Part shown: positions 1 to 64,000 of the stretch, in pieces | Numbering within the stretch: position 1 is the first letter of the stretch | Layout: the number at the start of each line of letters is the position of its first letter | Source: Paragordius varius | Lineage: Eukaryota > Animalia > Nematomorpha | DNA: 64,000 nucleotides | Assembly (NCBI GenBank): GCA_964247055.1 | Contig: OZ176053.1 | Span: forward strand, 7,502,001 to 7,566,000 | Direction: 5' to 3' | Position numbers and translations under genes: made by a program | Notes under the pieces: model-generated | What the model was told of the DNA's origin: nothing | Database searches by the model: none | What the model saw: only the letters and a program-made list of their open reading frames with translations

Positions 1-112
1 ATAACTCTTTTAAAGTTTTATCGCCTCACCTATAAGAGCATTCGCAACAACAATAATTATATTTAACAATCATGTTAGGAGAATGTTCTTTAGATATTAT
101 ACAATTTTATAG

Positions 113-653
113 GCTGGTACAGTAAATCGTGGTTCCAACATTATATCTGGTGGTTTAGTTGTCAATGATTGGGCAGCATTTTGTGGTAATACGATGACCA
201 GTACAGAAATTTCAGTCATAGAAAGCATTTTTAAACTCAATTCTAATTTACATCGACACCACAATAATAATAGTAATGCAGATTCTAAAATGGATGCTCA
301 AGCTGATCGCATTAACCCTGCTAACCCTTTACAACAATCGAATAACAGTAAGATTTTCTGAAAATTATACTATTTTTAAGATTTAAAAATAAAATATGCA
401 ATATTTTTATTTATATAGAAGACCAGCATAAACCAATAAATATTATATATATTAAGGATGATGATAAACATACATAATAATTATTTTTTATTAGCTTTAA
501 GCCAAGAAAATTTGGATCCAAAGTTAAGAGATGCCTTGATTGAGAGGTATTACTGATATATTTATTGTAAACATTTATATTTTTGCATTATGCTAAATAT
601 ATAGTAATTATTTTATGCGCTTTGTTATACTTTTCATATTTAGCTTGACATAA
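113..653 (+). CDS. EIF6: Eukaryotic translation initiation factor 6, last three exons (113-347, 495-546, 644-653); 5' part lies upstream of the window
   Basis: Spliced translation [42 protein letters not shown]...LRDALIESLT* matches the eIF6 C-terminus as recalled (human [25 protein letters not shown]...MRDSLIDSLT). GT-AG introns 348-494 and 547-643 keep the frame. Confidence 0.95.
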
Positions 654-1131
654 TCTGAAACCATGCAATATTGGAAGATCTTGATTGAATAAATTATGAT
701 ATTTTAAATATTTTATCCTCATAATTTTAAATTTTACATAATTAATTACTTTAAAATTATTTTTGATATAATGTCATAATTTTCTTTTCAGTTTTTATTA
801 AATGTCGCATTAAAACATTTATAAATATTACAAAAATGTATTGAATATACCCTTAGTAATGTTATTTAAGTTAAGATTTGTATATGTTATTTTTGAATCG
901 ACATTCGCTTTAACACCTGAAACCCACCACCTTTTTTTAAAACGTTTATTTGCTTTTTTCCAGATTTTCTGGTTGCTGGATAGTAATGGTATACACGGCT
1001 TAAATAACGTACTTTATAATTTATTTCAGTTTTTATCGCTAATTCTTTTCACGCTATTTGCTTGTTCTTTTTATTTCAATACATTCTTACAAAACATAAG
1101 GAGGCATTCAAATCCCACACACCATACTAAT

Positions 1132-1329
1132 CATGTCATTCGTTTGGCCACTTAAAATATAACACCTTTAACCAGAAGGAGCCAGGAAATAGCAGCTTTG
1201 CTGTTCTCCAAGAACATCGAAATATGTTGCATCCAATAAACTTGCTGGAAGAACTCTGGTTTCAAAAGCATTCTGGATTATAAATTATTCTGGTTTGGAT
1301 CTAATGGCCCTTCATCAGGTGTTGCAATT
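1132..1329 (+). mobile_element. Degenerate APE-type endonuclease fragment of a non-LTR retrotransposon (RTE-like LINE)
   Basis: Reads HVIRLAT*NITPLTRRSQEIAALLFSKNIEICCIQ*TCWKNSGFKSILDYKLFWFGSNGPSSGVAI, matching the RTE endonuclease pattern RLATWNV..L...ICCVQET.W...YKLF..G...GV(G/A)I. Stops replace the conserved W and E. Confidence 0.75.
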
Positions 1330-1994
1330 CAAAAATTCCATCAATCTAAAAAAAGATTTTTTTGTGGCATAGGTATAGATCCACTAAAAACCGAAGTTTT
1401 GCGAGACACCCAACTTTTATTATAATAGGCATTTTCGAGTTACCGTTAAACTTCATTAGGGTAATAATCCTCTTTAGATTGCATTTAAATGGAAGTCATA
1501 TATATTCCTAAAATAGAAATTAAAAAATGTATTAGATGGCTTTGGTGTGTTCTTGTCGTGTTTAAAAGGCAGTCTATCTTGACCCCAAAATAAATATTTG
1601 AATAAGTTTGTTTAGACCTATATTATACATTTCACATCATCTGGAAAACAAACGCATATATTTATGGAAACAATTATAACTTTTCTCATTTGTCGAGTAT
1701 GAGATTGGAAAAATGTATATAAAAGGCCGCCTCATGTTACCCTAGTCATCTCATTAATAACTCTAATCAAACGCAAAATTTAATAATCAAGATTTGGAAA
1801 TTTATTGAGGTTCCAGCACCGATCTTCTCATTATCGTTTGCGCTATTGGTGCGATAAACAATACTACTTTAATATTTAAATTTTCTGCAATGAAATATTG
1901 AAAGAATTGGTACAAATAAAGATAATCCAATTTTTTAAACATAATACCAATAACTATTTTTTATGTGTTTTTCATTCATCTATATAAATTTTAT

Positions 1995-2172
1995 ATACCA
2001 TTTTTAGTCAAAAGCAACATTTTTTGAACCAAACGTAACATTTTTCAAAACTCAAAACAATTTTAATTTTACAAGCAAATGCAATTTAATTCCGTTTGTA
2101 TGGAAAATGCGTGTGCATTAAAAAATGTTGCGTTTGGTTGAAAAGTGTTGCTTTTGATTGATAAACGGTAAA
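1995..2172. repeat. Small inverted-repeat element (MITE-like) built from AAAAATGTTGCGTTTG-type units
   Basis: GTCAAAAGCAACATTTTTTGAACCAAACGTAACATTTTT (~2007-2045) is the imperfect reverse complement of ~2118-2160. Confidence 0.5.
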
Positions 2173-2710
2173 GCTATTGTACAAAAAGTATTCTGATCAA
2201 TTTCAAGCACTCTGATAAATTTATTTAATATAGTTTAATGCTATGGCCCAGCCTTCTTTAGGCTTATTTTTTGGAGTGTGGTATAAAGAATCAATTCAAA
2301 AGAGCAATTCAAGTGCGATCAGCTTATTGAAAGCATTGATAGTCACTGTTAAATTTAAATGTGAAATATATTTCCCTAATTTTTTATAATACGGGTTTTA
2401 TCAATAGTGGCGGAAATAAGGTACCTCGTTAAAGAAATATCCTTAAAGTAAAAATATTTTATTTTCTACGTCTTCGCAACTTTTTAATTTTTTGCGATTG
2501 ACGATTGCTGAAACCTTATTTCGATCGATGCTTTTTAAGGGGTTGGACCCAAATGATTCAAAAAAGTTACTCTACAGGGATATAAGAATTTTAAGTAGTA
2601 AATTAAGAATATCATGAAACTTTTCGGATATCGCTTCAGAGTAACCATTTTTATGGGCGTATTTACATAAGATAAGGCTCTACCCCAAGGGCTTTAGAAA
2701 AGCGCTAGAC

Positions 2711-3192
2711 CAGCGATACTCAAACCGCGGCGGAAAAAATTTCTTTTTAAGACTCTGAATTATTTATTGAATTTATTGATGTACTTAATTGGGGTGTATA
2801 TACTGCAAATATATCAAACACCTACAAATATATTTATTGGTGTTTTGGCCCTTGAGATTAAAAATATTTTTTTGGCCCTTTTAAATTTTGTGGTGAATAC
2901 CATTGGTTTAAAGTTTCTTTTTTATTTTGTTATTAAAGTGCATAGATTGGAATTACTGCCAAGAGCTGATGGAAAAATTGCGTATTTTCGGGATGTGAAA
3001 TCTGCCATTTCATCCGGCCTGACTACTATACGGGTAAGATTCGTTCTGCGGCCAAAGAGCTCATTTATGACCCTGATATACTGATTTTGAATATGAATAT
3101 CTGCAAATTCAAAAAGCATTAAAATTTTTATCGGTTTTGTAGCTTTTGAAACAAGAAAATTTGGCCCTTTAAAATTTGCTGGTGAGTAATTG
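2711..3192. mobile_element. Non-autonomous hAT (Charlie-like) MITE, 482 bp
   Basis: Left end CAGCGATACTCAAACCGCGGC, degenerate right end GGTGAGTAATTG, identical 8-bp flanks CGCTAGAC (2703-2710 and 3193-3200), internal TTTGGCCCTT repeats. Confidence 0.7.
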
Positions 3193-4019
3193 CGCTAGAC
3201 TATAACCTAAATTTTTATAAACAAAGAACTTGTGTGCGTTTTATAAAAAAAGGCTAAATACGAATTAACCTGAACACAGGTTTTAATTTAATAAAATGGG
3301 TCGACTATAATTGATTTAAATAAAAAATATTCATTATTGTTATGGGTTTATACCTTTCCCGCAAAATTAATTCAAATAACATTTATTTATTAAAGAACCA
3401 AATTAAAAATTCTATAAATAAATGATGGGTTTTCTAGCTTTTTAAAATAAGGACAATAACGTTTTCCAGATACATTTTGCAAGTTGATTAAAAGAGTAAT
3501 CGATTGCAAATTGAGCATTCCATTTTCCAAAATACTAACTTTCTATGTTCCCTACCTTAAAAAGACCAAAGCCGAGATTCTTGCGCATCAATTTTAATGA
3601 TAAATTTATAGTAGTTAACGTTATCAAATACAGCAATAACATAACCAAAAAAAATCAATTCTAATATTAATCAACGATGGTTTTAAAACATTTTTTAATG
3701 AAAAAGTAATTAGACCTTTATATAAAATAATATATGAATTATTTTAGAAAAGTGCAGTATATTATTCATACGCGTGCAAAGCAGCTTAATTAAAAAAAAT
3801 ATCTATAACAAAAGTTGCTTGTATGAACAATATCAGATATACTGATTATGTAGTAACTTTTAATCAGAATTGGTCAAATTTTTGGCTCACTATTTTATCA
3901 TAATCATACATCTAAGCAACTCAAAATAAACAATCATACATAAATTCCTGGTTTTCATAACAAAGGTTCATTTATTTTGACAACCATTAACTTTAAAATA
4001 ACCAATCATTTAAAAAATT

Positions 4020-7000
4020 TCAATTCAAAAGAAGAGATAACTGAGATTTTAAAAAGGATATTTCACCATTTTTTAAACATAATTGCCAGCGGTATTCATC
4101 GATTTCTTTTAAATAATGGAGTATGCGCTGTTGAATATCCGTAATCCCAGATTCCGCTAAATTTATGGCATTATCGATATTAACGTCAATACCCATATTT
4201 TTGCCCACCATTTCCTGTGCACTCATTAGATTGGACAAATTTTCAACAAGTGCTAAATTATTAGATGAACCATCGGTATTTTGTGTGAGTAATTGGATAA
4301 ATGTTAAAAATGTTTCCTTCATACCATTACAACGTGTTGTTTTGCAAAGATATTGCATCAAAGATATTAAAGTTTTTTCATATAATGCACACTCCTTGTC
4401 ATATCTGGATTTGATGCGATTCTCCTTTTCCTGGTAAACCTTCACGATAGCTGACTCATTCTGATCCATGGTGGATCTCAATGCTTGTAAATTTGTTTCT
4501 AGATCCTGAATTTTATCATTAGCTATGGAGAGGAGTTTCGAAAAAGCTGCAAATGCACTAATATCTGAGGAAGTATTTTTCGCTGTAAAACAAGTTTTGT
4601 AAGGTGGGGAGTTTACATTCTCCGACGTGTTAATTGAACATGTTTCCATAGTAATAGGGATTTTTGGCTGTATTTCTGCTTGAAACTGTTGTTGATATTT
4701 TGAATACCCGTTAATTTTTGAAGATCCACATTCTTTGCAGATGTTACATGGATTAGCTGGTTTACACGTTAACTCGCCCGAAGGATTCATTACTGAAGGA
4801 TTGTATGGAATAGGAATGGGTTGAGAAACTCCGAAAATCTGATAGCCATAGCCACTGTCACTCTTTTGGGATGATCCGCTTGGAGGTGTTTGTGGTTGAG
4901 TTTCTGTGGATGATTCTGTCTTTTTTACATCTAATTTCTGACATTTATTTTCATCTTTTTTAATATCCTTTTTATTATTTTTAGAATTATTTTTGTAACA
5001 TTTTCTTTTATCATTTTTAATGTTTTTAGAATCCTCGTTATTAATGCAATTGTCTTGTTTTGATTGCAATGCCTTCAGCATTAATTTCTGTAAACTGTTT
5101 TTACTATCTTCCGATGTTTCTTCGGGTTCACATGTTATAGTGCGATATTTAATTTTCGTCGGCGATGGTTGAAATATTTTATAATTTTCTGGTTCACTCT
5201 TCTCTTTATCAATATTATTCATGTCTGATATACCTTTTTGATACTTATTTGAAGTTTGTATTGTATTTGCTTCCTTTTTGCAACGGTTACTATTTCTAGA
5301 ATTAGGCATTACATCCTTTCGTAGGACGAAAGATGATCTCGGTTTTATTTGATGTAAATCATGCGTGGAATTTTGTTGAAAATCGTACATTATGCCTGTT
5401 TGATGTAGTAAATTGTCACACGATTTATGCGCTTGTATAAATTTATATTTTTCAGACAAGCCAACATTGAGGTTGTAAGATTCAACACCTACTTGTTTTT
5501 GTTTATAGTTGCCGATTTCAATATTGTCGTTAGCATTAGAAATTTCATTATCTATGAAAACATGTGCATTTCGATTATTATTATTATTTTTATTGTCTAT
5601 GTTTTTAGTGTTTTTGCTTGTTTGAGACCTTATTTTTTGACGCATTTGTGCTGTGATAGGCACGTTATTAGAATGAGGAGAAAAGGAGGCTAAATGTTTT
5701 CGAAATATATTTTTTGGTTGTGAAGAGGGTAATTTTGGGGAAGTTGTGTTTTTCCCCGACATAGTCGAACAAGCCATATCTAAATTTTTTGTATCGAAAA
5801 ATGGGGTATAAACCACATTCGGTGTCTTGTTGGCAAGCTCGTTTTCAAATATCTTTGTCATATTTTGATTTCGTGGATTCCGTACATTAGACTCCTATTT
5901 TATACATATTATTATAAAATATTTATTTATTAAATGTGAGTTAAGCTTTTTTTTATCTTTTAATCTTCTTTATTATCAATAAATTTTAACATTATTTTAA
6001 GGAATCAATTGCAGTATATACATATATGGACGCCAATGAGTAGCTTATGATTGGAACAAATTTTCTCCATAATTAAATAAAGAAATTAAATATGGGATAA
6101 GAAAAAATTGTTTAATTTAAACCGTTTGTTGTTTTTTATCCATACGCTACTGTATTGCCAATTGGCCCATATATATGTGTGCTTACTGTATAAGTATTAT
6201 CTGGTCAAAGAAAGGGTTGATTCAGAATTTTTTTTATATTTTTAGTTGATCAAGTTGAAATTTTTTTATATATTCATTCAGCTTGCAATTAAACAATTAC
6301 GATTAAAAATATAAATACATAACTGACACCAAAAATTTATAATATATAATTTAATACCATTTTTTGATAATTTATGGAGAGGTGATTTAATAATTTAGAG
6401 TAAACATATATGATTAAATTCAATATCAGATTTTCAACGGACGTTTAATTAAATCTATATGCTATGGTTTGTAATTATACGTGTGAAAATTAATAAAAAG
6501 GCCACCACCAGATAAAAAGTATCACATTTCGTGATGTAATTTTATAAAAATTAATTTAATTAATATCAGTATTATATTGTGTTATTATATGAGGTGTCAT
6601 TTATGACCAGATATATGACACTGGTAGTTATTGAGAGCAAATATTAACTCTAATATTTTTATACGTATTATAAGGTAATATTTCCGGGAATATGAGATAT
6701 TCTAATAAACATGGACAAAATATCATAGGAGACTTCTTCTCTCCATATTACATGAATTTTGAAAATTATTATATATCAGAAAATAAATTGCATGCTAATT
6801 ATGGAATTATTTACAAGTTAATAACATAATTTGTATGATTTTTCCATTTATATATATATATAGTATAGATATATAGATAGGTTGTAATTTTCTGAATATC
6901 ATTGATAAATTACAGAAAATTTGAAAGAGATGGGATTTTAATTTTATAATACCAATATTTCTTGAAAAATTGTTTTATAATTAGTGCGTAAAAAATTGTT

Positions 7001-8103
7001 ACTTTGAAAATATATATGTAGTTAAAAAATTTATCGGTTTATAAAATTATAACTATAAGGTGTTAGAATATGAATTAAGATGGATTTACCGGCTTTCTTT
7101 GGTCTGGAATTATAGGCAAATCTTCATTGATTAATGCTTCCCGAGGTGTGGCTTGATTTTTACCAAATAAATTTTTTATTGGTGACATATGCTCTATAAT
7201 TTGTGTTTTAGCGCGATTCACAATGTCGAAATATCGTTTGACCCCGTTTTGAGAAGGGGTAAAAGAATCATTTCTAAACTCTTCCTTGACATTCTCAATT
7301 ATGTCGGGCAATGATGGTATCATGTTTTTAGTAGCAAAAAGTGTATTGTTTTCCAATAAGTTTTGGCTATTATTATTAATATTAAACATTTCTTGATTTC
7401 GAGTAAGGGTTGAACATAAAATACCCAATTCTTGGCCATATAGTTTTTCAGCCATAAGATTTGGATTATTTGGAAAACGCATCCCATCCATATGAGAAAC
7501 CGTTAGTGGAACTGATATGCTAGGTGGATTTTGTGAATTTTTCATATTTTTTACAGATGGTCCTGTTTCATTTGCAAGATTTGCTGCAGTAGTACATTTG
7601 TTACTGTTGTTAATGCGCATCATATCATTATTTTTATTTTTACTAGTTTTATTTGTTGTTTTGGTACTTTTTGATTTTGGTGGTTTACGGTTACTACTTC
7701 TCCACAATAACTCTTCCATGCATTTTGCAAACGTTTTTTTATGTGGATTCGTTGCTAATAGTACCGTGTTATTAGCTTCCAAATTTTTGTTCATATTCGA
7801 ATCCAATCTTATTACTTGATTCTTAAAATTGACAATATTATCTTCATTTATGTGATTTGATTTTAACATATTATCATATTCTTTGGGTGATTTTGGAGCA
7901 TTTTCTGAAATATCACCATTAGTGTTGTGAATTTGTCCACGATAACTGTCAAAGGGATGTAGCCTACTCTCTTCTTGCGTTCCTAAATGATTTCCAAATA
8001 GTAAAGGGGGTTCTTCATAAAGAGGTGTTGGACATTTTCTAGGTAGTATATCGCTTATCCTTGTTGAATCATAGTACGAGGCTAAAACATTGGTAGAGTT
8101 CAT
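4020..8103 (-). CDS. LZTS/N4BP3 (Fez1-domain)-like coiled-coil protein, predicted ~960 aa, two exons (8103-7090, 5894-4020)
   Basis: The 350-aa and 613-aa ORFs join in frame via donor CCG|GTAAAT (7089) and acceptor AAAATAG|GAG (5895). C-terminal EIDEYRWQLCLKNGEISFLKSQL resembles the LZTS motif [22 protein letters not shown], preceded by the coiled coil DLETNLQALRSTMDQNESAIVKVYQEKE. Family call is from recalled motif similarity only. Confidence 0.6.
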
Positions 8104-9952
8104 GACGAAATTTAAATGTAAAACCAACTTAAGAGCAAAAATATTTCACGAATAAAAAAAGACAGTAAAAATTATTTGTCCAATTATATTTGATTGCAGA
8201 GAGATGTCTGTGAGTTCCCAAAGAATAATAATACGTTTTTTGCAGAAAAAATTAAATAAAATTAAGTTTCCTTTTTGTGTTTTTTTTACATAGTAGTACC
8301 TCAAGGCTATAAAAAAAGGTAAAAATTAAATTTTTAAAACTATATTATTAAATATTTTTTAATGTCATTATATTAAATATAAAATAATAGGTAATAATGA
8401 TAAAAAAATAACTTATGATAGATAATATCCCTTGATGAATATTTTAATTTATCAATATTAACCATTTATATTTCACATGCATATTTAATAATTTTACATT
8501 AGCAAGCATTTTATAGTGTTTGTGTGTGCTTTGATGGAAAAATTATGCATATTAGAATTATTTATGTAGAGATAATAATTTGAAATAAATTACTTTTAGG
8601 TTTATTCCTCCCTCAATTTATTATATCCTTTATGGTATGCAAATTTTTTTTCGCAAAAAAAGACCTACAGAATTAATATTTTTATTATTGATATGAAATA
8701 ATTTGTTCCGCATCAATGAATATGCACAATCATGTAACTAATTATATAGTTTTTCCATAATATAATGGTTTTTGTGTCGTTTTTGCATTGGATTTGATAA
8801 TATGATTATAATATTTTTAACTTTTATAGATATGATTATGTTTGCTTGACAATGATCACAACATATTAATTGCCTTATCTTTCCTGAGATAAAATATGTC
8901 ATATTGTCGGCATCAAAATTTAATCAATTAAATTTGATTTAAATAAAGCGCCCAAACCAAAAAAGTCTACATATTTTTCCTATCAATTTTGAGCATTATT
9001 TAAATAAAATTACTCAGTATTTTTATATATAAATATATATTTGGTAATAATCTCATTGGGCATTGCTTTTTAAATGAAGAATCCTACTTAGAGGCGTCTC
9101 AGATTTGTATTTAAAACTTCACGCGCGCTAGTATATCCCAGAGATTTAAAATTTAAACTTAAAAAGTATTCAAGGTATTGGGTTTATTAGAAATTGGCTT
9201 TCTTTAGCCTTTTAGGCGCATAATACGATTTTTTTTAAAAAAAATGCAAAAATGTCAAAAAATTCTTACTTCAAACTTTTTCCCCGCCATTTTTATCTCT
9301 CTAAATTTTTTGAATCACTAATATAATAGGTAAATTAATGTATATTATGGGTAAAATATGTAAATAAATCGCATTTTACTAGCAAAAACTTTCGTGTTTT
9401 GTAGCTGTCCCGATTTCAGACACTAAAAGTTAAAAAACTGTAAAATATAAGCCTTTTTATCTAACAGAGGAGAACAATGTTAGATAATTAAATTTTAAAA
9501 TAACTTTCAAAACATTAATTTATTTACAGGATTGTTCTCTTTATAAAACTACCTCACTATGTGTGGGCAAAAAAGTGAAAAGATCATGAAGTGTTAAGGA
9601 TGTATGCAACATTTAACTAGTTTGAAAATTAAAATATTTTTACTTAATTAATTTTCGTTATTTAACACAAAACATAAGTCAAATCAATTGGGTAATCGAT
9701 GTATCAGCTCCTTAAAATAGCAATTTGTGTGTACTGATTGATTACAGCTAACAAGCATGAAACTACACTAATATTAACTTTTTATGCCAAATAATGAAAT
9801 TATATTCGAATCCCATATTGATTAAACATTACACACTATCAGTCTCAAATGTTATTATTTAAAATAATCTTTAAAGTCAAAATTATGATTATTTTATTAT
9901 TTATAATTCTAAAAAATGAACCCTAATAAACGCTCATGCTTTTTATAAAGTA

Positions 9953-11530
9953 TTGGCTGGCCCTGTCACGCTGCGCTGTGACGTAGTCTCACCGATAATT
10001 ATTCTTAGTAATTTGCAATAAATAGAGGTAAGGAAGATAAAAAATAATTAAAAACATATTTAAAAAGAATGACTTTATTTATTCTTTTACCGGTTTTTGC
10101 TTAGTCTCAAATATTGTTCACTCGAAATTGATTATAAACTGTCCCTTATTAAAGTTAATATTCAACTATCATTGGAATTATTTTAAGATTTTCATTTTAC
10201 GAAATCATGGTTAAAAGTTTTATTTTGAAATTGTGTCCCTAGATCAAGGAATATAAAAAGTAAATCATTTGTCGTCCCTTTTTAAAGGAAGGAATGATAT
10301 TATACAAATTCCCCGAAATGTGTTTAACTGAACTCGTATGGCTTCTTAAGTTTTTGGAAATTTGCTCCAAAACCACGCCATTTTTGTATGGCGTCTCTGT
10401 TTTAATCCGGTAGACCCCTACCCATAGACCTATATGGAAAAAGCGTTGAGATAAAATCTTTTATAGGGCAAATATTTTGAATCCTCATGATACCAACGTC
10501 TCATAGTTTATTCAAAAAAACCTCAACATTAAAAATCGTTATATGATGGCGTATTTTTAGGGCATAAAGGCCCCAAATTAACGGCTAAAAAAACGCCTAC
10601 CTAGTTACGGGTAATATTTCAGGCCTTTATTATACTTATGTGGCCTGATAAGTTTTCTGAAAATTAACTCCTAAACAACGCAATTTCGATATGGTGGCCA
10701 GTTTTAGGCGGGTAGCTCCCTAGAGGCCGATAAAAAAAATGCTTGATTAAAATTTTTGCCTTTTTACGGAGACATGGAATCATGATTGATTCATATGCTC
10801 TCATTAGAGTTTGGAAAAATTGCCCAAAACTAAAAAATCATTCTATGGTGGCCCATTTTTCAGGACGTGAAGGGCCTTATTAACGGCTAATATAAAAAAA
10901 CCGTAAGCGACCTAAATTTTTGCCTTGTTACGAATAATATTTTAATAACCTATTGAACTCATATGCCCTGAGAGGTTTTCTGAAATTTAGTCCCAAAGGC
11001 ACGCTATTTAGATATAATGGGGTGGTTTTTAACGGGTATCTCCCTACCCAGCAGTCAATATAAAAAAACGCACGACTATAATTTTTACCTTTTAACAGGG
11101 ATCTGAAATCCTCGTTGAATCTTACGGTCTCATACCTTGGGAGAAAAATAGATTCAAAAAATTATTTTTGTAAACTTTGTTATTTTGAAAAAAATGGCAT
11201 TTTCGGGGGGAGCGGGTAAAAAGAGGCCGTAAATTAAAAAAGCGAGCCGACTATGTTCGGCGCAATTGAAAAATAAAATTATATTTGAAATCGAATGGTC
11301 TAACACGTTTTCCGGAAAATTGTCTCAAAGACATGATTTTTCTAAACTTCTGTTTTCAAAAAAACCCGTTTTTTAGTGGGTCCGAACTGGGGGCCTAATA
11401 CAAAAAAAGACGGAGCTATTGTCGGGGCATTAATGATTATATTTTTTCGACATTTAATTTTGAATGGACCTACCGGTTTTCCGAAAACAGATCACAAAGC
11501 CAGCATTTTCCATTTTTATAAATATATAGA
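9953..11530 (-). mobile_element. Non-autonomous Helitron-like element, copy A (~1.58 kb)
   Basis: Reverse complement of 48813-51239 once the nested insertion there is removed. 5' end A|TCTATATATTTATAAAAATGGAAAATG; 3' end has a GTCAC-AGCGCAGC-GTGAC hairpin then GGGCCAGCCAA|T (degenerate CTRR). No TIRs or TSD. Two internal ~320-bp subrepeats. Confidence 0.7.
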
Positions 11531-11776
11531 TTGTATTATTTAATAAAAAAACATTTCACAATAATAATTCTTTTGTTTCATTACGTAAATCATGAGAATC
11601 TTTATTAATTTCTTTAAATATAATTTGTGTGAATAAGTTATTATTAGAATTATCTATCTAGCCTATTTTAAACTAATATATATTCTATGTTGGTATTTAT
11701 GAATTAATTACTTATTTAATGTTAAATTATAATTAATATTGTTAAATATAAAAATATATTAGATTGTATTCCGTTC

Positions 11777-14097
11777 TCACCAATTTACCCTAATTAATAA
11801 TATAAATATGATATCTGTAAAACGCTTTCCCACATTTGATGATGATTTTTTACAACATCTTTTGCGCTTATCCTTATTATTAATACTGACTGCTTCTGAT
11901 TGTATGCATGAATAAATAAGAGCTTTAATTCCCCTGGTGTGCCATGGACAATGATGGCCAGGGACACAAAATATTTTTAATATTTTTTTCCTTCACACTC
12001 ATATATACGGGCACGATTGTAAAATAAGTTTTTTGTATTATATATAATTTATGTTATGAATAAGGTTATGATTAAAGACAATACTTCCAAGCACGTAAAA
12101 AGATATATTTCCAAAAAAAGTTTAGCATTTAATATGGAGAGCTTAAAAGCAAGCCATTTTTTTTAATAGTTTACCTATATCTCCATCATTTTCATAATCA
12201 CCATATAAAAATGCTATTACCTTAATACTAAATTAGTTGGTTAACCCATTTTTGATGTGAAAGGCATCAAATTTTGGGGTAAAGGTGTATCTATTTCTGC
12301 ATTGAAAAATTAAAAGACAAATAAAAACATTTTAATTATTATTTATGTATACTAGACACTTATAATAAATCAAAACACTTTTCCTATACAATTTAATATA
12401 TAAAAAATATCTGTCGATATAAAATATCAATTTAAGCAGTCATTTTATCTCAAAATCACACTTGAGTGATTTTACACTAAAAAGCTTTTTCATGCTCTTC
12501 CAAAAATAGGGTTTAAATTTAAATTTTGAGTTATAACATAGTGTCCAAAAAAATAACATAATAAAAAATATATATACTGATAGAAAAATGCATAAGAAGC
12601 TTTTGGTTTTGGCCGTTTCGTGTTATATAAGAAAGTTATTCACACTTTAGTGGTAAGTGCTCTATATGAGAAAATGGGGAAGTTTGCGCATATTTTTTTA
12701 ATTTTTTTTTAAAAGCTAGAGCCTTCATTTTAAAAAATATCACTAAAATAAATAACTACATATACTAAGCAAAACAATATTATCAAAAAATCTTAATTTT
12801 TAGATGTGGGCTCTTAAAGTCATAAGTATTCTTAAATGAGCTGGCCCTCTTAATATAAACGAATGCGGGGATTGCGAAAGTTTTAAATACATGTTGAATT
12901 TTGACACCTTCTAAAAATATTCTTTTGAAAAGGCATACATTTTTAAAAATAAATTTGTAGCAAAATTTTGTTGAAACACACGTAATCCTAGTTGAAGGTA
13001 AGATAGAAACGGTATAAAAAGGCTTTTAGATATTACAAAAACACTTTTTCTATCGAATTTATAATGCTGAACATTATCGCCTCAGAATTTTAAATTAAGG
13101 GTTTGCTCTTGAAGATTTTGTTGAACTTTTAAAAATACACAATATCGATTTAACCTAAATTTGGAAACGAACAAATTTTTTTCTCAAATCTGAGGTGATC
13201 GAAATATTCAGCATCATTGAATAATATAGAAAAAGTGTTTTATTATTTTTTACGGTTTAAACTGTTTCCACCCCGACTCAAAAAAGTAAGAATCACGTTT
13301 CAACAGAATTTTGCCCAAACTAAATTTTTGAAAAAATTATGCTTTTTTAAAAAATATTTTTAGTTGATGTCAAAATTAGCATATTTAATCGCGCAATTTC
13401 CGCATTTTTGTGTTTATTCTAAGAGGACCAGCTCATTTTAAAAGAGCAAAAAAATGACTTTCAGAACCCACATCTAAAAATTTAATTTTTTTGAAAGTAT
13501 TGTTTTGCTTTTTATATATAAATTATGCTATTTAGTGTTATTTTCGGAGTGAAGACTCTAGCTTTGAGCAAAAAAATATTATTTATAGATGTGGGCAAAT
13601 TTTGCCATTTTTTGATATAGAGCACTTAAAAGTGTTAACTTTTTTAAATGACGCGTAAGGGCCAAAAAAGCCCTATTATAATCATGATAAATTTTCCTAA
13701 AAATATATATGAATATAACAGAAATGCTTTAATGTATTAGACATTGTAAATTTCGTTACAAATATAAACTGGCCTAAATAAATTACAATAACACACCATC
13801 ATAATAGCATTACTTATGTAACTTGTTAGTTACTATCAACAAACCCAAACTACGAAGGCATGCTCTCTCCAACGCTCTAATTGGCACACCGAAGATTGTT
13901 CAAAGCCCCATTTCTTGTTCAAAGTACTTTCTCTATATCGAAAAGTTGCAAAATTTTTTAAAAGTAAATTATTTTTAAAAATGACATTTTTTCTTTTATT
14001 TAAATGTATTTGTCGAACACGCCGATCGGCTAATTATTCATTAACCCCCAAAACCATTGTTTATCACACACCTTAAGTTATGGCAGGCCGTGGCCAT
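11777..14097 (-). CDS. Putative uncharacterised multi-exon gene or pseudogene, divergent from TTF2; exon structure not resolved
   Basis: GC-richer islands with splice-like ends translate as MATACHNLR / ESTLNKKWGFEQSSVCQLERWREHAFVVW / NRYTFTPKFDAFHIKNG / IKVIAFLYGDYENDGDI / KKILKIFCVPGHHCPWHTRGIKALIYSCIQ. Family not recognised and one junction could not be closed in frame. Confidence 0.35.
12643..13634. mobile_element. Fold-back MITE (~990 bp) with ~450-bp inverted arms and TTAA-type target site (piggyBac-like termini CACTT...AAGTG)
   Basis: Left arm (CACTTTAGTGGTAAGTGCTCTATATG...GATGTGGGCTC...GAGCTGGCCCTCTTA...CCTCAGA) is mirrored on the right (TCTGAGG...TAAGAGGACCAGCTC...CCCACATC...ATATAGAGCACTTAAAAGTG). 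Flanks are TTCA and TTAA. Confidence 0.8.
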
Positions 14098-14335
14098 CGG
14101 ATCGCTTTGGAATCAACGATACTAATTCAAAGTTTTCATCGAATCCGTTTTATGATAATATTGATATCAGCTATTTTTGATAATTTCAAGAGAGTTTTTT
14201 TAAAACTGGTTAAATAATAATTCATTTTCCTCAATTAGAAGCTTACCTTTGTATTTACTAACAGAAATTATTAATATTTTAGGTGCTTTGTAAAATATGA
14301 TTTACAACTGATGAAGCGGGCGTTCAAATTTTTGA

Positions 14336-17300
14336 ATGGATAAAAGCGTGATACTTTTTGAAGAGAGGAATAGTACAGTTTTGATTAGTGACGATTCTTC
14401 CTCTTCTATTTCCGATGATCTTAATCCCAAAATTAATTTTAGATCTGATGAAAGTATTGGTAATACTATAAATCAGGTTATGATAAAGATAAACATGAGG
14501 AAATACAAAAAAATATTAATAAAATATCGGCTTTACTTGGTTCATCCTTAGTATCAATTTTACCAGATAAAAGGGTGAAGTTAGAGAAAAAATTGCAAGA
14601 ATTAAAAGATATGGATCATAGTTTGCGAAATATTAGATCCACAGTAAAATCCATATAATCCTTAGCATGATAAAAAGTTTATGGACCGTAAAAAGGTAAA
14701 TAGTTCGCAAATATACAAGCCCAAAAACTTTGTAACCTTGCAAAATTTAGGTGAACGCAGGGTGGAATTAGAAAATACCACAGATAAAGAAAAGAAAACT
14801 ATACATGGTCTATTCAAATGTTTAGAAACTCAACCTAATAAAAATAATGATAAATTTGATGACAAGTTGTACAGTCAATGTGAAAAATATTTTAAGTTTT
14901 CACTAAAAACACACCAGATTAGTGCTTTATCATGGATGCTTAACCGGGAACATCAATGTTTACAAGGAGATACATTTTCAGGAACAGGGGGCATATTGGC
15001 TGACGATATGGGTTTGGGGAAAACTTTGACTACGATAGCATTAATTGTGATGTCAAAACATCAAAATACACATAACAATAATGGTTAGTAAAAAATTTAA
15101 CTTTGTAGAAGATTTTGAATTATATGTACACACTTTGATAACGTATCTTTTATAAAATATACACTCTGTTGAACCAACGCACAGAGAACAAAAATAATAT
15201 AGTATAAATATTCGATAAAATAATCTAGCACTTCTATTTAGTTTTTTTATTTAGACAATATTTTAAATAGCAACCATAATTACTTACTTGACCGTGAATA
15301 ATAAATCTAAAAAACTAATTCATATAACTATTATATGTTATCTATCAAAGCAGTTAATATTTGAACATTCTTCAATATTAACGTATAAGCGCGAATACTT
15401 CACGCTTTGTCTTCCTAATTGAAGCTTGTAATAAACCTTTTTTCAAGGCCATGGATGATTCAAGCTAAGTCTTTCTATTTGTATCTTTTCATTCCATCTA
15501 TGCTGTCGTTATTTGCGGGTTTTTCCGTGTGATTTCTATAGGCTGATAATTAGCATTGGGTGATTAATGGTCGGCATTTTATATAACACATAATTTGGGT
15601 TTGCTTTTTTCTCTCGATGTATTATTTTCAATGGCGCGCATTTGGCGAGGTTTGTTTTGTTTTAAACGTATGTTTCGTTAGCTTACGTAAGTGATCTGAC
15701 TCCTGCTATGGATATCAAACAATTCAAAAACATTTATAAAATATTTTTTAATAATTTTCCACGCTTGGGTTTCTTATCACCATGGTTATGTAGCCATGAT
15801 ATGCCTCATAGGTAAGTATTATTTACATTTTCCATAAATCACATGCGTTTTTGATTATTTTTTCGTTGTAGCAATTTTAGTATATCAGTTATATCATTTT
15901 CTATTAAAAGCAAATCTTAAATGAACGCAGCATTTTTTTCATTAAACCCAATATTTTTTCATCCACATGCAGCATTTCAATCAAACGCAACATTTTTTTG
16001 ATTTACTTATTAAATGCTACATAAAGTTAACATTTAATTTAAAGCACATTTTAGGTGGTTTGAATGTTGAATTCGTAAAAAATAGAAAAATAGGAAACGC
16101 GTAAATTTTTTATAGAAATATAAAAGTATTTTGAAAGATTATAAGTACTAAAGGAAGAATTTTTAATTTGGCAGAAATAAATAAATATTTGTTTTAGAAT
16201 ATTACGATATCAATAACAAACTAATTGCACATATTTCACAATTTTTTACCAATATCTTTTGATAAATATTTTCGTTTTTATTTATCCTTATTCAAGTTCA
16301 CTTTTTTGAAATATTTTTTTAACACAATATGGTATTGATTTACATGCCAAATATTAATTAATAAACATAAGACTTCAAAAATGACAGAAAATGTATAATC
16401 TTTTTAATATATTTGATCATTAACTTTAAGATCATTATAAAACTTATGGAAAATGTTAGACAAACTTGAATTGTTTAGGGAGTAACCTGCAATGTTTAAA
16501 GAGCAACTTGATGTGCAAATAGTAGTATAAACTAATTTTTTATCAAAAATAATAGTTTTTAAATCATTATAAAATTCCTATATACAATCAGCAGATATTA
16601 AAAACCTAAGCATTTTCTATGGTTTACCCTTTTCATTAAATTTAAACGCTATAACTACCTAAATAGTCTCTTAAAATTTTTAAATAGTCTCTAAATAAAA
16701 AAATGTTCCGTTTGATAAAAAAAATGTTGTCTTAAAAGGGAAAAAATGTTGCGTTTGATAAAAAAATGTGCCTTAGAATAAAAATTGCTTTTGACCAAAA
16801 AAATATTTTGGAAGAAAAAAATGTTGTTTTTGATCATAAAAAAAGTTTTACCTTACACTAAAAAATGGTGTCTTTAATCATTTTTTTTAAATTGCCTTCA
16901 GAATATAAGTATTTTAGCGGTGTCTTCATATGAATTTTCGATTTTTTTGCGTAAATAGATTTCATTCAATGTAAAGCCTCCACATCAATAACGGCTAATT
17001 CTATACACGGGATTTCGGATAATCAGGGACCAACTTTAATTATCTGTCCTGCTTCCATAATCCATCAATGGGAAAATGAAATTAAAAAGTTTTGCGTTAA
17101 AAGACCCAAAGTGCTAGTTTATCATGGCTCTGATCGCACCCAAAGGGCCCATCATTTATCTAATCATGATATAGTTATATCAACCTATAATTTGGCAGGT
17201 ATTATTATTTTATATTATAATCTTTATAAAATTTACACTTGTAAAATTTAATATTTTCGAAATAGTTGTGCCCTGTCACATATCCTTATCACTAAAGACC

Positions 17301-20300
17301 AGATGCAAAAGATCGGTTAATTATCGTTTAAGTTTTTTTTTATTAAAATTTGTTTAAAATTGTTTCCTTTGTATTAATTAATCTGTCGCGATAATTTAAT
17401 AATCGCAAAATTCGCAAAGGCATAAACGGATATTTTTTATTTTTTAAGTATAATTTTGTATATCTTGACCCTTTCTCTCGATGGAAGTAAGTTTTGAAAC
17501 TGTTCCATAGGTTGTTTTGAATTCAAATAACGATTAAGTAATTATTTAAAAATTTATAAATTTCAACAAGGCTCTATTTAAAATACTTTCAATGATTTTT
17601 TTAAAATAACCGTTAGATTTATAACTGCAATATGTAACATCTAAATAATAAATAAAACCTATATAGCAATCGATGTATTAAATCCACAAAAAATTTACAT
17701 AATGCGATTTAAATATGTGAAAAATTGATCAAAATAAAAACTTGTATATTATACAACGATACAATTAAGAACCGTGAACCACGGTTTTCGTTGCTACTAA
17801 ATTGTAATTCTTCACAAAAATTATTCTGCTTTCCGATCCCTGATATAGTGATGAGTTATGATTGCAAATCCGAAGTAAAAACTACCTCAGAATTACTTGT
17901 AAAACTTCAAGGATTTATACGCTCTTTGGACCAACTACTGGCAGATTTTTAACTTTTTTTGCGACAAAAATGAGCTAAACATATTAGTTTGAAATTTTCG
18001 GCCATAAAATCTGTGAATCAATAAATGGTATTTGGGGCATATAAATGAATGAGAACAGTTTCATGTTTCTCATAAAAAAGGATGTGGGTTCTTTTCAAAT
18101 AGTATGTTTTTATGTGGTGCTAAATATTGTGGTTAATAAAAACGCTATTTTATCTGTCAAACATTGAAATTTTTATGGCCATTACTGAATTCATCTTCTA
18201 TAAAAAGATCTTTTAGGCCATTGTCCTATCGGCCGTTCCTATTTCTAAACGTGTTAACACAAAGAATAATTTAAGCTCTTCAAAAAATTAATTAAAACAA
18301 CCATTATTTGTTGGTTTTACAGGTTTCCTTAAAATTTTTTTAGATTTTACATTTTAAATTATCTAACAAATATAAACTTTTATGGAAAAATGCATCAGAC
18401 ATTTATTATACCCTGATCCAAAATGATAATTTATAATCATTACTAACAAAACCAGCGAATCCGTTTAGAAAAAACATAGTAAAAGCCTAATAATCTAATA
18501 CATTTTTATTATGTATTAATACTATAAAGCGTCATCTTTTATTAGGTTATTTTTTTAATATATTTACAAAAATTATGTAATGCTTACTTCAGTAATAAAC
18601 CTTTTCTTTTTTTTCAAATTTATTTTACTTCAATCTAATTTAAAAATATATGTTTGTTCAAATTATTGATATAAAAGATTTGGATATCAAGTAAAAACCA
18701 ATCATTTTATATGTATATGTTGTATCAAAATTAAAAATTAATTTAAAAATATATTTTTAGGACGTGAACAGATTTTTCAAGACGTAACTTGGCACCGAAT
18801 TATATTAGATGAAGGTCATTACATCAAAAACCCAAAATGTATAACAAGTCTTGCACTTTGTCGTTTACAAGCCAAATATCGTTGGATTTTGACTGGGACA
18901 CCCATACACAATGAACTCAAAGATTTATATTCACTCATAAAATTTTTGCGCGTAACTCCATTCGACAATGTACATGTGTGGAAAAGATTAATTGGAGACG
19001 CTATTAATTCAACGGCTAATAGTCCAAAGGAGGATAATGTGGTTGACAAAAGCCTTATTTCCTCGAACACAAACTCGCAAATCATGTATAATTTAAAGTA
19101 AGTCGATATATAAAAGTTTTTTTATAAATTTGCTGTTGTTTTTGTTTAGCATTAATAATTGAGGGTACACCATAATAAAATATCCAGTATTTTAGTTTTT
19201 TTTGATGATATTCTTTTATAGTAGGTTTAAGTTGTTTACTACAAATTTTTTATTTGCAAATATATTTGTTACGGATAATATATGTAAGTAGTTAATAAGT
19301 TTGTTTCTTTTACAGTTTAGTTTGATTTTGATTGGATGTTTGTTACAAATTTAAGGCGATGAATTTTGGAGAAATAATAATTATTAAACGTTCTTTTTAT
19401 ATGTGCTTAATTAACTTGATTATGTTCAATTTTAAGGAATAGAAATTTGGCCTGTCAAAAATCGCGCTTAGCATTGTTACTGCGAGTAGTTTGCATGCGT
19501 AGGACAAAACAAGAAACGGATCATTTAGGTCAATCTATTGTCCCATTGCCACCCAGGACATTTCAAACGCATAAACTGGTACTTAATGAAAATGAATTGG
19601 ATCTCTACACACGTATTCTTCGCAAATCTCAAATCTTTTTTAAACAACTCATGGCACAAAAAGAGGATAAAGCCATACCCTATTACCAAAGGTTTCGTAA
19701 TCAGACCAATGTTTTAGTCTATCTCCTGCGAATCCGCCAATGTTGTTGCCATCCAGTGCTGTTAAAACAATTCGTTCGAGTATGTAAAACAACAATTATA
19801 ATTAAATGTTGGGTTTGACCTGAGGTGTGACTGCATTTGTAAAATGTTAGCGCTCAATAAAATATCCATTCACAGATGATGTTTATTATGTGTAAAATAA
19901 AATTAAATGTAAAAATGTGATTTTTAATTTTTATTGAATTTGCTTATGTCAGGTATTTGTTTTTAACAAACCCAATTTAAACGTTTAATTTAATTTTGTT
20001 TGGTTAATACGATGACTGCCCATACCATGAATGACTGTATTAATACCGGCTAAAAACCAACCTTAATTACAACTTATTTTTATAAATTTTAATGACTAAT
20101 ATGTGAAATAAAATTTAGTATATAGATATGAAAATATATCTATAACAAAGCAACAAATTATCTAAACAATTTTATAGCACTTGAGAAAATTAATATTTTA
20201 TAAATTTCATTTTTAAAAATTTATTCCCAATACAATATTGTTGTTAATTCAATCTTTATTAGTAACGCATATCACATGTTGCCCAATTTGGATACATTTG

Positions 20301-21596
20301 TTTCGTAATATTTATTCCATATTTTTATTTAGATTAACTTAACCGGCGATTGTGAGGAAGATAGTAAATACCCTAAATCGATTAATGAAGGTAAAAAATC
20401 TGGCCCAGAAGTTGACGATTTGGAAAAAAGTTTTGCAAATTTGTCGTTTGAAAAATTTTCTCCTGCCAAAGTATTATATATTATTTATCTGAATATTTCT
20501 GTATATAATATACTTGCTACAAAATACGACAAAAAATTTTACGATTTAACAACAATATGCCATAAATATTACAAAGGTTAACTGCTTAATTATGCATCTA
20601 TTGCGTGCAATAGAATTTTATCATATCGAAATCAAACATTCCCAAAATAAAATCATATTTACTATTTATATCTAATTAATCGGAATGATTTAATTATTTG
20701 TAAATAAAATAATTTTTAGCGTAAAAAATATATATATTTTATAGGCGGGCAGTCGACACAATGGGTCATTTCTAAACGAGGAAGATATGAAAATGTTGGA
20801 AAAACAATTCGAGAGCCTATGTAAACAATCATATATTAGCACTAAAATCAAATGCCTGTTAAAATTGCTCAATGAAATATTTTACCCGTCAAATGCCAAT
20901 CCAAATGATGATGATTCTGTTATATCAGACGATGAAAATGGTTCGAAACAAGAAAAATCGCACACAAATGTAATACAATTTAAAACTCCTCATCAACAAC
21001 AAATTATGAAACCCAAATGTGTCATTGTATCACAATGGACCAGTTTTTTGAACGTTTTGAAAGTTCATTTAGCCCGGAATGGATTTTCCCATTATCAAAC
21101 GATTGATGGAAGTACCAAACCCATAAATCGTACCTTGATATCACGAGATTTTAATGAAAACGCTTCAGGAGCACCAATTTTACTCCTGTCCCTCCAAGCT
21201 GGTGGGGTCGGTCTCAATTTGGTGGGGGCCAATCACATGATTTTCCTGGATTCTCATTGGAATCCAGCGCTCGAAGCGCAAGCCAGTGACCGTATATACC
21301 GGATTGGACAAACTCGCCCCGTTACTATACATAGGCTTTTGTGTAAACAAACGGTTGAAGAAAAAATTGTAGCGTTACAAACGGCTAAACAGCAATTGGC
21401 CCAAAGTGCACTAATTAATTCCTCTAAAAGTAAGGATTTAAACCTTAAATCATCACACCAACAGGCTAACGAGAATTATGATGTTAAAAAGTTTTCCAAC
21501 CATGGACAAATATCAAACAATCCAAATAAGCAACATCGTTTAGGTTTGGATGATATAAAATTACTTTTATTCAATAATAATGATGATGATAGTTAA
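14336..21596 (+). CDS. TTF2: Transcription termination factor 2 / lodestar (SNF2-family helicase). Exons ~14336-14459, 14552-14643, 14666-15083, 16959-17198, 17266-~17331 (uncertain), 18761-19097, 19437-19779, 20333-20470, 20745-21596
   Basis: SNF2 motifs in order: [111 protein letters not shown]2-typical segments LPDK..KL and [11 protein letters not shown] are present. Confidence 0.9.
15915..16840. repeat. ~21-bp minisatellite arrays in opposite orientation (~15915-15980 and ~16697-16840) in a TTF2 intron; probably the arms of a decayed element of the same family as 1995-2172
   Basis: Units such as AAAAAATGTTGCGTTTGATAA repeat at 16697-16840, and the reverse complement (ATCAAACGCAACATTTTTT) occurs near 15960. 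Confidence 0.5.
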
Positions 21597-21637
21597 GTAA
21601 CCGCTGTGTTTAATGTTAAAAAATCACAATTGTATCA

Positions 21638-24600
21638 TCATGCCTTGATTGTTGTTAATTCATCTATGAATGCTTTGCAACAGGACATACATTCTTGAAA
21701 GACCTCTTCAAAACTATCCATTCCATCCTAAGTTATTATAATTGAAATAAACGTAATAAGGATCTCGTATTGGCTTTCCGGGATGTGTTAGATTCCATTT
21801 TCCAAATCTTTCAAGTTTTGCATGGCTATTTTTTGGCTGGATATCATTTAGATCTCTATATATAAATTATAATATTTCAAAAAAAAATTTAACGATGACC
21901 AACAAGAGTTCGCAATATCAATATACAAACTTTTAAATTAGCAATTGATTCACAAAAATAATTAATTTTAAACAACTTTGTACATTAAACAAAAATCTCT
22001 TATTTCATAAATTTTAAAATGACTGTCTAAAAACTTTGGATTTGTATACTGAAAACAAATCATATTGATTTACTATAAAATTATGGAAATAAATTATATA
22101 ATATTCGTATATTAATTTTAAATTATAATTTAATAAATATTTATTTAACTAGATAAGAATAGAAGACATTTAATCAATTAGAATTTGGATTAAACGTGAG
22201 AACAAATCATATTGATTTACTATAAAATTATAAAATATATAAATATTCGTATATTAATTTTAAATTATAATTTAATAAATATTTTAATCAGATAAGAATA
22301 AAAGACATTTAATCAATTAGAATGAATAAATTTCCAAAATCATTGAAATTAATCTTAACTGGAAAAATCAGCGGTAAATTGAATAAAATATTAATATCGC
22401 AAAATATTTAATACCGTTTTAATTTGTAAACAACAGATTCTGAGTAGGATTAATAAACTTTTTGCTCGTTAGAATTAATTATTTTTATTCATATAAACTA
22501 AAAAGTCATAGGATTGATAATGTATCGTAAGGAGCGCTTTGGCGCTTATAATTTTTTAACCATTTATTTCAGAATGACAATCAATAAATTAATGATGGAT
22601 GCTATGTTTTATATAAAAATGATCGGCATATGAACCAATTCTGAGAATGTGTTAGTCCATAAACATTTATATCAGGGGTGGCCACACTTTTTTTGTCGCG
22701 AGCTTTTTTTTTGGCTTTTTTGTTAAAAAAAGAGTTCGCGGTCACCCAGAAATATTTATCAAAAAAACTCAATCAACACTTTAAATGATGTATATACCTG
22801 CTTTACAGATTAGAGTGACTTGTTTAAACCATTTTAAAATTGTAATTTTTTTATCTATCAACCAAATACAAAAATAATTTTAATTAAAAGACAACGGGTT
22901 ATTAACTACCTTAATTTTTTAACCAACATAAAACACTTCAAAATATTTATTTATTAAATTTCTATTATATGAAATTTTACAATATAAAAATTTAAACAAT
23001 GCATTTGAAATTACAGGGGAGAATACATTATGATACAAAAAATAAAAGAAATAAAAAATAGCATTCCAATTTAGAAACATAATTTGAACATAAATAAGAG
23101 TACATTGAAATTGTATCAGTTTTAATTCTATCCCCATATTTTTTAGTAAATCGGCTTTTTCCTAAGCGAAAATACAACTCGATAAACATCCATATTTAAT
23201 AAAGAAAAAAATATTTAAAACGCCCGACTGCGAAAAAATTCAGAAAGTTTATCTAAATTAGTTCAAATGAAGTCAAAGCAATTCTCAAACATGATTCTAA
23301 ATGTTTATTAGTTAATTGTGACCTCTGTTTAGCTTTGCTAGCATTCATATTTGAAAAGGCCGATTCACATAAATATGTGGATCCAAAAAAAGAATTAAAT
23401 AATGCAGCGGTTTTCCAAATATGGGGGTATTTATCTTTATTTATAAATTTATATATATCTGATCCTAATGATTTTAGATGGATATCGCATTTAACATTTA
23501 TTAATTCCTCTTCCAACTCTGCTAAATTTGGTACACCAGGAAAGTGGCTGAGTTTTTGAGCAATATATTCAACATTATTATTATTAAATGGGCATGATAA
23601 AAAAATAGCGATGTCTTCAAGTTTATTTATAGATAAAAATCGTTTTTCAAAATCATTAATAAGCAGACCAATATCATCTGCATATTTTTCAAAAGAGAGA
23701 TTCTCTATTTTTTCAGACACCGCTGCCAGATTAAAAAAATGTTTTAAATCTCGGTTTTTAAATTGTGTTTCTACTACTGTTAGTGTTTCCTTAAAAGATT
23801 TTAAAGCACCCATCATATCCATTATTGTTTTATCTTTTCCTTGTAATTGGATGTTTAATTTATGCAATTTTTCCGTGATATCGCATAAAAATGCAAGATC
23901 AAGCAGCCAATCTTGATCTTTCAATTCAGGGTATGAAAATTTAGAATTCTCTAAAAAAATTTCTATTTGTGGTAAAAGTTGCCTAAATCTAATTAAAAAT
24001 GCGGCACGACTCAACCACCTTACATCAGTATGTAATAAAAGTTCTCCATATTCCACGCCGCACTCATTTAACGAAATTCGAAATTGGCGGCGGGACAAGC
24101 TTTTTGTTCGAATTGCGTTAACAATTTTAAAACAGGGGTTCATTACATGATGATATTTTAAAACTTTTGAACATAAAACTTGATTATGGATTATACAATG
24201 GTAATCAATGAACTTGGGAAATGCACTGTGATTTTTACATAAAGCGATAAAGCCGTTGTTAACGCCAATCATAGCTGGAGCTCCATCAGTAGTTATAGAT
24301 GCGAGTTTTACGATGGGAAGTTTCGTATCTGTGATAAATTTATAAAAAGAATCAAAAATATCCTGCCCTCTGGTTCGTTCGTGGAGAGGTATTATAGTTA
24401 ATAATTCCTTCTCTGCAGATACACTAAATATCATACGAATAAAAATGCATAATTGGGCGATTCCAACATAATCGGTGGACTCATCGAGTTTCAAGGAAAA
24501 AAAATACAGTTATTAATATTTTCATGTAAAATTTCATCAAGATTATTACTAATATCTTCAGCCCTGCGCATAACGGTATTTCTCGATAAGCTTATGCTTT

Positions 24601-27600
24601 TAATAGCTGTCATAATATTATTTTTGTTATCAAAATTTTCAAATAAAATATCACAAGCGCTAATAAAGGCTTCTTTAAATATTTCACCATCTTGGAATGG
24701 CTTATTGTTCTGAATGAGTATTTCCGCTACCTTGAATGAAGCAATCGTAGCATTTTTATAGTCTTTGTTGTATTTAAGTATGCTATTTTGTGAGGCGGAT
24801 AATTGTTCTTTTAATTCCTTTACTTTAATGTTGCGTTCTTGAGTTTGTAAGGGGTAGTTTTTGGAGTAATGTGGATGCAGAGATCTATAATGTCTTTCAA
24901 TATTTAACTTTTTGGGCAAAGCAACAGTACTATTGCATATTAGACAGGTGCATGTTTCATTTATCATAATAAAAAAGTATTCATGCTCCCAATCTTTCTT
25001 GTATCTGTACAACTTTTTTTGGCTCATTCTAAAATATAAGTTTTAAAAACCTACTTTTGGTGTATCAAATCAAATCTAACTTCAAGATTATGCTTCTGAT
25101 TTATGAATAAGCTTTGCTCAAAGTTTTGTATTCAAGGGAAATGACTGATTTTAAGTTTTAATGCAAATGCTCCAAAACATATGAATTATAATTAATAAAA
25201 TAATTTTTTTACACCCTTTTCTTAGACGTTTTTTTTTTAATTTAAACCGTATTTTTTTGTATTTTAAATTTAAATTCGCTCAGAAGTAGCCAACTATCCG
25301 AAAAAAATCAATAAAATTTTTTTAAAAAAAATATTTTCAGGCGGTCACTTTTTGAGTTGTCGCGGTCACGAAAGTGACCGCGGTCACCTCGTTGGCCACC
25401 CCTGATTTATATGATATCAATTATTTATAGTAACCGCGATCAAAGTCGCCCAACCTTACCTCATATGTTAAGACACACCATTGTGAAAAAAGTAACTGAA
25501 AGTTTCCAAAAATTGTATAAACCATTTTAATTTACCCATGTCTTCAGTCCCACCCCCTGTGAAATAAGTTTTGGCAAAAAAAATTATTAATAAAATATTC
25601 GGAAAACTTATAAATAAGCTTTGAGTAGCTTTTGTTGATCGCACTATTACGATATTTCTATCTTGATATTTAATCATTATGAAACATTTTCAAATTGAAT
25701 TCTAATTCAAATAAATTAAAAGTTGTATCAAATTAAAATCATCATCATGCAGGTCGAGCGGCGTTTTTATTTCCAATGGGGTCATTAAGAAGATCCTAAT
25801 TTTTATCGCAGATTTTTGACATATTGTATATGTCCCCTGGTTCTGTTTGATCTTAAAAGCGTATTTTAAAGGTGATGTTCACTGTAGTTGAATTTTTTAA
25901 TTGAAATATTTATGAACTATCCTTCATTTTTGTTAACTAATATTTACTGATCACTAAAAGGCAATTTTTATATTAAAATCTTTATTATCGGTATTTTAAT
26001 TTGTTTATATACATATATTTACACTCTGTGGCAAAAATGGGGACCAAAAAATAAATGTTTATAAATCATATCTTATTCGATAACTAATAGCAGGAAATGT
26101 ATTTCGAAATGATAAATGTAGTTAAGATACTAGGATTAAGTTATTTCAATTTTCTGACATTAGCCAAAAAAATCGCATATTAGAAGTAGAGCTATACGCG
26201 TCAACTAAATTTTGTTTTTAATATGTATCATAAGGATAATCCCGCAAAATATCGTAAAACGTTTTATAATTTTTCAGAGGTGCCTAGAAACACCTACAAA
26301 AATTAAAACTAATGGCACTTTGGAGTTGATTTCGATTCATAAAAATTTATTATAAGGTGAAGCGGATTTCGAGCCGGTTTTTATTTAATGGGGTTACATA
26401 TTCTATATCGCAAAAAATAGATTTTATGCATCTGGGTTCTGTTTTGAACTGACCCCCCGTTGAAATATAATAGTAATTTCCTCGTAGGGGTGCAAAGTCC
26501 GATCCCAACTCCGCGTGGTGCACCCTGGCTAATACCAACGGGAGCGGCAAAGGAAAAAAATCATTTGTGTGGGGTGTGGTGGCAAAAAGATAACTATTTT
26601 TTTTCCTATAAAATACCACAATACCTGCATTCACACAGATGATAAAGCGGGTTTATCTGGCGCTATAACCAGTTGCTAAACCAATTAGTAAATATGTAAG
26701 CTGAAATGGAACTCTGTAAGCCCAGAAAGGTAATTCCATAGGTTAGGGTCACCGAAATAGTCTCTTGATTTGAGGTAAGTAAAAAAATCGCCTAACTTAA
26801 TCATATATTAGAAACAATTAAAAATATCCAACAAATATATTTATTAGAAATTTAATACAAATGTATGTACATATAATTTTATCATATGTTAAATATATGG
26901 ATATATAATAATATTATAATGGTATGTTTGTTTTAAAAAATGCTAACAAAATTGTCAAAAACAATATTATTACCAAATATATGATAACAAAAATTGAGGG
27001 AAACAATAATGATGTTGCTATACAGATAAAATCATTCACACACGATCTTATAAAAGTTGTGTTCCATAGCTTTTTGAAAAGTTATGACTATTCGACAGCA
27101 GGTAAAACTATGCGTTGATGAAAAAAAAAGATGGGTGAATGGTTAGAAAATTATTTAAATACCGACTTTGCTACAGCGTAAAATTCAAAAAGAATTCAAA
27201 TAGTTCTGGGTCTATCCAATCAATGGTATAGTGACATATATTAATTATTTTTTCAATAGTAATAATAATATCTAAAAAATAAATTATATATATATTTCAG
27301 ATTTATGTATTTGTCCCAATAATTTAATGTGTTGCGAATTTAATCTAAAAAAGCTTAATTTTCTTCCGTATTATGTTTGACTATTACAATTGCTTTCAAT
27401 GTATCTATTGTGAGTTGTGTTTTTTCCGTAGTCCATATTTTGTTTATCAACGAAAAAACCCTTTCGGTGGCTGCATTGTCCCATGTAAAAAAGGTAATTG
27501 AATTAAACTTTTTAAATTTACAAACCGTAGATTTTGGGTATAGAAATAGGAAAAAATTTCTAACCTCAATTCAGATTTAAATCCTTTTGGATCCACTCAT

Positions 27601-30600
27601 GTATTTTTTTCTTATCCACGTATAATTTCAAATAACTTATTTTATTAAATAGTTTAATTTCATAAATAAACGCAATTAGAAAAATCATTCTCAATTTTTT
27701 TTATTGATTATTCAATATCTTTTCGAACAATCAATTTAGGAGTATTCAATTAAAATGTTCTGTTTTTTCGAATTGCTTTGACCATGCTGTTAAATAATCA
27801 TAACAATCCGTATCAAAAGCTTTTACTTCTTTTAAAACGTATTTTTGATCAATCCATTCTCGAGCTTACTTACATCTTTACGAATCATAATGGAACATAA
27901 CTTCCATAAGATCGTTCTGCGCATTTGTCTTTTAAAGATTTTACTGCAGGAACATCCATTAAAGATTAAACTAATTTTGCTTCCTTAATTTTTTATTTTA
28001 ATTTTTTGAAAAAGATATATTTGGTCATGAAGAAATTTAAGCCGAATTCCAGATGTTTCATTTTCAAAAATTTTTTAATGAAATTTGGACATTTATAAAT
28101 AGATAAAAAATAAGATTTAAGTGGTTCAAAAAGTTGTAATATTCTCGCTAAGGCTGGTAATAATGCCAACCATCTAGTTTTACAATAGCCTAATATTTTT
28201 TATATTCAGTTTCGGATTCTAATCAAAAATCTCTTAGTGCTTTAATGCGAATAGTATAAATAGAAAAATGTGAATAAATTTTAATTAATAAATGTTCAAA
28301 ATCGATAGGGAGTAAATCCGCCGCGGTTTGTATGGAATTGTGACAACTTTAATAATGTGTTTCTAATGAGCAATTAGTTTTTGCAAGACATTGTTTGTGC
28401 CTATTACTTATATATAATATATTTATTACCTTAAAATTTTTTTCAGCAACCCCATTATACATTAAATTAAAACAAGCAGATTAGAAATAGACATCAAAAT
28501 GTATTAAATGAAAAAATTGTAAATTTTATTTTTTACGGCGGTTCACAATTTACATTAATATACCTTTTCTCGCGAAACCTCCAAAGTTAGTATTGCAATT
28601 GTCAGCACAGAAAGCGACAATCTTCATCATTAAATTATTTTTGTTGATTGTTTCTGTTAATACCAAAGTATCGTCGGCCTTTTCATTTTCTTTGGATATT
28701 ATATCCAAAAATTTTTTTGGTGTCTTTAATATGATGAAAGTAACAAATTAATATTGGTAGCAGTTTTTTTACGTTGGTAGACGTGTCTGTAAAAACTGAG
28801 ATGTATTTGGCATGAGGCATTTTCAATTAAATCAGGAGGATCATCTAATATTAAAAGACATTTGGCCACCGAAAAGCATAAATTAGCAGAAACATCTGCG
28901 TTGATGTCTAAAAAAATATCGAATAGTTTACTAAAGAAAAATCAAGTGAAAAACTGATTGCACTGGCTGAGGCCTCCTGGGCCTTTCATACAATTCAACA
29001 TAATCAAAGTTTTAGGTCAATGGATTGTACGTCGAAATGCATTCAAAAACTTTTTGAAGCTAAATTTGCCTGTGGCCGCATATACATTTCAATTTTTACA
29101 GACACGTCGACAATCAACGAAAAAAATAATTTAATGATGAAGATTGTCGCTTTCTGTGCTGACAATTGCAATACTAACTTTGGAGGTTTAGCGAGAAAAG
29201 GTATGTATATTAATGTAAATTATGAACCGCCGTAAAAAATAAAATTTACAATTTTTTCATTTTATATAATTTGATGTCAATTTCTAATCTGCTTGTTTTT
29301 TAATGTTTAATGGGTTTGCTGAAAAAATTTTTTTAAGGTAATAAATATAATATATATAGATAAGTAAAAGGCATAAACAATGTCTTCCAAAAATTAAATG
29401 CTCATTTGTAACACAACATTATTGAAGTTGTCACAATTCCATACCAACCGCGGCGGATTTACTCCCTATCGATTTTGAACATTTATTAATTAAAATTTAT
29501 TCACATTTTTCTATTTATACTATTCGCATTAAAGCACTAATAGATTTTTGTTTAGAATCCCAAACCGAATATAAAAAAATATTAGGCTATTGTAAAACTC
29601 GATGGTTGGCATTATTACCAGCCTTAGAGAGAATATTACAACTTTTTGAACCACTTAAATCTTATTTTTTATCTATTGATAAATGTCCAAATTTCATTAA
29701 AAAATTTTTTGAAAATGAAACATCTGATATTTGGCTTAAATTTCTTCATGGCCAAATATATCTTTTTCAAAAAACTATAATAAAAATTGAGGGAAACAAT
29801 ATTAGTTTAATGGATGTTGCTGCAGAAATAAAATCTTTGAGAGACAAATGCGCAGAACGATCTTATGAAAGTTATGTTCCATTATGATTCGTAAAGATTT
29901 AAGTAAGCTCGAGAATGGATTGATCAAAAATACATTTTTAAAAGAAGCAAAAGCTTTTTATACGAATTGTTATGATTATTTAACAGCATGGTCAAAGCAT
30001 TTCAAAAAAATAGAACATTTGGGTTTCCTAAATAGATTGATTGTTCGAAAAGATATTGGATTATCATTAGAAAAAATTGAGAATGATTTTTCTAATGCGT
30101 TTATTTATGAAATTAAACTATTTGATAAAATGAGATATTTGAAATTATACGTGGATAAGAAAAAGATACATGAGTGGATCCAAAAGGATTTAAATACTGA
30201 ATTGAGGTGGTTAGAAATTTTTTCCTATTTCTTTACCCAAAATCTACGGTGTGAAAATTTAAAAAGTTTAATTCAATTACCTTTTTGTCTACCTGGGAAC
30301 AATGCAGCCACCGAAAGGGTTTTTTTGATAAAGATAATATGGACTACGGAGAAAAGACAACTTACAATAGATACCTTGAAAGCAATTGTAATAGTTAAAC
30401 ATAAAAGAAAATTAAGCTTTTTTAAATAAAATTTCGCAAAACATTAAATTAGTGGGACAAATACATAAATCTGAAAAATATATAAAATTTATTATTTTTT
30501 AAATATTATTTACTATTACTATTATAAAAAATAATTATTTATTAATATATGTCACGTCATATACCATTGATTGGGTAGACCCAGAACTATTTGAATTATT

Positions 30601-31988
30601 TTTAAACTCTACATTGTAGCAAAGTCGGTATAATATTTTTTTAACTATTCACCTATCTTTTTTTCAGCAACGCATAGTTTTACCTGCTGTCAAACAGTCA
30701 TAACTTTTCAAAAAGCTATGGAACAGAACTTTCATAAGATCGTGTGTGAATGATTTTATTTGCCCAGCAACATCATATAAACCAGATATATTGTTTCCCT
30801 CTATTTTTGTTATCTATTTGGTAATAATATTGTTTATGACAATTTTGTTAGCATTTATAACTAACATACTATTATAATATTATTTCCATATATTTAACAT
30901 ATAATATAATTATATGTACATACATTTATATTAAATTTTTAATAAATTTTTTTGTTGAATATTTTTAATTTGTAATGAGCTTATAAATAGTAACGAACAA
31001 TATCATTTAATATAACACACCGAAAATCTGCTTAAAAAATAGGCAAAGTATGTTTTAATTTTGTACTGCGTTAGGGATATAATTATCTGGTCATATTAGC
31101 ATACGCCCCATACAGAAGCGAGACATGGCCGATGAGATGAACCAAGAAAAAACTAATAAACATAGAAAAGCGGATGCTAAATATATTCGACCCCAATAAG
31201 TCAATCAAATTTGCATCAACTGTACCAAATCGAACCTTTAAATATTATGATCAGAAAAAATAGGCTTAGATATTTCGGACACATCAAACGTGCTCCAGAA
31301 CAATTAAAATTTTATCCCTACATCCCGAAGGTAACAATCGCAGGGGTACCAACTTTTAAAAGAGAAAAAACAATAAATAATGATTTAAGTGTTGCAACAT
31401 TGATGATAACGCCTGGCAGGATCGCAAATATTACAGGCAGTTTATACAGATACAATGGCTATCCATTACACAAAGACTATATACCATAATTTCCTCATAC
31501 TACGTTTAAATTGTATCTATAAATCATTTTGGGTTTTTATATATGAATATTTACCGAAAAAGCAATAATATTACAATCTTGAATATCCTTATTTTAATAG
31601 GGTTAATAAAATTATAAATCAAAAAATAATATACTCAAAATTGTTGTCGTCCATAGCTAGGATATAATCAAAATGAGAAAAATCTTCGGGAACTATCTTA
31701 AATTTAATATTTGAAGTAACCTGCCTTGCACTGTGATCAAAACTTATTCCATGTTTTTCAAGCGTTTTCATCGCTCGATAATCTGGAGATTTCCCCAAAT
31801 GATAGCTTGCCGTACCAGCGCTCTCTACTTCCCACTAAACAATTAAATTTTATTACATTTTTAATATTTTTCTTCGCAAGTATTTCCTTAAAACATGCCT
31901 CTGCTATGGGGGATCGACAAATATTACCTATAACGTTAGGAGGTTAATTACCCAAACATACAAACAGAATTTTATAGGATTTTTCCAT
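21638..31988 (-). CDS. ACP1: Low-molecular-weight phosphotyrosine protein phosphatase, 158 aa. Exons 31988-31952, 31927-31857, 31834-31721, 31696-31635, 21855-21753, 21727-21638
   Basis: Spliced protein MEKSYKILFVCLGNICRSPIAEACF...WEVESAGTASYHLGKSPDYRAM...ARQIVPEDFSHFDYILAMDDNNFEDLN...IRDPYYDGMDSFEEVFQECMSCCKAFIDEL has the CLGNICRS P-loop and the DPYY acid loop. All introns are GT-AG and frame-consistent. Missed by the ORF track. Confidence 0.95.
22051..22323. repeat. Tandem direct duplication of a ~130-bp AT-rich unit (22051-22184 and 22198-22323)
   Basis: AACAAATCATATTGATTTACTATAAAATTAT...ATATTCGTATATTAATTTTAAATTATAATTTAATAAATATTT...GATAAGAATA..AGACATTTAATCAATTAGAAT occurs twice. Confidence 0.85.
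22673..25404 (-). mobile_element. Full-length hAT DNA transposon (SPIN/Charlie/GTF2IRD2-like group), 2732 bp, inside ACP1 intron 4
   Basis: Perfect 12-bp TIRs CAGGGGTGGCCA / TGGCCACCCCTG, perfect 8-bp TSD ATTTATAT (22665-22672, 25405-25412), subterminal GCGGTCAC repeats, internal transposase. Confidence 0.95.
23253..25027 (-). pseudogene. hAT transposase (~590 aa) split by one frameshift at a T8 run (24497-24504)
   Basis: ORF1 has a BED-like finger (CTCLICN...ERHYRSLH). ORF2 has DESTD, ITTDGAPAM, HCIIH, VRWLS and YLCESAFS (hAT D-D-E, CxxH and dimerisation region). One extra T restores ...CIFFSLKLDESTD. Confidence 0.9.
27350..28810 (-). pseudogene. Inverted duplicate of the same decayed transposase (left palindrome arm)
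   Basis: Minus-strand FTDTSTNVKKLLPILICYF...KIVAFCADNCNTNFGG and the C-terminal AATERVFSLINKIWTTEKTQL, mirroring 29078-30430. Confidence 0.8.
28830..30430 (+). pseudogene. Decayed intron-containing hAT-like transposase (second family), loop plus right arm of the palindrome
   Basis: Fragments GGSSNIKRHLATEKHK, AFHTIQHNQSFRSMDCTS...KFACGR, VAFCADNCNTNFGGLARKG|intron from 29201|INNVFQKL, KTRWLALLPALERILQLFEPLKSYF, LPFCLPGNNAATERVF...WTTEKRQL. Several frameshifts. Confidence 0.8.
31093..31302 (+). mobile_element. Non-LTR retrotransposon (RTE-like) RT C-terminal fragment
   Basis: ILAYAPYRSETW...EKRML followed, after a frameshift, by LYQIEPLNIMIRKNRLRYFGHIKR, matching the LINE pattern YG.ETW...IR..RLRWFGHV.R. 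Confidence 0.7.
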
Positions 31989-32040
31989 TTCATCTGTTCT
32001 ATGTCATAATGGGAAAACGAAGGATATTTAAATTTTTAAA

Positions 32041-35000
32041 ATGCATTTAGTTTTACTGTGCATATCTTTATTCTTATTATATTATTGGAGTTGTGCTAAA
32101 AATGATTTTGATGATTTCAACACATTTGTGATACTCAAATTTCATATACGAAATTATGTTCATTGGTACAAATTCGTGTTATGCCTTTTTTATACCAATG
32201 TGTTGTTATGTAGTTTGAGCTTGGTATTTTTTAGTTTATTTTTATAATAAATAGATTATAATGAAATGGAAAAAACGCTATCTCTGTATATATTTGCATC
32301 CGTTTAACATTGGACTAAATTTAGTTTACATAATTATGGTGTGTGCTTTATGGTCAAATGAATGGGCATTAGTTTTTAAATCCTTACATGTATTATATTG
32401 TATAAAATTAGTTTTACTATTTATATGTCCACATATTTTTATCAATTTTTACGCTAGTTGTCGTATCCAAACTTTATCACATGGGTAGGTGTTTAGATAA
32501 TAATGTATAGATAAATTTTGTTACAAATTAATATTTAGCATGGCATTTATTTCGTCATTGCTCATTTTGGCATATATTTATCAACCACCTTGTGTAATAA
32601 ATGGGCCTTTGCCTGCAAAACCAAAAATAATTGGACATCGTGGTGCGCAATATGTAACAAAAAATCGTTTATATTTTAGATAACACCGGAAAATACTATT
32701 CTTTCATATCATAATGCAATCCTTTTTTGCGATACTCATTTCGAAAGTATTTAGAGATTATATGTTAAAATACAATGAAATTTTGGTTAACCTTCAAAAT
32801 ATATACTATAAATATTGTAAATTAATATGCATAAATCCTGTTATAGCATTATGATTTTTTTACTTATTTATTGTAAAAAGAAATTTTATATAATTATCTA
32901 ATAATTGTAAAGACAATGTATTAATTTTGATCCATGATTTTACTATAAAATGACCAATTATATTATATATATTATTCGCCCATTACGCCCTAAAAGATAT
33001 TTCTCAAATAGCCTATTAATTATATACTTGGGTATGTCTTTTATAGTTGTTTTTGATCTTTATTTTTATTTTGAAATTTAATTGCGAATATTTACGTTTT
33101 TGACTTTTGTCGTCACTGGACTTCTAAATTCGCTATATTTGTCATAATAACCACGATGATAAAATTATTAGTCGATTTAGTGCATTTAACTAGTTATTTT
33201 TGCTTCATTTATCTCAAATTGTTTTTTTATGTATAAATCGCAAAATATAATCTATTATTAATGCGCTTCAAATTGAATCAACTAACCTATTTACATAATT
33301 TAAATTCATTGTAAAACTACAGATATTTCGTCATTGGTAGCCTTTGAAACTGATGTTCAAATTAGTTATGACGGTATCCCCTTCCTATTGCATGATTCCT
33401 TTCTTTATAGAACAACAGACATTAGGTCTCACTTTCCGAAGCTTTTCAATAAGGCTGCATATTTTTTTAATTTCACGCGACAATTACAGCGCTTAAATGC
33501 TGGGAGTTGGTTTATTAGAGTATATTTTTTTTCTAAAAACTTAAGGAAGATCCATTTTATTCGGTTAAGTACGTGCGAAAGCATTACAATGTTAGCGAAT
33601 TGTCAAATCAATCACTGCCACATTTTTCACATTTTTTGGAAATGGCTAATACCTATGGCAAGAATGTTATATTTGATCTCAAATTTCCGCCAGAATGTTT
33701 GGAGAAAGATGTACATTCATTATTAGCCTTAGATACGCAATCAAACTTGTTAGATATTGAAAACATCTCTAAATTAATACATATCACTAATAATGTTGGT
33801 TATTGGGATTGGAACAATATCTCTCAAAAATGTCAGTTTAAGAATAGTGACAACAAAAATTTGACTTTTAACACAAAATTCGGTGCAAGAGGTGAACAAA
33901 AGTTACAGAAAATCATAACAGATTTACACATGTCCGAAAAATTGTGTGAAAATTTTGAACCACTGCTAAATAGGTGTCAACATCCTTATGGACCCCTACT
34001 TAATAAAATAATTCTGGATACTATATCTAATTCATCCCTACCTTCAGAAAAAGTGTTTTTTCCTATATATTTTTTTTAAGTATTTATCGAGAATTTAATG
34101 GTTTTAATTAACTTACATTTTGTATGGAGATAGATTTGGTGGATAATAGATAAACGGTGGATTAAATGGGGTTATAACCCTCTGTTAAGCAAATATCCCA
34201 ATTTCATATATGTCGCCCCTGTTCCTGTAACCTTAGATGAGATACAAACTTTGGGTATATCAAAGGTTAACATTGGAAATCATCAATTGACACCCAAATA
34301 TATCAGGTTGTTTTGATAATTATTACATATTAACGGTTAAAATATTTGATAGTTTTCGATCTCGCATAAAATAAATATTAATTTTATATATAAAACATTT
34401 CTTAGAAAATTAAAGTTATGGAATGTCTCAATTAATGTATATGTAATAAATCGACTTTGGCTTTTCTCATATTATTGGTGTTTGGGTGTTGATTCAATCA
34501 CTACGGGAAAATGTCATGTATTTAGCGACAATAAACTTACACCCATTGGAATAATGGTATAACGGGTGTAAAATATGTTTTATATTTTCATAATTCAATT
34601 TTTTGAACATACTACAAATATTTATTGCAAAATTATTTTAACTTGGGGTTGGTGACCGTATATGAATGTATACATGATTGTGCCACTGATATAAAATTAA
34701 CCAGTCAAAACTTTTCAAACATTGTCAGTTTAAAAGCGTAAAATTGTGGCATAAAACTAATTTTTTTATAAATTTATAATTTTTCTAATATTTTATTAAT
34801 TGACATTAATATATTTTGGCACTAATAGAACCAATTTCAACGATTACATTTATTTTTGATTTTACAACATATGTTTTAAATAGTTACTGCATTTACAAGC
34901 GGTCATTTTGATCGGTCAATAGATCAACCCTAGCCAATTTTTTAACAAAAAAATTTTTTTTCATAAGATAGCTTATGACCAGCGAATTCATTTGCCGCAA

Positions 35001-36189
35001 AAATTTATATTTGATGACGACCTCGATTTTGAAATATTAAGAGAAAATTAAAATTAGACAAAAAGTGAAAATTAAGGATAATCCAAAAAATAATGATAAA
35101 ACTTGACATACTATGGTTTATTATCATTTTTAATATATAAATAGCTTCAAATCAAGTTATGGTTTGTATAAAATATCAGTTCAAAAGATGGAAAAAAATT
35201 TTATGTAACTATATAAAAATAATTATTTTTATTATACTAGCTAAACTCACTATTAAAAACATAAATTTTTTTATTCAGTATAAAAAATTAATCAAAATAA
35301 AACTAAAATATATTGTTTATTTTTTCATTTTTTTGTCATCTGGTTTATGAGCGTATATGTTTTTTTTGGATTTTACATGAGTGGTAATCATTAAGTATAT
35401 AATTTATGCAAAATTTAAAAGTAGTGGGATATCAACCAATAATCCTTACAAATCACTGTAACAAGTTTGTTTTATTACAAATTAATATTTTTACTGGGAT
35501 TTTGGATATTTGGGATAATACACTACTTGTAAGTCCTATATATGTTTTGATTTATATACTTAAATCCCGTTCATGTCAGACTCCAAAATAAAAGAGTAAA
35601 TTTCTATACACTCCTAAACCAGGTGACAAAAAAATGAAAAAATAAAAAATATTATACTTTTATTTTGTTATATAAGTTTTTTTACTAAATAAAATATGAA
35701 TTTTAAGATTTTAGTAGGGAGTTTAGCTAGTAAATAATTAAAAAAATTTAAATATAATTTTATAAAAAAAAATTTGTTTTTTAGGCATGTTAAAAGAAAA
35801 ACGCCTAGGTCGTAAACAAGTAAAAAATTTTACGGCAAAATTCGCTGGTTATAAGCTATCTTATTTAAAAATTATTTTGTTAAATTTTTTTTGAATACAG
35901 TGGAAGTTCATAGATGACCCATTTTAACAAAATTCATTCATTTCTTTATATTTTTTTGCATATATCCCGCAAATTATACATATAGTCTATAGTCAAATAT
36001 TACACGATAACACTTGGGTGTACTTTACTAAGCCTCGTCGTTTTTTTATTCTTGCGAACCAATCGCTTTAATTCCCTGTGCAATTTGCGTCCTCAAGACA
36101 TTTTTAGATCAGATCAAGGCTTATATTCTCCACGTTTTTACCCAACATCAAAGAGGTATAATAACACAGAAATCTCCAAAATAGTATAA
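32041..36189 (+). CDS. Membrane glycerophosphodiester phosphodiesterase (GDPD5/GDE2-GDPD4-GDPD2 family). Exons 32041-32223, 32255-32389, 32412-32484, 32511-32653, 32680-32746, 33323-33519, 33546-~34051, ~34131-~34306, ~34405-34556, 35986-36189
   Basis: Several TM segments, AKNDFDDFN, LWSNEW, PKIIGHRGAQYITPENT, AFETDVQISYDGIPFLLHD, LQRLNAGSWFIREDPF, SINVYVINRLWLFSYYWCLGVDSITT and a final TM exon, colinear with GDE2/GDPD5 as recalled. The start codon is inferred. Confidence 0.88.
34897..35923. mobile_element. ~1-kb inverted-repeat element (MITE; termini resemble Kolobok-type TTAA/RRGGGTCAT ends) in the last GDPD intron
   Basis: TTTAACAAAA...ATAAGATAGCTTATGACCAGCGAATT...TTGCCGCAAAAATTT (~34953-35010) is the reverse complement of ~35826-35884. 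Ends AAGCGGTCAT and ATGACCCATT|TTAA. Superfamily call is weak. Confidence 0.55.
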
Positions 36190-36612
36190 TTAAAATTGTT
36201 AAAGGGTATTTATTTTTTTATATTAGTAGATAAGAATTATAATAATAATTGCATTGGACTTTATAATGATAATAGTGAAATATTGAATAAATATTGTATG
36301 ATATGTCAACCAATGTACAGAATAATTTAGTAATAAATATATTTGTTTAATGCTAAATATTACAATTACATAATCGGCTTTAAAAAATAAATGTCACTCT
36401 CCTGCAAAATATAGAATATTATCGACCCAAAATAAATACACATAAAGGAAAATTATCTAATGGCTATAAAGTGTAAATCAATCGCATTGAGTATTTGGTT
36501 TCTTGTTATTGGGTGGTGAATTGCAAAAAATATTTCATCATAATGTAACATATAAAACGACAAATTATATTTTTCATGTTTTTCTGATTTTCATAAATCC
36601 GAATTTTGTTGA

Positions 36613-39374
36613 TTACATTTCTATTCGACAACCGGTTGTAGTTATTTGATAAGGAGGATCAAACGTTATATCGCATTTCACTTGATTGTTTGTATGATCT
36701 AGTTCAGGCACCTTGGCATCTGGATTTACGCTTACCTGTATAAGATTGAAATAAAAATAAATTGGGCATAGTTTTTGACACCAAGGGTGGAAAAGGCAAC
36801 ATTTTCCGTAATTTTAGTGAGGAGAGCATAAACTTAAAATCATTTTATATATTTTTATGTCATAAAAGCGATTTTTTAGCGTAAATAAATTAGTTGGGTA
36901 TATTTATCCCTTCTTCTGTCCTGATAACCATATTCGAAGCATAGGCACAATTATGATTTTTTATTATTACGAACCATATTGGAGTAATTAGGGCAAATAG
37001 TTTCATCAAAAATTTTATTTACAAAAGGTACCGCCTTATATTTCGTTCATTAAGCATAAAAATTTAATTTTACCCTAATTTTATTTTTTATTCTTTTCAA
37101 TTCTTTTTCTATGAAGTCTAAAAGTTGTCAAGCCACGATCGATGTCTCAAAATATATCCATCTAAAATTTTGATTCATACACATTTGGACCATTCACGTG
37201 AACTTTTTTTGCCGGCTACTTCATAGAAACATCTGGCCTAAGGCTCATTAACTTAACCCTGAGTTTTTCTCAATTCATGACGGCTTTAAGACTTGGCTGA
37301 CAGTGAAAAATTAATTTTTGGGGTTCTAACAATGGCATACCGTATTGTTTACGAGTTTGACATAAAAACCAATCTATCTCTACGGCCTAATTCTGATTAA
37401 ACCAGAAAGCAAAAATTGTACATAGTATATTTCATACCACTAAAGTATAATCTCCTGGTGCTACATCTGTCATGTCCACCCATTGGCAATCAATGTCATA
37501 TTTATAAACATCTATGCAACCGACAGAAATTCCTTGGTCTCCAAAGTCTCGGCATTGATACGTAGGGAAAGTATCATATCGGCATTGAGCATCTTCTAAG
37601 CAAAAACTAGCTTTTTGACCGTTTGCTACTGAATTCCCAAATTTATCAAGTATTCGATATACTGAGAATATTTCGAAACTATGGTAATGTCTAATAAATA
37701 AATGATATGGTATATATGATAAGTTTTGAGGAAATATGATTAAACAAATATAACATGCAGGAAAATGCGTATAAATATCTAACATGCATATTAGTGTGGC
37801 ATGCAATTAGTGCAAAGTGTAAGTGCATTTTTTAAAAAATTTCACGTTGTTTTATCATCTAAAATCAAGCGAAACATTATAAGCAGTTGAGTTAACAGGT
37901 TAGCAGAAAAAAGAAGGGCCCAGGGTTATTTAAGTTTTATAATCAATTACTGATGGCACTCGTGCCAATCCCACATATTTTTGGGTAAAAAGGGATTAAA
38001 TGGTGCCGTCCCTATATTCGCTATCGCCGTAGTAAATCGTAATAAATATCGTACATGATTCGCCCAATCTATTGCAACACAATGGTATGCATATAAACAT
38101 ATATCAAACATCAATTTTGTATCCATATAACTATAATATGTGTCATTCAAAAGTTTTTTTTACGGATTATGACCAAAACCTATTTTATATATCATATGAA
38201 ATAACCTCTATTCTAAAAACCTATAATTGTTGTATCCTTTTTTCTTGTAAAACTAAGTTATATATCCCATACTAAGCCTTATATATACAGACATTTTCGT
38301 ATTTTTTGCTAATATTTTTATATCAAAACTTTTAGTGTGCACGTCGTCTTATGTGAAGAGGTGATTATACTAAATCCGTGATTTATTTATTTTTTATTAC
38401 TCATGGCATTGATGCCAATCCCAATAATTTTTATTGAGATAGGGTAAGAATGGAGCTTTTCCAATGTTCGCTATGGCTAAAGTGAATCTTAATAAACTCC
38501 GTTTGTGTGTTTTCCAAGTTTCTACCAAAACATAAACGTGTTTTACGTCGATAAATAAATATAGATAAAGATTTTGTGTTAAATCTACCAAATCGATTCT
38601 CTCTGACGATATCATATGCTGAGGCGGAAATACAATTTTCTTCCATGGCACATGTTAAAGCAAGGAGTGGTGTCCTTTGTAAATGAATTGTTTGTTCTAA
38701 CTCCCGATAATCAACTACCAAATCCGGTAAATCTATTAGTATTTTATAATAACATATTTAAAATAACGTCTCAGTAAATTTGAAAAATATATTTTTAGGA
38801 CTTATCTTACATTAACAAAAATAACAATTATTAAAACCAATTGGTAATACACATAAATTTTATTATTGTTTAGCGATTTGATTAAGGTTAGAGTATCAAT
38901 CTAGACAACAATAAAATCAAAGTAATGCCATAACTTTAATAGATAACTTTTTACAAAATCTGTATTTGACTTCTTAAAGCTGAAATCGATCATGGATCAT
39001 GCAGCTCCAGATCAAACATCACACGCAAAAGCACCCACGCTTATATAATTAATAATTTAAATCATCTGACTGCTAAAATTAAATTAGGTTTTATTATTGT
39101 TTCAAATGCAACGTATTTCCCAATTGGTTTAACCGATTGCTGACTCTTCATGTACAAGACAACAAATTCTTACAAATTAATTTACTCATTTAATACATTA
39201 TGTTAAAATATGATACTTTGTCCACAATAAACTCCAGCAAAGCTTGATTGTCCCGGACAGTCAGGGGTTTTTGCATATCGACATTGTCCTAGATGGTGTT
39301 CCGCTCCTTGGCATGAAACTTGACTTAAAAGAACTGGTCCATAAGCAGTTCCGAAATGCGTTCCCTATGGTCAA

Positions 39375-39419
<45 letters not shown>

Positions 39420-42400
39420 TAAAAAAATTGATAAAACAAGCATTTTAAAAGATGGTGGCTATCTATATAATTAATTTGATTAATCGACCAATATTATATA
39501 AGTCATACCCTTTTTAATTATAGTTTTACCACATTTAAAGTAAACACTTTTAACCCAGCTCCACCTTTTTTATATTCACTTTTAAAATAAAAAATCTAAT
39601 GTTAATTGATAAAATTGTGAGCTTGAATGAAAAAAATATTGAGTTTGATAACGTGTATTTTAATTGTTTATAATGCGCTTCATTTTTTGACAATATAGGA
39701 ACACGGGTAAGCTTTCAGGGCTTCGATCGTTAAAATAGTTTTCAAAATTTATATTAGGTGTAATTTTTTTGGAAAAATATAAGTTATATTAGTTGATTTG
39801 GTAATATGTGAATTTTCTTCCTACACTCGTTTAAAGTTTAAATGGTAAGCATATCATTTATCATTTCATGGCAAAGTTACCTTTTAGCTAAGTATACAGG
39901 TCCCTCCTGTGTTTACACTTCATATATATTTTTTTAAAATTTTTAACAAAGAAAATTTTACTTGTACTGCTTGTTCAGCAAACCCAAAGTTTAACATTTT
40001 GCATATAACAGTTGCTTCCTTCAAACTCCACCCATCACCACAAATATAACCCCAATCGGATTGAGGAAATTTAATAGCTACTCTTCCGCTGTGACCGGCC
40101 CCACCCTCCAGTCTTACGCTGATCGATGCCATATCTTGACGCTAATCAATATTTTGATGAATGACAATGGAATAATTTTTGTATCAATCAATCAATTATA
40201 AGCTATAATTATTTAATACTTAATAATATCCAAAAACTCCGAATAAAAAAATATTGTGAATAAATACGTCTCTATAATAACCACTGTTTCCCCCACCACC
40301 AAAATAACCGGCAAAATCTCCTTGGGCAGCATTATTGGGCGCGACGGACACATACATATTTCGACTGTTATTGAATCTGCGTCTCGATGATTCTTCTAAG
40401 TAAGCTATGGTAGCGGATGGATCAGTTATTCTGGCTCCTGGTGAAAGGTTTGGCCTTATGACATTAATATTATTGGTGTTTTGAGGCGCATTACTTACCA
40501 AAGCTCGATTTAGGAGTGACGATTGATGTGAAGACGACACATTTCCACCACTAACATTCCCTATAAATTGGCGAAACTGTATGCCCCGCGTTATATTATT
40601 ATTCCTTCTGAAAATTATGTATGGACTATTTTCTGTCCGACTTTCGCTGTTCTCCCCTTCAGTTGCAAAAGCTGATGGAAGAGGTGCATCTCCAGATTCG
40701 TGATTTGGGTCAGTGTTATCAATAGTTATGCTTGTGACATCTGATCCCGTTTGTTGATTATCAGGTGGTGGTCTAATGTAACTTTGATCATCAAACCTAA
40801 TAATTTGGCGATGTCGACTATTTTGTCGCGTTTCATCTTCTGAGTTAGCAATTTGTCTTTGTCGATTTCTACGACGATTTATAGCAGCCGTAGTTTGGGA
40901 ATTTGTTGTGGTTTCGGATATGGACTCAATTTGATCATGTGTGTCAGAGCTGTAAATGGCAAAAATATTATGAGGAAAATTAATATATTTAAAGCAAGTG
41001 ACAGTGGGAGGGTGGAACTATATACATACATATGGAATGGAGTCAAAAACATCTTAAGTTTAAAATCAAAATATTGAAATTTATTTAATGTAAATAGCCA
41101 ACACTTATATGCTAACTTCGAATTTATTGTGTTTGAATATTGTTCGGATGCATCATCGTTTGATATTCTGTTTTCTTCGGGGTGTATTTCTGGCATTTTA
41201 CAGATGACACCAGCCGCTTCGCTAATTAAGCAATTATTTTTGCCCCATCGTTTTTGACAATTTTTGATTTGTTTTCCATTGCATGAAGGAGCGCGACATT
41301 CCATCAAACTTTCCTCATTACCATTGCAATTTAGGTTATCCAACCAATATTCTTGGCAAATAATATAAGAAAGAGATGAAAATGTATTTAATATTTTTTA
41401 AAAGATAATACATATTTCGGGCTTTTCCAAACATAGAAAAAAAGAGTCAATTTACGTTAAAACAAATTATATCTAATGGTTTGTTGCTTTTTTCTAGTTT
41501 AAAACCGATTTTTTTCCATTTTAACCTTTACATATAATGGTTAGGATTAGTTTTATATGCCTTTTTAGTTTAAATACATATCTGATAAAAACATACCTGT
41601 ATAATATTGTTTGCCCCCCCCCCCCCCCATGTTTTGTTTTCACTTTTTATAAAATATATAAAAATAAATTTAAGCCGGAAAGGGATTTTTCTCATGCGAT
41701 TCCCGCTACTAGTTTTAAAAGCATCCAAATATATCAACGCCACCCCCTAATAATTTAAATGCCATTGTGAATATAATAATAATAAATCTACTGACATTAA
41801 AAGTATATCAATTATTTGGGATTGGACTATTTCCCAATTAAAAAAAATCAGTATTTATACCAGAATTTAAGGGTGCTACCGAAAATTTAATCAAACAATA
41901 AATATTAAAGGGTGTTATAAATATTTATAAATAAAAAACTATACTTGATGTTACGATGCCATATTCTGAATTTCTTGTGTGCCTCACGGCTGATGGGAAT
42001 CCCAATTGTCGGCAAATGACTTGTGCTTCTTCCATGTCCCATTCATCGTCACAAATAAAACCCCAGGTGTTATTTAGATATATCTGTACATTACCCTGAT
42101 ATATGATTCCAGTGACTGGGTCTGCTAGGTTTCCTTCGCCCCCAGTCAATTTGATAGATCCAGCTTCAATATCAATCAATATAGTTTGAGCATTTAGTGT
42201 ACTGATTGAAAGTAGTAAAACTATAAATATTTTTAGAGTAGTTTTTGCAAGTAAATTTGTGTGAAGTTTGAATTTGACGCTTTGTATAACTTTAGATCTG
42301 CATTTTGTAGCAATATTTACTTGTTTACCATCTTTATCTTCGTTTTTACGGGTTTCGAACGGTTTGATATGACGGTTGTCAACAAAGGAAGTATCGATAA

Positions 42401-42671
42401 AAGAATAATTAGGGACTAGATCATGTTGGAAAGAATATGGTTGTTTGTTTGCATGGTCTGGTGTATGATATTGAGTTGTAGGTGTTGACAAGATATGTTT
42501 TACAAGGTGTAGAATTAGGGAGTAATAATAATTGTAGATGAAATGGACCAAACCACAAGATTTACGCATTTTTGGTTCGACTAATTTAAATTGCATCTCA
42601 TGTTCATTGTATAAAACTCTATTATCTTTGCCTTCTAAACTACTGTTTTCCGCCGCGGTATTGATTAACAT
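36613..42671 (-). CDS. Lysyl oxidase-like protein with two SRCR domains. Exons 42671-41945, 41351-~41117, 40949-40268, 40141-39962, 39364-39217, 38732-38589, [38521-38401 OR 38068-37951], 37690-37438, 36735-36613
   Basis: SRCR motifs (WGFICDDEWDMEEAQVICRQLG, YWLDNLNCNGNEESLMEC, WGYICGDGWSLKEATVICKMLNF). LOX domain LPDLVVD...CAMEENCIS, LLRFT, WDWHxCHxHYH, KASFCLED (LTQ Lys), DVYKYDIDCQWVD (LTQ Tyr), VNPDAKVPELDHTNN. Confidence 0.93.
37951..38068 (-). other. LOX alternative exon B (118 nt): DWANHVRYLLRFTTAIANIGTAPFNPFLPKNMWDWHECHQ
   Basis: Acceptor CAATAG|AT, donor CA|GTAATT, same phases as exon A, 27 of 40 aligned residues identical to A. Confidence 0.85.
38401..38521 (-). other. LOX alternative exon A (121 nt): ETWKTHKRSLLRFTLAIANIGKAPFLPYLNKNYWDWHQCHE
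   Basis: Acceptor GGTAG|AA, donor GA|GTAATA, phase 1 in and phase 2 out. Confidence 0.85.
39378..39417. repeat. (TA)~20 microsatellite in a LOX intron
   Basis: Perfect TA run read directly. Confidence 0.95.
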
Positions 42672-45600
42672 TATGGATGAAATAATTGTTACAGGATCAC
42701 TGTTATGATCTGTGTTAATTTAAATATAAATATAATGTAAAAATTATAAGGAGAATGTTTGTGAAAAAAATTGTTAAGGGCAAAACTGTATATGCTTTCT
42801 TTCGTATAGACGGAATATTTTACTTAAATATAAATGTAAATGTATCAATTTTAATATGAAAGATTGATTGATAATAAATATTAATATCACAACTTGTCAT
42901 AAGCGTATGAAATTACCTTTTTGCCCATGAAATTTAATATGTGCCTATAATTTCTTAATAATAATACGCGGCTAAAGACAACATTTTCAAACCAAGTTTT
43001 GTATTTTTTCATATTTATGGTAATTAATACCACCTCACGTAATGGTATCATCCACATCTTTTTCGAATATTTCCTATGTATATATCTTATATGTTTAAAT
43101 ATATTATGAAAACGCCCAATACAGGTTGATTTTTAACATTTGATATGTAACACTTGTAATGCATGGTATAAAATTATCTATTGGATAAAATTATTTAAAT
43201 TATACCTGTTGTATTACTTTCCCTTAAAACTTATGCTAATTAATTATTTTTTTATGTTTGGGATTTTAGTTTTTTTAACATAAAAATGTAAGATTTTTTT
43301 TTCGATATTAACACCTAAATGCAAATAAAAACAATGTCAACGATTATAATATATATATATATATATATAAGAAATTTAATTTTAATTTTTCATATTTAAC
43401 ATAATGGTGAAGAATGCATATTAAAAATCGAAAAAAGACCGTAATTTATTATAGCGTTATAACCGTTTAAGTTATATTGCGCTCACGTTACAATGGCAAC
43501 AGAAAAGGAAGGTCACTTTTGCATACATTAAAATACTTTTATTATCATATAAATTACATATATAAATTTTATGAGTATTATACAATATTATGTAGTTTAA
43601 GGGTGGTGGTATAATGTAAAATATTATACAAGTTTAAGGGTATAAAAATATTGTTAAAATAATTTAAAAAATTGTTTTAATAAATTATATTACCACCGTC
43701 AAATTTAGGATACTAACAAGCAATGGCTCAACATATATAACATTTTAACTAAAAGTAAAAATAACCTCATTTCGCCAGAATTTTTTCATAACAAAACAAA
43801 TATATAATATTTACATAAATCGAAAATATTTTTTGACAACTTTCATTTTCAAATCATGTTTTCTAAAGGGCTTATTCAGGCATGTATAAATAAAATACTT
43901 TTTTGTTAAAAAACAATTGGTATATAACATATTTTTGATAAAAATGAAAATTTACCTATTTTTTCCTTTTCCATTTCAATTAGCATAATTATCGTGCTAG
44001 GCGACAAATGTAAGGAACTCAGATTTAGAATAATAGTTCAAAAACTTAAGAATTTAACGAAAAAACGTAGCTATGGTGCTTGTAAATTTAGCCACAAAAG
44101 GTGTGAAAAAATATAAGTAAATGGTAGTATAATTTACTATTCAATATGTGAAATAAATTGGATAAACTTTGTCCGTCTATTATTTATTTAATCTTTTTTA
44201 AAAAAAAATAACAGGTAGAATCTATGGATATACGACACATTTCGAAAATTTTATTGATTATGGATAGATATGAAATTAAAGCAACTGTGTTAAAGAACAG
44301 GAGTGTTCGTATATTTTTATAAATCTCAATTCAAAGTAAAAACACTTTATTAATATGTTCTTAAGCGCATTTACCATTGTGAAAAATTGTTCTAAAATAG
44401 GTGAGAGACGCAGCACCGTTTTCTAAGATTTACCATTTTAATATTAGGAAAAATCTTCCGCTATTAGTTCTGTTTTTTTAGGCTGATTAGGTTTCATGAT
44501 ATTATATCATAATTTTAAAACTAGGAGTGAGGTGCATTCACTTTTAAGGAATTTGTATTATACAATCCTTTAAAAATTATAATCGATGGCAGTTTATTAG
44601 AGTGAAGAAGCAAAAAAAGTCACGAAAAGGTGGAGAGATGAATAATTAATATTTCTTTTTTCAATCATTTTCCTATATATTGTTTTAATTAACATACTAT
44701 TATATTATATTATTTATTAACAGGTAAAATATGGAAAATTTAATGAACATTAGTATGACATCCCATCCCTAAACACGATTGAGTCGAATCGATAAAAAAA
44801 GTGAAATGATAATTAAAAATTCAAAAGTGTCGAATAGAAAAAAAACGCTGTTTATGCACTCTGGCAGCAGCAGCATAGGGAGGTAGACTAATTAATGATA
44901 ACTTTGCTAAAACAATCAAAAAAATATAAATGTAATTCTATTCTCAATTATGAGTTATGATAACCGAACGAGCATGGTAATAAAATAGATAACATTATAT
45001 GATATGAATAATTGTTTAAAAAAATGAGTCACGTAAATGCTTGTATGTGTTAATGTATTCTTTAAAACAAACACCTGAGATATATAGGCATATATGAGTT
45101 GCTACCCTCTTGTAAAAATAAAAAATAGGTGTCATCATAGTTTTCGTTTTGGTATTTATTTGTGGTTATAATTATCTGTTATAATAAAGCATTCTGAATT
45201 GTATTTCTTCATATAATCACAATGACACACGCATATAAGTCACATATAACGAGAAAGTAGGGAGGAAAATATTTTTGAGTGCCATATAAAGTTTCATACA
45301 AAAGTTTTTTTCATAACTAACCACTTTTTTCATCTATATATATAGAGGAAAATTGACATTTCTTGTCGCTTAGTAAAGGTGTGATTTCATAACAAGGCGG
45401 ATGATAATCATGAATTATATTAGCAACAATTCCAATTTTTTTATTAGTTATGTTCGTTGCGTTGTAAAAAAATCCGAATATTATTTGTTGAATATCTTAA
45501 ACGATAAAAAAAATATTATGTAAATTTCTTACTGAAAGCCTTATATAATTAATACAAACTGTTGATTGTCCTATCTCTTTACCTTAGATTGTAATAATAT

Positions 45601-46393
45601 GTATTGCCTTTTCTACACCAAATTTATCCATCGCACTTATCATATATTTCTTTATCAATAGCCTATATTTATAGGAATTTACTTGAAAAAAAGCCTGATA
45701 AATATTTTTTATAAATGTACATACATAAACCACGAAGTAAAAAATATTTATTTAAGGTTAAGGGATTAGATTACCGAAAATTAATATAATATTTTGATTG
45801 ACTGACTGACTTACTATTACAATCATATCAGGTTCATAAGTAATAGGCTAATATATGGATAAAATAATATATTAGGCCAAATCTTATTTGTTTCGCAATG
45901 TAAACTATTTGTTTTTCTATTTTTGGATAGAAAAGCGATCAAACTTAGGAGCTCTATATTTGAATAATTAATTAACCTTTGAGGGTAATTGTAATTGGGT
46001 ATTCATTTACAAAAAAATGTTTTAATTCATTTAGATTTAATTATATGTGTTTTTAGGAAATATAATTTCAATAAATATACAATAGAAATAAGGTAAAAAA
46101 TAATACTGGTCCTCTCGTTCGTAATCAAAATAATATTTATGTTTTATGCAGCGATAATTGCAAATCCTATTTGTCAATGGAAACAATAGCTACAAACATC
46201 AAATAACATTAGAATTAATTTTATGTATCATTGATAATAAAATAATAATCGGAGTTTAATACCTTAAATATAATTATATCGAAATAAAATCAAATAGTTT
46301 TTTGGTTATTATAAAAATATTTGTTCTATAGCCCTTATTCTATAAGTAATTCGAAACTAAATTTTATCTTTATACTAATCTTTCTTCTCTTTT

Positions 46394-46935
46394 CAATTCG
46401 ATTCATATTGGGCTAAATACCCCAGACTACGATTAAATTGATAATTTTAAAATTTACTGAAAGAAATGGTCCCAATTTTAATTTATGCTTCTATCTAATA
46501 AAAATTATATAAATAAGTCGAAATATCTAAATAAAATTTATTTTTTTTTAAAAAGTTTCATATCAAACTAGTTCGACGCCATTTTAATGTCACATCATTT
46601 TTGCAAAATATCGTGTTTATATAATTTTAAAGGTAAAATATAAGCTAATACTTTATTTAAATCACATCTAATATTGAAAACAGAAAAAGTTGTTTATTTT
46701 GTATAAATGCACACATGTCATTTTGATTAAATTTTTACCTTTGTACCATAAAATAAGAAATAAAGTATTTTTGAATGGTTTTTTTATATTTCGGTTTATT
46801 AATGTTATATGAGTGCAAATTGCCATGGTTTCAATTCTTGCGTGTTTTTTAAAGTATTTGATTTCAAACAGGCCTGGGCCACCCAACTACCCCAATTCGA
46901 ATCGAAGACTCAAACAAATGTGTTGTGATCAAGTC
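46394..46935 (+). mobile_element. TTAA-flanked piggyBac-type MITE (~550-580 bp family), degraded copy 1
   Basis: Same internal sequence as 50495-51074 and 51985-52562 (TTCGATTCA...TACCCCAGACTA ... CAGGCCTGGG...CAACTACCCCAATT.GAATCGAAG). Right end AAGTC|TTAA. Confidence 0.8.
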
Positions 46936-48270
46936 TTAAATATCAATAAAACTAACACATGTTGTGTCTTTGATTCACACTTTATCACTTTTTCGGATAG
47001 TTTTGTGTCACAGAGCGATTTTAAATTCGATAACTTAAAAAGTATGCGAGATATTGAGCCAAATTTAAAATTCCCTCTTTAACCTTTTAGGGTTTTGATT
47101 CAAAACTAAAAATTGTAAAAAAAAACATTCTTATTTTTGCGCCGCATTTGTTATTTTTTTTTGAATTGCGCATTCAACAGGCAAATAAATGTATATATGA
47201 TGAAAAATTAACTTAAGTTTTAATTTTTTTTTAGATATTTTTCACTTTCTGTACTGGCTGCTTGTTTCAATCGAATTTTGGAGCTATCAAATTGAGATTT
47301 TTGAAGTTAGTCTACTGTTAAAAAGATGAGCTTTTTATGTGATACAGGAAAACAATGTGTGATAAATATTATAAGCAAAATAAATTTCAAAACTGGTGTT
47401 ATTTGCAAGTTTAAGCTCTGCCATACAAAATACCTTGAAATGTAGTCGTCTAAAAAATCAAAGATTAATGTGCTAATTATTATTATCCAAATATATTTTC
47501 GATAAAATTTTTATATCGTCGGATAGGGTGGAGTGATAAAAATAAGAAAATCCTTACCTTATAACTCTTCCTTATATTAGTCTGATAAAAAACATGATAA
47601 AAATATGACTTACGCAAGTCAAGGCTTATAATAAAGGTTCTATCCTACAAATTTGCCTCTAGAGATGATAAGAATCCTTACATAAATAAAATTCAGCCAT
47701 TTATCTAACCTAGGCATATAAAAATATATAAATATGGGAAATATAGTAAATAATGAGGTAATTAAGATAATAATCTTTTGTCTGAAAATCGTTAGCCAAC
47801 ATAAGTTAGCCGAAATCGAAAAGGGGGTTTATCAAATTTGTACAAAACATCCAACAGGTAGTTTAAAATTTGCAGGTCTATACAACTTATATTAATTTTA
47901 TTTAATTATAGTAACGAAGAATATATATATATATATATAATGATTGATAGCTTGTATCTTATTGATAAAGCCCAAGTTGCAAATATTTTTAAACAAATTT
48001 ATTTACCAAAGATATTTTTATTCTTATTAAACATTAGAAAGGTTTTTAAGTAGTTTGAAAAACTAATTTGTAACTTATTAAAAAAATGTATCTTTTAAGA
48101 AACGATTAGCCATTGTATTCGTATGACCTTCCTGTAATATTTTAGATTATCCCAGGGGTTAGAAAGCATTTAAATCGTTTGTTTTTTGTTTTTCACCTCA
48201 AGTGGATCCCCTTTCCATTTTTGGGATTAGATTTTAGGGGGAAAATATTAGTCAATCGACTTAAATAAAC

Positions 48271-48537
48271 CAAGGGTGGTCAACATGCTGACCGCGGAAA
48301 TTTTTGTAAATTACCAAATACATAAGATTTCCATAATTTTAAAAATTAAGAAAGTCTTAGTGAAATTCAAACAAATTCTTTAGTCATTAAATTGGCAGTG
48401 AAATGTAAAAATTGGTGAAATAAATAAAATTATTTTCTATATTCCATTTTTACAGCCTTACATTAAATAAAATATTTATGAATGCCCTTATATTTTTCAA
48501 ATGTGGCCCGCGAAGGTATTTGTGTTAGACACCCCTG
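48271..48537. mobile_element. Possible short hAT-type element or two unrelated hAT ends
   Basis: Left CAAGGGTGGTCAAC...GACCGCGG and right GGCCCGCG...TTAGACACCCCTG look like hAT termini, but the flanks (AAATAAAC vs TCTAACGT) do not form a TSD. Confidence 0.4.
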
Positions 48538-48812
48538 TCTAACGTCTGATGTGTGCGAAACTTAAGTAAAATTTAAAATGTTAATTTTAAGGTTTAATAT
48601 TAAATCTATAATTGTAATTCGTTAAACTTCGTTTTAAGATTGACAAATGTTTGGCCAAGTTGTATGAAATTTTGACATAAAGAAAGTTTTTTCCAAAAAC
48701 TGAAAATTTTGCTTTAAAATTTAATTTTTAGTAAACTTTTAGTGAAAACCATTATTTATATTTTAAAATATTGTACATTTTCTCGTATACAATTCGCCTA
48801 TCTCCAAGGTAA

Positions 48813-51239
48813 TCTATATATTTATTAAAATGGAAAATGGCTTTGTGATCTGTTTACGGAAAACCGGTAGATCCATTCAAACCCAAATGTCGAAAAAATA
48901 TAATCATTAATGAATGCCTCGACAATAGCTTCGACCTTTTTTGAATTAGGGCTCCAGTTCAGGCCCACCCTGGGTAAAAACCGTTTTTTTTAAAACTTAA
49001 GTCCACAAAAATCGTGTCGTTGAGACTCCGGAGAATGTGTTGGACCATTCAATTTCAAATATGATTTTTGTTTATTTCGATTGCGCCGAACATAGTCGTC
49101 CCGCTTTTTTAATTTAGGCCCTCTTTTTACCCGCCCTCCTGTAAAATGTCAATTTTTTCAAAAAAACAAAGTCCACAAAAAATTTTTGAATTTATTTTTC
49201 GCCCGGTATGAGACCGTAAAAATATAATATGATTCCAGGTATTCCCTGTTAAAAGGAAAAAATTTGTTGGGTAAGAAGATACCCGCTAAAAATGCGCCAT
49301 GATATCGAAATAGCGTGACCTTGGAGCTAAATTTTAGAAAACCTATTACCATATGAGTTCAATAGGTGCCATAAACATTACCCGTAACAAGAGGCAAAAA
49401 CTTAGGCCGCACGGTATTTTAAAATTAGCCATTAATTAGGCCCTTCATGTCCTAAAAAATCCGCCATATAGAATGATTTTTTAGTTTTAAGGCATTTTTC
49501 CAACAACTAATGAAAGCGTATGGAAACAATCATGATTCCAGGTATTCTCCGTAAAATGGCAAATTTGTATCAGCATCTGGGTATGGAGCTACCTAAAACT
49601 GCGTAACCATACCGAAATTGCCTTGTTTAGGAGTTAATTTTCAGAAAACCTATCAGGCCACGTAAGTTTAATAAGGGCCTGAAAATTATCCGTAAAAAGG
49701 CATAAATTTAAGTCCGGCCGTTTTTTAAATTAGATGTTAGTTTGGCCCTTTACGCCCTAAAAAATGCGCTATCATTAAACTATTATTTAGTTTTGAAGTC
49801 ATTCTTTCAAAAACTGGTAAGAACATAAGGAATGAATGATAGGTAATTCCCTCTAAAGGCAAATGCTCAACGCTTTTTTACCTGCCCTGGGTTAGGAGCT
49901 ACTCGCCAATAACTGCGTTACTATATCGATACAGCGTGACTTTGGAGGCAAATTTTAGAAAACTTATCAGGCCATATGAGTTCAATAAGGGCAATATTAC
50001 CCGTAACTAGATAAAAATTAAGGTCGGGCTTTTTTTAATCAGCCGTTTATTTGGGGCCTCTATGCCAGGAAAAATACGCCACATAACGATTATTTAGTGT
50101 TGCATTTCGAAAACCCCATATGACGATGGTATCAAATATGATTCCAAATATTTGCCCAATAAAGGCAAAGAATTTATTTCAACGCTTTTTCATATATGTC
50201 TATGGGTAGGCGTTTACCCGTTTAAAACTGAGTAGCCATACAAAAATGGCGTGGTTTTGGAGCCGATTAAAAAACTGAGAAGACATACGAGTTCAGTTAA
50301 ACACATTTCTGGAGAATTTATATATCATTCTTTCCTTTAAAAAGTGACTAAAAATGAGTTACTTTTTATATCCCTTAATCCAAGCTGTATTAACACAATT
50401 TTAAAATAAAACTTTTAGCCATAATTTCGTAAAACAAAAATCTTAAATTAAATTTAATGATATTGAATATTAACTTTCATAAGGGACTGTTTAACACTTC
50501 GATTCAAATTCGGGTATCTAAATACCCCAGACTAAATTTAAATTATACTTTTTGAAAAACTACTGAATGAAACGGTCCCAATTTAAATTTATGCTTCTAT
50601 CCTGATAAATATATTGTATATATGCCAAAATATCTTGATAATATTTTGTTTTGAAAAAAAGTTCCATCTCAAACTACTTTGACGCCATTTTTTTTTTTAC
50701 AAAAATTTTGCAAAATATCGTCTTCATTTAATTTTAAGGGTAAAACTAAAGCTTATTTTTATATAAATTACATCTAACATTGATAGAAATAGAAAAAGCG
50801 GTTTATTTTGTATTATTTTTTAATTTTACAATTTGACTCATGTCACGTTGACTAAATTTTTACCTTTCAGTTTCAGATCAAAATAAGTAATATCAAGTAT
50901 TTTTGAATAAAATTTTTTATATATTTCGGTTTATTAATGTTATATATGTGCAAAATTTTGCCATGGTTTCGACTACTTCCTACTTTTTAAAGTATTTGAT
51001 TTTGAAAAGGCCTGGGGTATCCAACTACCCCAATTTGAATCGAAGGACTAAAATGAGTGTGTTGTATCCAAGTGTTAAATATGGTCAATTTCGAGTAAAC
51101 AATATTTGAGCCTTAGCAAAAACCCGTAAAAGAATAATAAAAGAAATTTTTATCTAATATGTTTTTCAATTACCTCTATTTATTGCAAATTAATAATTAT
51201 CGGTGAGACTACGTCACGAAGCGTTACAGGGCCAGCTGC
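48813..51239 (+). mobile_element. Non-autonomous Helitron-like element, copy B, interrupted by a piggyBac-type MITE
   Basis: 5' A|TCTATATATTTATTAAAATGGAAAATGG; 3' GTCACGAAGCGTTACAGGGCCAGCTGC. Colinear with the reverse complement of 9953-11530. Three ~310-bp internal subrepeats (~49330, 49637, 49951). Confidence 0.7.
50495..51074 (+). mobile_element. TTAA-flanked piggyBac-type MITE, copy 2 (nested in Helitron copy B)
   Basis: TTAA|CACTTCGATTCAAATT ... GTATCCAAGTG|TTAA. The matching position in Helitron copy A has no insertion. Confidence 0.88.
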
Positions 51240-51451
51240 AATTTTATATAATTATAAGGCTAAAAAGAGTACTTATTTTAACATTTTTGCTAGTTCATTG
51301 TAAAAATTTGGAAATATAATTTAGAAAGTTTGTTTAACCACATCTGTTTTACTTAGATATAGTAAAAATTTCCAATGAAGATATCTCGTGAGCCGTAGGC
51401 ATGCTGCCCCCGGGTTGCATGTTGAGCCCCCCAGCTATATATAAGGCGAGA

Positions 51452-51871
51452 GAAATGTTCAGCATTCAAATTAATTATGTAAAAAGTGTTTTTATGATAC
51501 CTTAAGGCGTTTTTATACCGTTTCCATCATACCCTAAATATTATGACGTACTCTTCCATAAAATTTTGTAAAATAGGCATTTTTTTAAATATTTTAAAAT
51601 TATTTTTAAATTTAGCATGTTATAATTTTTTTTCTGAATCTCGACATTTTTGCAATTATTTTAAAGAAGCTCATTTTAGAAGACAAAAATAGGACTTTCG
51701 AAACCAACATCTAAAAATTTATTTTTTAAAAATAATGTTTTGCTTTTAATATATAGTTTATGATATTTTTAATGATATTTTTGGAAGGAAGCCTCTGGCT
51801 TTCGCTAAAAACTTTTTTTACGATGTGGGCAAATTATGCCATTTCTGGATGGAGCGATTACCACAAAAGTG
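51452..51871. mobile_element. Solo right arm of the 12643-13634 fold-back family
   Basis: Colinear with ~13200-13634 (TTCAGCAT...AAAAAGTGTTT...GCTCATTTTA...ACATCTAAAAATTT...GATGTGGGCAAATT.TGCCATTT...AAAAGTG). Confidence 0.75.
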
Positions 51872-51885
51872 TTCCTCTTCCTTAA

Positions 51886-51980
51886 CACTTCGATTTATAT
51901 TGGAGGTCATTTTTATGTTTCATCATTTGTGCAAAATATCGTTTTTATTTAATTCAAAGTCAAAAATTAAATATACTTTA
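51886..51980 (+). mobile_element. Internally deleted sibling of the piggyBac-type MITE, itself hit by copy 3
   Basis: TTAA|CACTTCGATT start, then a jump to the internal motif CATCATTTGTGCAAAATATCGT, ending at the TTAA used by copy 3. Confidence 0.55.
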
Positions 51981-51984
51981 TTAA

Positions 51985-52562
51985 CACTTCGATTCAATTT
52001 GGGGTATCTAAATACCCCAGACTATATATAAATTGAAATTTTTAAAAAACTACTGAAAGAAACGGTCCCAATTTAAATTTATGCTTCTATCCTAATTAAA
52101 ATTATATAAATAAGCCGAAATATCTAAATAAAATTTGATTTTGAGTAAAAAGTTCCATATCAAACTACTTGGACGCCATTTTTATTTCACAACATTTTTG
52201 CAAAATATCGTGTTTATTTGAAAAGCCTAAATGAAAGCTAATTTATCATTTAAATCACATCTAACTCTGATAGAAACAGGAAAAGTGGTTTATTTTGTAT
52301 TATTTTTTAATTTAGCTAATGCACACATGTCATGTTGACTAAATTTTTACCTTGAGGTTTTACCAAAAAATAAGTAATATCAAGTATTTTTAAATGAATT
52401 TTTTTTATATATTTCGGTTCATTAATGTTATATGAGAGCAAATTTTTGCCATGGTTTCAATTCATTCCATATTTTTAGAATTATTTAATTTTAAACAGGC
52501 CTGGGGTATCCAACTACCCCAATTTGAATTGAAGGACTGAAATGAATTGTTGTATTTTAGTG
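51985..52562 (+). mobile_element. TTAA-flanked piggyBac-type MITE, copy 3
   Basis: TTAA|CACTTCGATTCAATTTGGGGTATCTAAATACCCCAG ... CTGGGGTATCCAACTACCCCAATTTGAATTGAAG...TAGTG|TTAG. Confidence 0.85.
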
Positions 52563-53199
52563 TTAGATCACTCATAAGAGTCAAAACTAAAACAACAATG
52601 ATAATCCTGACACATTTCCTATCAGATTATAAATATTTCATTTTTTATATATCTTTAGATGTAGTATATATATATAAATATGTATATTCATACCTCACCC
52701 GGATTTTGTTTTATACCCCCGGATATGCACAATTTACGTTTTTTAATATAAGCCATCACAACAAATGTAATAAATTTGTTTTAAGACCTTAAGTCCTAAA
52801 CTAAATTATAATTTGTATATATAATATTTGCTACCACCTATTAAATATTTAAGTTTTTGATGGTCAATGCCGTGGATGGAGAACTATTCTATAAGAAATT
52901 TTAATGCCTAATTTAAAAGATTTAAAAGTTTTGGACATAATAATATCGAATATACATTTTTCGTTGTTCTTACCATCATATATATATTATTTTAGATTCT
53001 CTCTAATATGAAAATTTATAGTATGATGATATTAATGCTATTAAACTTTTACATGAAATTTTTTGATCAACATTATGAGATATTATTTTTTTAATATCAA
53101 TGTTATTTATTTGAAAGATATACTTTGATTTTTACAGAGCAATTTTTTCTTAAGCCTTTATTCAGCTGTTTTTATATTTTATAGCATAACTTGTGCAAC

Positions 53200-56100
53200 A
53201 TGGAGACCGATCAAATTGATGCTACTCCAATATCTGTAAACACGACAAAATCCGAAGTTACAATGTCATCTACCAATTTATTTTTGGAAAAGCTGAAATC
53301 GGAAACGACTACGGAGGATGCGCAGCAGAATAATGGTTTAGAAAATGGAAATAAACAATATGATCCCCATGAACAGGCTGATGAATATGATGATGAATTT
53401 CATCCCGACGCGGAAACTAATCATGAAAATTATGATTCTAGTTATATTGAATCAACTGGGGATCACGAGGAAGAGAATCATAAAAATGATGAAAATATAC
53501 CTGACGATAACTTTGGCGAAGAATTTAAAAGGCCCTATCTTCCATTTGGGCCTAGTAATAATATGCACCCCCGATTTCGCCCACGTTTACCGCCTATGAT
53601 GATGAATATGATGAACCCAGGGTATTACACTATTAGGAATATTTTTTTGTTAATTTTTTGCTAATAAAACCGTTCTAAAAATATTATTTTTCATTTTTTA
53701 TCATAATTTTTTAGGTACTACTTTTTAATGAAATATTTATGGGTAGCACAATATGATTTATTGATTTTTTCTGGCTATTTATACCTTAAAATTATTCATT
53801 TAATAAACTTGTGTGGTATATTTTTTGTTTGATCACCGATGTAGAACATGATTTACAACCTAAACCAAAACAGTTACGGTTTTAAATATTTAATCATAAT
53901 CATAATTTCTATGTTTTTTAAGTATCCGCAATCCCCTTCAACAACGCATGTTTATGATGATGAATATGATGCGCATGGCAAATATGCGACGTGGATTACC
54001 CAATCAGATGCCGGGTCAAAATGGTCCTACATTCCCTCCAGATGGTTTTTATATATAAATATTCCTAAATTCTATATATTATCTATTTTGTTCATATGTT
54101 ATTTATTGATTTCACATTTTTTAGGAAATGGACCATTTCCATTCAATACTGGACCATCAGGACCAATGGTTTGTTTAATTAATTTTCAACAGGGAAACTA
54201 ATACCCTTACATTTTTCTATTTTTAATGTTTGTTTTCACATGCATGCGGATCTTTTTATTCGAAACTTACAATCAATCTTTAGGGACCTCAACAACATCA
54301 GCAATCCATTCCACTTAATGGTGGCCCTGATATCGAGAGTTCAGATCTAAATTTACCAATCACAGATCCAACTGCACTAAATCAATCACCATTTCACCCA
54401 TCGGCTGGACCAGGGCCCCTAAATAGTATGCAGCCAGGACCAGCGTCAGGTCCTCCCCTTAACAACAATAACATGTTTATGATGCAACATCAGCAGCAAT
54501 CACGTTTTCCAAATTCTCCACGAATGCCCCCCTTTCTCCCTCAACAACAACAACAACTACCACCCGGACATCCGCAAAATGCGCCCAATGCTTTTCCTGG
54601 TGCCGGTGGTGGTTTTAGATTACCCATGATGATGATGGGACAAGGGCCACCTTCATCCGGTGGCGGAAATAATCTCCCCTTTCCTAGTATGAATAGTATG
54701 GCAGGCCCTAATGCTGGACAACAACATCAACAGCAACCCTTTATGGGATTCCCTCATCATCAACAGCAGCAACAAGGCGGCGGTCCCCCAAACATGCCCA
54801 TGATGATGATGAATCAACATCAACAAATGCCATCAGGTCAACCCAGTCTGCATCAACAACAACAACCGAATGGGCCTTCCTTCCCCTTTATGGGTGGCGT
54901 TAGTGGTGGACCTTTTGGAACAACCGGAAGTGTTGGAGGTCCACCCACGTTTCCTGGAGCCTCTGGGGGATTTATGCCACCTCAACATCAACATGCGATG
55001 GCATACCCACCCCCAGCTGCTAATGCTATGATGCAACCAATAGCCTCTCATAATTCTAGTTCCCCTCCCCCGGGCCCCGTGTCTACCCTTACGCTGGAAA
55101 ACTTGATGAGCAAAACTTTGACGCCTGAAGATTTGTTGACTGGTTTGGTGTGGGTTGAAACACCTGCCACGGATGGTGGAAAGGTATGGAGACATTGTAT
55201 CTTATTTTAATTATTCTTAATAATTTACATTATTGTGAATTCGAATGAAAAAATAATTGCAGTGTTCTTAACAAAGTATATTTTTACACTGTTAATATAG
55301 AGTAAGAAAATTAATCATGTTGCTTCACCAACAATATCATGGTTCCTTTCTTTTAAACCGTACATTGATACATTTTAATAAATTAATGAATACATTTTCA
55401 TTTTTTTCTTATTTATATTTTTTAGCGACAATAATATATTATGCTTACTGTATACAGTCAAATCCCTTTTTGTGCGATTTAAAAGTCATATTTTGTCAAC
55501 ATTTATAGATCGGCATAATGCAAAAAAAATTTCATATGCAAAAAAATTCGCACAGAAAAGTTTTTCTTATATAGGAAAAATAAAAAACGAGTACCAAACC
55601 TTAGCCATTCTGCCGCAAGGTTACCTGTAATTACTGATTATATTAAATTATATAAGTTTTATTCTTCCATATAGAAAAATGCTATAAATGACATTTGAAA
55701 TTAATTTATCTATTTGGTTGTTAGTAAGTTTTTATTAAAAATATTCTAATTTCGCGTTCTTGTTTTAACCTTTGTAATTTACAATTAAAGCGTATTTTCT
55801 GTTTTAAACTCTTTTTACATTATTATTAATATCCGTGCAATGTTTTCAGTAGTTATAAGATCAATTATTCATATTGGAAAGATAAATCCAAAAATAAGAT
55901 TAAATTTTCAAAAAATAAAAATTTAGTTAATATAATAGATAATTCTCAAATATAATAGTAGACGAATAAAACAACAAAAAGCGAAAACTAATTATTCAAT
56001 TAATTCACAAAAAAGTAAAGGGTTCTGACTGTAATTTAATTATTATGTGTGGTGAGTTTAAGGTATAATTTATATAATATATATACACATATATATATAT

Positions 56101-59100
56101 ATATATTTACCAGAGTTATTTTTACAATGTTAAAACTCGGGAGACAAGCTGGGAAAAACCGGTTGGTAAGCGAGTTATTCAACAATTCGAACTTGAAATG
56201 ATTGCCAATTCCAGTAGCGCTTTGCAACAAAGTAAAATACATTATATATTTATATAACGTATTCTCAGTTTTAGATTCATACCCTCGCTTTTCATTAATA
56301 TAATGGGAAAACTAAAAAATTATTGCGAACATCATTATTGAAAAAATTATTAAAATTTAAATAACTCTTTAATCGTACTACCTCAACTATTTTATGAATA
56401 ATTTGAGATTATTAAATTTTTATAATTATTTTATATTAATTTTGAATGTAGTCATTATGGGTAACTTTTGTTTTTAATTATAAAAACTACAAATTCAACA
56501 TGATTTATAATAATTTTTTTATTGTTTCCAGGTAAAGCTGCCTCAGCGCACATGGCTCAGGTATGAAGTTTTATTAAAGTTTTGCTTGTAATTTTATAAT
56601 ATATCTCTTTTATTTTTATTATTATAATTATAGCCAAACAATCATGAAGCATCTCTAAATGCCTTTAAACAAGGTACCTTATATTGTTTTCTAACTATAT
56701 TATGTATTATGTTTTATTATTGCTATTCAATTTTCAACCGTTTATATTTAGCTGAAAGAGAAAAGTCACTAAATAGCGAGAATAAAAATAGCAGCGTATG
56801 GACGGAACATAAAACACCCGATGGGAAAACATATTATTTTAATACCTTGACTAAAGAATCCACTTGGGAAAAACCAATTACTCTTATAGAAGATAAAAGT
56901 AATAATACATTGCCTATTTTAAGATTTATAATTTATATCGCATTTTTACATACCACATATACCATTTGCAGTTCAAATTCGCCCTTGAAAAATTCAAATT
57001 TACCCTAAAATAAAGTGTTTATTAAGATTAAAAATTACTATAATATTTATATATTTTTTTAAAAATGGAAATCTTGTTTAAAATTTAAATAATGAAAAAA
57101 TAATAATTATGCCATTAAGATGTATTTCATATTAAGATGAGTTATATTAGACCGAAAACACATAATTTATTTTTAGGAATCTGAATTGTTCAGGGGTTAA
57201 TTTGAATTGTAAATGGTATATCATAAAAGTCAATTTATATTAATTCTCTGCCCATTAATTATAATGCATGACTTTTAAAAAAATATGAATTGGTAGTTTT
57301 TTTCTGATATTATAGATGATCATGTCTTTATTTTATTATAGGTGCTTCTAAGGTTGTACAAGACACAATTATGGCTAAAAAGGTTTTAAATTTTTACGAA
57401 TTTTATCCTGTTATTGAACGCTAAATTATAATATAATCAAATAGGAGGAACCAGTCAAAGAAACTCCTAAACCCGCGCCAAAAGACAAAAGCAAACCTGT
57501 TTCCAGTACTCCTGTGTCAGGAACACCATGGTAATTCTAACCTAAACGTTATAAAAAGAGAGTAAATGAAAATATTTTAAAGCATATAAATATTTTTTTT
57601 TGGATATAAGTAAATAGAATCAAATCTTTAAGGGGAATAATTATGTGAGAGACTCACTATGCACCCATTTTTGTAAAAAATGGCCATCCTTTATTGTACA
57701 ATACTATTTATGCCTCTAATTCTGAAACGACCACTTTTTGACATTTTAAAATAATCACATATATTTGACCTGCCCTGAAATATTTGTTAAAATGAGTTTT
57801 TACCAGATTAAGCGTTAGTGTAATCTCTGATCCATATAATCTTTGTGTAAAATAATTCTTTTGTGGTTTTTAATTTATTGTTTTGCATCTTGCATGATTT
57901 TATCAAGAACTTTGACTTTATATAATATTTATTATCTTGCTCTATAAGGTGTATTGTTTGGACTGGGGATGGAAAAGTGTTTTTCTTTAATCCAACCACC
58001 CGTCTATCCATATGGGAAAGACCTCCCGAATTGAGAGGCCGCGAAGACGTGGATAAGCTGGTAGCAAATCCACCATCTGAAGTTAAAACTGCTGGAGACA
58101 CTGTGGATGCAAGTTTGTTTTTGAGATTTTAGCATTTTTTATCATCATATTACTAGGATAATCTAATCATTTATATGATTTTATATGTATTTCCACACTA
58201 TTTAGGTACTAAAACTAAACACGAATCCGATGAAGAACACTATAGCACCAAAAAGATTAAGTAATTTTTAAAATGAATAATTTTTTTAGCAGAGAAATAT
58301 TACAATACTATTTTTGGGGACAACCATTATGACTAGTTATTAGATGTTGAATCTTGCAAACTTTTTTGCACTATAAAGCTACATATTTTGAATACATTTT
58401 AATACTCACCTACCTCTTATTAAAGCTTAACCGATTAATTTTAATCATATATTAATATATTAAAATGACTCTTTAAATTACATGAATGTATGTTTTAATA
58501 TTGCCAATGATTAATGATTTAAATAAGGGGTAAAAAACCCTTTTTAACTCGTTTGTTTTTTTGCTGTTTTAGAATTTCTTCATCACCTCTTAACGATAAT
58601 AGTAGCAGTACTCAGAATCATGGGGATGATGACGATGAGGAGGAGGAGATTGAAATCATTAAGGAAAGCATTAAGGATCCTTCCAAGGCGACCAAAGATG
58701 CCGACATGGGCACGACGGCTCTTGAGGCTGAGGCCAGAGCTGCCCGTGAACGTGCTTTAATCCCATATGATTTGAGAGTCAAGCAATTCCGTGAAATGTT
58801 GTACGAAAGAGAGGTATGCATATATTCACGATTTAGATATTGCTACAGTTAGTAATTGTATTGATGTGAATTGGTATTATTTTATTTCTTATAAAAAGTT
58901 TGATTTACAAAGTTGGAGGCAAAATAGTCAGGTATTTTTTGTTTCAATTTTATGTCCTCGTATAGTGTTGAATTATATTAATTTTTTTAGCAATAGATAT
59001 TTTTATATGAAAAGGGTTCGGGATAACCTTGAAAATGTATTTTTTACTTTTTACATAAATAAAATTTAGAATATCCTAAAATAAATATGATAAATTTATA

Positions 59101-62100
59101 ATTTAGGTTTCTGCCTATTCAACTTGGGAAAAGGAATTGCACAAAATTGTTTTCGACCCTAGATACTTGTTGCTGAGCTCAAAAGAAAGGAAGCATGTAA
59201 ATTATAAAAAAATTATTTATATAATGAACATTTTGTTTTCTTAATTAAAATATAATTTACTTAATTTTTTATTCATCATATAATACACATTATATTAAGG
59301 TTTTTGAGAAGTATATGAAAGAACGTGCTGAAGATGAAAAGTTAGAAAAGAAACGAAAATCCAAACAAATGAAAACAGATTTTTTTAAAATGCTTGATGA
59401 AGCCAAAGCTTTTAGCAAGTAATTATTTAGAATAATTTAATTTCCACACTATATGCATTAAACTTTGCAAATATTATCCCTAAAAGGTTAACTCGATAAC
59501 CATATTTTGTATACCATTATTTTTTATATAGATAAATGTTTTGGATGCATCATATAATATATTATTTTAAAAATATATTAAATCAGAGCCTAGCGCATAA
59601 CAGTTTGCAAAATAACTTTTTTATCTAAAATTAATCATTTTATTCTAATATTTTTTTGTAAAATCTAGAAATGTTTGTGAATTTTATAAATAACGATCAG
59701 GCAATATACTCTTAAATATAAAATTCATTTAACAACTAACAATACTTATTTCCCATTTACTTTTGAGTGAGAAATTACTCTACGCAACTATGGTTAATTT
59801 ATAGTAGTTTATATGTGCGAATTCCAATTAAATTTTTACAATAAACTATTTTATTTTTCAAATTAAAATAGGAAAAAAGTCTTAAATTATCAATGCGGCT
59901 TGAGAAGCCATCTGTATTAAACGCCAGTTTGTTGCATCATAGGTTCTAGCTGAATTTTATCATTTTTATTCTTCATTTACATAATATTTAGGAAATTGAC
60001 GTTTGGTGACATTGCTCACAAGTACGGTAAGGACGCACGTTACAAGGCTATCGTTAAAACAAGGGATCGTGAAGACTATTTTGCCGAATATATGAAGGAA
60101 AAAACGCGGGAGAGTAGTAAAGATCATCATCGATCTGACAAAAATGAACACACCAACAAAGACCGCGATCGAAACAAGGAAAAAGATAAAGACCGCGAAA
60201 GGGACAGAGAAAAGGACCGCGATAAGGATAAGAAACGTTCATCCAAAGAACGTAGTAAGACCTCCCACAAGGATGATAGAGAAAAAAGTGATGTGAATGG
60301 AAAATCAAGTTTGGTGCCGTCTGAAAAGGTTGATTTTTTACATACCATTGGATATTTAATTTACATTCTTAACTTTATAAATGATCAATTCGGTGTAGTT
60401 TTTATACAATGGACCATTAGGTAATTGTATTAAGAGTTTATAAATATAATTATTTTATTGACCTAGATTATATTATTTTTAAATTCCTTAATCACTTGGT
60501 AGACTATATTATTCAGTTTTTATTTTAAAATGTGCATTTTCAAATTTAGTCGATCATTTAGCAGTTATAAGGGTAATAAATGTAGATTTTATTGGCGGAT
60601 AATTTTTTGGAACACATTTATATTAATTTATATTAAATATCGAAATTCACGTTTATAATTAAGCACGAGATATAATATTCAATTATGATTACAGATTTGA
60701 AATCATTGATTGTCAATATATATGTTTGGGTGAATGACTCTTTTTTTCATTAATTAGCAGTATCAATCACGGTGTGGAGTTATAGCCTTTGTTCTTTTTT
60801 ACCCAATCAAAATTCTTCTATGTAGCCATTCATTAGTAAAACTCTGACCACTGTCATCCATGTATTAATATTATTGATTTTGTTATCATAATCGTTAAAG
60901 TGTTTGTAATTAATCTATTTTGATTTTTTGTCAATTATATAATATAATTCCTATTTTTAAAGTATATAGTTTTTTTAAACATGATTTTTTAATAGTTTTT
61001 TAAACAGCGTGTATTTGTAACTAATTAATTTATTGAATGCGTTCCATTTCTAACTTTTAACATAATATATTTATAAAGTCATAATAAATAAATTAAATCA
61101 ATCAAAAAAAATGCAATTGTTAAATTTTCCAACTTCATAGAATTGTACGAAAGATAGATGTCAACGGAACTGATTTGTTGCTTTTCAATCAATCTTTATT
61201 TATGTGTGATTCTTCCGCCATATTATATAAGACATGGATCAGGGTAAAATCCCAAATACCTACTCTATTGCGCCTTTTTTAATAGTCATATTAGATACTT
61301 GGCTTTTTCATTTATGATGTGTCTTATAATTTTATAGTCTACGCAATTAAGTTTAGGAATGACCGACATTTTGTTAATCTTCTACCTGGGAATAAGTTTT
61401 TATCCATATATGTACAAAAATTTGTTTATTAAACAAGTATAAATAGAGTTCGTTGTACACATACATCTACAATTCCTTTCTTTTGCTTTTTCCGTGTGAA
61501 ATATATTTCTTTCATCCTTATTTTATTGTTATCTCCTTATGTAATTTAGGAAAAGGTATCTATAGAAAAGGAAACCACCAATATCGATAAAGAAAAGGAG
61601 AAAAGAATTGAAGCAAGCATTAAAAAACGAGAAAAGGAAGTTAAGGAAACGTTGAGTGAACATTTGAGGGACAGGAATAGGGAAAGAGAAATCCACAAAC
61701 ACGATGAAGCCATTCAACAATTCAAAGCGCTTTTAGTAGATTTGGTATATATTAATTTAGTTTTTATATATACAGTCTAATTAATAAACTATACATCTAA
61801 TGAAAAAACATGTATAAGCGGAAAATGATTTTCCCTTTATCCTTGTATTCTTTTAATTTTTTGTGATTTAATAATGTGCGGTATTGTTTTTAGGTCAAAA
61901 AGCCAGATGATGATTGGAAAGAAGTTAAGCGCATTCTAAAGAAAGATGCCCGCTGGGATATATGCAAAGATCTTGATAAAGATGAAAGAGATAACATTTT
62001 TGATGATCACATTGCTTTGTTAGTTAAGAAAAAGAAGGAAAAGTTTTGGCAATTGTTGGACGAAACTTCAGAAGTACAATTTTGTACATTAACATTATGA

Positions 62101-62652
62101 TTTATTGGTTTTACCAATATAATGTATTTTAACTCTCTCTGTTTCTATTTACTTTCATCATAGCTGACTCTATCATCAAATTGGAAATCAATAAAGAAAA
62201 TTATCAAAGAGGACAATCGCTACATAAAATTTTCGAGTAGCGATAAGGTAAACCTATCTTTTTAATCAATATATAGAAAAAAGAAAAGGAATTTGATGAT
62301 TACATGAAAAACCGCGTTTCCAAATGCTTATCGGAATTCAAGGACCTTTTGAAGGAAACAAAATTTATAACACACAAGTATAATAAAAAATATAGTCATA
62401 AACTAACAAATATTGTATTTTTGTTACATATGTAATATCTCTTTTAATTATAGATCTAAGGAAACCATTGAAAACGATGATAACAAACAACATTTGCAAG
62501 ATATTAAAGACATTTTGTCTAAGGACAAGCGTTATCTTGTGTTGACAGACTTAGATGATGACCGGGAACGTTTATTATGGGATTATATAAATGAAATGCA
62601 TAGACGTGGTCCCCCACCTCCTCCAACAGCAACTGAGCCTAGGAGACGCTAG
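53200..62652 (+). CDS. TCERG1: Transcription elongation regulator 1 (CA150): Pro/Gln/Met-rich N-terminus, 3 WW domains, 5 recognisable FF domains, ~20 exons
   Basis: WW1 [11 protein letters not shown]|[18 protein letters not shown]2 [28 protein letters not shown]3 [28 protein letters not shown]; [44 protein letters not shown] and the terminal [16 protein letters not shown]. Confidence 0.96.
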
Positions 62653-64000
62653 AAATTTACGGGAATTATATCAAACCATATATCATTATAATGGCCCAAA
62701 ACTTACATATTCTTTTAATTTTGTTTTAGTATATGTAGATATTTGTATAAAATTCATCTATTTTTATAATCATTAATAAATACGTGAACTGGCAGATAAG
62801 ATATGTGAATAACACAGTGCGTAGTCTTATTTTTACTGTTTTAACCAACGTAACATAGTTTACTACAAAAATTGCATGGTATCTAACGCTACTTGGTATA
62901 GCGTTTGTAGGGCAGGTAGGGCAAAAATTTTATTCCGTTTTTGCCGTGTAATTTGAAAAATAGTGTCCACTTTAGTATTTTTGAATTTTAAGATGCAAAT
63001 GACTAATTGAGTTTGATTGAGCTAAGTAAGGGTCGGTTGCTGCAAAAAAGCATTTAATACCTAGAAAATACATATTTAATAGCTATGTAACGAAAAAATT
63101 ATTAACATAACAATAAATTAATTTATTTGAAAGAAATAGTAAATTTAATAGAAATAAAAACCATTAATAACCATTATTGTACATCGTTTCAATTAGGAAT
63201 AAACCAAAAACTGTTAAACGTCAATAAAAGCCTTAAACATTTAATATGATAAAGTTTTTTAAAATAAACGTAATATATGGGTATAAAACATTACGACTAA
63301 TTAATTAATATAAAAAAGATATATTATTATTAATTTCAAATAGTTAATTTATTAAAGTTTTATAGTAACACACTATCTATCAAAGTATATTCGCATACAT
63401 AGAGTATTTATAAATATTTTCAACAATTTAATTAATAATATTTGTAGTGTGTTATTAAAAATATTTTATTAATATACTATATAAAATGGATCATTACTTT
63501 ATCAAAATATTCCTAAGGAAACCCCATATATCTAACAATTTTACCCAAAAAATAAAAGAGATAATACAAAATCATCCCAACAGCATTAAAGAAAAAATAA
63601 ATCACCTCGAAAAAATATGCAAGAAACTGACAAGGGTAAAATATTATTCAGGATGCACTTTTAATAGAAAATTTGAACAATTCTGTAGAAGATGAAAGTG
63701 AAATTAACTGCGCATCAAATACTTCATTGCCGACCAAGAAACCGCAAAAAATTCAAATTATTCTTACAAACCTTATTTGGAGCTGGAAATTATGTTAAAA
63801 ATAAATTCAACGAAAGAATTTTTGATAATTTATAAATTTTAATACTTGTAAAATTTGTATCTAATATATATCAAATAAATAATATCCCTTTTTATTTTTC
63901 CTTCAATATATTCGAAGATAATGATATTTCAGTAATCGAAATCATCATTTTTTCAATTTAAATTTATGTATTATCATTTAGCTATTTGGATATGTTATAA

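Follow-up and report, generated by a model that had tools for sequence, protein, structure and literature searches.

The exon arrangement of a lysyl oxidase gene in the hairworm Paragordius varius raises the question of whether one gene encodes two versions of the segment beside the catalytic copper and, if so, how exactly one of the two would enter each mRNA. The gene lies within a window of 64,000 nt, i.e. the whole stretch of DNA that was analysed, which is AT-rich animal DNA with a G+C content of ~28%. Exon-sized open frames and Pfam matches delineated an SRCR plus lysyl-oxidase (LOXL2-like) gene on the minus strand, extending from ~42200 to 36613. The Lysyl_oxidase profile (PF01186, 204 positions) is covered exon by exon at positions 1-44, 47-84 (by either of two exons, A or B), 86-169 and 168-204, and every catalytic-domain exon exceeded the cut-off of 20.4 bits. 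All exons given below are on the minus strand. The upstream constitutive exon (38589..38732) encodes LPDLVVDY...CAMEENC...RENRF, matches PF01186 positions 1-44 with an E value of 5e-10 and ends in phase 1. The downstream constitutive exon (37438..37690, 253 nt) encodes HYHSFE...QKASFCLED...VYKYDIDCQW and matches positions 86-169 with an E value of 5e-38, and the last coding exon (36613..36735), covering positions 168-204, encodes VSVNPDAKVPELD...TTTGCRIEM followed by the stop codon.

The upstream part of the gene comprises four SRCR exon-sized open frames and a linker frame (39206..42146, minus strand; approximate boundaries). According to the PF00530 matches, the first SRCR domain is composed of ~42146-41928 and 41397-41200 and the second of 40141-39923 and 39364-39206. 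The SRCR domains are thus N-terminal to the catalytic domain, the arrangement by which the SRCR-containing LOX subgroup (LOXL2-4) is recognised; the hairworm gene has two of them, like its arthropod homologues, whereas vertebrate LOXL2-4 have four. Between both SRCR domains, a low-complexity open frame of 265 codons (40223-41017, minus strand) that is rich in Asn, Ser, Thr and Arg is probably a long linker exon, comparable to the Thr-rich linker found in P0013, an invertebrate homologue. In the open frame that carries the first SRCR half (41928-42719, minus strand), a signal-peptide-like stretch, LKIFIVLLLSISTLNA, occurs with no in-frame Met nearby, and the start codon of the gene is probably located on an exon further upstream. 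A perfect (TA)20 microsatellite occupies 39378-39417, in the intron preceding the last SRCR exon.

Two homologous exons, A and B, are located between the constitutive exons of the catalytic domain. The upstream exon ends at 38589 with the donor GTAGAT, and intron 1 (38522..38588; 67 nt, GT..AG) leads to exon A (38401..38521, 121 nt), whose acceptor ends in TTTTGGTAG and whose donor begins with GTAATA; it encodes E-TWKTHKRSLLRFTLAIANIGKAPFLPYLNKNYWDWHQCH-E and gives the metal motif H-E-H-Y-H. Intron 2 (38069..38400; 332 nt, GT..AG, U12-type sites absent) separates A from exon B (37951..38068, 118 nt), which encodes D-WANHVRYLLRFTTAIANIGTAPFNPFLPKNMWDWHECH-Q and gives the metal motif H-Q-H-Y-H. 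The acceptor of B in P. varius ends in GCAATAG and has a weak pyrimidine tract, and its donor begins with GTAATT. Intron 3 (37691..37950; 260 nt, GT..AG) ends in TTATTAG, after which the downstream exon begins at 37690. Both A and B are entered in phase 1 and left in phase 2, and the lengths of both are 1 mod 3. The two exons are identical at 27/40 amino acids and at 79/120 nt (66% at the DNA level), and Pfam positions 47-84 are matched by A at 41.7 bits and by B at 41.0 bits, while a third copy of the segment was found nowhere in the whole 64,000-nt window. Mutually exclusive exons are recognised as neighbouring, homologous exons of similar length and same frame with conserved splice sites (PMC3923563), and the pair shows all of these features, i.e. 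adjacency, homology, length, frame and splice sites. Upon re-reading and recomputation, the two tandem paralogous exons described in the initial annotation were recovered with the same coordinates, lengths, AG/GT sites, phases and amino acid identity.

Local translation of the possible splice products showed that A alone leaves the catalytic domain open, with ...WDWHQCHE-HYHSFE across the exon junction (hyphen), as does B alone with ...WDWHECHQ-HYHSFE. Given that A and B are each 1 mod 3, messages with both exons in or both out encounter an early stop: when A is joined to B, the stop occurs 24 codons into B, and when both exons are skipped, it occurs 22 codons into the downstream exon. The frame logic proposed for this pair, in which a single exon keeps the frame open and both or neither close it, therefore holds. 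The premature stops of the A+B and skip forms sit well upstream of the last junctions, making these forms would-be targets of nonsense-mediated decay (NMD). We propose, with a probability of roughly 75%, that the gene makes two LOX enzyme isoforms by means of frame-enforced mutually exclusive exons.

The initial annotation had suggested looking for the exon pair in relatives. The downstream exon, used as query against 5.8 billion proteins, found one close relative, an 'unnamed protein product' of the horsehair worm Gordionus sp. m RMFG-2023 with 80% identity; the comparison at its locus (OX940783.2, referred to as L010) covers two lineages, P. varius and Gordionus. The pair is present in Gordionus in the same order, with all AG/GT sites intact and with phases identical to those of A and B. 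The upstream exon (L010:8662-8802) is followed by a counterpart of intron 1 of 812 nt, by A' (L010:9615-9732, 118 nt), by an intron of 176 nt, by B' (L010:9909-10026, 118 nt) and by a 3.2-kb intron that precedes the downstream and last exons, and here too the inclusion of A' with B', or of neither, results in an early stop. In the public Gordionus annotation, the SRCR exons and the first LOX exons (L010:8199-10026) are covered by no gene. Between the two genera, the flanking exons are identical at 34/46 (upstream) and 69/85 (downstream) amino acids. The identity of orthologous exons (A-A', 30/40; B-B', 32/40) exceeds that of paralogous ones (A-B, 27/40; A'-B', 23/40; cross pairs, 23-24/40). 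Five diagnostic columns (K/A, L/T, K/T, Q/E and E/Q), in which A equals A', B equals B' and A differs from B, group A with A' and B with B', and the count for other partitions is zero. A maximum-likelihood tree of the four hairworm exons and 23 other LOX segments joined A and A' with a support of 98/97 and united the four hairworm exons in a single clade (89/98); the branch of exon A is long (0.43). Together, the tree, the diagnostic columns and the excess of ortholog over paralog identity argue for a duplication that predates the split of P. varius and Gordionus, yet took place within the hairworm branch.

Comparison of substitution levels between the genera showed that pS is saturated (0.82-0.90), while pN is 0.17 for exon A and 0.15 for exon B, values that lie between those of the two flanking constitutive exons (0.22 for the upstream and 0.12 for the downstream exon). 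The alignment of the three introns between the genera was no better than that of shuffled sequence, and only 1.9% of the 39-codon windows in the gene's own introns are free of stop codons. Exon A differs in length between the genera by exactly one codon (121 vs 118 nt), so that the 1-mod-3 class is preserved in both. Because pN of the two copies matches that of constitutive exons while pS is saturated and the introns are unalignable, both copies appear to have been retained as protein-coding sequence since before the lineages split. The view that both are functional coding exons thus gained support from the Gordionus orthologs, from purifying selection at the constitutive level and from the decayed introns around them, and neutral decay, looked for in either copy, was seen in neither. 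Selection is also the basis on which we infer that exon A is used in mRNA.

Other LOX genes carry the segment once. Single copies were found in a second LOX gene of P. varius, in Daphnia, Tribolium and Limulus and in two arthropod-like contigs; the segment forms a separate exon in Limulus, in Daphnia and Tribolium it and the upstream exon are fused, and the intron after C-H-x is common to all LOX genes compared. The second lysyl-oxidase gene of the same genome (L003; G000:C1:7767493-7768879) is closer to the LOX of other animals and, at the site of the A/B duplication, has one exon only. B scored above A against every outgroup, which together with the long branch of A suggests that B is the conservative and A the derived copy.

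These data fit a mechanism in which an ancestral exon, encoding a strand-loop-strand segment with the first half of the copper-binding hairpin and ending with the equivalents of human LOXL2 Cys625-His626, would have been duplicated in the hairworm lineage before Gordionus split off. Each enzyme-yielding mRNA would then carry exactly one of A and B, an exclusivity that frame and selection suggest, while messages with both or neither would presumably be cleared by NMD, assuming that NMD operates in hairworms. Both products would be complete oxidases; we further infer that both exons are spliced, that the choice between them is regulated and that the isoforms differ in catalysis or substrate. Frameshift coupled to NMD is one of the recognised enforcers of mutually exclusive exons (PMC5740500). 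Three other enforcers were considered and rejected. Incompatibility of splice sites (a U2/U12 clash) does not agree with the donors, which are all of the ordinary GTA type (GTAAT or GTAGT), steric hindrance by branch-point proximity does not agree with the length of intron 2, which at 332 nt, and at 176 nt in Gordionus, is too long, and competing RNA pairings do not agree with the intron-intron duplexes, which were no stronger than those of shuffles in both species (z +0.2 to +1.1). Inverted repeats in the introns are AT-rich, as expected for such introns, and are not common to both genera; conserved competing intronic pairings of the docking/selector type were not found in the introns of the two genera. 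With these three candidates rejected, the frame rule would be the remaining enforcement mechanism. The search for a conserved intronic control element in the three introns of the two genera returned none above the shuffled range. The best intron block, TAAAAAAAACTTTT(G/C)AAT(A)GAC of 21-22 nt, is located upstream of B at 38142-38163 and at L010:9860-9882, i.e. 74-95 nt (P. varius) and 27-49 nt (Gordionus) before the acceptor of B. Since its alignment score lies within the shuffled range, the block may be a chance similarity.

To place the cassette in the enzyme, we used human LOXL2, a member of the same fold family as hairworm LOX (PDB 5ZE3; PMC5899467), numbering its residues as in PMC5899467 and PMC9659206. 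Both A and B align to residues ~592-626, their final His falling on chain position 309 of 5ZE3, that is, His626. The metal of human LOXL2 is held by His626, His628 and His630 with Tyr689, and the H-X-H-X-H motif resides in the ES2 beta-hairpin (residues 614-634), which Cys625 ties to Cys573 (PMC5899467). The position beside the Cu site attributed to the pair from the outset is therefore confirmed, as the final His of A and of B corresponds to one of the three metal ligands. The hairworm copper motif CH-E/Q-HYH is assembled across the junction of A or B with the downstream exon, and this constant exon supplies the equivalents of the second and third metal His (His628 and His630). The two LTQ precursors of human LOXL2, Lys653 and Tyr689, have an aligned Lys and Tyr in the same exon, where the hairworm stretches QKASFCLED and VYKYDIDCQW line up with HKASFCLED and MYRHDIDCQW. 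Equivalents of cysteines 573, 579, 625, 657, 663, 673, 685 and 695 are present in the hairworm LOX. Alignment of A and B to ~592-626, combined with the position of the ES2 hairpin, suggests that the cassette would exchange a core strand, the loop after it and strand one of the copper hairpin.

The products of A and B differ at about 13/40 positions. The most conspicuous fixed difference is a reciprocal swap at human positions 624 and 627, which are Gln and Glu in A and A' and Glu and Gln in B and B'. Isoform A has Glu as the X of H-X-H-Y-H, a residue that occurred there in 0/55 of the family members extracted. The Gln/Glu swap may tune the chemistry of the metal or the cofactor. A long-kept pair with such a reciprocal swap flanking the Cys-His would point to positions where changes can tune the site and still leave it intact. 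It is a tentative suggestion, which we hold to be rather doubtful, that the isoenzymes have different metal-site chemistry or substrate preference and act in different stages or tissues, such as the parasitic juvenile vs the free-living adult. If true, the free-living adult with its thick collagenous cuticle and the juvenile inside the insect would use different LOX isoforms, one of them with H-E-H-Y-H.

Searches for usage of the exons gave mostly negative results. The sequencing runs searched for the gene returned only DNA-like matches, the tiny presumed-RNA runs being without a match and one giving no contig. Protein-collection searches yielded no hairworm transcript-derived protein with A or B, the exon-B open frame as protein query had zero matches, the output of a profile search (insect scaffold plus hairworm exon pieces) was dominated by arthropod proteins, and the 50%-representative protein set held no close relative. 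The Gordionus protein model P0151, which stems from a BRAKER annotation with RNA-seq and protein hints and a TSEBRA filter, begins at an internal Met of B', and its splice from the B' donor to the downstream exon, across the 3.2-kb intron, is the one hint that B is used. One could argue from the runs searched, in which no RNA was seen for A or B, from the sole annotated model, which uses B only, and from the long branch of A (0.43) that one copy is an unused relic, i.e. a pseudo-exon, and that a single enzyme is made. However, an unused segment of 118 nt would be unrecognisable by now, considering how few intron windows are stop-free, whereas both copies are intact, in phase and spliceable in two genera despite saturated pS and unalignable introns, with the pN of each equal to that of constitutive exons; moreover, the long branch of A precedes the split, after which A was conserved. 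We therefore regard a relic as quite improbable. Selection on the peptides likewise bears on the possibility that one exon is a regulatory 'poison' partner whose co-inclusion lowers the amount of enzyme via NMD, with no second isoform being made. Genes are known to be regulated through unproductive splicing, and the A+B message has an early stop in both genera. Yet a poison exon needs just its length and its splice sites, while the peptides of A and B are conserved at LOX-defining (LLRF, NIG, WDWH.CH) as well as type-specific positions, with pN far below pS, and both copies match Pfam as genuine LOX segments, leaving this explanation unlikely.

The start of P0151 allows another interpretation, namely that B serves as an internal alternative start giving an N-truncated protein and that the full-length enzyme uses A only; indeed, the model begins with MWDWHECHQ inside B'. 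We find this very hard to sustain. P0151 has no signal peptide, and ~85 residues are missing from the start of its catalytic domain, among them the partner Cys of Cys625 (PMC5899467); the SRCR and LOX exons further upstream, which are plainly present in L010, received no gene call; and the stretch of B that precedes that Met shows protein-level conservation, unlike a mere 5' leader. Because of the missing domain parts and the uncalled upstream exons, P0151 is most simply seen as truncated; the frame clash between the tandem exons probably broke the prediction, and the exon pair would thus probably account for the truncated automatic annotation of the Gordionus gene. As to an assembly or haplotype artefact, the general risk that attaches to tandem repeats is the only point in its favour, and the copies here are merely 66% identical in DNA. 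Contigs from three DNA runs of two studies, overlapping by at least 30 nt, tile the downstream exon, B, intron 2, A and the upstream exon in succession, and the same pair occurs in the independent Gordionus assembly. Since contigs span the tandem arrangement, the artefact named as a risk by the initial annotation is refuted, and we give it practically no weight against two isoforms from one gene.

Exons 9 and 10 of PKM are a mutually exclusive exon pair in an enzyme. Like this pair and exons 7a/7b of ATE1, the hairworm exons would swap a homologous segment of a catalytic domain to give two isoenzymes from one gene; the ATE1 and PKM pairs are verified by RNA and biochemistry, whereas the hairworm pair is a candidate known from genomic sequence. 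ATE1 exons 7a/7b form a mutually exclusive pair controlled by conserved competing RNA structures (PMC7797038), unlike hairworm LOX, in the introns of which competing RNA structures are not detectable. The tandem mutually exclusive clusters of human and Drosophila show the same homology, phases, exchange of a structural element and non-3n lengths (PMC3923563, PMC5740500); the present case differs from them in its host, a lysyl oxidase, and in being known from genomic sequence. The mechanism and kind are ordinary, i.e. those of frame-enforced mutually exclusive exons arisen by tandem duplication. A literature search of incomplete coverage found nothing relevant on mutually exclusive or tandem-duplicated exons in LOX genes and no report of an alternative exon pair at the Cu segment in vertebrate LOX genes, and the main text of two human catalogues of mutually exclusive exons makes no mention of LOX. 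Within that coverage, the search agrees with the earlier impression that this architecture is undescribed for the family, and such an exon pair appears to be new as a LOX-family feature. The list of proteins that owe their diversity to mutually exclusive splicing would thereby gain an extracellular-matrix enzyme. Lysyl oxidases are intensively studied drug targets in fibrosis and cancer, and the environment of their copper/LTQ site is poorly understood. To our knowledge, the sole LOX crystal structure is that of a zinc-bound precursor.

The DNA runs that cover the locus are Hi-C-like, as loose contig ends start with GATC. Contig ends or jumps with GATC-containing loose ends were seen at 38060 and 38485, and also at 37175 and 38598 (two runs). 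One run contained a joint of 38060 to 38485, and we rejected its interpretation as a 424-nt deletion fusing B and A or as a splice: loose GATC ends of another run lie exactly at 38060 and at 38485, and fusion would create an exon of 147 nt. The joint is read as a proximity-ligation (Hi-C) junction. Four exonic polymorphisms were detected in the DNA runs (at 38647, at 38484 in exon A, at 37660 and at 37648), and all four are third-position synonymous changes, their effects being derived by hand from the reading frame; variants in introns are commoner than exonic ones. One DNA run carries a 26-nt insertion at 38752, within the intron that immediately precedes the first LOX exon; it is an indel polymorphism between samples.
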